A stretch of DNA of 64,000 nt from Picochlorum sp. SENEW3 (Eukaryota). The position numbers and the translations under genes are program-made. A model generated the notes under the pieces. It saw nothing but the letters and a program-made list of their open reading frames with translations. It did no database searches and was not told the DNA's origin. Positions 1 to 64,000 of this stretch are shown here, piece after piece. Numbering within the stretch: position 1 is the first letter of the stretch; every line of letters begins with the position of its first letter. The stretch spans positions 186,001-250,000 of the forward strand of contig CP120454.1 of the NCBI GenBank assembly GCA_034226945.1, given 5' to 3'.

Positions 1-1
1 G

Positions 2-1507
2 AGCAAAAAGTCTGAACAGATTGTGGAGAAGCGACGAGGGGCATCTCTTGGAACTCTGTCATCGTCTGATCGATTGTACAATCAAGGCGCGCAGAAAACA
101 TTGGATTGGGAAGTGAAAAAGAATATAATTGCACTTCAGGAGGCAACATTCAAGCCAGAAATTAACAAGACATCGATCAAGAAGGCAGAAAAATTCAACA
201 GAAATGGACCATCAGATGTTGCAGACAGGCTTTTGATTCGCGGCCAGGTCTACAACGAACGATTGGAGCAAGCACGCCACGAGCTTGAAAGTGACATTGA
301 TCCTGTCACAGGACGAAAACTCTTCCATCCAAAGACATTCCGTGGCCCAAAGAATGCAAGAGACAATGTCACTGCAGCCAATGTTGGGGAGCATTTGTAC
401 CAAGAAGCCCTCGAATCTGCCAAAAGGGTGCAAGAATATGTCAAATCTACACATGATAGTATAGATAAAGAAGCTTCAAAGGCGTATGTGAATGCTTCTT
501 CCCAGAAAATGATGGAAAGGCTCAAGTTGGACCGCATTAAAGCTGTGTATGCCTATCTTGCACAAACTCCTGCAGACTGCTTTCCCCCGGAATCACTCGA
601 TATCATCGGCGTCGTATCCAACGAGAAATTTATGGATACTATTGATCCAGAGGTGCGAGCTGATGTGGAACTCGCCGCTCGCCTGGCAATGAGGCAGGAA
701 TCACTGAGGTCTGAACAAAGTGCTGGTGAGCCCTCGCCTACCCTTACAGACATGAGCGAAAGTTCACTGGTGATTGAGGAGCATCCTTCTGTCTTTGTCA
801 CTGAAAGTACATTTATCAATCTGATGAATGAGGTCATTCGTCGGACTCGGGGCTACACGAGGGCATATTTGCTGCCAATGCCAGGCACCAGAAAGAAGTG
901 GGAGGAGCCAACATTCAAACCTGCTCTCGACACCAAATCTCGCCAGATGGCCGAAAGGTTGAGACCTAAAGCCATGCCATCACATGAAATTCTGTACAAC
1001 ACAGCGGCAGACACTGCAGCCAAAATTGAACTGATGAAGAAGGAAATCGAAGCAGAAGAATTAAAGGAGTGCACATTCAAACCCTCTTTGCAATCCACAG
1101 CAGATACCAGGCCACAGCACGGAAGAGCACTCAATGTGCTACGAAAACCAGCCAAATCTCTCTTTCATGTTGCAGAAAGCTCCCACTCTGAAGGATCTCA
1201 ATCAAGCTATAGCCCAGGCATGCCATCTACACAATCAGTCACAGAGACGCAAACAACAAAGGCTGACGAGTATGAGCCAAGCTCAATCCACCACCAGTCC
1301 ATCTATGATGGCATTGATGCTATAGAAAATGAGATCAAGGACGCCATTGCCCAACTGACGCAAAACGTAAAGCCCAAACATGCACCTACACCTCGGAAAG
1401 ATGCCATGGACGTGAGTCACGCGTTAGATGGCAGTTTAGACTGTGAGGCACTCTTTGCATCACCAAAGGATCTCTCATCACCCTATGACTTACATGTTAA
1501 ATTTTAA
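2..1507 (+). CDS. Hypothetical protein with repeated (E/C)xTFKP motifs, 5'-truncated
   Basis: The frame is open from the window edge for about 500 aa. Repeated motifs: EATFKPEIN, LFHPKT, EPTFKPAL, ECTFKPSL. Confidence 0.6.
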   Translation, partial: SKKSEQIVEKRRGASLGTLSSSDRLYNQGAQKTLDWEVKKNIIALQEATFKPEINKTSIKKAEKFNRNGPSDVADRLLIRGQVYNERLEQARHELESDIDPVTGRKLFHPKTFRGPKNARDNVTAANVGEHLYQEALESAKRVQEYVKSTHDSIDKEASKAYVNASSQKMMERLKLDRIKAVYAYLAQTPADCFPPESLDIIGVVSNEKFMDTIDPEVRADVELAARLAMRQESLRSEQSAGEPSPTLTDMSESSLVIEEHPSVFVTESTFINLMNEVIRRTRGYTRAYLLPMPGTRKKWEEPTFKPALDTKSRQMAERLRPKAMPSHEILYNTAADTAAKIELMKKEIEAEELKECTFKPSLQSTADTRPQHGRALNVLRKPAKSLFHVAESSHSEGSQSSYSPGMPSTQSVTETQTTKADEYEPSSIHHQSIYDGIDAIENEIKDAIAQLTQNVKPKHAPTPRKDAMDVSHALDGSLDCEALFASPKDLSSPYDLHVKF

Positions 1508-1514
1508 TACAACT

Positions 1515-2173
1515 TTAGTTTTTTGGAGACGATCCCTGTGAAGGACCACATCTCTCCACCATGACATCATACACTTGCTTGCCATTGAAAATCAATGGGA
1601 AAAAGTGAATCTGCCCCTCTGGTTTGGTCTGAGTCTCTTTAAAATACACCAAGACTGGGAACCCAGGCCACCAAAACTCCCAATTCACGAATGAATCATA
1701 CGTCCACCTATTCTTACCTCCTACAAATGCATTCTCCGTCTCTTGCGCCCCAATCACCACCTCGAGAGCCTCATCATCAAACACAAACCTCACCCGACTC
1801 GCCTGAAATGCCAAAAATGCCCCCAACACACCACAGAGACCAGCGAACACATCATTCGAGAATGCTACATGAGACACAGCCGCACCGCCAAGCAGCGTGA
1901 TGGGAATAGAATACGATGGTTCTGGGACCACAACTGGTCTTTCCTTCTTGGTCTTGCCACCACCAAACGATGGAAAATTCTTAAACGCAGACACCTGCAC
2001 ATGTGTTCATGATGTTGATATTGATATTCCCTTGATATACATATATGTATAATACATAGCGTGGAAGAATCGCGTACCACAAGGTGTGACGATGTTCTTC
2101 TCGACATGTGGTGACATGTGGTCCTCCCTCGAATACACGAGTGATGCCCTCCAGCAATCATGATCATTGCCAT
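1515..2173 (-). CDS. DUF3119 family protein, probably chloroplastic
   Basis: Motifs FLAFQASRVRFVFDDEALEV, NAFVGGKNRW and ILVYFKETQ-like VLVYFKETQTKPEGQIHFFP. Phase-0 GT-AG intron 1995-2077 joins a transit-peptide-like exon with ATG at 2173. Confidence 0.85.
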
Positions 2174-2399
2174 TGTCTTTTTATAACTGATGTTTCTTAT
2201 CTTAAGAATACACTGATTGCTATTAAATGATAATATACGTGTCCAACCCGAATACTTGCATTCATCAGGTATTGGCAAGGACCTCAGATGACTTGAAGAA
2301 GAAGAAAAACTCATTCTTATATAGAAGCAAATTGGCAAACCTCTTTGCATCATGGGAGCCAGCAGAAGTATATACATGTTTTTCTCCCGGATGATAGTA

Positions 2400-3227
2400 T
2401 TATTCCATACTAGTAGCAGTACTGTTAATGCCATACTTCCACAACCGCACTGCATTCTGCTTGATCAAAGCTTTGATACCACGAGTTGCTTGGATAAACC
2501 ATTCTGGATTCCCCCCTGTGTTCAACAATAATACCATCTCGATGAAACTGATCAAGACATCTCCATACTTGCTCAGCAGTTCAGCATCCGTCACATCACT
2601 CTTGCTTGAAGTACAGCGGACAACCAGCATGTATATACCGTCAGCGTCCGGTGAATCCCTCGTGCAATAGACAACCAAGCATCCACCTGGGATGAATTTG
2701 CGCCACCGTATGCCCCTAGATAATGATATCCATGAGGTAGGATGATCGTAATCCACGCTCTCTTCAAATGCCACGGATACGGCTGCTGATGGCCACATGA
2801 CACCAATTTCATATCCAGTCTCACCATCATGGACCAATCTGGTGATCACACGAGTCTTCATCTGTCTTTGCGCTACAAGATTCTCCACCAGCGGATACAA
2901 GCGTAATGAATGCAGCCTATCTTTGGTTCTTGCAAACTCTTGATGAAAATTTTCAAAATCCAGTGAATCATTCTGCACCCACTTGTCATACCCAAGCACA
3001 TGGTGCTTGTCACACCCAAAATAGTACTTTGGCATATCAATATTCTCATTAATTATGTTGATAATCTCACCAACACAGGGTAGATCGTTGATCATAGCAC
3101 GAATGTAGTCGTCACGGAGCTCCATGGCGATATGTAACACTGATTCGGGGAATGTTTGTTCCTTTGTCTCGCCTTCAGCCACGTATGACACAATTTTACC
3201 TAGAATATCCTCCGGCAGCCTATGCAT
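2400..3227 (-). CDS. Hypothetical protein with an F-box-like N-terminus
   Basis: Intronless 275-aa ORF. The start MHRLPEDILGKIVSYV resembles the F-box LPxEILxxI pattern; the rest is not recognised. Confidence 0.5.
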   Translation of the reverse strand: MHRLPEDILGKIVSYVAEGETKEQTFPESVLHIAMELRDDYIRAMINDLPCVGEIINIINENIDMPKYYFGCDKHHVLGYDKWVQNDSLDFENFHQEFARTKDRLHSLRLYPLVENLVAQRQMKTRVITRLVHDGETGYEIGVMWPSAAVSVAFEESVDYDHPTSWISLSRGIRWRKFIPGGCLVVYCTRDSPDADGIYMLVVRCTSSKSDVTDAELLSKYGDVLISFIEMVLLLNTGGNPEWFIQATRGIKALIKQNAVRLWKYGINSTATSME

Positions 3228-3455
3228 TACTGTACTATTTTTTTCATAAAGAAGAATGCTCCCGTAATACAGACAGATGGGTCAACGACCTGTTTGAATT
3301 TTTTTTATTTTAATCTTATCATGGTATGACCACACCCACGACCATTATTGTGACCATCATCATCATCATCCTGATCATGATCATGAATTGGTATATATAC
3401 CATACCATGTGACACACAAGAAGAGAAGAACAGATTTTGGCAGTTTTTCTGTCGG

Positions 3456-3467
3456 TGCCACGTGGCA
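3456..3467. promoter_or_regulatory. Perfect palindromic G-box TGCCACGTGGCA
   Basis: 12-bp palindrome in the divergent intergenic region, about 130 nt upstream of the ATG10 start. Confidence 0.4.
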
Positions 3468-3593
3468 GTGGGTTTCGGCGTCCCATCAATGTATACCGAC
3501 AACCGAGAAGATGTATACATGTATGTCTCAAGGGGGTATACTGAACAATTTATGGTGCTGTGCACCATAAAACCCTATGCTATCGCATAAATT

Positions 3594-4225
3594 ATGATTA
3601 CATATTCAGAGTTTAAGGCATCTATAGCATATTTACTTGAACAAGACCTCGAGGGATGGTTTCCGAATGGACATGCCACATGGACATGGTGTGAACATGG
3701 TGACGATATTTTGGTATGCGTTTTTTTTCTTTTTTTTCTTTCTTTCTTTCTTAGACACCAATAGCTAGTATATATTTAGAAGAAAAAAGCAATTATAACG
3801 TGACATATGCTGTATATATGCAGATGGCAGGATACTTGAAGATTAAACACACCATACTAGACAGTTGTGTCCAGTGCACGGAGTACCATGTATGTTACAG
3901 TCCTATATATCAAAACCCAGTATTATATATGATATCGTATGATCAGCATGGGAATCCAATCAACATGTTGGATGATCCTGATGGGATTCTACAGCATGCT
4001 ATACGTGACCATCAGGTCACGGTGAGTCAAGAGAGCCATCCAAGTACCCACCAGCCATGCTTGTATCAACTCCACCCATGCAATACTGATGACATTATAG
4101 CATCTATTGTGTCTGATGATCACGGGGATACAGGCGTCGCCAGGTATATGCTGGCGTGGATGAGTGCGGTTCAATGTGGTCTTGCACCAACTGCTGCCGT
4201 CGCATCAAGACTGCTCTCGGAATGA
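3594..4225 (+). CDS. ATG10: Autophagy E2-like conjugating enzyme ATG10
   Basis: EYHVCYSPIYQNPVLY, SQESHP, catalytic LHPCNT and YMLAWMS. Exon 1 MITYSEF...DIL; phase-0 intron 3714-3823. Confidence 0.85.
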
Positions 4226-4232
4226 GAAGATT

Positions 4233-5074
4233 TTATTTAATGATTGCAAGCCATCCAATGACTGTATACAGAAGACCCAAAGGGTATATCGCTAACGCTC
4301 TTCTATTCTCTGGGACTGCTCCTCCGACGAATGGAACGCTGGCCCATGATGCCCACATGACTGCCAACGGCATGACAATCCATCTCACGATGGGGTTTCG
4401 GACAAACAGAAATAGAATCGCGGCTACGTTTAAAGGAAACAAGCAGTATCCTAATAGGCATAGGGATTGGAAAAATCCAATCGTTCCACCCAAGAGGACA
4501 ACATTGACTGTCAAGACCAGAGCCCCAATTGACAGCAACCCAAACACAAGCTGCAATAATAATACCAGTATAGTAGTAGATTATGGTTTTATTTCCTTTC
4601 ATTGTTTTGAAACACAACAACAACAACAACAACAACAACAACACAGATAGATAGCGTACCGAGAATGTACTAGATGGCTTGGCTGCCCCAATAGACAAGG
4701 GAATAGCAAGTCCCAAGGTGAAAATCATAGGACCCCAGAGGTCCCAGTTCCTCAGAGCTGCACTCTGTTGACTACGGTCTTCTATAGGGAACACCACCAT
4801 GACTAAATTCTTATATATACGGATCAAATCTCGCCGTATTGTTTCAGCAATGGGTTCATCTAATGTATTCGTGGGTATCATTCGTGACATGTCGTCATCT
4901 GGCGCCGTTGGGAGGCCTTGGCCTTCATTGGATCCAAACATCTACAGAAAAATAGCCATAGTTCATTCTTATTAGGATAGCCATGGCTATCTGATACAAA
5001 CCCACCTGGTCAGTTGCTGCTGTTGTTGTTGTATTTGATGAACCAAACGTGTTTTGAAAGAATGCGGATGCCAT
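4233..5074 (-). CDS. YIP1-domain Golgi membrane protein (YIPF6-like)
   Basis: NTLDEPIAETIRRDL, LRNWDLWGP, FFQSLCLLGYCLFPL and RRALAIYP. Introns 4942-5005 and 4551-4659. Confidence 0.9.
4615..4642. repeat. (CAA)n microsatellite
   Basis: About 9 tandem CAA units inside the second YIP1 intron. Confidence 0.9.
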
Positions 5075-5112
5075 TTTTTTATTACAGTTTTTTTAAATAT
5101 TTCATTATTATT

Positions 5113-6669
5113 TTATTGCGGTGGGCCACCGTTGGGTGCTGCTGAATTTGAACCAAACAATGCTGCAATGTTGACTGGCTGACCTGGACGAACACCAGGA
5201 ATCTGCTGCTGCTGCTGTTGCTGTTGTTGTTGTGGCATCATACCTGGTGAAAATCCTGGTGGAGGTGGTCGCATCATCATCATGTTTGGTGGTGGAGGCA
5301 TCATGTGCGGTGGTGGCATGCCCGGGTGTCCGGGAGGAGGCATTGGCATGCTGTACTGGGCCATGGGTGGTCTCATGGGCATGCCTCCTGCTGTTCCTGG
5401 CGACTGAGGAGGAGGCGGCATTCCCATCATCATGGGCATTCCTCTCCCTTGCTGCTGTTGTTGCTGTTGATATGGTTGTTGCTGATATCCTGGTGGTGGT
5501 GCTTGTTGAGGCCTCTGCTGCTGCTGATGATGATGGAGCATTGCCAATAAATTCTTTGCCTGCTGCTGAGATGATGATGCTGATGATGCAGGTGGCTCTC
5601 CATTCAACCGAGCTTGTCTCATTTGCGCAGCAAGAAGCATGGCTTGCTGATCGCTAGTACTACCTGTTTGAGTTGGATTCATTCCCTGTCCTGGTGGTGC
5701 TGCACTGCCACCGGCACCAAAGAGCTGCGCCAAATTCACAGGCTGTCCTTTTGGTGCACTTGTTGATGCTGATACATGTTGTTGTTGTTGCTCATGACCT
5801 CGGCGCTGATACCCTGCTTCTGCTTCCGCCCGATCATGTTCCTCCTGTTCTCTCTTCCACATCTCAATCTCATCATTCTGTACCTCCTCCACCTCTCCCG
5901 ACTCCTCCTTCTTCTTCTCCTTCCTCCACGCTGCTTGCATCTTTTGCCTCTCCGCCTCAATCGCATCCGCAGTAATCTGAATCTTCTGATTGGGATTCAA
6001 TGTTGCCCACTCTGGAGTCTTCTCATCATCATCGTGCGCCCTCTGCGCCATAATATTCGCATCATTCCACGCATACCGAGGAGTAGGCACATCACCATCA
6101 TCAGACTTTCTCCTCCACGACTCTTCCTCTTCCATCTTCACCCATCTCGATGTACCCCCTCCTCGAGTACCATGCTTCCCAGATGGAGACGTCACTCCAC
6201 CCTTTCCGCCACCATACTGCACAGACTTCTTCCCAGCATCCCATCGATCTGCCATAGGCGTCACAACTCGAGGTATCGTCCCATTTCCACTACTACTCGT
6301 CGCCTCGTCGTGAATCAATCGACTCCGCAACGGAGGGCGGGGCTGCCCCGTCACACCCACCGCACCAGTATCAAAAAATGACGCTTCAGTCAACGCTCTA
6401 CACATTGTCGATATTCAGTAAAACACATCCGAACAGCGCATTGCACGCAACGCATCGCTATCGCACCTCAAAACATCCACGTCCAAGTCTTTGGGAAGTT
6501 TCTTCGTCGCAGGGAGATGTCGAAATCCTAATAACGCCTCTCTGTACATCAGTGAATAGTATATAGTAATATGTATCAAAATCACGCGCATAAAAGTAAA
6601 CCCAGGCCAGAAAAAACAAAGAAACGTGGTGATCCCAACGCACCTGGTGTATCGAATCTTCTCCGGCAT
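5113..6669 (-). CDS. Putative eIF4E-binding, Gln/Pro-rich disordered protein (4E-T/GIGYF-like)
   Basis: Three exons with phase-2 introns 6542-6643 and 6398-6466. The spliced N-terminus MPEKIRYTREALLGFR contains YxxxxL-phi. Internal acidic-PEW motif and Q/P/M-rich C-terminus. Confidence 0.6.
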
Positions 6670-6946
6670 GCTTATTCGCTTGTATACTGTAATTGGTGTG
6701 CTACTACTGTTTAATTGTATATTTATAGTATCTAATGGAGTAGTGCAGAGGCCTTTTATCCAAACCAATACCACACCAAGGAAATAAAAACGGTCGTCGT
6801 CTACTCTACTATCGTACTCACGGTCGTTGGACTCTTTTGACCGAAGACTACTGCCATCATGGCTCCGAGACCATGATGGCAGAATTTCAAGATGCATCGT
6901 CTACTATACAGAGCTCATTCACATATTAGTAGTAGTGTAGTGTGAG

Positions 6947-8044
6947 ATGTCAGCAAACGTATCAGTAGCAGGTGGCAGGATTGGGAGTTTCAACCCCAGG
7001 GGGGGACCCATTCGTCGGTCACAAAACATTTGGTGTTCAAGCGGATCATTGTCTCAATCTATGGATGGTATGATGAGACAGAGTAGTGGTATATCTGATG
7101 GATATCTGGTGGATACGTATGGATCAGAGAGGGTGCGTGGAAGGGGAAAGGGATACGGAAGGCGGGTGCTCAGCACTCGCTGCCAGGCTGCTTCTTCGAC
7201 GCAGCAGCCAGCTATTTTGGTGAATAGTTGCACAGGAAAGATGGGTCATGCGACTGCCGAAGCTGTTGTTCGGGCTGGGTTGACATTGATTCCGTATACG
7301 TTTACTGGGAGATCAGAGGCTGTTGCTGTAGGGAATGTGGGTGTGTGTGGGGTTCCTGTGGAGCTCATCACAGCACAAGAGAGGCAGGTTGCGTTGGACA
7401 AGATCAAGGCGGATTATCCTGATCTTGTGGTGATTGACTATACGCTTCCTTCGGCGGTGAATGAGAATGCTTTGTTTTACTGTGAGAATGGGATTCCATT
7501 TGTCATGGGGACGACGGGGGGTGACAGGGACAAGTTGCTTGAGGATGTTGCAGCGTCGGGTGTGTATGCTGTTATCGCACCGAATATGGGGAAGCAGATT
7601 GTAGCGTTTCAGACGATGATGGAGTCTATGGCAGAGGAATTCCCAGGGTGTTTCCAAGGGTATAGTTTGCGTGTTGTCGAGTCTCATCAGAGAACAAAGG
7701 CCGACACATCTGGTACAGCCAAAGCTGTGGTACAGTCATTTCAAAAGATGGGATTAAGCGACTTTAAGGAGAGTGATATCGAGAAAGTACGCGAGAAGGA
7801 GGCTCAGATGTTTGATATGGGTGTCCCAGAGGAGTGTATTGATGGGCATGCATTCCACACGTATACATTAACGTCTGAGGATGGATCGGTAACTCTTGAA
7901 TTCAAACATAATGTTTGTGGTAGAAAGGTGTATGCAGAAGGGACGGTGGATGCTGCGATATTTTTACATCAACAGCGACAAAAGGGAGCTGCTACAAAAT
8001 TGTACAATATGATTGATGTGTTGAAGGCAGGTGCCATGAGGTGA
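6947..8044 (+). CDS. dapB: 4-hydroxy-tetrahydrodipicolinate reductase, chloroplastic
   Basis: VNSCTGKMG, FVMGTTGG, ESHQRTKADTSGTA and HNVCGRKVYAEG; transit-peptide-like N-terminus. Confidence 0.95.
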   Translation: MSANVSVAGGRIGSFNPRGGPIRRSQNIWCSSGSLSQSMDGMMRQSSGISDGYLVDTYGSERVRGRGKGYGRRVLSTRCQAASSTQQPAILVNSCTGKMGHATAEAVVRAGLTLIPYTFTGRSEAVAVGNVGVCGVPVELITAQERQVALDKIKADYPDLVVIDYTLPSAVNENALFYCENGIPFVMGTTGGDRDKLLEDVAASGVYAVIAPNMGKQIVAFQTMMESMAEEFPGCFQGYSLRVVESHQRTKADTSGTAKAVVQSFQKMGLSDFKESDIEKVREKEAQMFDMGVPEECIDGHAFHTYTLTSEDGSVTLEFKHNVCGRKVYAEGTVDAAIFLHQQRQKGAATKLYNMIDVLKAGAMR

Positions 8045-8295
8045 ATAATGTTTCCTGTACATGGTTTTTAATATGTTGGTGTGTGTAATACATACATGAT
8101 GTGACAATCAATCAAACAATGGTGAATTTTTTAACAAGAAGAAGAAGAGCAGCACTACATAAAGTCCGTAAATAGATGTATAGAACGAGATCAGCAGATA
8201 TGATTCCTCTTCCACTCAGCAGCAGCGTTGTCCATTCCGACAATAATAGCCACCAAAGTTTATTTATATAGAAATAGAGTGAATAACACACCAAT

Positions 8296-8777
8296 ATGAA
8301 TACAGTAGCAGCCCGTGTTCAGTGCAGGACGGCCTCGTCGCATGGCCTTGTTGTCGCAAGACCTGCGTCTCTTCTCGCAGTCCGAGGACGCCCACCGAGC
8401 CAGTATCGCCATACATTTGTCTCATCTCCTAGCAGTGATAGAAGAATGCCCGTGAAGGATGTGTCTTGTCAAGGATTGTTTGGATTGGGTGTTCCGGAAA
8501 TTGCCGTAATTGCTGGCGTTGTGGCTCTTATTTATGGTACGAGATGTATGACGAATAAAGACAACAAGAATGCGTGGTCACATGCGTATATATAACATGG
8601 TGTGCAGGTCCCAGCAAGCTTCCAGAGTTGGGCAAGGGATTAGGTAAAACTGCCAAGAGTTTTCAGACTGCAGCGAAAGAATTTGAAAAGGAATTGAAAG
8701 AAGAGATGAAGGAAGATGACGAAGAAGAAGACAAAAAGACGACGACTGGTCAGCAGCAGCAGGAACAGAAGAAATGA
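8296..8777 (+). CDS. tatA: Thylakoid Tat translocase subunit TatA/Tha4
   Basis: GLFGLGVPEIAVIAGVVALIYG|PSKLPELGKGLGKTAKSF; intron 8537-8607. Confidence 0.92.
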
Positions 8778-8897
8778 TGGCATCATGATGCCATTGCCTT
8801 GGTTGTCATGATGATGAATGTAAATGTACCTACATCGACGTGCAGAAAATAAAGGAAAAAAAATGATGATATACAATCATATCCACAAGAACTTGAT

Positions 8898-9722
8898 CTA
8901 CTCAAAAGCCCACTGGTTCTCTCGACGGACCTCTTCCTCCTCCTCCTTGGTAAAGTCATTTTCAATATTGAATGTCTTTCTAATCTCCTCTGGAGTCTTG
9001 CCCTTGATCATATTTGCCACCGTCATGCACGTCAAGTCTAACAATGGCTTGATATTCAGATAATTGGCTGCAAGAATAAGCTCAAACAGAGTCTGCTGGT
9101 CTACCCTGGTGAAGTCTTTGTTCCACTTGTCCAAGTCTTGCTTCTCCTCATTGGGCAAATCCTTCTCCTCTGTGACACCAGCATCATGGAGGCACTGCAC
9201 ATAATGGCTGCAAAACTGAATCACCTTTTCCAGGATATCAGATTTGACGTTTGGAAGGGGCACCACGTCCCCAGCATCCTCGACATCTGCACCATCAGGA
9301 TGACTATAATCATGGTTTGACTTTGAGGGCAAGATACAACAACAAGTCAATCACGCACCTTCGATCATTTCTTTGATCGTGATAGACATGGACGCTACCT
9401 TCTCGTCCACTTGAAATGTCTTTCCATCGCTGCTCGATAGCAGCACCTGCAACATGTGAATAATAGAGCACCTGTCAGTTTGGATTCAAGAGCACCTTCA
9501 AGTCCCACCCGAACGAAACACCGCCGCCCTTGTAGCACTGATATGACATATATATGCATACAATACTGCCTCATATAAAAGAATTTTGGCATCTGAGATG
9601 ATTTTGAGCCGTTCCAGGCCCACGAGGGTATTGCCGACACATTCAAACATCAGACGGGTGATGACAGCTTCATTCCACCAGAGACAGAGTTAGCCTTTCT
9701 ATCATACCTTTGAGATTGTCAT
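8898..9722 (-). CDS. SKP1: SKP1, SCF ubiquitin ligase adaptor
   Basis: [51 protein letters not shown] and [11 protein letters not shown]. Introns about 9447-9707 and 9287-9358. Confidence 0.95.
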
Positions 9723-9932
9723 GGTAATTATTTAACAGAATATTCTACAAGAATTGATATTCGGGTGTTGAGAGGCAGGTTTTGATCTTGATTGTACAGG
9801 TCTTGTTGGCTCAAATTCAAATTTTTTACATACTATCGGTCGAATACATTCTTTGACCGAGGGCACACTCATACATCATTCATTGTCTGAAGTCGTCAAG
9901 ATCCTCTGTGTGTCTCTCTCTTTGTTTGTTTC

Positions 9933-11079
9933 TTAGACTGCATGATGCCTTTGCAAGGAGACTGGGGCGAACGGCCCAACTGGTTGTGGTGCTTGTGGAG
10001 CATGAGCAGCACTTGGCACAGTGGGTGGCTTGGAACGCCGTACTCGTGGTCGCCTCTGGGGGCCATTCCCGGGTTGTCCCACGAGACTATTCTTGTAAAA
10101 CATGGCTTCCTGCATTATTATAGTCTTAGTGCTTGATTCCATGTCACGGATGATGAACCAACACGGTACAAGAAAAACAGAAGAAGAAGAAGAAGAAGAA
10201 GACGAGAAACAATCAATCAACACGTACAGCTTCATCATCAGAAAATTCGCACACGGGTTCCTCGTCTATCACTGCTTCGTCATCCACATCATATCCTTTT
10301 ACTCGTAAATCATGCTCTGCGACTGATGTAGAGAGAGACGGCATGGAGAAGACAACATCTCCAACATCCACCATGGCAATATCAGCTCCCTCTGTTGATG
10401 ATGGAGGGAGGGTCTTTGGGTCTCGAATGATATACATTGGACTTTGAACAGGTCCAAAAATATCTTCTACACGCCCGACGAGTGATTTTGTCAGACTCAC
10501 GAGTACAGAACCTTCCCCTAACAGTTGAGACCCTGCAGACGCACTCACAACAATGGTACCTTCAATACAGCTTGCCACCCTTCCTGCTTCCACAATCTCA
10601 TCCTGAGAATCTACAACTATTTGATTCAGTTGAAAGCATGGCGCATCGTTGGTACCAAAGAGTAACTCTGCAGCACTGGGCTGAGGCCCAGCAGTCTCCT
10701 GTGCTGTGGACTCCATCATACTGTTCTGGATCACATGACGCAATTCATCCAGCGATGTAATGTCTTTGACCTCCTCAGAATCACTCGTCATATACTCTGA
10801 AGATGACGCATCGTCCATGGGCATGTCTGATCCCGCACAGGGCTGGAGACACACCCGAACAGACCCCTCCTCAGCGTCCAAAGTCAACATCAAAGAAATG
10901 ACGCGTGAGGTGTCTTCTTCCTCAGGTATGGTATCATGAATATCCATAGATTGATCTTCAGGACCTGAATCACTCTCAATCCCGTAGGAACCCAAGGCTG
11001 CAGCAACGACATGCACATCCTGAGCATTTGGAATGACGTGAGGAGCGTCGTCGTCTAAAAATATCTCTTCAGCATTCAT
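9933..11079 (-). CDS. NAF1: H/ACA snoRNP assembly factor NAF1 (Gar1/Naf1 domain)
   Basis: LLGEGSVLV...VGRVEDIFGPVQSPMYII, KGYD and EFSDDEA|EAMFYK across intron 10110-10227; Pro-rich tail. Confidence 0.85.
10179..10200. repeat. (GAA)n microsatellite
   Basis: About 7 GAA units inside the NAF1 intron. Confidence 0.85.
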
Positions 11080-11109
11080 TATTGGCTTATTTTATAACGT
11101 AAGAAAATT

Positions 11110-13551
11110 TTAAATATCGAGTTCGTCAAATTGGTACTCTTTACCATGGGCTTCGATCAACTCTCGACGAGGCCCCACCTTGTCTCCCATGAGCAAGGTT
11201 AGCATGTGGGATGCTTCTGCGGCATCATCCACGGTCAGTCGCTTTAGCATTCTGCTATCAGGATCCATTGTTGTGCTCCATAGTTGATCTGGCATCATTT
11301 CACCCAGACCCTTGAACCTTTGAATGCTGTACGAGTCTGGAGGCAAGTCTTTGGTGGCACGCTCAAGTTCTTCTTCACTGTTGCAGTATTTTGTCACCTT
11401 TTTTGCACCAGAGCCGAGTTCTAGGCGATATAATGGTGGCATGCCGACGAATATGTGTCCATTTTCGAATAGTTTGCGTTGATATCGGAACAAGAATGTG
11501 AGGAGGAGGGTTCGGATGTGGGCTCCATCGACATCTGCATCTGTCAGGATGATGATCTTTCCATATCTGAGGCTGTCCAAATCCTCTCCTTTTAGTCCCA
11601 GTCCGAGGCCGACGATGAGGCTGCTGATCTCATTATTTTTGTACAGCTTGGCGTCATCATGCCTTTCGGCGTTCAATATTTTACCCCTGAGGGGTAAAAT
11701 GGCTTGAAACCTTCTGTCACGTGCCTGCTTGGCAGACCCACCAGCAGAGTCTCCTTCGACAAGGAAAATTTCGCATTCATCCTTGAGGGAGGACGAGCAA
11801 TCAGCAAGTTTTCCTGGTAATGTGCTTTTGGTCAGAACGGACTTGCGTCGCACGAGATCTCGAGCTTTCTTGGCAGCTTCAGCAGCCTTGTATGCTTGGA
11901 GTGCTTTGCTCAGAACGGCATTTAAAATATTTGACTGCTCCTCGAGTGCCTCTGTGACGCATGTACTCACAGCATTATCCACAATTTTTCTAACTTCTGG
12001 GTTACCGAGGCGAGTCTTTGTTTGGCCTTCGAATTCGGGAGATGGAACTTTGACAGAGACAACTGCACCAAGGCCTTCTCTGATATGGTCTCCAGAAAGA
12101 TTGGGATCATTGTCTTTGAGAGCTTTTGTTTTTCTCCCGAGTGAATTGACGGTACGTGTCAAAGCACTCTTGAAACCATCCATATGAGTTCCTCCATCGA
12201 TGGTTTTAATGGAATTCACAAACCCAATGAGGGTGTCACTAAAGGCATCAGAGCACCACTGCAGGGATACATCTACTTGAATATCTCCGTCTGTGCGGGA
12301 GAAGAATATTGGTTCGTGTGCGCTGATACGATCTCTATTGATATGCTTGACGTATTCTGACAAGCCTCCTGAAAAGTGAAATAGTTCCCATCCATCAGCA
12401 TCCCCTGGGGTGATGGTTGCCAGTGCCTCCTCAGCATCAGACTCTGGTTCTTCAACAGCAGATGCTGCATCCTTTTTAGAGTCCTTTCTTGCGTGCTGTT
12501 TCCCAGAGTAATTTTTTGCTCGGAAATGAATGGTCGCTTGTGGATTTAAAAACGCCAATTCTCGAAGCCTAGAACGAATAGTCTCTGGATCAAATGTTGC
12601 CGTAGAGGAGAATATTGAATCATCATACAGAAACCTGACTCTCGTCCCTTTCCTATCTCCATCATCGTGCGTATCGCTCATCTCTAATTGAGAAGCAGCT
12701 TCTCCCTGGGCAAAGTTTTGATCGTATCGCTTTCCATCGCGCCACACTGTCACATGCATTTTCCTGGACAAGGCATTCACCACAGACACACCCACTCCAT
12801 GCAACCCCCCTGACACTGCATACCCACTGGAATCTCCACCAAACTTTCCTCCCGCATGCAACACAGTCAACACTGTCTCTAATGCAGATTTTCCGGTAAC
12901 TGGATGAATATCCGTGGGGATGCCACGCCCATTATCCCGAATCATAATCCAGTTTGTCTCCATATCCATTTCCACCCACACGGTATCTGCATGCCCTGCC
13001 TGCACCTCATCAATCGCATTATCCAGAATTTCGTAAATCAGATGATGAAGCCCACGTTGACCTGTACTTCCAATATACATGCCTGGCCTCTTTCTCACAG
13101 GATCCAATCCCTGCAATACTTGAATTTGTGTTGCATCATAGGCATCGCTTGCAAAACCTCGCCCATCAATCTGCTCCATTGACTGCATCGTCGTCACCGT
13201 CGATCGAATACCTTGTCCATACACGACGGAACGATAGGGATTCTCTGTAGCACCAAATACAACGCCCCCCATGGCTCCTGACTTTGCAACACAACCGCCC
13301 CTGCTATTCCTCCTCCAATTTTCACCATCGACGGCGCTGGAGTGCACCCGCATGCAATAACTACTACCACCATGATCATTATATCTATGGCTTTTCATCC
13401 GTATGTCCCTCCTCCACAATGATGGTGGTAATGCCATGCCTTGTACTCTACTCCAAGTTCGCCGAAGCATCCCTTCCCTTTGATTGCGTATTGACAATAT
13501 ACTACCTTTTGCCTTTTCTGATACTGTGTTGGCGCAATGGTCGAGAAGCAT
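11110..13551 (-). CDS. gyrB: DNA gyrase subunit B, organellar
   Basis: [66 protein letters not shown] and QRFKGLGEM. Long targeting extension; first in-frame ATG is at 13551, true start uncertain. Confidence 0.97.
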
Positions 13552-13895
13552 GCCTATACGAGCAGAAAAAGAAACTAGTTCTCTACCTTTAAAAATTGAT
13601 TGGAATGCAGTCAAAATTGACAAATACTGATGCCGATGTGCTCGTAAGAAACCATTTCAATTTTTCAATTGCACCATGTGTGTGCTTGCATGCAAGTATG
13701 TGGTTGATGGGGCCGATCCTTGGGATTTCCGAATTCGGCCTCTTCTTTTTTTCGAAAGGATGGAAACGATGGCACATCTCGCCTGGAGACAAACAAGCGA
13801 TCCGACAAGACTGACACGCGCAATACGATTACTATAAATACAAGTAACGTATTTCATGGGATTAGTAGTAGCAGTAGACGTGGGTGCGACGTAGG

Positions 13896-14535
13896 ATGAA
13901 GAAGAAGTTACTTGGGTGTCAGAAGAAGGAGAAGAAGAAGAAAAAAGGAGGGGTGAAATGGTGCGTGATGCCAAGGAGTGGTCTTGATGGTGATCAAAAC
14001 AATTATTGAGTGGCTGTGAATGCAGGGATGAGAGTAATTTGGAGGAGAATGAGCGTATTAAGCGTGAATTGAACCCCACCAAAATTGATGAACCCAAGAC
14101 TCCATATTATCAAAGTGCCTGCGAGGACGAGACGGATGAAGGCGCTTCTTTGGAAATGTCGCCATTGTCATTATCTGATGATGCTGGAACCTCTGATCCC
14201 GGAAGAAGAACCATGGGGGTGAGGATATTTGAGGAGCATTTGGGTGGTGGTGATGATGAGGAGATGGAAGATGAGGAGGAGGATGCTGAGAAGAAGAAGA
14301 AATTCGTGGAGGCAAGGCGGATGCATTATAAATTTAGCAAGGATATACTGTGCGTTTCTTCATCATGATGATGATATGATACACGAAATGATTGTGGTTG
14401 TCTGTGTTTTGGTTGAACTCTAGTCAGCACACTGTGTACTACTGACTGTCGTCTTCTTGATGGTGATGCAGGACTAGCACATTCCCTCATGAGGAGGAAG
14501 AGTACAACGAAGAAGGAAAAGAAGAACAAGGCTAG
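13896..14535 (+). CDS. Protein phosphatase 1 inhibitor-2
   Basis: Spliced VKWDESNL (intron 13961-14025), KIDEPKTPY and FVEARRMHY. A probable second intron 14350-14471 leads to an acidic tail. Confidence 0.85.
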
Positions 14536-14559
14536 CGTGTCTTGGATCACTTTTTTTTC

Positions 14560-16179
14560 TTACACACTCCAATACTCGTTGACTAATATTTTAGCTTGCT
14601 CTTTACTCGTACCATCTACACCTTCATGATATTGCACTTCTTCAAGGGCCTTGATACCCCCAGCATGTTCAATAACCTCTTTGCCCTTTGGCAAATACTG
14701 TAACATCATTTTGACAAACTGTATACCAAGTTCGATACTATCTTTATGTGCCGCTTTCATGAGTGAAAGCATCTTGACAATAGCAACCTCGTCTCCAGCA
14801 AAGAGGTGATTCAGGAGTTCACCTGGATCCTTTTCAGCTGAGCAAATACTAATGAGGACACCTGCTGCTTCCTTCTTCACATGAAAAGGCTCCTCTTTTA
14901 GATACTTTTTAAGCAATGGAATCGCGGATGATTTTTTCACAAACATGGCCGGAGCGTGCCCCAATTGACATATACCTCTCAAAGCCCATGCAACTTCTCG
15001 TTCAACCCCATACTGTTTTGTGCTGCCACACATGACAATGACATCAATAGCATCATACCCTGGATCAGAAGAAAAAAACTCCTCCGCCTCTGGTCCCGCA
15101 TACGACGCAATATTACCAAACACCCTCAGTATTGGTATCAAGACAGACACGTCCTCCCCCTGACAGGTATCAAGGATTACTCGCAGCTGCATTGCCTCTG
15201 CATCCAGAATAGATCTACGCTGATCCTCAGATATACGATGCACAGAGCAAGAACAAGTCACTCTAGATAATAGCCACGACGTCTCCTGAACCAGCGCAAC
15301 AGGCGCAATCTGAGACGTCAGCACAGTCATGACAGCCTCCATGGCCCCATCAATCTCAAAAAAGGCATTCACCTCCTCACCCTCCCCTTTGAACAATATA
15401 CTCAGCGCCCATGCTGCAGTTTCTCCCGCCGATAACCCCTCCTTATCCAATTTACTCTCTTTTCCTTGCTTTAACGACGCACACGCGCGAGTGAACAGTC
15501 TAATCAATGGCTTGACAGCCCCATTTGCAATCAAAATAGCCCTATACTCTACATCCTCTTCCCCCATATTCCCAATCGCCCACGCACACTGCTCTGCCAT
15601 TGCAAACCCTCCATCACCCCCAATATGCGCAATCAATATAGGCGCAGCTGGAATGATGGCTTCCACCACCTGTGATGTTCCCACCGCCAAGTTGGTTAAT
15701 GCCCAAGACGCCTGAAACGTCATCTCAAGCGCCACAGAGTCCATCTGAGGAGGCTGCAATGCTTCAATCAGCACAGGAATCGCCCCAGACTCTACCGCAA
15801 TCTTATACGGAGGTTCCTCATAGGTGGAAAGAATGTGTCGCAACTGATGCACAGCGTTAAGATGAGTCTTCCCACCCACAGGCCTGGCCTCCTGAATATC
15901 CCTCACCGCTCCTTCCAAATCCTTCCGTATTTGATCCTCCTCAACCTTTCTATCAACATCAACATCCTCACTCATAACAATATTGGTCGCATTCTCGTCA
16001 TTCGACACGTCGAACGGTTTCGTTGCATCTGACGTGGGTTCCCCCACCGTGGCCTTTGGACATTGAATACTCGCAGCACTCGGATCCCTCCGCAACCGCT
16101 TTCCCCTATTCGGTATAACAGAACTAACTACTCTATCGTGATCATCGAACTCATGCTCTCTCTTCTTCTTGTTCGCCAT
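14560..16179 (-). CDS. Importin-alpha-like armadillo-repeat protein
   Basis: FQASWALTNLAVG, EQCAWAIGN, TAAWALS, LRVFGNI and FHVKKEAA ARM repeats. Confidence 0.85.
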   Translation of the reverse strand: MANKKKREHEFDDHDRVVSSVIPNRGKRLRRDPSAASIQCPKATVGEPTSDATKPFDVSNDENATNIVMSEDVDVDRKVEEDQIRKDLEGAVRDIQEARPVGGKTHLNAVHQLRHILSTYEEPPYKIAVESGAIPVLIEALQPPQMDSVALEMTFQASWALTNLAVGTSQVVEAIIPAAPILIAHIGGDGGFAMAEQCAWAIGNMGEEDVEYRAILIANGAVKPLIRLFTRACASLKQGKESKLDKEGLSAGETAAWALSILFKGEGEEVNAFFEIDGAMEAVMTVLTSQIAPVALVQETSWLLSRVTCSCSVHRISEDQRRSILDAEAMQLRVILDTCQGEDVSVLIPILRVFGNIASYAGPEAEEFFSSDPGYDAIDVIVMCGSTKQYGVEREVAWALRGICQLGHAPAMFVKKSSAIPLLKKYLKEEPFHVKKEAAGVLISICSAEKDPGELLNHLFAGDEVAIVKMLSLMKAAHKDSIELGIQFVKMMLQYLPKGKEVIEHAGGIKALEEVQYHEGVDGTSKEQAKILVNEYWSV

Positions 16180-16327
16180 AGGGTTTGACATGTTTCGAAA
16201 CCGATACCAGAATTCCCGATACTCTTCTACTGTGTATTCTGTATTTACACACTGTATTTAATACATGCAAATTTATGAATAAAAATAACCACAGTGTGGG
16301 CTATATATGCATGGTTATGGCACTGAG

Positions 16328-17668
16328 TCAATCCTCATCCTGCCCTGACGACATGTCCTGGACAACATGGGCCTTGCTGCGTCTCTTGCGCAGCACTGGC
16401 TGGGAGAGATTAGTAGTATGCGTATCATTGCCGCGTTTCTTTGGACGTCCAACAGTAGATCGACGCCACCAATCCTCCTCACGCCCAAGAAGTTGCGCCA
16501 CTGGGCCATTCAGCATATCAATAGCCTTTTGCTTGGAGTCATTCTTTCCATTTCTGGCCATGCAGATTTTACCATTTATCCAAGACCCCAAACGGCTCTC
16601 TTCATTCAAAACTGCTGGTCTATACTGTGGCCTTGGGCACTCAAACACGCCACTGTCAGCCTCCGACCATTGAGCTTCTTGTTTCTTCTGTCCCACCCAA
16701 GCTGATAACCTCTCCAGTCTCTCTGACTCTGGGATTCGTGATCGTCTCTTCCCCACTGATTTGTGATCTGACCCATGTTCCCTCATTTTCCTCGAGTGGG
16801 TCGCTCCTCCTTTTGGCTCTGGAGTCACCACGGTCGTCTTCTCAGAAGAAGCTTCTGCGTGTTGATGGCAGCCCAAGAGATTATACGGATCCTCATCTCC
16901 ATACACACTGACATACTCATCATACAATGTCGTCATCTCACCCGGGGTTGTCGAGGCCAGTCTATTGCTCAGCGACGATATATATTCATCAAGTTTGTAG
17001 CGCTCCATAGGATTGGATGCAGCATCCCCCAAAACCGCCTTCTTCAGACCAGGTGTCATCATGTCCTTTGGAGATTGAGATACCTGTCTCGTTGCAGGAT
17101 TATATTCACACTCGCGCAGAATACAATGTATCACTCGCTTTTTATACTGCATACAGTACATGGATGATATTATAATACTAGGTCGTCATGGATATGGAGA
17201 TGGAATCACATCTGCAGAAGAAAAATCGGGACATACCTCATTTTTCAAGGACACTGGACGCCTACTTCCCCCTGAAAGAATACCTTCTTCAAGCCTTTGT
17301 GCTTGTCTTGCTGATTGTTCTTCTTCTTCTCGTTGCTCTTCCTCCGAGTCGGAATCTTCCTCCGAGTCCTCTTCTTCTTCCAACTCGGAATCTTCTTCCG
17401 ACTCGGAATCTTCTTCCTCCACGTCATGGGTATGCGTAGGGTTTTCCCGAGCCAGCTGCTGAGAAAAGTTTTGACAAAACAATCGTGCCACACGCACTGA
17501 AGAATCGTTGTTATCCATTTCTAAAATATTTCTGTATATATCGTAAAATTTGTCTGCATGTATAAGCGACATTCCTTCCAAAAGCCGCACCATATCGCGG
17601 TCGTCCTCCGTCGCTGCTGAAACGAGCAGCAACCGGACCTCTGCGTCACATTTTCTTCGTAATGGCAT
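16328..17668 (-). CDS. Hypothetical protein with an acidic tract
   Basis: Two ORFs can be joined by phase-0 intron 17147-17236 (SLKNE|YKKR). E/D/S-rich repeat; no family recognised. Confidence 0.55.
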
Positions 17669-17959
17669 AGTCACTCATAAAAAAATTCTCATGTACTATG
17701 CGAATTCGTAGAATAAGATTTGGGTCACTCTTGGCAAGGACTGGCCGAGTCAACGAATCTCGGCGCCCTGTACCCCCCTTTTAAAACCCAAATGTTGATT
17801 TGAGCCTGTACAGGCTCTCGTCTGAAGGGAAGGAGGATGAACTCTCTCCTCCTCCTCTCCATAAAGAGTGAGGAGAGGCCTAAAAGAAACAAAAGGAGAA
17901 GGGAACTACGACGACGCACATTGTCAAATTCATACTCTCATATAAGAAATAACAGAGGT

Positions 17960-18730
17960 ATGCTGTCCATACGATGCACCAGCAAGGGTGTGAGTCATCA
18001 TCGTGTGGCTCACATGTCTGGACATGGTCCTAATTTTGGGCAGAGAATGTGTGTCTGTCACGCTGTCTCAGAGGTTCATCACGCGATTAAACGGCCTACG
18101 AATGATGATGTTCAGAGACTTTCCATGGGGAAAGCGTCAAAATCTGAACGTGGTTGGGGGAGTCGACAAGTGTGCCATAGACTGAACCAAGAGGAACGGA
18201 AAGCGTATGATATTGCGTTGCAAAAGGGGTATTTGACTCTGAAAGGGACTGGGTATAGGAAGGAACGGAAAGGAAGTCCCCTCGCGAATATATATAGGCA
18301 GTATTGTGATGCTCGTGATATGCTCTGTGTGAATGTGTTGCTTCGGCAGCATGGTGGGCAGCAGGGAGATGTGGTGCTGGCGGATATGACACCAAAGAGG
18401 AGATGGATGCGAGACGGTGAGAATAGTCATACAGTGGTGGTAGATTCTACTATGAAGGAGGCGATTGAGCGAGGCGTGGATGATGTCATCAAGGCAGAGG
18501 GGTGGGAGGCATCCAGAGTGGAGTGTACAAGGGATATGACCCCATGGACTGTACTCTTGCCACCGTTTCTGCTGCTCGATGATGATAATGAAGAATATGA
18601 TGTATTAGAACATTACAGTCAAGCACCCATGTGGCAGATTCCACCCCATGTGCTTGCCTATTCTGTGGCATCCAGGCCAGAGGCAAAGGCACTGGCTGCT
18701 GCCATGAAAGAGCATATATTTATTTCATAA
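17960..18730 (+). CDS. Hypothetical protein, probably organelle-targeted
   Basis: 257-aa ORF from MLSIRC with a transit-peptide-like start. Globular-looking core HRLNQEERKAYDIA...GYRKERKGSPLANIYRQYCDA. Confidence 0.6.
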   Translation: MLSIRCTSKGVSHHRVAHMSGHGPNFGQRMCVCHAVSEVHHAIKRPTNDDVQRLSMGKASKSERGWGSRQVCHRLNQEERKAYDIALQKGYLTLKGTGYRKERKGSPLANIYRQYCDARDMLCVNVLLRQHGGQQGDVVLADMTPKRRWMRDGENSHTVVVDSTMKEAIERGVDDVIKAEGWEASRVECTRDMTPWTVLLPPFLLLDDDNEEYDVLEHYSQAPMWQIPPHVLAYSVASRPEAKALAAAMKEHIFIS

Positions 18731-19727
18731 ATTTATAATGCGATAAGCATTCAACAATGCCTGCAGGGCCGTCTTTCGACGCAAAAAACATGTTTGTATT
18801 TTCCTTGCCATGCGCATCATACCATTGCCGCAATTCCTGGTGTGCATTTGCAACAATACATCCATGCACATGGGGTACTTCAAAAAGCTCAATATCATTC
18901 CCACTGTCTCCACATACCACTACTGCATCGACTTTGTCGCTCATCTGCACCTCACCCTTGTCATCCCGTGTATGGACTCCAAGCTGCTCCAGTAAAAAAG
19001 CCAGTGCCTTGCCTTTACTGGCCCTCTGAGGGAGAATGTCCAAATCAACACTGCCGGAATAAATGACATTTGCAGCGATCCCTTTCGCATCCAAGGCCCC
19101 GCGCAACCCATCTATCGCTTTTTGTATGTGTTCTGCATTGTCTCCATGCACTTTATACGACACTTTATGCGGCCTCTGCTCTGTCTCCTGCTGCAATGTG
19201 AATTGCACCCCATCCACATGGCATGCCTCCACCACAGACAACACCATATTCCTATCCCACCCTTGCCCATCCAAGTATGATTCCCACGCCTCATCCGTCT
19301 TGCTCATATGATCCACCAAGATCTCTGTCCCGACTGAACAGACGAGCACATCAGGTTGAAGCAGTGGTACGTGCTCTGCCAGCTCTCGATACAACACTGG
19401 CGATCTCCCCGAGGAAAATATCAGCGTTGACCCTGTCGTTGAGAATTGGGTCTTCCATATCTCATTAAATGCACGCAAATCGCGATGATCAGGGTCGTGA
19501 TGGTTCACCATGGTCCAATCCAAATCAGACACGAGAATGACCTTTGATGAACCCTCCTGCTCTTCCGCCATACTGCTCCGCGATCTGAATGAATTTTTAT
19601 GATGTAAATCTAATCCTGAGTGCCTTGGCGTGTATAATGAAGGGAATAACCGTGGAAGACACGTGGTTTTAACCTGAAACACAGGGCTTGTGCGTTGACA
19701 AGAGAAACAACCCGAGACACCCACCAT
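18720..19727 (-). CDS. SPP: Sucrose-phosphate phosphatase (HAD IIB family)
   Basis: LVSDLDWTMV, FSSGRS, CSVGTEI, EQRPHKVSY, DLDILPQRASKGKAL and CGDSGNDIELF. Confidence 0.9.
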   Translation of the reverse strand: MVGVSGCFSCQRTSPVFQVKTTCLPRLFPSLYTPRHSGLDLHHKNSFRSRSSMAEEQEGSSKVILVSDLDWTMVNHHDPDHRDLRAFNEIWKTQFSTTGSTLIFSSGRSPVLYRELAEHVPLLQPDVLVCSVGTEILVDHMSKTDEAWESYLDGQGWDRNMVLSVVEACHVDGVQFTLQQETEQRPHKVSYKVHGDNAEHIQKAIDGLRGALDAKGIAANVIYSGSVDLDILPQRASKGKALAFLLEQLGVHTRDDKGEVQMSDKVDAVVVCGDSGNDIELFEVPHVHGCIVANAHQELRQWYDAHGKENTNMFFASKDGPAGIVECLSHYKFMK

Positions 19728-20100
19728 CCACTGTGTGCGTTTATTGTGGATGCATATTTTATATGTAATGCTCCAGTAATCGTCATCAGCAGATGACGAT
19801 GAGGGTGGGTTTCCTCCAAATGAAAATGGTATTTATTGTTCTATTCAAGGACTCGGATGGACATGCAGACATGTGTACAACAAGACCGAGGCATCGCAGT
19901 AGGATTTCCTAATATTTTTCCAAATATACCACCTGCGTCTCTTTGTGATAGAAGAGGTACGACTGCACCGACCAATACTACTGCTAGAATAATAAAATCG
20001 AGTCGATCGATCAATCAGGTCGTCTCGATTCAGACGAGATGTTCTCAACACACACGTACATGATTCCATGCAGATTTATTTAATACATATATAGGGGACT

Positions 20101-20283
20101 ATGGCACCAGTTGGAACGAGAGGGGCCCGCAAGGCTCCTGCTACAGCAGCTGCAGCTGCAGCCAGTTACTATGGAGAAGAGAGCACGCTGATTGAATTAT
20201 CACCTGAGCAGGTCATGTACTTGGCTATTGGATTCATTATTGTTGTCTTCATCTTGCATATATTTGGAAAATTGGCTGCATGA
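20101..20283 (+). CDS. SEC61B: Protein translocon subunit Sec61 beta
   Basis: 60 aa: YYGEES...LSPEQVMYLAIGFIIVVFILHIFGKL. Confidence 0.88.
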   Translation: MAPVGTRGARKAPATAAAAAASYYGEESTLIELSPEQVMYLAIGFIIVVFILHIFGKLAA

Positions 20284-20814
20284 GAAGAGAGATTGGTTGT
20301 TTGGTAGTTTTTCAAAACATATCAGGATACCTTGTTCTTTGACGTATTGTAACGCGACCTCATTCATGATGTACTTGTGTACGTATGACGTGGTTGTGAT
20401 TGATTTATGTATGTATGTACATCTATCGATACACGACTGTCTCCCTCCTGATCGGCTACTGATGATCTGCTTGGTCTTTGTTCATTCCTCTAAGCCTTCT
20501 CTTGAAGAGAGTTGGGAATGGCATTTGGAAAGGAAGAAGACAATGCGTACAGATCTGAGAAGCCATTCTGTGCTCCCGCATACACAATTCGATATTCAAG
20601 AACATTAAAATTGATTTTGTTTGCTAGGATTCGAAAGACGACTGTCCAGAATACTATTTGCGAACACGGGACATGGGCGATTCTTGAGCATTGGCGCTTT
20701 TGTTGTCAGAGGAGAGGATTGGAGACACACTGACCGAGATTTCATATAGAAGTTAGTATTTCTATCAATATAATGCATTGAAGATAGGATTGGTCGTGGT
20801 AGGTGAGAGGAAGA

Positions 20815-23802
20815 ATGGAAAGTGTGACGCCAATGCTACGGTTATCAGGCGTTCGCGGCGCAATATCGTACATGCCGCGAAGTACACGTTATATATATGG
20901 AACAATCAGCAATGGTCGGGGAAGATTGGGTAGGCAGCGGCGTATTGTGTTGCCCCAAGGTGTGTCAAAGGGAACGGCGTCTTCTTGGACGGTGGATGCA
21001 CGTGAGGAGTGGCATGTGAAAGACGAAGTGATTAGTGAGTTGGCAGTTGTTGCTCCTGCGGATAAGATGCATGGGAATGAGACGAGAGATGAGGTGACCA
21101 TGTTTGTGCTGGGTGGTTTGGCTGCCGTGGGGACACACTATGTGTTGAGGTTCTTGGGGACTCTGCCTGTTATACGAGACTTGGTGAAGCGATTTATATG
21201 GTGGGCAGAGCCGAAATTGCGGTCGAAAGATTCAGTGTCGTTGCTTGAGAGTTCGAGTGATGCAGAGGCACCAGATGGTGATGGTGGCGCCAAGGAAGTT
21301 GAGGAACCAAGTAGTAGTAGCTCTAGATGGCGAGGCAATGTGGTGCCGTACGCAGATAGTGGTCTCATTTCATTAAAAGATGAGAAAAAGTTTTCGTTAG
21401 TGGATATAGAGGGAGGGGAGACTGTCGAGTGGGTGAACATGTGCTGGAGAAAGGCGTGGCGAGTATATCAGAGAGGTTTGGAGAGATGGCTTGCTGACTT
21501 ACTGCAGCCTGTGTTTGATAGTCTAGTTCAGGATAAAATGGTTCCTGCATTTGTTCAAAAGCTCAGGATTACAGAGTTTACGCTTGATCACGAAGCTCCT
21601 TATTTCACAAACATGCGTAGGAGGAGCAGTAGGAAGGACTCGGACTTGAATGGTGTTGTGGATGTGAGATACACTGGCGGGGCTCGAATGGTCCTGTCGA
21701 TTGAAATAGGTACCAAGAATCGATATAGCCGATTGAAAGTTCCTGTCATGGTTTCTGATTTGGATTTGGAGTGTCGATTATGGCTCAAGCTGAGGCTTGC
21801 CCCCATGTGTCCCTACATTGGGACGATGAGCATGGCATTCGTCGGACCACCAACAATAAAGGTCCAATTATCCCCGTATGATAGGATTAAATTGATGAGG
21901 ATTCCAGTGATACAGCCCTTCTTGACCAAACTGTTCACAGTAGATTTGCCCAGATTGATGACCTTGCCAAATAAATTGGACATTGCCATTCCTCCTGCAG
22001 TCACGGCTGTGGCGGAGGCTGCCGTGGGTCGAGATGCAGTTATGAGGGCTGTTGCATCTGCTGTCTTACAAGCAGATGCGCTCGAGCATGCGTTAGTATC
22101 AGCGTTGCCCCTTGGTCCCCAAGGTGCAGCAGGCGGTATTTCTCTGCCTGATTTGTTCCGAGGAGAGCTGTTGGTCACATTGAAAGGAGCAAAGGATCTT
22201 CCTGTGTGGGGATTCCCTTGGCAGAGTAATCCATACTGTAGACTGGCGTTGGGAGCGCAGGCTGTTATGAGTAGAAAGGATAATGAAACATCACAGCCAT
22301 CACGGCATCGTGGACCTGTATGGAATCAGGAGTTTCAATTTTTGGTCGAGGATTCGTCGGTTCAGGCTCTAGAAATATGGATTATGGATAGTCCTATCAC
22401 TGGAAGGACGGATGTTGCATATGCCAAGATTCCCTTGTCAGAATTACCTTCCACAGGTGCCATGGATGCATGGTTTGATTTAAAGAGCAGCATGCCAGCA
22501 GAGACCTCTGGCGGATCTGTACGAATGTCATTGACATATAAACCATTCCAAGATGATGATATCGATAGTGGGTATCGGGAAGCTGCCGCGCAAGCATTCT
22601 CGCTTGAAGAGGATCGACCAGACTCTGATGATATTATAGATGTCAAGACTGCTGCAGATGCCAGTTCAAGGGCAGCCGTAGCAGCATCTGCAGCAGCCGC
22701 GGCAGTTGCTGTGACAAAAGCTGCAGCTGCGCGAGCTGCTGCTCGTCTCTCCAGAATGGCCACGGAAGCAAATGAGAACAAATCAGAAGATGATGATGAT
22801 GATGGTGAAACTCCAAAAGCACCAGAAGAAGAAGAACAACAACAACAGGAAGAAGAGCCTGAGAGAGAAATGATGGTTCGAGAACTTAATACAATGGCAG
22901 AAACGATGCATCACTTGGAGGATGAGATTACGGCGTTGAATGAAGAAGGAAATGGGGCATCCACCAAGGCTGTTGAACTCTTGTCAACCGCAGAGTCTCG
23001 TGCAGTCTCAGCAATGAATGAAGGAAATGTCCACAAGGCGAATGAAATATTAGGAGATGCTGCGAAAACCCTTGAAGAACATATCAGAGAATCGAGGGAA
23101 TCCCACCAGCATTCAAATGGCGCAGAGGATGACGACCATGTCTCGGGGCAGGAAAAGGCAGAAAGGGCCATCACAGCAGCAAGAGCAGCAGCACAGGCTG
23201 CAGCCATTGCAGTGACTGAAGCTGACTCGGTACGGCATAGCACAATAGAAGAAGACAACAAACCATACCATATTATCTCCGACTCGGAAGATTCCTGGGG
23301 AACTGATGCCACACCATCCACATCCTCCCCCAAAACACAGACAAAGCCCACGCTGCCTCAAAACCTTGAGGAACAGGCCTCCGATGACGAGCAACAATCA
23401 GAGACACCGTGGTGGAATAAAGCAGCCGGTTGGGTCATGAGTCACCTGGGAAAGAAGGACACCTCGGAAAGAGATACTGCTGTCGAAGATGCCGATGGAA
23501 GCGCAGTCAACACCAGTGACATGTCATGGTTTGACTACCAAAACTTGACACCAGAGGACAGGAGACGACTCCCAGTAGGAGATATTGTCTTGGGAGATGA
23601 TATTCCTATCGAAGAAATCGCCGCAGAAGTCCAAAAGAGCTGGAAACTCAGAGACGTACACGTAGAGACGCTCGTCCAAAAAGCCCTGGAAGCCAGACAG
23701 CGACAAAATGAACTCCCCCTGCTCCTCATCACCTCCATCATGGCAACCTCAAGTGCCATTCTGTTATCCATTGTACTGTATAGACTTTTGCAGTCGAACT
23801 AA
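20815..23802 (+). CDS. SMP- and C2-domain membrane protein (synaptotagmin/NTMC2-like)
   Basis: N-terminal transit-like region and TM segment, SMP start ETVEWVNMCWRKAWRVY, C2 motif GPVWNQEFQFLVED, acidic tail and C-terminal TM. Confidence 0.85.
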   Translation: MESVTPMLRLSGVRGAISYMPRSTRYIYGTISNGRGRLGRQRRIVLPQGVSKGTASSWTVDAREEWHVKDEVISELAVVAPADKMHGNETRDEVTMFVLGGLAAVGTHYVLRFLGTLPVIRDLVKRFIWWAEPKLRSKDSVSLLESSSDAEAPDGDGGAKEVEEPSSSSSRWRGNVVPYADSGLISLKDEKKFSLVDIEGGETVEWVNMCWRKAWRVYQRGLERWLADLLQPVFDSLVQDKMVPAFVQKLRITEFTLDHEAPYFTNMRRRSSRKDSDLNGVVDVRYTGGARMVLSIEIGTKNRYSRLKVPVMVSDLDLECRLWLKLRLAPMCPYIGTMSMAFVGPPTIKVQLSPYDRIKLMRIPVIQPFLTKLFTVDLPRLMTLPNKLDIAIPPAVTAVAEAAVGRDAVMRAVASAVLQADALEHALVSALPLGPQGAAGGISLPDLFRGELLVTLKGAKDLPVWGFPWQSNPYCRLALGAQAVMSRKDNETSQPSRHRGPVWNQEFQFLVEDSSVQALEIWIMDSPITGRTDVAYAKIPLSELPSTGAMDAWFDLKSSMPAETSGGSVRMSLTYKPFQDDDIDSGYREAAAQAFSLEEDRPDSDDIIDVKTAADASSRAAVAASAAAAAVAVTKAAAARAAARLSRMATEANENKSEDDDDDGETPKAPEEEEQQQQEEEPEREMMVRELNTMAETMHHLEDEITALNEEGNGASTKAVELLSTAESRAVSAMNEGNVHKANEILGDAAKTLEEHIRESRESHQHSNGAEDDDHVSGQEKAERAITAARAAAQAAAIAVTEADSVRHSTIEEDNKPYHIISDSEDSWGTDATPSTSSPKTQTKPTLPQNLEEQASDDEQQSETPWWNKAAGWVMSHLGKKDTSERDTAVEDADGSAVNTSDMSWFDYQNLTPEDRRRLPVGDIVLGDDIPIEEIAAEVQKSWKLRDVHVETLVQKALEARQRQNELPLLLITSIMATSSAILLSIVLYRLLQSN

Positions 23803-24178
23803 CCGTGTAACACGTACTTCCCTGTACATTGCCGCAGACACCCTGTACATTGTCTCTCACCTCGGGACAACAACGGCACTTGCCAGCGCCGGTCAGACAG
23901 AATTTGACCGTTCAACGGTCGAGCGTCAGACACGTGAAAAAATATACAACCACCACCGCATCGCTCCCCCGATGTATATCAAATTATTTCATTTTATTTC
24001 ATATACCAAGCATAGAACGAGTGAGGTATTGTTTTGAGCACGAGAGACGCTTTTTGTTTTTCAAGCAGAACTTGAGTTGAGGCTGGTTTGCCGCCAAGCG
24101 TGTTTACCTCATCACTGCTTTCCCTCTTGATTGTACTATATAGTATCCATCGCTTGAACTACTAATAATACAACAAAG

Positions 24179-25049
24179 ATGTTCGCTGTTGCGTTGCTCT
24201 GCAATCTGGCGTTGCTCTGTCTTGGTCTATTTCCAACCACTGTACAGTCACATGGATTTCTCCATGCCCCAAAGTCTCGTAATTTCATCGCCTCGAGCGC
24301 TGGGAACTTTTGTCCTCATTGCTTGAATGGAGGTACTGTTGAACGAGTATCTCAATCTGGATCACTTCAGTGGCCTCAGGGGGAGCATGGTATGTGTGGG
24401 GATGCAAAAATGGATACGGTGCCACGGGCTCATGAAGCAGGAGGAAAGTTTTATACACCTGCCACATATGAGACATTTGAGCAAGGACAAGTGATGAACA
24501 TCAATATTACCGTGACAACGAATCATAATGGACGGTTTGCCTTCCGAATTTGTCGAGTCGGTGGGGGGTATGATGATGCCCAGAAGAGAGAGGAGGCAGA
24601 GCTGACCGAGGACTGTCTGAACCAGAATGTGCTGAAACAAGCCAACGTTCAAGGAGCTCAAAACCCCGGTGAGAAATGGTTCTATACAACGCCTGGAGAC
24701 CCCATGTATACTGAATATTCGTTATGGTATGACCTCCCCAAAGATTTGACCTGTGATGGTGTCTCCAGCCACTGCGTTATGCAGTGGCAATGGGTCACCA
24801 TGAACAGCTGCGTGCCCAAAGATTCTCCAAAACAGTATAGGAGACCAATAGGTCTTCGATATTGTGAAGATGAAGGATCCCCATATCCAGAGGTATGTTG
24901 ATGATGATTGTCCTTGTGTTTTTGATGATGGCTTTTTTTTCTAATCCTTCTTCTTCTTCTTCTTTCTGTAGGAATTCTGGAACTGTGCTGACATCGTTAT
25001 CAAACCCACGCAAGGACAATATTCTCGCAAATTGAAAATGCTGCATTGA
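24179..25049 (+). CDS. Secreted lytic polysaccharide monooxygenase-like protein (AA10/AA15-type), copy 1
   Basis: Signal peptide ending VQS followed by His1 (HGFLHAPKSRN), CGD, second His in TTNHNGRFAFRIC, MQWQW, and YPE|EFWNCADI across intron 24893-24971. Confidence 0.88.
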
Positions 25050-25135
25050 TCATACAATGCTCTTTTCATTTTGACATGCACAAGCAATGTCAACAAGTGT
25101 AGAGAGAAGTCTCATGCCCAAGTATACTACACTAC

Positions 25136-25181
25136 ATAATAATAATAATAATAATTCCTTTGCCATAAATAATAATAATAA
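25136..25181. repeat. Two (AAT)n tracts
   Basis: AAT runs between the two LPMO-like genes. Confidence 0.8.
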
Positions 25182-25446
25182 TTTCCTAACAATAATGAAT
25201 TTGATTGTATCTTCCACACCTGTTTGATCCACCTAGTTTTGATTTGAATAGAATGTGGTGCACTCTCATGAGATCATGCAGTTGGTCAACGCTCTGCCAA
25301 GCCAAAAATCTTGACGGTTGACCAGATTGCAAGTTGCAACGGCGGTTGCGGCAAAGTCGACATTCCGAGCACGCTCATCATCCGACACAGGTAAACAAAC
25401 CTTATTATTAATGTTTTTACATACATGGAGTGAAAAAAGTATTGGA

Positions 25447-26550
25447 ATGTTTATATCTCGTACTCTTGAAACTACGAATGCGGTGTCGATTGCTGTGTTG
25501 GTCGTGGTCTTGGCGGTTCAGCTATTCGTCTTACCGGTACATGGCCACGGATACCTCAAATCACCTCCTGCACGGAATGTATTGGCAAACAGTGATTACT
25601 GTCCTCACTGCCTGAATGGTGGTACGGTATCTGCTGTGTCTGCAGGAGGAACTCTTCAGTGGCCTTTGGGACAGCATGGAATCTGTGGTGACCCATATAA
25701 TGCCCCAAAACCTCGCGATCACGAGGTGGGTGGCACGTTTTATGGCACTGGAGCACCAGTGATGACGTATGAGGAAGGATCTGTGATTCGCCTCGAAGTC
25801 ACTGTGACAACAAACCATAATGGACGGTTTATGTTTTCCATTTGTAAAGTCAATGGAGCAACGCCTCAGGATGAAGCAGCACAATTGACTCAAGACTGCT
25901 TGAATGAACATGTTTTGGTGCAAGCCAATGTTCCAGGAGCTCAAAAACCTGGGGAGCAATGGTTCTATACGACCCCAGGAGACCCCATGTATAATGAGTA
26001 CACTATGTACTATCAACTCCCCGACCTCCTGACATGTGATGGGGTGGACTCTCGATGCATTCTGCAGTTTTATTGGGTCAGCGGAAACTCCTGTAATCCT
26101 CCGAATACACCAGAGAAATACAAGAGGCCGTTTGGGTTGCCAGACTGTGGGTCTCCTGGAGCTGCGTATCCGGAGGAGTTTTGGAATTGTGCCGATATCA
26201 AGATTGTATCAAAATCATGGAAATCCTTCTATCCAGAGACCATTGGAGGGATGGAAAAACAGGTCAGATCATCATTGCTACCTTCATATGCCAAGGGCAT
26301 CAAGGATAAGACGATGCATGAACAGGCGGCAGCGACATTGTTCTGTACCACCAAAGTGAATGCCTATGGCATGTTCCCTGATGCTGACAAGAACTGCCGA
26401 GGGTACTTCATCTGCCAGGAATTGGCAAGTTGGTATGTCAACTGCCCATCTGGGATGAGATTTGATGCAGAGACACTCGTATGCCAGTATAACGAGCGCG
26501 CCATCTGTATTGATCTGAGATATCAATCAGGCACAGATGTGCCGTATTGA
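25447..26550 (+). CDS. Secreted LPMO-like protein with C-terminal CBM14 chitin-binding domain, copy 2
   Basis: Signal peptide VHG|HGYLKSPPARN, TTNHNGRF and EEFWNCADI. Six-Cys module C...FPD..NCRGYFIC...CPSGMRFD...C...C. Confidence 0.88.
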   Translation: MFISRTLETTNAVSIAVLVVVLAVQLFVLPVHGHGYLKSPPARNVLANSDYCPHCLNGGTVSAVSAGGTLQWPLGQHGICGDPYNAPKPRDHEVGGTFYGTGAPVMTYEEGSVIRLEVTVTTNHNGRFMFSICKVNGATPQDEAAQLTQDCLNEHVLVQANVPGAQKPGEQWFYTTPGDPMYNEYTMYYQLPDLLTCDGVDSRCILQFYWVSGNSCNPPNTPEKYKRPFGLPDCGSPGAAYPEEFWNCADIKIVSKSWKSFYPETIGGMEKQVRSSLLPSYAKGIKDKTMHEQAAATLFCTTKVNAYGMFPDADKNCRGYFICQELASWYVNCPSGMRFDAETLVCQYNERAICIDLRYQSGTDVPY

Positions 26551-26628
26551 TTTTTTTTCTTCTCCTTGCCAGTCTCCATTCTGTACATTATTTTGTTTAT
26601 ACAACATTACATATACGTCAAGTGACCC

Positions 26629-27339
26629 ATGAAACTGAAGAATACGTATTTTCTGATCCGGTGCGTTGGATGAGCTGTGTCGACTTCCGACACGATCGAA
26701 TCAAAGGGTAAAATCAAACACGGAAACGATACTCCATGAAACCATTTCCATTGCAGGCACGGACACAGTGTTGCGAATGAGAAAAATGTAATTATTAGTT
26801 TACCCGAGGAAGGGATAAAGCCTGAATGGGGATTGACGGATTTGGGTGCTGCTCAGGCAGACTCTGCTGGAGAAGAGTTGATACAAATGTTTGGAAAGGA
26901 CTGGAATCCCAATCATACGGTGATATGTACCTCTCCGTTTAGTCGATGTATCGAAACTGCAGCTAGAATTGCTAGTCATATGGATATTCATTTGCATGAT
27001 GCTCGTATGAGACGGTCAGATGCGCTGAGGGAGAGGTATTTTGGAGCAGCATTGGAGGGTGCATCGTCGAGTCTGTATCATACGGTGTGGGAGCAAGATG
27101 AGAAGGATTCTACTGCGGTTCCGGAAGGGGGCGGGGAATCTGTTGCCGATGTGGCAGCGCGGCTGCGGCAGTTTCTGTACGAGGTTGAGGATTCTGTGGA
27201 GGGTCAGAATGTTGTGATTGTGTCGCATGGGGATTCGCTGTCGATTCTCATCAGTTTGATATTAGAAGAGGATTTGAGATATCATTGGAATATTGGCTTG
27301 AAAAATTGTCAGATATATCGTATTGATCCGACGAGGTAA
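26629..27339 (+). CDS. Histidine phosphatase (phosphoglycerate mutase-like) family protein
   Basis: YFLIR|HG catalytic motif across intron 26661-26756; SPFSRCIETA, LRERYFG, GGESV and VSHGD. Confidence 0.9.
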
Positions 27340-27415
27340 AAAAAACAATGAGAGTCTTACACAGACAGAAAAAGATGAGAAATTCTTCATGTCGTCACGA
27401 GGGCTACCTTTTCAA

Positions 27416-29314
27416 TCATTTGCCTTTACTGTCGAAGAATGGGTTGTTACTTCCTTCTTCTTCCTGTTCAGCATTGAACATTGCGTTTGATGTCATGCCT
27501 GTCCCAGTTCGTGCGCTTGTCTTTGCGCTCTCAGTCGCGGTATCATACCTTCTAGAGGAGTCCAACTCCAAATCCGTCTGTACGGAATCATACCCTGTTG
27601 TTCCCGTTCTTGGCGATTCAAACATTGGGTTATTGCCCTCCTCATCTGATGATGCGATTTCAGCCGGCACGTCGTACATCTTCTCTGATTGCAGTCCAGA
27701 GCGAGCAGAGTCAAGCTTGGAGCGAGCAGTCAGAGGAGCTGTTGTATCGGATGGAGTCGCATATGTTTGATCAGGATCTGATAAATCGCTTCCTGTGCGC
27801 TCTAAGCTCAGAGGGTTGACCCCCTTGGCGGCTGCAGTGGTGTCACGCCCACTCATGGGTGGGGTGCTGTCAGCATCATAGGCTGCCCCGTCATATGTTT
27901 TAAACTCTTCTTTTGTCGATGCTTTCACCTGGCCAGTCTCCTTGGCATCATCATCTTCATCGGCGAGAGGGTTTGTTGTATACATGGCTGTTCCTGACTT
28001 TTCTCCTTGGACCACATTGCCCACCTTGCCAGCCTTGAGAGGTGCATCTCTCTTTTTCTTATACAAGAACCACCCAAGTCCACCCAAGAGAGCAACACCG
28101 ACAACACCACCAATTGTTCCTCCGACAATCGCACCGACATTTGTTGATGATTCCTCCTCGAATTCGACTGATTCTGGAATCAAAATCAAGCCAATAGAAC
28201 CCAATGCTTCTTCCAAACTGCCATCATCAACTGCAGCACTCAAGTTGTCGATCGTTTCGTCTGGAGTGTTGGTGAAAATAGTATTAGTAATCTCCAACGT
28301 TGTGGATTGCAGCAAGAGGCGCCTGGATGGATTCTCCACAACGGTTGCACTCACTTCAATAAATCTGGGAACCTGGGCAGCATTTGCAATGATGGTTGTG
28401 TACTCATTAATCTTCGACGCGAACTCTTCTTGAGTCAAACCGACTCCCTTGAACTTCATCTTGATATACGTCGACGGCTTTGAGATTGGAGCAGGGGATG
28501 GCACTGGAGCAGGGGATGGTGTGGGTTCTGGTGATGGCTCTGGCGATGGCTCTGGAACAGGCGATGGCTCTGGTGATGGCTCTGGCTCTGGCTCCGGTGC
28601 TGGTTCGGGCGATGGCACTGGTGGGTATGTTGGATTCACATTTGGCAACTGCGGGGAAGACGGATCGCAAGGTCCATAAAACACCGGAATCGACGAATCC
28701 CCTGCATTGGGATTATCTTTGCAGAGTTCAGCATTGCCAGCAAAAGATGCAGCGGCCAAATTTGGTAAAGTGGCCCAGCTCGCTGGAATTTCCCCAGTAA
28801 AATTATTCTCAGACAGATCGATTGCTTCAAGATTTGTTAATTTGGACCATTCCTCTGGCAAATCCCCAAACAAATTGTTTCCAGACAAATCAACACCCTT
28901 CAAATTGGCCAAGACATCCCATGACACTGGAAGAATACTCTCCAACTGATTACCACTAAACGACAAGTACTCCAACGCATCGACATTACTAATCTGAGGG
29001 GGGACAAAACCACTGATTGCATTCTGAGCCAGATTGATGTTTTGCAACGTATTCAAATTAGACCACAATGACTCATCCAGAGGCAACTGCCCTTGTAATC
29101 CCTTGTTCTGCAAGTCAATAGTAATCACTTGATTCGCTCCATTACATGTAATGCCTTCCCAAGTGCACACATCCGTTGAAGGAGACCAATTTAGAGTTCC
29201 CTGCCTGTCAATTGCTGCCCGGAGAAGCAACAAAGATTCCTTCTGATCTACCTGCCCAGCCACAAGGCTGCTGAGGAACAGTGTCAGAACAAGCACAACA
29301 CTGCTCGTATGCAT
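27416..29314 (-). CDS. LRR receptor-like type I membrane protein with Pro-rich stalk, no kinase domain
   Basis: Signal peptide, plant-type LRR cap (W...CTWEGITC), about 5 LxxLDLSxNxLxGxLP repeats, (PEPS)n stalk, RRLL motif, Gly-rich TM followed by KKKR, and a cytoplasmic tail of about 215 aa. Confidence 0.85.
   Translation of the reverse strand: MHTSSVVLVLTLFLSSLVAGQVDQKESLLLLRAAIDRQGTLNWSPSTDVCTWEGITCNGANQVITIDLQNKGLQGQLPLDESLWSNLNTLQNINLAQNAISGFVPPQISNVDALEYLSFSGNQLESILPVSWDVLANLKGVDLSGNNLFGDLPEEWSKLTNLEAIDLSENNFTGEIPASWATLPNLAAASFAGNAELCKDNPNAGDSSIPVFYGPCDPSSPQLPNVNPTYPPVPSPEPAPEPEPEPSPEPSPVPEPSPEPSPEPTPSPAPVPSPAPISKPSTYIKMKFKGVGLTQEEFASKINEYTTIIANAAQVPRFIEVSATVVENPSRRLLLQSTTLEITNTIFTNTPDETIDNLSAAVDDGSLEEALGSIGLILIPESVEFEEESSTNVGAIVGGTIGGVVGVALLGGLGWFLYKKKRDAPLKAGKVGNVVQGEKSGTAMYTTNPLADEDDDAKETGQVKASTKEEFKTYDGAAYDADSTPPMSGRDTTAAAKGVNPLSLERTGSDLSDPDQTYATPSDTTAPLTARSKLDSARSGLQSEKMYDVPAEIASSDEEGNNPMFESPRTGTTGYDSVQTDLELDSSRRYDTATESAKTSARTGTGMTSNAMFNAEQEEEGSNNPFFDSKGK
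28490..28625 (-). repeat. Coding tandem repeat encoding (PEPS/PVPS/PAP)n
   Basis: Repeated ggcgatggctct/ggtgatggctct units on the + strand. Confidence 0.85.
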
Positions 29315-30070
29315 GGCAGGCCCGTTCACGTGCGACACAAATCAAATCTATCTGCAAAAGACATGTATATCACATGAGAAACGAGGCCAAACGCGTCATT
29401 CCTGGATCTTGCGCAGCATCCACCTTATATCCACCAAAATTCGCCACTTTGATCAAAACATATATGAGTATGGATGCAAAAACAGACGCCTCGGCTGGCA
29501 ATATGCCAAGACGCCAGCAAATCCTTCCCACAACGATAATCTGATCCCCAACTCGGCATACTTCCCACCCAAACACGCCCGCATCTCCTCCAAATAGACC
29601 AATAATATACATATAGTCAAAATATCCCGTCTAAACGGGAAATAGAAGGGAGTATACCGCGCGTGCAACACCAGATCTGACAGTCACCGACCAGGCTATA
29701 CCCACCACCCCATATCCCACGCCAGCCCCCAATAACGACACATTTGTTCTTCAAATACGTATTATATCCCTAATTGTACCCCTGGAGCATGCTCCATGGC
29801 ACAAAGACGCACCTCCGTCGTCCTCCGGTCCAGAAACAGCTGCAGTCTCTCTCTCTCGTGAATACAGGTGATATACGATGCAGTTTGATATGAATCTATG
29901 GTATGTTTTAATCAAATACTTGAATAAAACTGATCAGACGCAGTCCCGCCCGCATATTTTGCATTCGACAAGGTCGCAATCTCCTCTATGCGCGATGGCG
30001 GAGATTCAGTCCCAGGGCCTGGGACACACTGCGAGTGCGAACATCATTACAACAAAACACGAATGGCAAT

Positions 30071-31561
30071 CTATGCTGAAGCAATACGTTGTACATGCTC
30101 GGAAGCAGCTTCAATACGTGCTTCCATTTCTGGTCTGAAATGGCGAATCAATCCCTGAACTGGCCACGCAGCTGCATCTCCCAGGGCGCAAATGGTGTGA
30201 CCCTCAATCTGCTTTGTGAGCTCCCAAAGCATGTCGATTTCTTCCACACGGGCGTCACCCTTCTTCATTCGAGTCATAATATCGTACAGCCAGCCAGTTC
30301 CTTCTCTACACGGTGTGCACTGTCCACAACTTTCGTGCTTGTAAAAGTACGATAACCGAGCAATAGCTTCAATAATATCTGTGCTCTTGTCCATCACAAT
30401 AACGGCTGCCGTACCTAATCCACTCTGGAGTTCTTTCAATCCATCAAAATCCATGATTGCCGTCTCGCACACGTGTCGTGGTATGCAGGGGACGGAAGAT
30501 CCTCCCGGGATGATGGCCAACAGATTGTCCCATCCACCCCGTACACCACCAGCATGTCGCTCAATCAATTCCTTCAATGGAATGCTCATTTCCTCTTCCA
30601 CAGTGACTGGTCTATTCACGTGTCCACTGATAGCAAACAGCTTTGTCCCGTGATTATTCTTTCTACCAAAGGAAGAGAACCACTCTGGTCCTCTACGGAG
30701 AATGGTTGGGCTCACAGACACCGTCTCCACATTGGTCACAGTCGTTGGGCACCCATACAACCCCACATTCGCAGGGAAAGGGGGCTTCAACCTCGGCTTC
30801 CCTTGCTTTCCTTCCAAACTTTCAATCAATGCCGTTTCTTCCCCGCAAATATATGCCCCAGCTCCCCAATGCACATTCAAATCAAAGTCATACCCTGACC
30901 CACACGCATTCTTCCCCAAATACCCCTTCTTGTACGCCTCGTCAACCGCACGCATCACTGCTTTACGTTCTTCAACAAATTCTCCGCGAATGTAAATATA
31001 CCCAGCTCTTGCACGCATTCCCACCCCAGCAATCAGACACCCTTCCACCAACTTGTGTGGCTCATGTCTCATAATCTCCCTATCTTTGCACGTCCCTGGC
31101 TCAGACTCATCCGCATTCACCACCAAATACGACGGCCTTCCATCAGATACTTTTGGCATAAAACTCCACTTCAATCCAGAGGGAAATCCAGCTCCACCTC
31201 GCCCCCGAAGACCGCTCTGCTTCATTTGCTCCACAATCCAATCCGACCCCTTCTCTACCAAATTCTTCGTCATATACCAATCCCCACGTGCCTCGGCACC
31301 AGCTATAAAAGGATCGTGACGCCCATATATATTCGTAAAGATACGATCCTCATCTTTCAAGCCCCCGAACGTTGTCTTCTCCACCGCATCCGCGGATGCC
31401 CTGGCTGTGGACACAAATCCCCTCTTCCCAGCATTCATACTCTTCTCTATCCCATCTTTTCGTACTTCTGATATGAGCCTTGTGGTAGCAGAGACCTGCG
31501 TGGACTCTCCCAACAACACCCTGGCAAGGGTGCTCGTCGAACGTCGTGCAGCTGACTGCAT
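30071..31561 (-). CDS. NDUFV1: NADH:ubiquinone oxidoreductase 51-kDa flavoprotein subunit
   Basis: [44 protein letters not shown] and [12 protein letters not shown]. Confidence 0.98.
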
Positions 31562-31830
31562 CTCGATTTCAACAGTCTTCCTTTCCCAAGAAATGTATCG
31601 GTAATTTCCTACAGACGCACACCCAAAGGTCAGGGGTTTTCAAGGCGCATGGGTGGCCTACTTCCCTCGACAAAAGATGATTGATCCTTGGATCCCATTA
31701 AACCCATTGGTTGATGGTGGATGATGTATATACCAGAATCTCTCCCGAATTCACATGTATAGTATGCATCCCCATCCACAGCAGCCTAATCTATTCATAG
31801 TAATCGTGGATCAGAAGGCGATATAGTACC

Positions 31831-33006
31831 ATGTTTAGGTCTCTCCAACGTGGAGGTGTGCTGGTGAAGACAGCCTTGGGTGAAACCGAGGCTGTGATGC
31901 GCCAGGGAGGTATCACGTCCTCATGGGGCTCCATGTCTTCTAGCAACCATCAAATGGTATGTAATATTGCATAGGATTCTTTGGCTTGGTTCTGGGAGAT
32001 TGGGTTGGGGACGAGGGGAGGGTCGGTGTTGGATATGGTGGTTCCCTTTGAGGAGGCTCTGCCATGGGGGACATGTCATTCACATTGGTTATAGTCTGAC
32101 TTTTGGGCAACTGATGCATCATTATCTCTTGTGTAGATGTCTATGATGACAAGCCGTGCTGCTGCAACGGCGGGGACGCAGCAGCAGTCGGCAAAGGACC
32201 AGCAGCAGGGTATGCTTGCTGCGGCAGCTGCTGCGGCAGCAGTGCTTGGTCTTGGTGCAGGGATTGCGACTGCGGATGAAGCTGAACATGGATTGCATGC
32301 TCCACAATATCCTTGGCCTCATGAAGGATTCTTCAGTTCATATGATCATAGATCGATTAGGAGGGGATTCCAGGTGTATCAGCAAGTGTGTGCGACATGT
32401 CACTCGTTGAATCAGATTCATTATCGTAATCTGGTGGATGTGGCATATACAGAGGATGAGGTGAAGGACATGGCGTTGGAGGTGGAAGTGATGGATGGTC
32501 CAAATGATGAAGGAGAAATGTTTGAGCGACCGGGGAAGCTGTCTGATAAGCTTCCTGAACCGTATCCAAATGAGGAAGCGGCGAGGTTTGCAAATGGAGG
32601 AGCATATCCACCAGATTTGAGTCTGATTACAAAGGCGAGGCACGATGGCCAGAATTACGTGTTTGCTTTGTTGCTTGGATATAGAGATCCTCCAGAGGGT
32701 GTGCATGTTCGTGAAGGTTTGTATTACAACCCATACTTCCCTGGAGGAGCCATTGCCATGCCAAAAATGTTGAATGATGATGGGGTAGAATATGACGATG
32801 GGACACCAGCGTCCGAGGCACAGCAAGCAAAGGATGTTGTGACCTTTTTGGCATGGGCTGCAGAGCCAGAGGCGGATGATAGGAAACTGATGGGGGTCAA
32901 GTGGTTGACAGCTCTCACGCTGGTGTTGTTGACCGCTGTGTATTATAAACGGTGGAAGTGGGCTCCATTGAAGTCTCGTCGTGTAATTGTGGATGTGTTG
33001 AATTAG
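31831..33006 (+). CDS. CYC1: Cytochrome c1, mitochondrial
   Basis: Heme motif [25 protein letters not shown] and [13 protein letters not shown]. Presequence exon 31831-31956; intron 31957-32136. Confidence 0.97.
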
Positions 33007-33091
33007 GCATTGTTTTTCTGGGTGATGTGTGTTGTCTTTTGCATAATGTCCTGCGCGACAGTGTAAATTCTTTTCATACATACATTGTATA

Positions 33092-35222
33092 CTAGGCGGA
33101 TGAGGATGCCTCAAATGTGTGGACAAACTCGATGGCTCTGTTGAGCTCTTGTCTTTTCCTTCGGCTGCCCCATCTTCTCTCCATGCCCATTAATTCAACA
33201 ATACGTGGTAGTGCTTCCAATGTTGCTCTCGTATCCAGGAAAATAAGACGCGTGCGGCGGGCGATAAAGTCCTCTGGTGTCTCACACATCTCATACCTCA
33301 TGGTGTAGAGAACCTCTGCTTCCAGTACTGGATATCCCCTCACAAGTCGTTTGCCCAACGCATTGTCCTCTGCGATTTTTGTAATGATATGTGCTCTGTC
33401 TCCATATGATGCGGCCAAGTATTTCGCGACCCGTGTATCAATAGCGCCAGGTCGATGAGGCACCGTGTAATTCTGAGCAACCTCTGTGAACAAGGCACGG
33501 CTCCATCCCTCTGCACCGACAAGCTTGAGTTTATCTGTGACACATGGTTTTGGGTCGAAATCTTTCTCCTTCACAACAGCATCAACAGCATCTTGTGCCA
33601 TTAGACGGTATGTCGTCCATTTACCACCAGTGATTGTGATGACACCGTCATCTCCAATGGTGACAATGTGATCGCGTAGTGCATTTGAGGTATCCGTTTC
33701 TTTCGGATCCAAAGCGAGCGGTCGAATTCCACTCCATGCTGATTTGACATCAGATCTCCTTACTTTGACCGTAAGGTATTCTGATAATGCATCCAAGATG
33801 AACTGAATGTCTTCTTCTGTTGCCTGAGGCCGCATTGTAACAGTCGAGCTTGAGTCTGTTGTCCCCGCGATCGTCTCGCCAAGCCATGGAAGCATAAAGA
33901 CAACTCGACCATCTTTGGTCTTTGGGACAATCATGCCTACATTTTCTGGAGAGTAATAGTCCGGCAAGGTGATGTGTACTCCTGCCGATGGCATGATCAT
34001 TGATTTAGCATTAGGATCACTCATCCTGCGAATATCATCAGTAAACGGCCCGGTGGCATTGATGACGGTTTTAGCATATACTTTGGTCACCTTTCCAGTG
34101 ATGGTATCACGGACATGGGCACCGACCACTCGCCCATCTTCATGAATGAGCTTTATTACCTCTGCATGATTCATCACGGTTGCCCCAGCAGCCTGAGCGG
34201 TACAGGCAACAGCCACAGCCAGTCTGGAATCATTGAACTGGCCATCATAATATACAATCTGTAAATATATAATAATAATAATAGGTTTTGGTGTGGTACA
34301 TATATATTAGGTAGAATAAAGGAGCGTCAACAACAAAAGCACATACTGTTCCTTTCAAATGTTTACTGGATGCATTCGCATCACTCAACGTTGGAAATGA
34401 TGCCCTAGACTTTGTAGGAGATAGATAATGACTCCAACTCAAATTTTTGGATCCAGCCACAAGATCATACGCCTTGAGACCTGCCCAGTAATATGGAACC
34501 TCCCACCACGCATAACATGGCTGCATAGTTTTCACATATTCCGAAAGGTAGACATATTTCCGGATCGTCTTCATGTTGTGTAACATCACGCACAGTACTG
34601 GAATATAAAATATGAACATACCGTCATAATAGGGAGAGGAATGGCCAAATGAGGTGCAGAATCCAAAACAGTCTTTCGCTCATGCAGAGCCTCAAATACT
34701 AGCTTGAGTTGCCCGTAATCAAAATTCTTAAACGCCTTTTCCAAGTATCGAACCCCACCATGCACCAACTTTGTCGATCTTGACGAGGTTCCAGCAGCAA
34801 AATCCTCTTTTTCAACCAAGAGTGTCTCCAAACCCCTGCACAGTACACTTGACATGTGAAAAGAGAACTCACCACATGCAGCCACGACTTTCTCGGATGA
34901 CAAACCTTGTTTGAGCATCTAGAGCACATCCAGTACCAGTAGCACCCCCTCCAATCACCAAGACGTCATATTCTCGACGAGATTTGCTCCGCGCCTGCAA
35001 CTGTTTCCACACAAGGTCCCTTTTGGGCAGGGGCTCGGCAGACTTCCAGTGTGGCAATTTCACCAGTTGACTATTCTGATGAGCATTACTATATGCCAAA
35101 GATTGTTGAATCATAGGTGTCGAGACTCCCTTCTCTCCACTGTTGAGTTGCGTGCCAACAACGACTCCTACCCCAACCACCGACACTCCGGCAATACTCC
35201 GGAAACCCTTATGCTGCCACAT
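33092..35222 (-). CDS. SDP6: FAD-dependent glycerol-3-phosphate dehydrogenase, mitochondrial (SDP6/GUT2-type)
   Basis: DVLVIGGGATGTGCALDA, GTSSRSTKLVHGGVRYL, YYDGQFNDSR and GGKWTTYR. Introns 34836-34905, 34521-34621 and 34259-34346; start uncertain. Confidence 0.95.
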
Positions 35223-35468
35223 CCTGATGGACAAGTATATTAATAAACAATTAATTATTGGATAAAAAAACGGTCTGCACAGGATGCATGAACGAGGTTC
35301 ATTGAATTGGGATTGAAGTTTTATATTCTATTCAAGGAGTTTTTGTTGGTCAATCCAAGAATGTTTCATTCCCAAGCGAACGCGTTTTGTACAGGACCTG
35401 GCATTTTCAGTGCCTAGCTCCATACTATAAAGATATGAAGAGGTTTCTCGTGTTGTAAAGATTTCAAT

Positions 35469-36728
35469 ATGGTGGCAGAGGTCAGTACAAATTTGAAACA
35501 TACCCTTGCTCACAGTTTTCTGGCCTTGTCCTTGGTCCTAGCCTGTTGCTGTTCTGGAGCTCGCGCACAATCTCGTATGACCATTGCAGAGGAAAGAGAC
35601 GTTCCTGAATTCACAGGAGTAGCAGTATATGCACCCTTTACTGTTCTAGTCTCCCCGCAAGCGGATGCATACCGTGTTGTACTAAGAGCTGAGCAAAGTA
35701 TCCTTAACATTCTTGACACATCAGTGGATGCAAATGGGACGCTGTCCATCACAGCAGAAGGAAACTTTTCCACCAACTATGAGGTTCAGATTACAGTCTT
35801 TATGCCAGCAGACTCGTTGACGTCGCTGGCATCCTATGGCCCTCTTGCTGACCTGATTGTTCAAGCTCCAAGTTTGACAGTTGACAATCTCAGGATTGAG
35901 ACTGGCTTGTCGTCGCGGCGGGTGTATCTAGGAAACTGTACCATTTTGGGTGAGCTCGAAATATATGACAACTCTGGGAGGAGTTTTATAGTTGTGGAAG
36001 GAGAGATTAATAGGGCTGTCATTGTCTCAGGTCGTGGGCTGGGATCGCGGTCCATCATTCACCTCGAGCAGGTTCTTGAGTCTATGCAGGTCGATCTGAC
36101 GGGAACGATGAATCTATACGTCGGTCAAGGCCCGGATTCCGTCATTACAGGTCGAAATACTGGCATCAATTCTAAAATATACTACTCAAATGGGACATGC
36201 GAGGTGGCTCGCTGTACAGAGAAGCCAGACTACAGCATCTCATCATCGGTTCCTACCCTGGACTGGACCTGTGGTCTTCGAGGAAAAGGGTCATTCACGC
36301 CCGCGAACGACGATGGTGCCATCGTGGCGCTTGAAGTCATGTCTGTTGGCGGATTCAATAGGAATGGCATGAATGAGCGAGCTGCCTCCAGCCTTGGAGC
36401 TAGATCACAGGATGGCATGAGCTTTTCTCATGGGGCTGCATCTCGTTCTGGATCAAGTGCCACGGCGACCGCAACATCAATGTCCTCATCGACATCTGCG
36501 GCTTCCTCCTCAGTATCTGTATCGGTTACTAGAGGTAGGGAACAGATAACAGAAACGACAACATCAGTGGGCATTGATGGTCTCAATGAGAGATCAACAG
36601 CCAGAGACATGGGGAATGCAAATATTGTTCCACCGTCACTCATGCAGGCTGTCATACTGAGGAACACCACATCGAATGATACAGTTGCGAGTATTACAAC
36701 GATTCCATGTTTATCGGACCAAAAATAA
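35469..36728 (+). CDS. Secreted GIN-domain (DUF2807-like) protein with Ser/Thr-rich tail
   Basis: Signal peptide followed by EERDVPEFTGVAV...VVLRAEQSILNILDTSV..GTLSI...VQITVFMP..L, resembling the adhesin head GIN domain; intronless. Confidence 0.65.
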   Translation: MVAEVSTNLKHTLAHSFLALSLVLACCCSGARAQSRMTIAEERDVPEFTGVAVYAPFTVLVSPQADAYRVVLRAEQSILNILDTSVDANGTLSITAEGNFSTNYEVQITVFMPADSLTSLASYGPLADLIVQAPSLTVDNLRIETGLSSRRVYLGNCTILGELEIYDNSGRSFIVVEGEINRAVIVSGRGLGSRSIIHLEQVLESMQVDLTGTMNLYVGQGPDSVITGRNTGINSKIYYSNGTCEVARCTEKPDYSISSSVPTLDWTCGLRGKGSFTPANDDGAIVALEVMSVGGFNRNGMNERAASSLGARSQDGMSFSHGAASRSGSSATATATSMSSSTSAASSSVSVSVTRGREQITETTTSVGIDGLNERSTARDMGNANIVPPSLMQAVILRNTTSNDTVASITTIPCLSDQK

Positions 36729-36751
36729 ATAAGTTAATGTAATAATTGAGA

Positions 36752-38137
36752 TCACCGATCAGCATCACATGCCTGCATGGCCCATGAAACAAGATCCGTC
36801 GTCTGGTGAGACTCGCGTTTTTCAACTCGGAAGTCTTTAGACGACGTGACCCACAACAGAACTGCGACGGATCTCAACCGTCTCAGCAGTTCCTCATCCA
36901 CGTTGTCGGCACCCCCTTGCCTATCAATAATGTGATCCAGAACCATCCAGATTGGCTTGACATGCACATGATTCCGGGGCCAAGATATTTTGAGAAGGAC
37001 CTCCAAGCCGTCAAGAACACTGCATTGTAATTGCACATGTAATGCTTGTAACCATTCGAGAAGCACTGGGTACAGACGAGATGTGTACTGCATGATTGAT
37101 ATTCCAATGCATGAAAAGCAACCCTTGAGAGAATCCATCCATTGCTGAGCGAATATGAGCGATTGCTGATTTTTCACCGCCTGAGTAATAGCCTCCTCCA
37201 ATAGAACCGAATGATGCCTGGGAGAAACTTCCAACAGCTTCCCCACTGCTGCATAGGTTGCTTCCCAGCATCTCTCATCATTTGCCACCATGCTAGATTT
37301 CAAGATGGACACAAGATTTTCCAGCAACAATGTATTGCTTTTCATAGCACTGTTCCCAGATATCCCCATGACTAGAATGTAATACAATGCCAGCAACGAT
37401 ACATTTCTAACGCGCTCTGATACATCATTGCATCCCAGAGCTATGGTTCTCATCATGACTATACTTTCATCATCTCGCAAATTCGCATACGACCACTTCT
37501 GGCACAGCCAAACGAATACTGTAGCACTCAAAACTCTTTCCCATTCGGAAGGACCATTGTATGACTCTAAAGAGACGGATACCGCGGATGCCTCTTGAAA
37601 CTCTGTGTGTGCAATCACCACATCAGAAACACATTCTAGTATATCTGGCATTGCGCAGTCTATCAATGCCTCCATCGACGACACGCTATTGCAAGACATT
37701 AATATATCAGATATCTGTGTCACGAGTCCAGCAACGTCAGAGTCATCTATCCAGGAGTATTCAGTGCACAGTTCTTGTCCCCCATGCAATGCAACAACAT
37801 GCACCAAAATATCCAGACCCAGCCGGATGACATCATCCTCTATCTCTTCCACAGGCATCTCAATCTTCGTTCTACGCTTGATCTGAAAGATACTGGAGCC
37901 ATATTCACTCCGGGCCCTCGTCATGACATGAAGCAACTCTTGCACCTTGTCCTTGTAGTCTCTTGAGAAGGACGCTCGGCGTCCTTCGTCGTGCGTCCTT
38001 TTGCCATCATGATCTTTCAGAGATTGTATTTCTTGCCCTGAAATGTCGAATTCTGCATTATATCCCGTGAGATCTGGCGGACACCGTAGAAAGGACACGA
38101 GAGATTCAATATGTTCCTGGAATGCTTCTTCTTCCAT
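36752..38137 (-). CDS. HEAT/ARM protein, TTI2-like
   Basis: Helical repeats; C-terminal GISIMQYTSRLYPVLLEWL and LLKISWPRNHVH resemble Tti2-family motifs. Confidence 0.6.
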   Translation of the reverse strand: MEEEAFQEHIESLVSFLRCPPDLTGYNAEFDISGQEIQSLKDHDGKRTHDEGRRASFSRDYKDKVQELLHVMTRARSEYGSSIFQIKRRTKIEMPVEEIEDDVIRLGLDILVHVVALHGGQELCTEYSWIDDSDVAGLVTQISDILMSCNSVSSMEALIDCAMPDILECVSDVVIAHTEFQEASAVSVSLESYNGPSEWERVLSATVFVWLCQKWSYANLRDDESIVMMRTIALGCNDVSERVRNVSLLALYYILVMGISGNSAMKSNTLLLENLVSILKSSMVANDERCWEATYAAVGKLLEVSPRHHSVLLEEAITQAVKNQQSLIFAQQWMDSLKGCFSCIGISIMQYTSRLYPVLLEWLQALHVQLQCSVLDGLEVLLKISWPRNHVHVKPIWMVLDHIIDRQGGADNVDEELLRRLRSVAVLLWVTSSKDFRVEKRESHQTTDLVSWAMQACDADR

Positions 38138-38535
38138 AACGACAAGAGGCCCTCTGAAGACATGTCACTCTCTCGTGTGAAATTACATTTACCTACTAAA
38201 TTTCGCATCACATGCAATGAAATGATCCGCTCTGGACGCATGTTGACAAAAATATTTCGTAAATGAGATATTATGTAAGATCTTGAGATCTCTGCTGTAT
38301 CATCAGGCACACATCTCTGTGAGAGTCTACAAGACGTCAAACCAATACCCCAGCCGAATAGCAATAATAATGGCAACTTTTGCAGGCAAAACGTGACAGT
38401 CACGTGTAACTGAGGATCGGATAAGCGCAAACGATTGTTTTTGGTTGGCAGTTCGTTGGGAAACGCACACCTCCAAATCACACGCTATTCTTTCGGGTAG
38501 CCCTCATACGGTCACAACATTCACGAACTACAAGT

Positions 38536-39993
38536 ATGGAAGGAATAAATTCGATGCGTAGATCGATACATGTGGATATTCCACAAGACCAGCAGTGCTG
38601 TGACGCAACTCCAACTGCCACCTTTGGTTCACAATACGCGATCACTGAGGATGAATACAGAATATTTCAGTCTTATGATTTAAATAAGAATGGGAGGTTA
38701 GAGATTGACGAGTTTCAGGCATGTATGAAGGATTTAGGTATACTAGGTGGTGGCAGGCGTCCTGGAGAGGTTCGAGATGTGGTTGTCGCGACCTTTGCAT
38801 CCCTTGATACCCGTAAGAAGAATGCATTATGTATTGAAGATTTCATTGAGTGGTATCGACGGGCAAATGCCCCAAAGTTGGAGGATGTTTTGGTGGAAGA
38901 GAGCCCTCAGGCTCTCAGTGCTCTCAGGGAAGCCTTCTTGAAATGGTCCATGTTTGGAAATAGGGATGCGACAAAGATGTCTGATGATGTGATGACGAGT
39001 TTTGCGTGGATGAAGCTATGCAAAGATTGTGGGCTGGTGTCAAAGTCTGCATCTAAGAAGAAGTGCATTGACAGCACAGAAGCAGACTTGATCTTTGCAA
39101 AGGTCAAGGCGAGAGGCAAGAGGAAAATATGCTTCTCTCAGTTTATCGATGCAGTAGGTCTGGTAGCAGAAAAGTCAGGAAGGCATGTGATGCATGTTAT
39201 TGATGCGATTCTTGCAGCGCAAGGTCCAGTGCTGAATGGCACAGTTGTTACTGTGCCAGTATATTCTCCACGCTCTGTACGAAGCAGTATTGAAAGTTTT
39301 AGGTCAAGTTACAGTAATGGATCAATTTTCAGTCACCATAAGAAAAGTCCAGCCGAAGTATCGTCGCATAGCCGCCTGCGCTCTCCTCTCACCGAGACTG
39401 ACAATAATACCCCAGACAAAATGTTCATGAGGTCCTCTCCAAAAAGCAACCCGATTGGTTGTCCAACCAAAGAAAAACATACCAATGTCATTCAAGAATT
39501 AGACCTTGATGATATGAATTCGGAAAAGCTTCTAGAGATGTATGGCAAGTATGCCAGTTTTGGTGGGCGAAGGAAATCTCTGCCAACTACAGCTGAAGAT
39601 GGTAACACAACAATCCCAGCGATACAAATGCCAATGGATAGTAAACAGTTTTCGAAACTGTGTCGAGAGTCTGGATTATGCCAGGGAGCTCACGATGGCG
39701 TCAAGATTGATCTCATCTTTACCAAAGCACTGACATCAAAAGCCAGAAGGCTCATGTTTGAAGACTTTCTTGTTGCCCTCTCCATGCTCGCAGTGGAAAA
39801 GAAGATGCCAGAAAAACAAGTGTTCAACATGGTATGTGAAAGCCAAGGTCCACAGACAAACACATCTCCGGCAGAGTTTGTCCGCTTGCATGACGAACCA
39901 TCCATGTACACTGGAATCTATGCCAGGGGAGGTCCAGACCCTACCCAGCGCACAAGCTTTGACTTGCAGTCATTATTGCGACGTCAGATGTAA
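38536..39993 (+). CDS. EF-hand plus two p25alpha (TPPP) domains
   Basis: EF-hand DLNKNGRLEIDE; WMKLCKDCGL..DLIFAKVK and FSKLCRESGL..DLIFTK; C-terminal RLHDEPSMYTGIYARGG. Confidence 0.85.
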   Translation: MEGINSMRRSIHVDIPQDQQCCDATPTATFGSQYAITEDEYRIFQSYDLNKNGRLEIDEFQACMKDLGILGGGRRPGEVRDVVVATFASLDTRKKNALCIEDFIEWYRRANAPKLEDVLVEESPQALSALREAFLKWSMFGNRDATKMSDDVMTSFAWMKLCKDCGLVSKSASKKKCIDSTEADLIFAKVKARGKRKICFSQFIDAVGLVAEKSGRHVMHVIDAILAAQGPVLNGTVVTVPVYSPRSVRSSIESFRSSYSNGSIFSHHKKSPAEVSSHSRLRSPLTETDNNTPDKMFMRSSPKSNPIGCPTKEKHTNVIQELDLDDMNSEKLLEMYGKYASFGGRRKSLPTTAEDGNTTIPAIQMPMDSKQFSKLCRESGLCQGAHDGVKIDLIFTKALTSKARRLMFEDFLVALSMLAVEKKMPEKQVFNMVCESQGPQTNTSPAEFVRLHDEPSMYTGIYARGGPDPTQRTSFDLQSLLRRQM

Positions 39994-40054
39994 TAAGTAC
40001 ATACAATAATACATATAAAATGAGTTTCTGTCTCAATTCCGTATTACATATATA

Positions 40055-40813
40055 CTACGCCATGGTCTTGAGCACATGGGCATCCTCCTCTGCCAAGTAG
40101 TCTGAAAACTCATCTGGAGCAACCCATGCATGATCTTCAACATCTGGAGACGCCAACACCGGCGCACCCTGAATCAGCTGACATCTATGATAAAATAACA
40201 TTCTTTTCTCCCCACCATCATCTCCAGAACTGGTATGCGCCGCCGGAGTATTCCCAATGAAATAGTGCTGGTACGCTCCACCAGTCCCCTCCGCCAGTGC
40301 CCTCTCTGCCGCCGATCGAGACGTATCATCATCCCCAATCACAGAATTCAAAAAACCCCATTGACCATTCTTCTTCACCAGTAAGAACAATCGCTGATCA
40401 AGCCTGCGCCGAAGGCTCTTTCTATCACCAGTTGTATCTGCCAGTGTTTCTCGAGGGGCAGGCTCCCACGTCGAACTACTCTCCTCAGAGCCCTCTGACT
40501 TGGCACCCTCCGTCAGCTTACTAGGAAGAGTCTTGAATGTCTTGGAATTGAATTCTTCCTGCCAGTCCCGGTATTCCTTCTCCCACTGAGGCATCTCTGG
40601 CATGAGAACTGGGAGTCTCTCAAGGCACGCACAAGCCGATGCAACGGGACTCTTCTCTGGCACATCTGATGACATGTATTTCACGGCATTACATTGCTGA
40701 CTAACGTTCTCATCTACTCTGCTACTCTCAAACAGTGCTCGACCAACAGTGCTGCTCAGAAGCGATGCTGTTGTTGTCGAGGATATCCTCGACAGAGCCA
40801 ACGCTCTCGACAT
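40055..40813 (-). CDS. MRPL46: Mitochondrial ribosomal protein mL46
   Basis: LERLPV, PAPRETLADTTGDRKSLRRRLDQRLFLLVK and DHAWV. Confidence 0.88.
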   Translation of the reverse strand: MSRALALSRISSTTTASLLSSTVGRALFESSRVDENVSQQCNAVKYMSSDVPEKSPVASACACLERLPVLMPEMPQWEKEYRDWQEEFNSKTFKTLPSKLTEGAKSEGSEESSSTWEPAPRETLADTTGDRKSLRRRLDQRLFLLVKKNGQWGFLNSVIGDDDTSRSAAERALAEGTGGAYQHYFIGNTPAAHTSSGDDGGEKRMLFYHRCQLIQGAPVLASPDVEDHAWVAPDEFSDYLAEEDAHVLKTMA

Positions 40814-41085
40814 GGTGTTATTACTACTACTAGATATGACTTTTATTAGTATTGTAAGAGATCAGATCGGTCAGGTTTCCAGTCCTTGGAAAAAACAAGA
40901 ATGGATATTGGCTTAATTAGAACATTAAATATCTGTGCGCGCGGACAGCGCGGATCCGGATGGGCGCTCTGGATTACCCAACCCTCCTAACATCTGACAC
41001 ACATCCATGATAAAGACCTACTCTTTTCAGTAGCAGTAGATACACCATGGTAAAAAATTCTTTGGTATTGATGAAATTTTGAGAG

Positions 41086-43623
41086 ATGAGGCAGATTGAC
41101 AATGTTCCCACGAACCCAAGGGTCAAGTGTCTTTCCGCGTTTGTCCTTGTTGCTCAAATTATAGCAGCCAGCGGGTCTATGCTTGATATTTCTGCTCATC
41201 ATCAGCGTACAATTCTCGAAAATAAAGCAACTGATTCCAATGAGTGCTTTAAAGACGGATACTTGCAGAATGTTGATGCGGAAGGCAACCTGTTGTTTCG
41301 AATGGTCAAGTTGCCTTCTGCCATTGCTTGTCTGGAGCGAGTCACATTGGATACAGCTATGACGGTGCAAATGGTGACATCCATGAAGGATTTATTCAAC
41401 GCAAACTATGCGTTTTATGACTATGCGAGGGATGCGCCGGATTCGTCTCCACTGAACAATCCCTTGGACTGGGCAATTTATAACGGGTCGAGTGGGGGTC
41501 AGGTTGATTTCAGCAGTGAGTTTGGGAAATTGATTGAACGAGTTGAACGTGATGGTGCAAATCTGTTTACGACATTGGAGATGTGTGATATCATTGCCAA
41601 GGCCAGAGACAGTCACACTGGCAACCCACTGACATTTGTCAACAATGGTGTCTTGGATAGCATTGGCTTGGAGCTTTTGGACATGGGCGAGTTTGACAAA
41701 CTCAAACAAAATAGCTCGATTTCTTTGCCCAAAAGGTATTTAAATCTTGAGGAGGTTGATGGAAGCGTGTCCTTGATACTCTTGTATCCTGCCTCTGGCA
41801 AAAAGGAAGAGATCAAGAGCATTGATGGGGTGGCTGCAGTAGACTTTATGGACACATTGGTATCCAACACGGCATTGCAGCTTGTCAGCTCGTACAAAGC
41901 GAGAGGAGCGCGAATGCAGCAATTTTTAAAGAATGTTAGGGGGATTCCACCGTACTTGTTTCAGGAGTATGTGGCATATGATTTCAGAAACCTGCCAGAA
42001 TGCATGAATGTTGAATTTGCAAGTGGATCAACAACACAATGGTGCTTTGCTTTATTTGTGCCTGGGAAATTGGCGAATCAAACAGTGGAAGATATTATCA
42101 ATAATGCCAATACAATCCCCGAGGACGGTCCCTATGAGATCTTCCAAGAGGCTGTGAATGAGGCTCTAGGCTCTAGGCTCGTGTCAGACTTTCCTCTAGA
42201 GGATCCTGGGCCTACTGACAATCAACCATCGTCGACGGGTTCCCGGCAATCAGAAGAAGAGGTTCCAAATCCTTTGAACTGGAAATATTTCCGTACCACT
42301 GATCAGGAAATCATTGATGACTATGGAGATGATATTCTATTTGCCATCACCAGCGTTGATGATGCCACTGTTCTAAAATTCAATGCATTCAAACTGGATA
42401 ATGTGACAACGATTGCAGAATTCTGCAAGGAATTCTATGATTTTGGAGAACAAATGGGCAGCACGAAATTAATTGTAGATCTCACCGACAATGGAGGGGG
42501 AGCGACAACTCAGGCATATGCAATGACACAGTGCCTCTATCCAACGATTACGTTCAAACAACTCAGTATTCCATATACAAAGAGATTTTCCAAAGTGGTA
42601 CAGCTTAATCAAAATCTTCTGGAAGCGGGTGACGACGTGCTGGACGCCTTGGATACCTTTGATGTCTCAAATGTGCTGAATGCAGACATTAATGCAACAA
42701 TTGAAATGCTGAAAACAGTCCGCCATATCCACAAAGGTCTCGTCGTTTTGTCCACAGGGTATTCGAATCAAATGGAGTACAAAAGAGATGTGACGACCAT
42801 ATCTCTCATGCTTGAAGAAATTATGAGGGAAAGGCACGTGAGGTCGTCCTTTGTACCACTCCTTCTCCAACTGATGAGGAACACATGGCTGGAAACTGTC
42901 CAGACTTCAAACAGTCCAGCGTCATTTGGCTCGGCATCATTTAAAACGGTGATCCAAGGAGGCAAATCAGTTAAGATTGCTACTAACTTTGCTCGCTTAA
43001 ACCCAGAGGACTATGTGACCTTCCAAGCTGCCATGGATGGCAGGACGCCACCATTTCAGTCATATGTTCTCACGGGCAACGGTCTCGGTGGCAGCTCATC
43101 TGCCCTCTTTGAGTTTGGCACCCTGCAGTACTCGTACCTAAATCCCGATGCCACACCTGCAATCTCTGTAAGCTATGGATGCTCAGGAAACAAAGAGACA
43201 TGTCCAATCAATCAATATCAAGGGGGGTCAGTGAGCAAGAGTTCAAACCAAAACATGAAAATGTACTTTGCTGTTGGAAAAGGCCTTGCACTTGGTGACC
43301 TGGTCGCAACATTGTTAAAGATTGACGACAGCAACCCAGAAATCAGTTCGATCGGAGAGGAGTACATCAGCGCACTAAATGAGTATTCATTATCGGTTCC
43401 AACACCACCCATGACGGCAACATCTGCCTACACAGGTTTCCAATTCGCCTTTTTGTCAGCAATGAGCAAGATTGCGGGATATGACAGCATTCCTGCAGAG
43501 TACTTTGATGTACCACCAAAGGAGTATATACCATATTGGCCAGCATGGTATACAGTCGATAATCCCTACGCCACAGATGCTCTTCTTCCAGTCTATAAGG
43601 CCATTGCGAATGGATCCTACTAA
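41086..43623 (+). CDS. Secreted S41 (tail-specific/IRBP-like) peptidase-like protein
   Basis: Hydrophobic N-terminus, ARDSHT, IKSIDG, KLIVDLTDNGGG and putative catalytic LTGNGLGGSSSALF; 845 aa, intronless. Confidence 0.65.
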   Translation: MRQIDNVPTNPRVKCLSAFVLVAQIIAASGSMLDISAHHQRTILENKATDSNECFKDGYLQNVDAEGNLLFRMVKLPSAIACLERVTLDTAMTVQMVTSMKDLFNANYAFYDYARDAPDSSPLNNPLDWAIYNGSSGGQVDFSSEFGKLIERVERDGANLFTTLEMCDIIAKARDSHTGNPLTFVNNGVLDSIGLELLDMGEFDKLKQNSSISLPKRYLNLEEVDGSVSLILLYPASGKKEEIKSIDGVAAVDFMDTLVSNTALQLVSSYKARGARMQQFLKNVRGIPPYLFQEYVAYDFRNLPECMNVEFASGSTTQWCFALFVPGKLANQTVEDIINNANTIPEDGPYEIFQEAVNEALGSRLVSDFPLEDPGPTDNQPSSTGSRQSEEEVPNPLNWKYFRTTDQEIIDDYGDDILFAITSVDDATVLKFNAFKLDNVTTIAEFCKEFYDFGEQMGSTKLIVDLTDNGGGATTQAYAMTQCLYPTITFKQLSIPYTKRFSKVVQLNQNLLEAGDDVLDALDTFDVSNVLNADINATIEMLKTVRHIHKGLVVLSTGYSNQMEYKRDVTTISLMLEEIMRERHVRSSFVPLLLQLMRNTWLETVQTSNSPASFGSASFKTVIQGGKSVKIATNFARLNPEDYVTFQAAMDGRTPPFQSYVLTGNGLGGSSSALFEFGTLQYSYLNPDATPAISVSYGCSGNKETCPINQYQGGSVSKSSNQNMKMYFAVGKGLALGDLVATLLKIDDSNPEISSIGEEYISALNEYSLSVPTPPMTATSAYTGFQFAFLSAMSKIAGYDSIPAEYFDVPPKEYIPYWPAWYTVDNPYATDALLPVYKAIANGSY

Positions 43624-43713
43624 TTAGCAACGCGTCTTTCCTATTACTAGTACTCAGTAAAGTCTAAAATCGAGTCTTTAACACAGATACATCGCACAAT
43701 CTAGCTGTATACT

Positions 43714-44712
43714 ATGGCGAGCACGACAACCTGTGCCCAATTCGAGACGGGACACATGGACACGGTCCACGATGCCCAGTTTGACTATTACGGCAAACAC
43801 GTAGCAACATGTTCCAGTGATAGACTTGTTAAAATTTTCTCAGTCACTGGGAGCCAGGTATGGTGTTTGTAATGGTGTAGCTACAAAATTCATGATGATC
43901 CTGTAGTTGGTTGTTGGTCGATCGTCGACTCTCGAATCACCGCACTCTGAATATGACGTCTTTATATCGTTCAGGTCAATCATATGGCTGATTTAGTTGG
44001 ACACCAGGGCCCTGTGTGGGAAGTATCCTGGTGTCACCCGAGACACGGGTCTCTGTTGGCCAGTTGTGGGTTTGATGGATCCATCATGATATGGCAACAA
44101 AACACCCAGGGAGGGCAGTGGCAGCAAATATATCAGACAGAGTCGAATGATGCGTCTGTGAATAGCATAGCATGGGCACCGTATGAACTAGGGTTGGTAG
44201 TTGCTGGTGCTACAGCAGATGGACGAATCATCATTGTGGAGAATACTGGAGGGACATGGGTGACCAGTACCATTCAGCATGCCCATCCAGTGGGGGCTAC
44301 CGGTGTGAGTTGGGCTCCAGTGACGTCTTCGTATCACGTGAGACGGTTGGCGACGTGTGGGTGTGATTCTACTGTGAAATTGTGGGTGTATGATGAAGCA
44401 AATCAGATGTGGAACCAGGATGGTGCTGCTCTTGTTGGTCATTCTGATTGGGTGAGAAGCGTTGAGTGGGCTCCGTCAGCGGGTCTGAGTGCGACGCCAT
44501 GCTTGGCATCGGCGGGAGAGGATGGTCAGGTGATTGTGTGGAAGCAGAGTGGGCAAGCAGAGTGGCGACAAACAATCGTGCATCGGTTTGGCACTCCAGT
44601 CTGGAAGGCAAGTTGGTCTACCAATGGAAGCATCCTCTCTGTGACTGATGCGCAGCAGCATGTCAGCATGTGGAAGGAAGTATCGAATGGTGTATGGAAA
44701 GAGGTGTATTGA
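43714..44712 (+). CDS. SEC13: COPII/nucleoporin WD40 protein SEC13
   Basis: ETGHMDTVHDAQFDYYGKHVATCSSD, GHQGPVWEVSWCHP, SVNSIAWAP and GHSDWVR; intron 43858-43974. Confidence 0.95.
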
Positions 44713-45060
44713 TTGTGTATTGATATGTTGCTCATGTTATGTAATAGAGGGTAGAATAGAAAAGTGTCAAGAAAAATTGCCACGTGGAGGATTGGTCCAT
44801 CCGAGAATTCGACATTCCAATGTCCTGACAATCTTTTTTTTTTTTTTAATTGTGTGTATTCTTGTGTTGAGGAAAGAATTCTTCATTAGCAGACTACAGC
44901 CACAAAATTGAAACAAAAGAGAAGAGAGAGTGTTCTGGTTTGATTCCAGTGAATTTCCAAGAATACACAAAAAAACCAGAGCTACGACTGCTGCTGTGCT
45001 GGGACGTTCGTTGTAAGAACGACGTGTCTAATCTTTTTGGCAAAAAGATAGACGAGACTC

Positions 45061-45441
45061 ATGGGCTATAGAAGATATACCAGTATAGTAGTGGCGTTGG
45101 TGTTGCTTGTCACATGCCAAGGCGCTCCTTCTGCTGAGCAAGCGCCTGGGCCAGAGCCAGAGAGTGCTTGGTGTGTGGAGAAGCGGGGCATGTGCGCAGC
45201 GGGGTGCCAACAGTTTGGAAAAGAGTTGAGCAGGGTGTCTTTTGAATGTAGTGATTCGATTCGGAGTATGGTGCAAGCATCGACGTGTGTGTGCTTGGGG
45301 GCAGAGGATCGTGTCTTGTCATCGAGTTCAGACTCAAGAGCCACAGGTGTCGGTGGTGCATCCGCGGCGAGTAGTAGTTTTTCATCGTCTGCTTCTTCTT
45401 CTTCTTCGACATCATCAGATAGTAGTGACTTTGTTTTGTAA
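45061..45441 (+). CDS. Small secreted six-cysteine protein with Ser-rich tail
   Basis: Signal peptide; C-x6-C-x3-C-x13-C-x12-C-x-C; TGTAA overlaps the stop codon. Confidence 0.65.
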   Translation: MGYRRYTSIVVALVLLVTCQGAPSAEQAPGPEPESAWCVEKRGMCAAGCQQFGKELSRVSFECSDSIRSMVQASTCVCLGAEDRVLSSSSDSRATGVGGASAASSSFSSSASSSSSTSSDSSDFVL

Positions 45442-45522
45442 AAGGCGTGACACTTGTGAAAAGATTACTAGTACGAATTATTATCATCATCATCACAGTA
45501 CAGTAATCTAGCCAGCAGCAGA

Positions 45523-48500
45523 TTATGCTGCCTCGTCGTATAGACTGTTGAGATCAAAGAGCCTCATTTCCATAATCTTGTTCAACTGGATCTCAGGATC
45601 CCGTATGATTCTGGCATCGTTTGCTTGCTGTGCTCTTGATACCATTGTTCTTGTGGCTTTGATGTATCCTTCTCTATTAATGTCGCAAAATCTCTTCAAA
45701 ATAAAGGCACAGGCATGCTGTCTGACCCTCACGTCTGGATCACGTATCAATGCGTGAAGGTATCCTTTGGTTTCAATTGGATGGTTGTATTGATTCTTCT
45801 CCGTCATCGTATAGGATGCGATGAAGAGAATGAATATAGCCAGCCTTGAATCCCAGAATGGTTTGCCTGCCTGCACAGCAGTCTGTCTGCTAGATGGCTC
45901 AATCATGTGGAATTGCTCGCCACTGAGATTCATCGAATCGAATATGTCTTTGAGGAGAAGTGGATTGACGAGTTCCAGAATTTCTACGGCGCATGAGGCG
46001 ATACCACTGATGAAGCTTTCTACTGGATCAATGGTTTGCTCGAACAAGGATATATTGCTACACATGCGTGTGGCTTCTTTAAGGCGCTCTCGTGCATTCA
46101 TTTCCTTTTGAAGCTGTACTTTTTCTGCTATTGATTTCCATCCACGCATTTGAGGATACATGGACATGGCTGAACACGTTGAATTCTTTCGGTCTGCAAG
46201 CTGGAATGATGCATTCTCGAGGGAAGAAGGTTCCTTGAAAATGCTGTCAGCCCGAGTATGAGCACGGGTGGATTCCATCATAAGTACCCCAGCTGAGAGA
46301 GGTCTTGACCAAGGCTCTTCTTGAGACTCTGCTGATGCAGGTCTTGTTTTTGAATTTGGTGTGGTCAGTCGCCTCCATGCTGCTGCAATCTTGGGTCCAC
46401 CTGGGACAATTTTGCTAAAGGGTGACAATGTCTCTGGCTCGTTGCTCACCGAAGGGCTTGGAATGTGCAGAGATGGTACTGATTGCTCAGCAGTAGCTGT
46501 GCTGTTTTGGTCTTCCTTGGCAATGTCATCGTTGACAGCATCAGCATGGTAATCAGCATCATCATATGTCATCACCTCTGCGCCGTCATGGTCCATGATT
46601 CCCACTGCATTCTGGGCTTTCCTCGCAATGTCTAATTTTCTAATGATGACTGTGGATATGAGACATTCCGAGAGTAATGCAACGGCTGAGCTCCACATGG
46701 GGGCAGAAGAAAACTGTAGGATCCACTCAAATGCTCTCTCAATGGTTGAAATGCACAATCTGTCAATGTCCACTACCCCCGACCCCCATTTTACTTGTAA
46801 TTCATTTGATTCCTCTTCTACAAAATTTCGTGAGGCTCTGAACTTGATAGCACCAACTACCTGTCGAATCGCGAGCGCAAAGTTTGTGAGAACATCATCA
46901 TCGCCCTCAAAACTCTGGTAAGCCGTTCTTTGTAATCTTTTGGTTTTGCTCTTTGCAAATGCCGACATGATTGTGTCTCCAAACGTGAAAAGCTCTTTTG
47001 GAGATTCGGATGGCATGATAGGAACGGGTGGAGGAACGACATTTGTCCTCGTGACCCAGGCTTCCTCAACTGCTCTATCAGAGGAGGACAGCATGAGGCG
47101 TACCATCCAATTCCTACCAATCACTTTACCACGGGCTGTATCGTCAATCATCGAGTTTTCCAAATAATTCCAATGTACAGACGGAGCTTCTCCAAAAATG
47201 CCAGCCACGCACGTGCTCACGACGTGGTTCTCCAAATCAGATGGTATGCCATATGTTCCAGAGGACACAGATTTAAGGGAGGAGATACAGTATTCCACGA
47301 ATGCCAATGGGATTGAATCTTGTGTGTCTTTCACTAAATGTGAGACGATTTCCTTGTGTATCTGATTTGCGATTGATGAATTGATGGCTGCATCAATACT
47401 CATCTCTGGCAGCAGAAGATATTCCCTCAATGATTGAGGAGCACCCATGTGCAACAATGCAAACCCTATGGCTTCTACTTCAAACGTCTCATCGATGGAA
47501 AATTTCCATGTGGCTCCAAATCTATCCTTGTCTCCAGACCGCTTGTGTAGCGTGTAATCTAATAAAACACAGAAGAGAGATTGGCAGCTGATGACTGTTG
47601 GTGCATAGTAATATTCCTTGGCAACATTATGTATTCCACCAAATTCCTCGACTTTATCAAAATCCAGCAAATTTGTCTTCATATCACTTGAATACAAGAG
47701 ATTGGCTAGAACAGTAGCCAACAAGGATTGGATTTTCCTCGGCCAGAATGCATGCCGCGACACAGAAAGCATTCTTTGTAAAGCCTCAATGGGAAACTCT
47801 CTCAGGTATTCCTTCACAAGATATCCATCATGACTGCAAAAACAAATCATGCACGAAAGCACCGAGGCCCATACTTCACTTCCTCCATCATCCTCATCCC
47901 GAACAATAGATGAAAGCACAAATGTCAAGCTGCAAAATAACCTTCGCAACCACTCTCTATATTGCTCTTTCCTTGGATCAACATCCCGTGGTGCTCCACT
48001 CTTGTGCGAGATATCAGGCCATTCTGCAATTTTCATAGCTTCAGGCTGTTTTTTGTTTCCGACAAGGGTCCTAAATGGTGATGCAATGGTCTTATTCCAC
48101 TCATTTTCATCATCATCTGCAAACAAGAGCTCCCCATGTACCATGAGGTTCATCAGAAAGTCAAACACAGCACACTGTGCATCTACATCACTTTTGTGAT
48201 TCAAATGCTTCTGAAGCATATACATCACCAATGGAAACGCTGCCTCTGGTCCATTATCCAGGTACATGTCGATGACAAGCTTTATCAAAATCACAACACC
48301 TGCATCTTTTGCATCCCTCAGCCCCTTGCTATTCTCTCCCTTAGGACTCCCCATCTCTGGACTTGAAATCCCAAATACAGCTTCCATACAAGCTGCTATA
48401 TCCTCATCTGACAGGTGCAGTCGCTCTTGCTCCGCATATGGCTTGTACTGAAAGAGTAAATGCGGCTGTTTGGATGCAATCCCACCATCATCACCATGCA

Positions 48501-48903
48501 AATGCTCAGGTGTGATCCAAGGATTACTCAAAGATGCTATTGATGATTCCAACTGATCAATCATCTCCACCATGTTATGGGACAAGGAATCATCCACTGT
48601 CCTCTCATCTGGACTCCTCCTTCTCCTCCAAGCAGCAGAGCTTGAAGGGAGAAATTCTAGCGCCCTCCACTCACCTTTCCAGTCCACGACTCGAGATCCA
48701 TAGCGCTTAGAGAAGACATTCCATTCCAACGCCCACTCAGGCTTTCCTCTCATCCCCTGGTCAACTCTCCTATGGCTCCCCCTGCGATGACTTGTATGCT
48801 GTATGCTTCCCACATTCAAGCTACTACTCGTTGTGCTCGTGTACGCCCCATCTGATGTATCGTTATGACGACTATATCGTACTGTATCCGCATCTGAATC
48901 CAT
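45523..48903 (-). CDS. Large conserved ARM-like protein (resembles an uncharacterised plant family)
   Basis: ORF of about 1125 aa; VILIKLVIDMY, VFDFLMNLMVHGEL, VWASVLSC and RAQQANDARIIRDP. Recalled as similar to Arabidopsis At3g12590, not verified; start uncertain. Confidence 0.6.
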   Translation of the reverse strand: MDSDADTVRYSRHNDTSDGAYTSTTSSSLNVGSIQHTSHRRGSHRRVDQGMRGKPEWALEWNVFSKRYGSRVVDWKGEWRALEFLPSSSAAWRRRRSPDERTVDDSLSHNMVEMIDQLESSIASLSNPWITPEHLHGDDGGIASKQPHLLFQYKPYAEQERLHLSDEDIAACMEAVFGISSPEMGSPKGENSKGLRDAKDAGVVILIKLVIDMYLDNGPEAAFPLVMYMLQKHLNHKSDVDAQCAVFDFLMNLMVHGELLFADDDENEWNKTIASPFRTLVGNKKQPEAMKIAEWPDISHKSGAPRDVDPRKEQYREWLRRLFCSLTFVLSSIVRDEDDGGSEVWASVLSCMICFCSHDGYLVKEYLREFPIEALQRMLSVSRHAFWPRKIQSLLATVLANLLYSSDMKTNLLDFDKVEEFGGIHNVAKEYYYAPTVISCQSLFCVLLDYTLHKRSGDKDRFGATWKFSIDETFEVEAIGFALLHMGAPQSLREYLLLPEMSIDAAINSSIANQIHKEIVSHLVKDTQDSIPLAFVEYCISSLKSVSSGTYGIPSDLENHVVSTCVAGIFGEAPSVHWNYLENSMIDDTARGKVIGRNWMVRLMLSSSDRAVEEAWVTRTNVVPPPVPIMPSESPKELFTFGDTIMSAFAKSKTKRLQRTAYQSFEGDDDVLTNFALAIRQVVGAIKFRASRNFVEEESNELQVKWGSGVVDIDRLCISTIERAFEWILQFSSAPMWSSAVALLSECLISTVIIRKLDIARKAQNAVGIMDHDGAEVMTYDDADYHADAVNDDIAKEDQNSTATAEQSVPSLHIPSPSVSNEPETLSPFSKIVPGGPKIAAAWRRLTTPNSKTRPASAESQEEPWSRPLSAGVLMMESTRAHTRADSIFKEPSSLENASFQLADRKNSTCSAMSMYPQMRGWKSIAEKVQLQKEMNARERLKEATRMCSNISLFEQTIDPVESFISGIASCAVEILELVNPLLLKDIFDSMNLSGEQFHMIEPSSRQTAVQAGKPFWDSRLAIFILFIASYTMTEKNQYNHPIETKGYLHALIRDPDVRVRQHACAFILKRFCDINREGYIKATRTMVSRAQQANDARIIRDPEIQLNKIMEMRLFDLNSLYDEAA

Positions 48904-49460
48904 GCTTGACAGCACAACGTCTCCCAGTTACACAACAACAAACCAAACTCCCTTGCCTGAAACTTCTCCAGCACAGTATTGTCGCTAGTATCCTATACTT
49001 GACTAAGCTTGACTACTAGATATATAAAACAATTCTAACCCTTCAAGAATCGTATCACAGGGATGAAGAACGCCACGAATCAAATCAAAGTGTTTTTCTT
49101 TTTCGGTTCCAACAGAATTACACGGAGACCGTGCTTTTCTCCACCCACATGCATCTGAAATGCAAGAATATTACTCTCATATACGTATCCCTATTAGCGT
49201 AAGACTACCTGCGACATTTTAATATGACAACGGAGACCTCCGGGAGTCTTGCTTTGGCACGCTGTGTCCGGTATTTAAATATCGAAACACGGAGAACCCT
49301 CAACAAAAAGACGACCCTCATGTGCCAGGAATAGATGTCATTCACCTAGTCAACGCATTTCAGAGTATTTCATACATCTATTTCATACAATGTGTCATAA
49401 AAAAGGACTAATCGTCGTAAAATACTCGTGTTGACACAGGCAGACTGAGTTCCACCACAC

Positions 49461-50600
49461 ATGTTGTCAACGTCTTCTGCTGCCAAAGCATTCGGCATTT
49501 TACCAGCATATCCATCTCAATATTTGTATAGAACTCCTCTGAGGACATATAGAGCAGTGCATCGTGCGATTCATAGGGGAGCAGGGAGGCATATGGCTGT
49601 TGCAGATGCCAGGGAGGGTTCCTCTGAGAAGCTCTTCTCCTTTGGAATCATTAGCGATGTTCAGTGGGCTCCGATACCTGATGGTCATAGTTTTCATGGG
49701 ACGCCACGATACTATGCAGATGCCTTGGAAAAGGCAAAAAAAGCGGTAGAGGGATTTAAGGCACACGATGTTGAGCTTGTTGTGCATCTCGGAGACATTG
49801 TGGATTTCCATGCCAAACAGCACGGTAAGAGCGATCAAGCTTTGGCAGACATTGTCGAATGTTTTGATGGATTAGAAAAGCCTGTGTTGCATTGCATTGG
49901 TAATCATTGTTTGTACAATCACCCAAGGCACGTTTTGAATGACCGGCTGGGTATTGATATGCACAAGGGGGACTCGAACGCAAGTCACAGTTACTTTACA
50001 TTTCGTCCACCTGGACACAAGCATGCCTTCATTGTACTTGATGGATATGATATTTCTATCCTTGGATACCCTCCTGGTCATCCACACCATGAATTAGCGA
50101 AATCAATCCTTGATAAGGAAAATCCAAACGAAGAGAAGAATTCAAACAAGGGACTGGAAGGTGTTGCACGCCGCTTTGTCAAGTTTGGTGGTGGATTGTC
50201 TGACGAGCAAGTAGAATGGTTACGCCAAGAATTACATGCGTGTAGGGAGAGAGGAGAAACTGTGATTGTTTGCTGTCATCAATGTATTCACCCAAAGAGT
50301 TGTGTGCCGACGTGCTTGTTGTACAATTATGATGTCGTCCTCAGTGTCTTGCAAGAAAATGCTGATGTCGTGCATGCAACATTTGCGGGGCATGCACATT
50401 CAGCTGGGTATCATTGCGATGAATTTGGCATTCATCATAGGGTATGCGAAGCAGTGTTAGAAACAAAACCTGGACAGGATTGTTATGGTATTGCATCCGT
50501 GTACGCCGACGGGATGGATATCCAAGGTTTTGGAAATTTCATCTCAGATTCCTATCGACAGTCCAGTGTTGCTGAAGCAGCTACTGCAGCGATTGAATAA
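49461..50600 (+). CDS. ADPRM: Mn-dependent ADP-ribose/CDP-alcohol diphosphatase
   Basis: FSFGIISDVQW, RYY, HLGDIVD, GNHCLYN, LDGYDIS and AGHAH metallophosphoesterase motifs. Confidence 0.9.
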   Translation: MLSTSSAAKAFGILPAYPSQYLYRTPLRTYRAVHRAIHRGAGRHMAVADAREGSSEKLFSFGIISDVQWAPIPDGHSFHGTPRYYADALEKAKKAVEGFKAHDVELVVHLGDIVDFHAKQHGKSDQALADIVECFDGLEKPVLHCIGNHCLYNHPRHVLNDRLGIDMHKGDSNASHSYFTFRPPGHKHAFIVLDGYDISILGYPPGHPHHELAKSILDKENPNEEKNSNKGLEGVARRFVKFGGGLSDEQVEWLRQELHACRERGETVIVCCHQCIHPKSCVPTCLLYNYDVVLSVLQENADVVHATFAGHAHSAGYHCDEFGIHHRVCEAVLETKPGQDCYGIASVYADGMDIQGFGNFISDSYRQSSVAEAATAAIE

Positions 50601-50610
50601 CAATAAAGTA

Positions 50611-52797
50611 CTAATCCATGAATTCAACAGCTTCCTTCAAATTCATATCTTTCGCCGGGGTAATACTCCATGACGAATCTGCATCCCCATGGAGGACCAA
50701 CACCATGTCATGATACTCTAGCAGCGTGGGTCTGTGGCCAACGCTCACACATGTAATACCAGAATTTTTCAAGGCATGATACAAGATGCGTTCATTCTTT
50801 GTATCCAATGCCGATGTGGATTCATCCATTAGAACAAGCGCTGGCTTTGTTAACAGCACTCGCGCAAATGCCAAACGCTGTTGCTCACCAAGCGACAGCT
50901 CTGCAGCCCAGTCTGCGAGATAATCCAAATCATTGTCTATTCTGGATAGCACGGCATCCAAACGGACTGTCGAAAGCGCTTCCAACATCTCTTTATCAGT
51001 TGGAATCTTTCTGACAGCGGTATCATTATTGTCTTCACCCGTGGTTGCCCATGTAGGATACAACAACTGGTCCCGAACTGTGCCCAAAACCATGTACGGC
51101 CTTTGTGGCACAAAGAATATATCTCCGCCACCCTCAACGCGCCCCACGGGCGATCCAAACAAAGTAATAGTACCTGACCCGTTCTCCCACAGACCCGCAA
51201 TAGCCCTCAGCAAACTGGTCTTCCCAGATCCACTCGGTCCCATGACAAGGAAGGACTGTCCCTCCACGACATGCAATCCCAAGCCTCTGATCAGCACTGC
51301 ATTCTCATCCTTCGGCAGCATCAAATCCAGTGAATCAACATCTAACAATTTCGAGCCATTTTTAGACGACTCAATCCTCTGAATTTTATGCCGAAGGACA
51401 GCATGCGTCTCTGTCACATCCACAACTGTATGCGTAGTCTCCCCAAACACCTCTGTCAACTCTCCCAACCTATCAATAACCGCACTAAACCCAGCCAATG
51501 CTTCAAACTGAAACACAACCAATGAAATATCCGTCAAAATATGATTGAAAGCTGACGAACTTTGATTCACCACCCCAAATTCGATACTCCCTTTGAAATA
51601 CAAGGGCGCCACTACCGCAGCAGGCAATATTTGAATCAAAAACCTATAAAATGACGTAAAGAAGCTCAATCGTCTCGACGCAACCAACAAATTCCCATAA
51701 TTCTGAACCACAGATTGAAGTCGCTTCATCAACAAGTTGCCCTCCTTCTCTTCTCCTCCATAAAATGCAATACTTTCAGCATTCTCCCGCACTCTGACCA
51801 ACCCATATCGAAAATCTGCCTCTGCCGCCTCTTGAAGAAAATTCAAGCCGATCAAAGGCCTTCCTATCGCAATGGACGCCAAGGTTCCACCAATTGAATA
51901 AATCAACAATGCGATAAACAGGGGTGGATATATGGAGAATAATATTCCCGAGAAACTAATCAAATCCACTGCAGAATTCAACAGAGTCATGGTCAATGAC
52001 AGTGTGGTATCTGTAAACTGAGCCACATCGCTGGTTATTCTTTGATCTGGGTTATCCAACATGGCAGACGATTGAATCGTATAGAACCTTCTCTTCTCAA
52101 AATACTCTTCCGTCAATCTCGTGGTCATCCACTCCCTCCAATCCAATGCCAATTTGCTTTGATAATAATCCCTCATGACAAACACAGGAATCCCCACGCA
52201 CAATGCAACCAACCACTTGCCCAGCATCTCTGCAAATTTAGCCTCATCCTTTGCGGACAGAGCATTGAAGAAATCCCTTCCTAAATAACTGAACAGAACA
52301 GAAACACCAGTCGTTGCCAGCGTCAACCCCACCAACCGTGCCAACTTCCACCTGGCACTCTTCACCTGTGGGCCCTCTCTCCAGTACGGGAGCGCCAGCA
52401 CAGACAATCTCGCCGCAATCACATTCAGATCCGTCGATGGACCAACACTACCCTTGGTCCCATCATCATGCTGATCAGATGAAGAAGAAGACGAAGCAAC
52501 TACAAACCCTTTGCCAGCTCCACTCATCATCCCCATCTGCTTCTTCTTCCTCTTCCCATACACCGACGCATATCCACCCCGCCGAAGCATCTTGAACGCT
52601 TTCAATGCCGAAGAATACGTCTCCACGGCACCCATACCAAAACCTCCTCGCCTACACCCGTTTCCTTCTTCTTGACCAGAGAAACTCAACCGACACCTAC
52701 GAACTCTCACACAACCACCCAGCGCCCTTGTTCTTCTATCAAATGTTCCAATCTCTCCTGTACTATGACGAGTACCTTGCGACAATCCTGCTTTCAT
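50611..52797 (-). CDS. ABCD2: ABC transporter D family half-transporter, chloroplastic
   Basis: DNPDQRI, EADFRYGLVRVRENAESIAFY, Walker A GPSGSGKT, LSLGEQQR, DESTSALD and SVGHR. Confidence 0.92.
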   Translation of the reverse strand: MKAGLSQGTRHSTGEIGTFDRRTRALGGCVRVRRCRLSFSGQEEGNGCRRGGFGMGAVETYSSALKAFKMLRRGGYASVYGKRKKKQMGMMSGAGKGFVVASSSSSSDQHDDGTKGSVGPSTDLNVIAARLSVLALPYWREGPQVKSARWKLARLVGLTLATTGVSVLFSYLGRDFFNALSAKDEAKFAEMLGKWLVALCVGIPVFVMRDYYQSKLALDWREWMTTRLTEEYFEKRRFYTIQSSAMLDNPDQRITSDVAQFTDTTLSLTMTLLNSAVDLISFSGILFSIYPPLFIALLIYSIGGTLASIAIGRPLIGLNFLQEAAEADFRYGLVRVRENAESIAFYGGEEKEGNLLMKRLQSVVQNYGNLLVASRRLSFFTSFYRFLIQILPAAVVAPLYFKGSIEFGVVNQSSSAFNHILTDISLVVFQFEALAGFSAVIDRLGELTEVFGETTHTVVDVTETHAVLRHKIQRIESSKNGSKLLDVDSLDLMLPKDENAVLIRGLGLHVVEGQSFLVMGPSGSGKTSLLRAIAGLWENGSGTITLFGSPVGRVEGGGDIFFVPQRPYMVLGTVRDQLLYPTWATTGEDNNDTAVRKIPTDKEMLEALSTVRLDAVLSRIDNDLDYLADWAAELSLGEQQRLAFARVLLTKPALVLMDESTSALDTKNERILYHALKNSGITCVSVGHRPTLLEYHDMVLVLHGDADSSWSITPAKDMNLKEAVEFMD

Positions 52798-52977
52798 TCT
52801 CGCTCTCTGTTTGAAATGATAATAATCATGAGATTATCATCATCACCAGAATACCCCCTGAAGCTTCATCATTGCTTCATAAAAAAGTAATAATTACAGT
52901 AGTGTTGTTGTTATGACGATGGCAGTAGCAGACCTGGTATTCACAGCATATCATTACAAACCACACATGCTAAGACT

Positions 52978-52999
52978 AGATCTCTTATCTAAGAGATCT
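52978..52999. promoter_or_regulatory. Perfect 10-bp inverted repeat AGATCTCTTA-TC-TAAGAGATCT
   Basis: Lies near the middle of the divergent ABCD2/TK intergenic region. Confidence 0.45.
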
Positions 53000-53113
53000 C
53001 TGATCATGCGCATGCATGTTTTATTACAATTTACAGAATAGATCAAGAACGCCTCCTATACATATGTCTATAATAATAACTAATACTAATACTACTACTA
53101 ATAATAAATAATA

Positions 53114-53917
53114 ATGGTATGGCAGTCTCTGCTACGTCAGAGCCATACCATCCTGGTAGCACGGACTGTTGCTCTTACAGCAACAGCACAACGACTCCAA
53201 ACAGCATGGCCCTGCATCCTCGGAACGAGATGCACGCGACACGGCATCATCCGTAGTACTCGTCTGTGCAGCAGAGATGAACACGAGTACTGTACCAGTA
53301 GTAGACCACCAGTAGCAGGACAGGAGTTGGAATCATCATCAGAGTATCCTCGGGGAAGAATTGACATCATTATAGGTCCCATGTTTTCAGGTAAAACTAG
53401 TACATTAGTAGAACGTATAGATGCATTACAACAGCGTACGAAGAAACACGCTCCCCCCAGCGTGTTGATAGTAAAGAGTGACAAGGATGTCAGGTATTCT
53501 GCACATCACATTGTCACCCACACTGGCATACACAAGCCCTGCCACGCTGTCTCATCGTTGCATGACGTATATAGTACTATGAAAGAAGAGTATGACGCCA
53601 GTACCATCATTGCGATCGATGAAGCCCAATTCTTTGGGAGCGAGTTGGTTGACTTTTGCACCAGAGCTGCTGATGAGCATCACAAGCATGTCATTGTGGC
53701 TGGACTGGATGGAGATTTCATGAGGAAAAAGTTTGGGTTCATCCTGGATATGATTCCAGTCGCGGACTCTGTTGTCAAATTGACGGCGTCATGTCGGTAT
53801 TGTGATGATCAAGCTGTATTCTCCTTGCGATTGACAGAGTCTATGGAGCAGGAGCAGATTGGTGGGTCTGAGCGATACGTGGCTGTGTGCCGAAAGCATT
53901 ATATATCATTGTTGTAA
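53114..53917 (+). CDS. TK: Thymidine kinase, organelle-targeted
   Basis: GPMFSGKT, IAIDEAQFF, VAGLDGDF, CRYC, EQIGGSERY and VCRKHY. Confidence 0.95.
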   Translation: MVWQSLLRQSHTILVARTVALTATAQRLQTAWPCILGTRCTRHGIIRSTRLCSRDEHEYCTSSRPPVAGQELESSSEYPRGRIDIIIGPMFSGKTSTLVERIDALQQRTKKHAPPSVLIVKSDKDVRYSAHHIVTHTGIHKPCHAVSSLHDVYSTMKEEYDASTIIAIDEAQFFGSELVDFCTRAADEHHKHVIVAGLDGDFMRKKFGFILDMIPVADSVVKLTASCRYCDDQAVFSLRLTESMEQEQIGGSERYVAVCRKHYISLL

Positions 53918-53947
53918 TAATATTACTTGTAGTAGTGGAGTATAAAA

Positions 53948-54301
53948 ATGAGTAGCGGAGGGGGAGAATCTGCTGAACAGCAGGTGTCGCCTCAGTTGCA
54001 ACAATTCATTGCACAGGAGCAGGCAAAAGCACAGGTATTTGACTGATAGTATGAGCGATGTGTCATTAATGGTGCACAGTAATGGTATATGAGTGTATCT
54101 GTGCAGTTGCAACAGACGATTTCTCGTTTGACGGATGAATGCTGGGATACGTGTGTGTCTTCTCCAGGGACGTATTTTACTGGACGGGAGAATGCGTGTT
54201 TGGAGAATTGTGCCAAGAGGTTTTTAGATACGACCAAGTTTGTGGTCAAGTATTATCAGAGCAAGAGCGGGAGTCGTGGGAGTTTGGATGAGTTTTCATA
54301 G
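53948..54301 (+). CDS. TIM8: Small Tim chaperone TIM8
   Basis: PQLQQFIAQEQAKAQ|LQQ (intron 54035-54106); twin CX3C motifs CWDTC and CLENCAKRFLDT. Confidence 0.9.
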
Positions 54302-54394
54302 AGCATTTTTGTATTCATTTTTCATCTCTCCTCATGAGAATGATACATGGCTCTCTTTTCTATGTATGTATATTCATGTTACAGAGACATCATG

Positions 54395-56396
54395 TTAATG
54401 CGATGGAGAAAATCCTACAATCTGTTGACGACAGAATGGGCAGAGGGGTGGCTTTTTGTCCTGTGCTGTAAGATTTCGTGCACATGTAATACAGAGTTCG
54501 TGGCCACATTGGTGAAAGTTGACTTGGACAAGGGCGTCCAGGCATACACCGCACTCTCTACTGTCTGTCCTTGATTGATATATACTATCGAGTGCTTCGC
54601 AAGTGCTGTTTTCTGATGATTCCAAATCCTTACCATCACAGCAATCTTCTACCGAGTCATTTTTCATCATGCATGGGTCATCAAATGAGAGACTGGGGTC
54701 ATTCATTGGGGTATGGAGCTTCTTTCTCAGGTTGCGATAGGATGGTATCTTGGAAAGGCAGTTCTCGCTGTGGACCCGAATGATGCCTCGTCCGGGGGTA
54801 TCTTCCTGTATATCTACATCTGCAGAGTCGGCGGAGGAGGGGCTTGTGCCTGCAAACATGAGGGTGTCGGCTGTTGCATGGCGCCAATGTGTTGCAACAC
54901 GCGGCACACTGTCTTCCGTTGTGCTCTTCTTTTTTGACACCTCTTGTTCAAATTCATCCAACCATGCTAACATACTCTGTTGAATCACGTGTGCACAGAT
55001 TGAAGAGAGTCGCTTTGCACCAAGGCCTTGTTGTGCATCTCTCACAGTATCCAAAGCAGTATCAATGCTGACCCTTGGATCTACCAGACGCATGAGATTT
55101 CTTCTACCACGCTCTCTCGCCAAATGATACGAGAGTCTCCTATGACAGTTTCGAATAGATCGAATATCAGTCCTTGAATGGCCTTCCCATGCTCTCCTTC
55201 CCGCCTCAGTCATTGGTCCTGCAGCACTCATCAACTCTGCATGCGCTTGAAGAAGGGCATGTGCAATACTCATATTGTTCACAAGAACAGCAATATGGAG
55301 AGGAGATGATCCAGGATTGAGATACTCTTCTCCAATAAATGCATCTCCATCCGTTTTCACCATGGTTGCTGCTCCTCGTCTCAAGAGCACCTGTACAGTT
55401 TCTACATTCCCAGACACTGTCGCAAAATGCAATGCTGTCAATCCTCCGAAAGCTCTCTGATCTATGTATTTTGCTTGAGACACTTGCAAGTCCTGCACGA
55501 TGTAATCCCGCAGCACTACCTTGTGGCCTCCCTTGGCGTCTACTAACATATCATCTCGTGTCAACAGATCGACACATGCCGCACGCCCTGCGATTGCGGC
55601 ATAATGCAAGCATGTTCTCGAATTTATCAAGTCTAGAGCAAGAGGATCTGCTCCAGCATCGAACAGCATCTCAACAATGTCATCATATCTGCACATATAT
55701 AGAGTGTGATGTTCAAAATGTATATATACAACAATCCCACATCACGTAGATGCACCTACCCTTTATCGCACGCAACCATCAATGGCGTTGTACCTCTATT
55801 TGTTCTCTGATTCACTATATAGTGCAACAGAGTGCCCTTCTCTGCCACCCCATCCTCCATCTGCTGTGCAGAGTATTCTCTGCATGATTCTATGATGGCC
55901 CTGCATGTATCAGAATCTCCATGCATAATGGCTCTATGCAGTGGAGACAACGTTCCATGGAAACCAGTAAAGGCAGCCAATCGGGGCTTTCTAGCTAATA
56001 TCTGCAGCACCATGAATGATCCCTGTCAGTAGTAGGCAACAGATACCAGGGTGACAACAACGACGGAAGTCTCAGTATGTCCACCCAGTAGCATGTGACG
56101 CGCATGATTCAAGCATAAAGAATCGTGATTAATCCATCAATGGTGTCCAAGGCATACAAAAGCATCGCTTGAAAGCCAACCGTCGTCCGCGTCAGCACCA
56201 GGGTTTTCGTTTGAAAAATCAACCTCTCCCAACCTCCAGAGACCCGGTGTATCCGAGACTAATAACACATCATCTCTTATTATGGCCGTACCTCTTTTAC
56301 ATCGCGCGTATTACCTCTGTCGGCTCCTTTCAACAACTTCCCCGCCGAGGTGAAGTTCAAGCCAAGGAACACGGACAGGGAAGCCCGAAGCGACAT
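54395..56396 (-). CDS. Ankyrin-repeat RING-HC E3 ligase (XB3/XBAT31-like)
   Basis: Ankyrin motifs SPLH, TPLM, TCLHYAA and TALHFA; RING CGVC...CGHELCITC...CPFCR. Introns 56002-56291 and 55689-55759. Confidence 0.88.
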
Positions 56397-56844
56397 TTGT
56401 TCCTCTTCAGATATCCAGTAAATTCACAGATATTGTATTGAATACCAGAATCACCGCAACAGCTCATTCAGAAGCGCGGTGGGATTCAACGGGTCGGTCG
56501 GAGCACACGACTGGCCACCACGATCACTTTCAACATCGTAGGGTACCTCGTTTTAGTCGCTGTACTGATTTTGATGATTTTTAAGAGTCGGTTTGTATTT
56601 TTTCTGGTCTATGGTTGTGCTCGAACAAGGGTCTCGTATTTTTTTACTCGGATGATTCCAGGTGTGATCGCGCCTCGAGTCCATGGATCCATGTCCGGAC
56701 TTGGCCAAGTAGCTACATTGCTGCTTTCCATTTTCATGTGTCACGAAACAGCACATGATATGCTCCTTGGCACCTTGAGACGACACAAAACCTCATCATT
56801 ATTTATGCATGCATGCATGATTGTGATTGTTAAATGAAAATGTC

Positions 56845-58695
56845 TTACATGAAAGGAGTAAATGGAATGGCTCCTGCACTCAGGGTTCTTGGCATATCTG
56901 GATAAATTCCGTTGAGTTTCAAACCTGCACAAAGCCCAATGATGTCATCGGTTGCAGTGGAATGATCTCCGGAGAATAAATATGATCCACGGGCGAGTGC
57001 AAACCCTCTGGTTCCATCTGGGCCCCGTGGCATCCTGGATGGTTTGGTCTGCTGGTTGACTTTTGATGCTCGCAAGTGGAGATGCTGAAGCTTTGATGGA
57101 AGTTTGGTATCAGCCTCTGACGTGGCGTTGGTACCAGACTTTTCCTTTGTTCTGATACGGCACGCAATTGGTTCTGAACCATTCTTTTGATGCAACGTGA
57201 AGTAGACGACATCTCCGACATCCACAGGGTCCTTGGGTGAGAGATCAGACTTGTGGAAGTAGAGGCGCTGCTGTGGGCTCCTCTTTGCTGTGTGATCACT
57301 CGTCTCTTCGGAAGACGAGGGAATGATTCCATTCCATGTGAGAAAGCCGAATCCCTTTGGACCTTTGGCACTGTCTTTGATACTGACAATTGTACCTACA
57401 GATTTGACTGGATGGACTTGTACTGCTCTTCTGGCAATGAGGTTTGCAACCAGTCCTTTTCCTGACATGTGCGCCGAGACCATGGCATTCACATCAGTTA
57501 ATATTTTAAAAGTGATATGATCCCCGACTCGTAACGCAGAAATGCCGTCACTTTCACTGGCATGGAAGAGAATCTTCATCTTGGGGGTGGTACTCCATGC
57601 TTTACTGTCAAACCTGTTCTGTTTCTTTAGATTCAAAGGCTTTTCAATAAAGTCAATGACTCCAGGAGACTTTGACATGTTTGGTTTTCCAACAACGACG
57701 CCATGATACTCACATTCACTCACAGTCTCAAATGTAACGGATCCAGGAGGAGCTCTGGTGACATGACATGCACATGGTCGTCCATCCTTGTCCTTCTTTA
57801 CGACAAACTTCAAATCGTCCCCAACCTGGAGTTTTTCTGGATCCTTATCAACCTCTGAGAAGTGGAAGAAGAGGTCCGATGAATGTCCTAGCCTTTTGAT
57901 GAATCCAAACTCCTTTTTCAGGAGAATAACTTTACCCATTTGAGGATCCTCATGCACACGTGCCTCTGCCTTCTCCGCCGCGTCGAGCGCAACCTTATCA
58001 ACCTTGACATCGTATGCTATGTATATTTTTGTCGTTGTCTGCTGCGCCAAATTGAACTGCACAGGGTGACCAATCTGCAGTGGTGTGTCGCTCTCAGACA
58101 CTCGACAAGTCCCAAAGAAGGCTTGCTGCTGGCAACCTTCCTGATCGATAAAACTGATCATCCCATCATCGACCTGGGCATCTGTAGATACATTTGAGGG
58201 TAATGAATAGACAGTTCCAGTATATACCCCATCAATCGTCACCTCCTTGGGCCTTGGCTCTGCGCTCCTGATGGTGACAATATTCTTTGCAACTGCTTTT
58301 GTGCCAGGCTCAGTGCTCTGTTCCAGCGTGAATCGAACCAATGAACCACCATGACACTTTTTATCAGTATCTTTCACATGGAAATACACACGAGACTCCA
58401 ACTCGGGAGATTTAATGAATCCAAATCCGCCATGACGAACAGCCACAATGCCAGTGTACATCACCTCTCCAGAAGCACTATCGTCTGCAACCCCCTGCTC
58501 CCCATTCGCCTCATCCTTCTTCTTCTTTTTCCTCTTCTTCTTCTTTTCAAGTGCATCTGCATTATTGTCATCGGCACATTGCTCCTCGAGAAGAAGCGTT
58601 TCCGAGCTTCCCTTCTTGAGCTCTGTCAAGGCGTCCTCTTCCGCAGACAAGATCTTTCTTCCCTCAACAAGTCCTTCCGCTTCCAATACCGTCAT
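56845..58695 (-). CDS. Multi-cold-shock-domain RNA-binding protein (UNR/CSDE1-like)
   Basis: Three canonical CSDs (FGFIK..VYFH, FGFIK..LFFH, FGFL..LYFH) alternate with degenerate ones. C-terminal RMPRGPDGTRGF and TLSAGAIPFTP. Confidence 0.8.
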   Translation of the reverse strand: MTVLEAEGLVEGRKILSAEEDALTELKKGSSETLLLEEQCADDNNADALEKKKKRKKKKKDEANGEQGVADDSASGEVMYTGIVAVRHGGFGFIKSPELESRVYFHVKDTDKKCHGGSLVRFTLEQSTEPGTKAVAKNIVTIRSAEPRPKEVTIDGVYTGTVYSLPSNVSTDAQVDDGMISFIDQEGCQQQAFFGTCRVSESDTPLQIGHPVQFNLAQQTTTKIYIAYDVKVDKVALDAAEKAEARVHEDPQMGKVILLKKEFGFIKRLGHSSDLFFHFSEVDKDPEKLQVGDDLKFVVKKDKDGRPCACHVTRAPPGSVTFETVSECEYHGVVVGKPNMSKSPGVIDFIEKPLNLKKQNRFDSKAWSTTPKMKILFHASESDGISALRVGDHITFKILTDVNAMVSAHMSGKGLVANLIARRAVQVHPVKSVGTIVSIKDSAKGPKGFGFLTWNGIIPSSSEETSDHTAKRSPQQRLYFHKSDLSPKDPVDVGDVVYFTLHQKNGSEPIACRIRTKEKSGTNATSEADTKLPSKLQHLHLRASKVNQQTKPSRMPRGPDGTRGFALARGSYLFSGDHSTATDDIIGLCAGLKLNGIYPDMPRTLSAGAIPFTPFM

Positions 58696-59170
58696 TTCAG
58701 GTATAATGTATCCTATTCACTCACCAAAACTGCCCTAACGTCTTCGTTCGAGCGAAACACTGAATCGTCTTTCAAATCAAGAGCCTCCGCCGTTGCGTAC
58801 AGAGACGTGCTTCTTTCAATACAGAATACAGTATGATTGTACCAGATATATCTTTATACAACCAGCAGTGAAAAGAAACGACCGCGACACGCGCCGACCT
58901 GGTGAAAGCAGATTTTCGCTGACTCGTCGCTCCAGCGCCGAGAGAGAGAAAAGATGCTCAGTTGCACGTCTTGGGGAACAAACACCGTGTGTGATTGCTC
59001 CCAAATGAATTTCAAAGACGACGGGGTGAGCAGCTGCTGTCTGGACTTGTATTCCGTGCATGCAAGAGCACTCGGGGGCGCCATTGGGATTGTCCCAAAG
59101 GACACCTGTCCCACTTGTCTTGGAAAACCAATTGCTCGGACGGGAAATATCGGTTTTACAAACGCATTCA

Positions 59171-60229
59171 TCATACAATAACACTAGACTTGATCAGTGA
59201 CCTAAACTCACCGCTGTGGGACCACGCATCAATCTCGCGTGCTCGCAAAACTGGGAGTGGATGGCTCAGAGCCCTGTTCTGAGCATTTCTGAGGTACCAT
59301 CCCATTGGACTCGATGTAGCCTTTTCATACGATCGAGACTGCTCCAAGAATGCATCAACATTCAATTCATTCGCCAATCTCGAAGATCCTCCTGCTAACT
59401 TCATGAAAGAACTCACAACAACTTTTGGATTTTGCGTCACCAACAAGGCAGCGCGGTCACAGCTAAGTTCTGCTGCCCGCAACCATCGCATCACCTGATC
59501 CTCCACTGTTGCCGTGAAAATCGGAAGCAATGACACAGTTCCAAGAGCAAGTACATTTGCTGCAGTCAGCCACACCGCGTGGTCGCATTTCAAATGCCCC
59601 AGCTCATGTGCAATGACTGCCTGCAACTCGGCATCATCCAGCAAATCCAAGAGGGACGTGTGCAACACAATAAACGGCCTCTTGCCCGACAGAGCGAGAG
59701 TGTATGCGTTCGGGACTGGATTTTGACGCACGTACAAATCAGGACAATCCATTCCAAGCGTCTCACAGGCATCCACGAGAAGACTATAGACTGTTGAGAG
59801 CTGATTTGGCCCAACCTGAATGGAGGTGGAGATATTCTCCAGATACAAAATCTCTTCAGCACCCGCACTCATAATCATACTTTTAGCAATAAACTGTAAT
59901 CCAGGCAGAGACTTGAGCATATTTGTGTTCTGTTTATCCAAAGGATGCTGGAAATCCATCCCAGTCAAATCAGGAAACCTATTCTTCTTCAACGTGGGCC
60001 TGGGAACAGCTGCTGGTACGGTGGTTGTAGTAGATGAGGAACTCGTAGCAGAATCCTGAACACTATGCCTCCGTATGTCCATGTATACATTATTTTTGCT
60101 TTGATGAATCCCAAACCCACATGTACGCACGTATGGTCCACTGGGCATTGCCCTGTAACGAGAAGCAGTTCCGTGGTTGTCTCGCCTCGTTCCGAAACTA
60201 TACCGGAGACTGCTCGTTTGAACACTCAT
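59171..60229 (-). CDS. M48 family zinc metallopeptidase, plastoglobule PGM48-like
   Basis: FQHPLD, LYVRQNPVPNAYT, AHELGHLKC, RAAELSCDRA and SHPLPVLR. Confidence 0.92.
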   Translation of the reverse strand: MSVQTSSLRYSFGTRRDNHGTASRYRAMPSGPYVRTCGFGIHQSKNNVYMDIRRHSVQDSATSSSSTTTTVPAAVPRPTLKKNRFPDLTGMDFQHPLDKQNTNMLKSLPGLQFIAKSMIMSAGAEEILYLENISTSIQVGPNQLSTVYSLLVDACETLGMDCPDLYVRQNPVPNAYTLALSGKRPFIVLHTSLLDLLDDAELQAVIAHELGHLKCDHAVWLTAANVLALGTVSLLPIFTATVEDQVMRWLRAAELSCDRAALLVTQNPKVVVSSFMKLAGGSSRLANELNVDAFLEQSRSYEKATSSPMGWYLRNAQNRALSHPLPVLRAREIDAWSHSGEFRSLIKSSVIV

Positions 60230-60438
60230 ATTGTCTATTGTTAAGACGAAGAGATCAATATTGTTGTGGGTGCGTCCCCGAAGAACAAAGGTAATTGATC
60301 GTATGGTTGAGCGAGAGGTATTTTAATGTTCTTTTTACAGAGTCCGATCTGGATAGCATACGAATTGCATGCTGGTATCCATCTACGCATCATCATTCTA
60401 ATTTCATAGATTAAAAAATAGTAGTATTTTGAATCAGG

Positions 60439-61059
60439 ATGAATTCGACGATGATGATGAACGCGTTTAATCAACGCTCGGCCAGGCTTGGGTCCTCTTG
60501 TCCACCTCAAAGCATCTTTCAACAGCGTCCACGGAGTACATGTGCACGTCGTCAGATGGTTCAGGTGCATGCTAGTCTTCCATTTCGAGTGGGACATGGA
60601 TGGGACCTGCACAGATTGGAACCTGGGTACCCATTGATAATTGGAGGCATTGATATTCCTCATGAGAGAGGGTGTGTAGCGCATTCAGATGGGGATGTTC
60701 TTCTGCATACGGTCGTCGATGCTATTTTAGGGGCTCTTTGTCTTCCAGATATCGGGCAGCTGTTCCCTGATAATGATCCCAAGTGGAAGGGTGCTCGTAG
60801 TGACATTTTCCTCAAGGAGGCAGTGAGACTGATGAAAGAAAAGGGATATGAATTGGGTAATATCGACTGCACTATTATTGCGCAAAAGCCTAAATTATCA
60901 CCACACAAGGAGAACATTAGGAATAATCTCTGCGAGATATTAGGAGCTGATCCATCTGTGGTGAATATCAAGGCAAAGACACATGAAAAGGTGGATAGTT
61001 TGGGGGAGAATAGAAGTATTGCATGCGAGGCAGTCGTGTTGCTTTTTAAGTCTGAGTGA
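60439..61059 (+). CDS. ispF: 2-C-methyl-D-erythritol 2,4-cyclodiphosphate synthase
   Basis: RVGHGWDLHRL, HSDGDVLLH, DIGQLFPD and VNIKAKTHE. Confidence 0.97.
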   Translation: MNSTMMMNAFNQRSARLGSSCPPQSIFQQRPRSTCARRQMVQVHASLPFRVGHGWDLHRLEPGYPLIIGGIDIPHERGCVAHSDGDVLLHTVVDAILGALCLPDIGQLFPDNDPKWKGARSDIFLKEAVRLMKEKGYELGNIDCTIIAQKPKLSPHKENIRNNLCEILGADPSVVNIKAKTHEKVDSLGENRSIACEAVVLLFKSE

Positions 61060-61115
61060 TGAACATTATATATACATTACATTGCAATATACATGGTTTT
61101 GAAAGGTTGATATTT

Positions 61116-61793
61116 TCACTGGGTTTGAAACAATTCTGCATTGCACAAGGGGCAGGCAGCTGGTCTGCTATAATCAGTGCTGCTTAAGAACCACTTATCT
61201 ATACATTCGACATGATACTTGTGATGGCACGGCAGAACACGAAGTGCATCTCCTGTGACATAATCCTCGCAACAGATGATGCAGTTTGTGCTGGAAGAGT
61301 TGTTGTGCTCTTCCTCGGAAATGAGTCGGATCAGTTCCTCCTTCTCAATGGGGCCAATCTTTTTCTTCAATCTACATTTGAGTTGGGCGGTACTGCATGC
61401 TTTCAAATCATTCATGGACAAGTATTCTTCTATTGGCAATTTTTGAATAACTCGTGCCATCCTTTTTACTTTTTCCTCCCGTGAGCTACTTGCTCTGTTC
61501 CTTTGACGATTATCATTACCCATCATTCGTCTGGCAAAGTTTGTGCTTGTAAAGAAACTCGCAAAGAGGGCAAGGACACCTCCCCAAAACACCACCTGAG
61601 TAAGTGGGTGTCCTACTGCTGACCATATCCACCCTGTGCCACGTGCAGCGCTATATCTCCAGGCATCAGAGTACAAAATGAAACCTTGAAGAAGGTGAGG
61701 TAAGAAGAATGCTGCCAAGAACATGAGCAGAGACACTAGAACGCCCTGATTGTTCCCAAGCAAGGGTCCCAAGTGCACGTAAAAAATGAGCAT
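61116..61793 (-). CDS. Membrane-anchored RING-H2 E3 ligase (5' end uncertain)
   Basis: CIICCEDY...LRVLPCHHKYHVECIDKW...CPLC; hydrophobic N-terminal segments. Confidence 0.82.
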   Translation of the reverse strand: MLIFYVHLGPLLGNNQGVLVSLLMFLAAFFLPHLLQGFILYSDAWRYSAARGTGWIWSAVGHPLTQVVFWGGVLALFASFFTSTNFARRMMGNDNRQRNRASSSREEKVKRMARVIQKLPIEEYLSMNDLKACSTAQLKCRLKKKIGPIEKEELIRLISEEEHNNSSSTNCIICCEDYVTGDALRVLPCHHKYHVECIDKWFLSSTDYSRPAACPLCNAELFQTQ

Positions 61794-62282
61794 TGTACCT
61801 CAATGTATGCCCATGTTTACCCATTAAATATCAACTTCATCCTAGAATGTACACTTTTTGTTACTCATATAGACTGATGGTATGGTGTTTCGGACAAAAG
61901 GATAGATGTAGTGTTCATCCTAGAAGGGTTTCTGACACGTGTTGGGAAGCCAAGGTCCCATCAGGTGAGGGTGTTAATGGGAAGCATGGCCACAGAGGAT
62001 GCAGCCCAAACGTGTGGGTTTCGACAAGAGTTCACACGCACTTCCTGATCTGTTTCTCTCATGAGGACGGACAGAAAAACCCTTGAATCATTCATATGGT
62101 ATAGTTATATCATTCAGGGTTTTGATTTGACATATTGCTAGATGCAGCGTATAAAATTTCCCCCATTTGGAAGAAGAAGAAGAAGAAGAAGTTCCAAGGT
62201 CTGCTCACAGTAGGCTTTTCTGGCATCCGGAACGTATTTTGACACGAGTGAGATTCTTGATACATGTTACTTTGTTGCCTCG

Positions 62283-64000
62283 ATGAGTGGGAATGCAGTA
62301 GACAGCGTGCTTCAGAAGCTCAAACACCAACTGGTCGTTGGGGGTGACACTCGTTCAACTCGTACCATGCATCACGCATCAGAGGGTGCTGAGGGCCAAG
62401 GTAGCATACCTACTACGCTACATTTGGGTCATTCAGGCTTGAGTAAGGGTTATCGGAGGGACCATAAGCATATTGTGAGGTTTCTTGTCATGAAGATGAG
62501 TTGGAGGGGGCTGTACCGGAGAATCATGACGGTCACTCGCGACGTGGACAATTCTGTCCTCTTGGAGACATATCATCCCGAAACTGGGGCTTTGACAAAC
62601 TCATGGCCTCTGACTCAAGATGTGGTAGGCTTGTCGATAGGTGGTGAGCATCCCCATGAAGGTGGGATATTTATGTTGACTGTACGGAAGGGTGGTGGGA
62701 CAAAAGAGGTGAAGTTTGCGTGTCAGGAACGAGCTGGTCTCGTAGAAGTATTATATTCTGTCATGTATCGATACGTTAGTGTGGCTGGGAATGTGGCATT
62801 TGTTCCTCCATCTGAAGTCCTTCATGCCTACAAGATCTCGAAGAAGACACAGCAATGGAAGAAGGTTTTGCTTCGAATGAGTGCAATCGGATTAGACCAG
62901 ATTGATGATAGGACGAAAGAAGTGACGTGGAGATGGCGGTTCTTGCACGTCTCTAAACCAGGGATTCGGTTGCTTGGAAGGGGGAACACGTCCTGTCCCC
63001 CTGGTCATCAGGTGCTTGCTTTGTTTAGTGCTACTGGGAAGTCGCCTCGTATTTTCGCCTTCAAGAATAGACAAGAATTTTGCTCCTCAGTTTCTAGTGT
63101 TGCTGTGAAATGCATGGGCATAGAGTTGGAGATTGACCATACAACGGAAGGGTTGGATCCAGAGGACTTGTTCACAGGACTTGCTACTGCAGAGAATGAA
63201 AAGGCCCTTGCCTCGGGAGAATCCCCATTATCCGAGTGGGATGTTCTAAAAGTGAAGTTGAAAGATGATGAATCTTTCATCTCTGGAAAAGATCATAAGG
63301 TCGCTCCTCGCCGATTGATACTCACCCGGCAGTCATTCATGGAGCGAAATTCAGACAATTATGATATTTGTGAATGGAGATCGCTGTCATCGATAGCTTG
63401 TCTGATACGGTATGCACAAGATCCTCAATGGATTGGAATTGAATGGGGTGATGGATCAGAAAGGGATGTGTTCATCACAAAGGAGAGGGAAGCCCTCTTG
63501 ACATCCCTCGTGTACACAGCCCAGCAGAGTGCAAAGCGGCCAATCGAAGTTTTGCCATTCACTGTTGGATCAGGGCATCCTCTAATTCGTATGCATTATC
63601 ATCCGGTTGGGTCTCCGGCTATTTTTCATGACACGGTCACGGAATTGATTTCCCTGCACATGCTTCAAGATGCATGCAACAAGTTCATTCAGTCGGGTGG
63701 CACTAATCTATCATTGGAAGCTCTTGCCCTTGCTGCTCTGGAAGCTTCCCCTGATTGCCCACTTGAGATGACACAAAATGATCATGAAGTTTCTACGATG
63801 GTCATTGGGCAACTTGAACAGCGGATTCTAGAATTCAATGCCAGTGTTCCGTACTTTGGCCTTGCTCGAGGTATGCCTTTTTATGTACATCTTCCTGGGG
63901 CAAAAATATTTCTTCACTAATATCCTTTGTTTGTAGAGAGTGTCGTTGAGCACTATGTAGTTGATACACTTCTGAGTTTGCTTCCCAAACCGACGATGGG
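62283..64000 (+). CDS. GRV2: RME-8/GRV2 (DNAJC13) endosomal protein, N-terminal part
   Basis: FLVMKMSWRGLYRRI, LTNSW, KFACQERA, RRLILT...ER and EFNASVPY. Intron 63871-63936; runs off the window. Confidence 0.85.

Follow-up and report, generated by a model that had tools for sequence, protein, structure and literature searches.

A Chlorellales-Restricted, Largely Disordered Protein of Picochlorum with an Intron-Split Predicted eIF4E-Binding Motif and 4E-T-Like Downstream Motifs

Introduction

Metazoan 4E-T carries at its N-terminus a motif for eIF4E binding, of the form Y-(T/S)-(K/R)-E-x-L-L, and also a CUP-homology domain, composed of PEW and IEL elements, that binds the RecA2 domain of DDX6. 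In GIGYF proteins and plant EXA1, the Me31B/DDX6-binding motif is composed of PEW followed by a split FDx4F element, and GIGYF has in addition the form YxYxxxxL-phi, with a tyrosine two residues ahead of the motif tyrosine. The canonical YxxxxL-phi class of the 4E-T motif is borne out by PMC6061780, which also describes for eIF4E binders a bipartite layout (canonical helix, linker and non-canonical element), and PEW is presented in PMC6771390 as the W-pocket ligand of DDX6 in both 4E-T and GIGYF. The pairing of a 4E-binding motif with a DDX6-binding PEW in these two proteins, on which the preliminary description of the present locus had drawn, agrees with the same source.

In plants, according to PMC11062462 and 10.1101/2023.02.16.528822, no functional homolog of the animal and yeast 4E-BPs has been characterized so far, and the known eIF4E partners EXA1, CBE1 and CERES are described as land-plant proteins. 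CBE1 (At4g01290) is a single-copy, plant-specific protein with an N-terminal canonical 4E-binding site that colocalizes with DCP1-type P-body markers (PMC11062462, PMC10432800), and PMC11062462 describes it as conserved in land plants only. Regarding the decapping machinery, HLM-type motifs bind the LSm domains of EDC3 and LSM14 (PMC3877753), and leucine-rich motifs bind the LSm domain of plant DCP5 (PMC7910438). A full-text literature search on this subject in algae listed three general papers on evolution, none of which concerns such a protein.

Here, we describe a gene from a 64,000-nucleotide stretch of the genome of Picochlorum sp. SENEW3 (the window; contig CP120454.1, positions 186,001 to 250,000), whose product is, judging from its sequence, best read as an analogue of 4E-T or GIGYF and not as a detectable homolog.

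Gene Model and Splicing

The gene lies on the minus strand at positions 5113-6669 and is composed of three exons, with a CDS of 1386 nt that is in frame and codes for a protein of 461 residues beginning with MPEKIRYTREALLGFRHLPATKK (Table 1). The splice junctions had been placed beforehand at 6643/6542 and 6466/6398, and both GT-AG introns were found excised as predicted in RNA-derived contigs from two studies. For intron 2, one contig each from run X1 (study P1) and run X6 (study P3) passes from 6397 straight on to 6467 and thereby omits 69 nt whose ends read CT..AC on the plus strand. For intron 1, these same two contigs continue beyond 6544 with 16 and 13 unaligned letters; since these loose ends map uniquely to exon 1, at 6647-6662 and 6647-6659, respectively, the 102 nt of intron 1 have been removed, with a 3-nt CAG ambiguity of the cut site that is equivalent to 6643/6542. 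Run X1 is RNA-derived, because the downstream gene appears in another of its contigs with its 64-nt intron removed. Run X5, probably DNA, retains intron 1 and is uninformative on splicing, as is run X15, which covers portions of exon 3 only.

The RNA contigs stop at 6662, inside exon 1, and the open frame 5' of the ATG at 6669 extends to 6900, with one additional in-frame ATG; the same N-terminus as that of the window protein is present in P0002 and P0003. A start inside intron 1 would give 'MYREALLGF', which the uncurated model P0004 has as well as the unspliced ORF; since the RNA contigs correspond to the spliced form, we do not take this to be the main product. The gene had been called hidden, which does not hold, as the identical spliced model is already contained in two public Picochlorum annotation sets. 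Both label it "hypothetical protein", as had been expected: annotation pipelines already have the gene structure right, yet give the product no name.

Table 1. Features of the gene and its product (positions in the window; residues of the 461-residue protein).
Feature	Position	Strand	Residues	Description or basis
Exon 1	6644..6669	-		26 nt; ATG, MPEKIRYT and first two bases of R9
Intron 1	6542..6643	-		102 nt, GT..AG; interrupts the predicted eIF4E-binding motif after YT-R(2/3)
Exon 2	6467..6541	-		75 nt; codes (R)EALLGFRHLPATKKLPKDLDVDVL; contig pieces 6467-6544 in X1 and X6
Intron 2	6398..6466	-		69 nt, GT..AG; removed in X1 and X6 contigs
Exon 3	5113..6397	-		1285 nt; TAA stop 5113-5115; remaining protein; mostly covered by RNA contigs
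Predicted canonical eIF4E-binding motif, YTREALL	6529..6651 (6651-6644 + 6541-6529)	-	7-13	Motif match, conservation
Candidate non-canonical (lateral-surface) eIF4E-binding helix, VDVLRALTEASFF	6373..6480	-	30-42	Spans intron 2; predicted helix and conserved block
Trp/Arg-rich motifs, SRWVKMEEEESWRR and PRYAW	6067..6150	-	117-130 and 140-144	R/W columns invariant throughout A1, A2 and A3
PEW	6007..6015	-	162-164	Motif position; DDDEKT just before
Two predicted helices	5797..5970	-	177-200 and 205-234	Best-modelled part of the protein; (I/M)EAERQ(K/R)MQAxW(R/K)K, DDEIExWKxEQEE
First GQxV(N/D)xxxLFG motif, GQPVNLAQLFG	5716..5748	-	251-261	Conserved in family
AKNLLAML, helical leucine-rich-like	5536..5559	-	314-321	Within predicted helix 311-331
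Second GQxVNxAALFG motif, GQPVNIAALFG	5152..5184	-	439-449	Near C-terminus, after P/Q/M-rich tract

The N-Terminal Motif and the Second Helix

As first noted, YTREALL is a canonical YxxxxL-phi motif at the N-terminus of the protein, coded across the junction of exons 1 and 2, and its extended form is KIRYTREALLGFR (residues 4-16). The motif conforms to YxxxxL-phi and also to the more stringent 4E-BP pattern given in 10.1101/2023.02.16.528822, [HRKQ]xxYx[RH]x[FAVLIM]L[MLWFY]. In 20,000 shuffles of the protein, YxxxxL-phi appeared by chance anywhere in 5.1% and among residues 1-30 in 0.29%, whereas the extended form Yx(R/K)xxL-phi-xx(R/K/Q) appeared in 0.11%.

AF2 predicts helices at residues 9-17, over the motif, and 30-42, and elsewhere a low-confidence chain, so that a layout of canonical motif, linker and downstream hydrophobic element is present. 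Residues 30-42 sit in a conserved block, LPxxLxxD(D/V)Lx(D/A)LxE(S/A)xFFD, and by analogy with the bipartite binding mode in PMC6061780 this helix may engage eIF4E at its lateral surface. This succession, in which a linker connects the canonical helix to a hydrophobic element of the non-canonical kind, is, following that source, shared with 4E-BP1-3, yeast p20 and Eap1p and the eIF4E-binding region of eIF4G, p20 having its motif also at the extreme N-terminus; unlike these proteins, the rest of the algal sequence is unrelated, and local alignments are not significant. When the first 51 residues were compared with 177,635 distinct PDB sequences, three matches at E<=10 were obtained, two of them eIF4E-bound peptides, human eIF4G1 (5t46_B, E 0.33) and 4E-BP1 (4ued_B, E 1.3), each individually non-significant, the best of the three being an unrelated enzyme. 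Both the eIF4G1 and the 4E-BP1 alignments extend beyond the motif into the linker. A TOR phosphosite in the linker, suggested by the 4E-BP1 alignment, was dropped, as its Thr is not conserved in the family; in family alignment A3 the algal linker shows no Ser/Thr-Pro phosphosites that are conserved, another difference from the proteins named above.

Conservation, which the preliminary description had put forward as a check on its reading, was found: the 4E-binding motif is kept across Chlorellales, and PEW or its W, LLAML and LFG are conserved features of the family. For the N-terminal motif this evidence is independent of the search profile, because the A2 profile (237 positions) starts downstream of the N-terminal exons. 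Of the 13 models covering this region, 10 retain Y-(S/T)-R-(E/D)-x-L-(L/K), two others are cut within the motif and one lacks the Tyr. The motif stands at the N-terminus of relatives recovered by the core: P0016 (LRYSREELLALR), P0030 (IRYSREELLALR), L002 (RRYTRETLLSFR), P0031 (KYSREELLGLR), P0032 (RYTREELLALR), P0036 (TYTREELLALQ), P0023 (SYSREELLAVK) and P0018 (RYSRDFLKAFK), the last with Lys at the phi position. P0017 reads PARSPLACF in place of Y-x-R-x-x-L-x-x-F, its Tyr being missing if the uncurated ORF call is correct. In L002, a relative of about 40% identity, the motif lies within a single unsplit exon.

Downstream Motifs and Protein Architecture

PEW, AKNLLAML, the two LFG motifs and the P/Q/M-rich tail are all located where they had first been reported. 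The PEW Trp and the next Ala are invariant in 13/13 A3 sequences, and PEW is exact in 10 of them (PDW, ADW and PVW in the remaining three). The DDX6-binding motif is without its second half, FDx4F, because there is no Phe within ~70 residues after PEW (W164) in the window protein; nor is there a conserved F column in this region of A3. At the place of the IEL of 4E-T, ~16 residues past PEW, the family reads (I/M)E(A/E) in A3. Comparison of the PEW region with the PDB gave chance matches only (SUZ12, SusD, GST), none of them to a chain of 4E-T or GIGYF. We also rejected the idea that LNPNQK, which follows PEW, is PAM2-like: Phe is essential to PAM2 and is missing here, and NPN is not conserved in Chlorellaceae members.

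The helical pair that follows has invariant E, E, R, M and W columns in A3, and its pLDDT, taken in 10-residue blocks over 171-230, is 62-80 in six of seven blocks and 51 in block 201-210, for a whole-protein mean of 45.3 (AF2). LLAML is present in 10/13 A3 sequences; of the remaining three, two read LLNML and LLSML and the third is a truncated model. The motif, G(K/Q)xLLAML in the family, resembles the HLMs of Dcp2/DCP1 and the M1 motif of URT1 in being a short leucine-rich segment of a predicted helix in a disordered region. The tail (residues 301-461) contains 24.8% P, 20.5% Q and 12.4% M.

Family Range and Homology Searches

A profile search of 1.84 billion representatives yielded 18 matches at E<=0.001 and a second profile search 13 matches at E<=0.1; all named matches of both are from Chlorellales and none is from a land plant. 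hmmscan of P0001, P0002, P0005 and P0007 returned no Pfam-A family at E<=10; the Pfam scans covered the product of exon 3 and the upstream frame left unspliced, together with three relatives, and at this threshold there was no match to EIF4E-T (PF10477), eIF_4EBP or GYF, and no MIF4G, LRR or other eIF4A/eIF3-recruiting domain. Fused or longer relatives (819-2335 aa) were sought among 4701 scored candidates, none reaching E<=10, and the conserved-core profile found only coiled-coil-like chance matches among PDB sequences (best E 0.14). An ESM Atlas feature search with two family members listed for both a 4E-T cluster, 88% of which carries PF10477 (at 0.77 and 0.87), and another in which Eap1 is found in 13% of the members (at 0.83 and 0.85), which are leads only, as shuffled proteins reach scores below 0.9 one third of the time. 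A scan of 35 ORFs of the window turned up neither an eIF4E nor a DDX6 gene.

Comparison with Known eIF4E-Binding Proteins

The likeness to 4E-T and GIGYF proposed in the preliminary description holds for the layout, an N-terminal 4E-binding motif followed by PEW, and does not extend to homology, which is undetectable, with no EIF4E-T or GYF match and neither FDF nor IEL after PEW. As in 4E-T (EIF4ENIF1) and Drosophila Cup, a canonical eIF4E-binding motif at the N-terminus precedes a long disordered chain, and as in 4E-T (PMC6771390) a PEW tryptophan motif lies ~150 residues downstream; unlike 4E-T, the algal family has no Pfam EIF4E-T match and no IEL, and is restricted to Chlorellales. With GIGYF1/2 and plant EXA1 it shares the pairing of an N-terminal 4E-family binding motif with PEW(A), as given in PMC6771390, but it lacks the GYF domain, the FDx4F hairpin motif and, in contrast to GIGYF, a Tyr placed two positions ahead of that of the motif. 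CBE1 is similar, in a comparison by description only, in belonging to the green lineage, in its N-terminal canonical eIF4E-binding site and in having no known domains, the P-body link being that of CBE1 in the literature; unlike the Chlorellales relatives, it was retrieved by neither profile search with the algal family.

Discussion

The reading that we favor, and to which we give somewhat better than even chances, is that of a lineage-restricted, largely disordered eIF4E-binding protein, an adaptor analogous to those of the 4E-T/CBE1 type, which would recruit mRNA repression or decay factors. The YTREALL helix (residues 7-13) would dock on the dorsal surface of eIF4E or of a paralogue, and the linker and the amphipathic helix 30-42 would contact its lateral surface, a bipartite docking that would compete with eIF4G. 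The Trp/Arg boxes, PEW, the helical pair, LLAML, the two LFG boxes and the P/Q/M-rich tail may then attract or enrich factors of mRNA repression and decay, candidate partners being a DDX6 homolog at PEW and an LSM14/DCP5-type LSm domain at LLAML. The protein may act on the side of repression, with a possible role in P-bodies and a possible link to decapping, both of which the preliminary description had proposed.

A different function for the N-terminus has to be considered, in which the motif is not an eIF4E ligand and the protein serves a different process (for example a nuclear or condensate-forming one) as a disordered, P/Q-rich scaffold whose conserved Trp/Arg boxes and helices bind unrelated partners. 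YxxxxL-phi does occur somewhere in a noticeable part of the shuffles, one member may lack the Tyr and another has Lys at phi, and no family-level match to any eIF4E-binding protein was found; we nevertheless consider this unlikely, since the motif position, the extended consensus and the linker block are all kept in relatives that were recovered via the core only. The protein could instead bind eIF4E in a positive or neutral capacity, as an eIF4G substitute similar to plant CERES, or as an eIF4E chaperone or transport factor. CERES, a plant eIF4E-binding protein able to promote translation (PMC11062462), provides a precedent, and it is to the eIF4E-binding region of eIF4G1 that the motif with its linker aligns best, but the Pfam-A search revealed no domain able to recruit eIF4A or eIF3, and motifs of the PEW and LLAML types are known from repression and decay adaptors, which makes such a role very unlikely.

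The family might also be already known, the algal protein being a fast-evolving chlorophyte orthologue of land-plant CBE1. The general layout described for CBE1 in PMC11062462 and PMC10432800, with its N-terminal canonical 4E site and its colocalization with P-body markers, is alike, and the cluster that the Atlas ranks first 'by structure' consists of hypothetical proteins from Streptophyta (982 aa), although its TM of 0.16 is meaningless for a disordered chain. Against this, the named profile matches come from Chlorellales and the search for relatives of 819-2335 aa gave none, so that orthology with CBE1 appears distinctly unlikely.

A more specific proposal builds on the adaptor reading that we favor, namely that the protein is a convergent, Chlorellales-specific analogue of 4E-T and would be the first P-body/translational-repression adaptor recognized in green algae. 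With its N-terminal bipartite motif the protein would hold eIF4E or nCBP, the invariant PEW Trp would fill the W pocket of the DDX6 homolog of the alga with no FDF element taking part, LLAML would be a ligand of the DCP5/LSM14 LSm domain, and the five invariant Trp in charged boxes would serve as GW182-like W-motifs for CCR4-NOT. We hold this proposal to be tentative and, in its entirety, rather doubtful; if it were true, the PEW-DDX6 interface would either predate opisthokonts by far or have arisen twice.

Chlorellales such as Picochlorum and Chlorella are fast-growing and genetically tractable. They contain in this gene a conserved, expressed and compact algal family that combines a predicted docking region similar to those of eIF4G and the 4E-BPs with downstream motifs similar to those of 4E-T, and Y7, L12/L13 and W164 are residues that can be mutated in a candidate for the control of cap-dependent translation or mRNA storage.

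Gene model and splicing

The gene at 5113-6669 of the window is split into three exons, and its joined coding sequence (1386 nt) is in frame and codes for a 461-residue product that begins MPEKIRYTREALLGFRHLPATKKLPKDLDVDVLRALTEASFFDTG. Splicing was checked with contigs from four public sequencing runs, which were aligned to window positions 5000-6900. One contig of run X1 (study P1) and one of run X6 (study P3), both runs tagged as RNA by guess only, contain the joint 6397-6467, skipping 69 nt with CT..AC ends on the plus strand. The same two contigs extend past 6544 by 16 and 13 letters, which are placed uniquely at 6647-6662 and 6647-6659, respectively, and therefore 102 nt are also missing from them; a 3-nt CAG overlap at this cut makes the joint equivalent to 6643/6542. 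In a second X1 contig, the gene immediately downstream is without its 64-nt intron (5006 joined to 4941), showing that the X1 material is spliced RNA. Intron 1 is read through in run X5, which is probably DNA, and the cover of X15, an oligo-dT metatranscriptome, is limited to parts of exon 3. Both junctions that had been predicted, 6643/6542 and 6466/6398, are thus borne out in two studies, since the X1 and X6 contigs lack both introns. The RNA contigs end at 6662, and the frame upstream is open to 6900 with one additional in-frame ATG.

Features of the gene and its product (nucleotide positions in the window)
Feature	Position	Detail	Strand	Evidence
Exon 1	ATG at 6669	26 nt	minus	sequence; RNA contig ends map to 6647-6662
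Intron 1	6643-6542	102 nt, GT..AG	minus	sequence and RNA contigs
Exon 2	6541-6467	75 nt	minus	sequence and RNA contigs
Intron 2	6466-6398	69 nt, GT..AG	minus	sequence and RNA contigs
Exon 3 (last)	TAA at 5113-5115	1285 nt	minus	sequence
YTREALL	residues 7-13	intron 1 splits codon R9	minus	sequence
PEW	6007-6015		minus	sequence
AKNLLAML	5536-5559		minus	sequence
GQPVN(L/I)A(Q/A)LFG boxes	5716-5748 and 5152-5184	two	minus	sequence

Intron 1 ends (minus strand, 6545-6552) with ATG TAC AG, which shares the reading frame of exon 2, so that an intron-retaining or unspliced RNA could start 'MYREALLGF', in which the motif is mis-spaced. The uncurated model of an 82%-identical relative (P0004) has precisely this type of start within intron 1.

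The gene had been described as hidden, which is not the case, because two public Picochlorum annotations model it correctly, without a name, and carry the identical spliced N-terminus MPEKIRYTREALL. The exon-3 product is 99% identical to eukprot Picre1 27983 and 98% identical to NCBI "hypothetical protein M9435_003073 [Picochlorum sp. BPE23]", a label that the preliminary description had anticipated.

Family range and conserved blocks

No Pfam family matched this protein or three of its relatives at E<=10. The conserved core, as a profile of 237 positions (A2), was searched against 1.84 billion representatives; 18 proteins passed E<=0.001, of which 10 also passed E<=1e-10 and 6 passed E<=1e-30. 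With a further profile (A3), 8000 candidates were scored and 13 proteins reached E<=0.1, the weakest of which is an RRM/PABP-type protein (E 2.6e-3) that was probably reached via low complexity. Named sources among ten looked-up proteins are Micractinium conductrix, Nannochloris/Chlorella desiccata, Parachlorella kessleri and Prototheca wickerhamii, to which the A3 search added Micractinium tetrahymenae, Chlorella sorokiniana (a fused model) and Chlorella variabilis (a chimeric model). All named sources are Chlorellales algae and all protein names are "hypothetical" or mis-fusions; no land-plant, animal or fungal protein was among the A2 and A3 matches, and a search limited to proteins of 819-2335 residues found no longer relatives.

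The family shares eleven blocks: the N-terminal motif with its linker, (I/L/V)(H/R)SRL(I/V), DRWD, SRWVK..E(E/D)(S/D)WR, PRYxW, PEWA, (M/I)TAxD(I/M)EAERQ(R/K)MQAxW(R/K)K, DDEIExWKxEQEE, GQxV(D/N)xxxLFG, LLAML and a second LFG box, GQQ(V/I)NxAALFG. Fourteen columns of A3 are invariant, and Trp occupies 5 of them; the tail of the Picochlorum protein (residues 301-461) contains 24.8% P, 20.5% Q and 12.4% M. In two distant relatives (P0014 and P0015) a Tyr before the SRLI block gives RYQFSRLI, a second YxxxxL-phi-like site that is absent from the Picochlorum protein.

The predicted N-terminal eIF4E-binding motif

In 20,000 shuffles of the Picochlorum protein, YxxxxL-phi appeared anywhere in 5.1% and within residues 1-30 in 0.29%; the extended form Yx(R/K)xxL-phi-xx(R/K/Q) appeared in 0.11%. 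KIRYTREALL also satisfies all positions of a stricter 4E-BP pattern, [HRKQ]xxYx[RH]x[FAVLIM]L[MLWFY], as given in 10.1101/2023.02.16.528822. Conservation is a more telling argument than these odds: the A2 profile excluded the N-terminal exons, yet relatives that were recovered via the core have the motif at their N-terminal end. The linker block is reached by 13 models or loci, and the motif is kept in 10 of them: the Picochlorum models P0002 and P0003 and eight relatives, namely P0016 (LRYSREELLALR), P0030 (IRYSREELLALR), P0031 (KYSREELLGLR), P0032 (RYTREELLALR), P0036 (TYTREELLALQ), P0023 (SYSREELLAVK), P0018 (RYSRDFLKAFK) and the metagenomic locus L002, where RRYTRETLLSFR follows MSETMAQGVGQ within a single exon. 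Nine of these ten have the full canonical form, the exception being P0018, with Lys at the phi position. An exon or contig boundary cuts inside the motif in P0004 (RETLLGF) and P0005 (LSF), and P0017, one ORF call, reads PARSPLACF, without the Tyr. The remaining models, which start downstream or in intron-derived sequence, were left out of the count.

Residues 1-51 were compared with 177,635 distinct PDB sequences, giving three matches at E<=10, none individually significant: an unrelated enzyme (the best, E 0.27), human eIF4G1 in its eIF4E-bound region (5t46_B, E 0.33) and 4E-BP1 (4ued_B, E 1.3). The eIF4G1 and 4E-BP1 alignments both extend past the motif into the linker, which makes them a consistent lead. 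AF2 on the family alignment A1 left most of the chain disordered (mean pLDDT 45.3, pTM 0.19) and predicted short helices at residues 9-17 (the canonical motif), 30-42 (VDVLRALTEASFF), 177-200, 205-234, 311-331 (around LLAML) and in both LFG boxes; residues 171-230 were best modelled, with pLDDT 62-80 in 6 of 7 10-residue blocks and 51 at 201-210. This predicted helix-linker-helix layout fits the bipartite mode, canonical plus non-canonical, reported in PMC6061780 for eIF4G, 4E-BPs, p20 (whose motif lies at the extreme N-terminus) and Eap1p, proteins said there to share no homology outside the canonical motif. When two family members were searched by features in the ESM Atlas, both listed a 4E-T cluster (at 0.77 and 0.87) and a cluster with Eap1 in 13% of its proteins (at 0.83 and 0.85), which are leads only, all scores being under the 0.9 bar.

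Comparison with 4E-T, GIGYF and CBE1

The motifs of the preliminary description were all found in place, and its background on DDX6 agrees with PMC6771390, according to which the PEW motif of 4E-T and GIGYF binds the W pocket of DDX6, and the FDF pocket takes IEL in the case of 4E-T and a split FDx4F in that of GIGYF. In the algal family the Trp of PEW and the following Ala are invariant (13/13 sequences), and PEW is exact in 10 of the 13, the others having PDW, ADW and PVW. However, about 16 residues past PEW the family has (I/M)E(A/E) where 4E-T has IEL, Phe is absent from the ~70 residues after PEW in the Picochlorum protein, the PEW region had no PDB match to a chain of either 4E-T or GIGYF, and neither a GYF domain nor the EIF4E-T family was matched in Pfam at E<=10. 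For these reasons, the proposed 4E-T/GIGYF likeness stands as an analogy of motif architecture, whereas membership of either family fails these sequence comparisons.

LLAML is part of a predicted helix and resembles helical leucine-rich motifs, with a putative LSm-binding role: such motifs bind the LSm domains of EDC3 and LSM14 (PMC3877753), and the Arabidopsis DCP5 LSm domain is bound by the M1 motif of URT1 (PMC7910438). The conserved FFD could be part of a non-canonical eIF4E element, or else a mimic of the LSM14 FFD box, which binds EDC4/VCS (PMC7910438). The closest described green-lineage protein, compared by description only, is land-plant CBE1, which according to PMC11062462 and PMC10432800 is plant-specific and domain-less, was found via its N-terminal canonical motif and localises mainly to P-bodies. 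No land-plant protein was reached by the A2 and A3 searches.

Genomic context

The next gene downstream (4306-5112, minus), whose ATG lies near 5073, ~40 nt past the TAA, codes for a Yip-like membrane protein without a Pfam match; its intron (5005-4942) is the one spliced out in the second X1 contig. That contig also spans the 3' end of the gene for the predicted eIF4E-binding protein, so either the transcripts overlap or the assembler merged them. On the other side, a divergent intergenic region of ~390 bp (6670-7063), probably a shared bidirectional promoter, separates the gene from that of a plant-type dihydrodipicolinate reductase (ORF 6941-8041, plus, DapB_N and DapB_C domains). Synteny is kept in L002, where the relative (~40% identity) lies between the same neighbours, a DapB-type and a Yip-like gene.

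Neither eIF4E nor DDX6 was found among the 35 window ORFs scanned. A large ORF at 56848-58716 (minus) contains cold-shock domains of the CSDE1/UNR type. UNR is a partner of 4E-T in animals, and this ORF, although unlinked, may bear on the same pathway. The window also contains a full-length DNA gyrase B ORF (11113-13656, minus; HATPase_c, DNA_gyraseB, Toprim and C-terminal domains), presumably a nuclear gene for an organellar gyrase, and two adjoining LPMO_10 ORFs (24158-26547, plus; AA10-type lytic polysaccharide mono-oxygenase), one with a chitin-binding Peritrophin-A domain, a pair unusual in a green alga.

Overall reading

Taken as a whole, the spliced gene and its motifs are confirmed. 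On balance, we lean towards an expressed, Chlorellales-restricted and disordered putative eIF4E-binding protein, whose downstream motifs, with putative links to DDX6 or decapping and a possible part in repression, suggest an adaptor role like that of 4E-T or CBE1.
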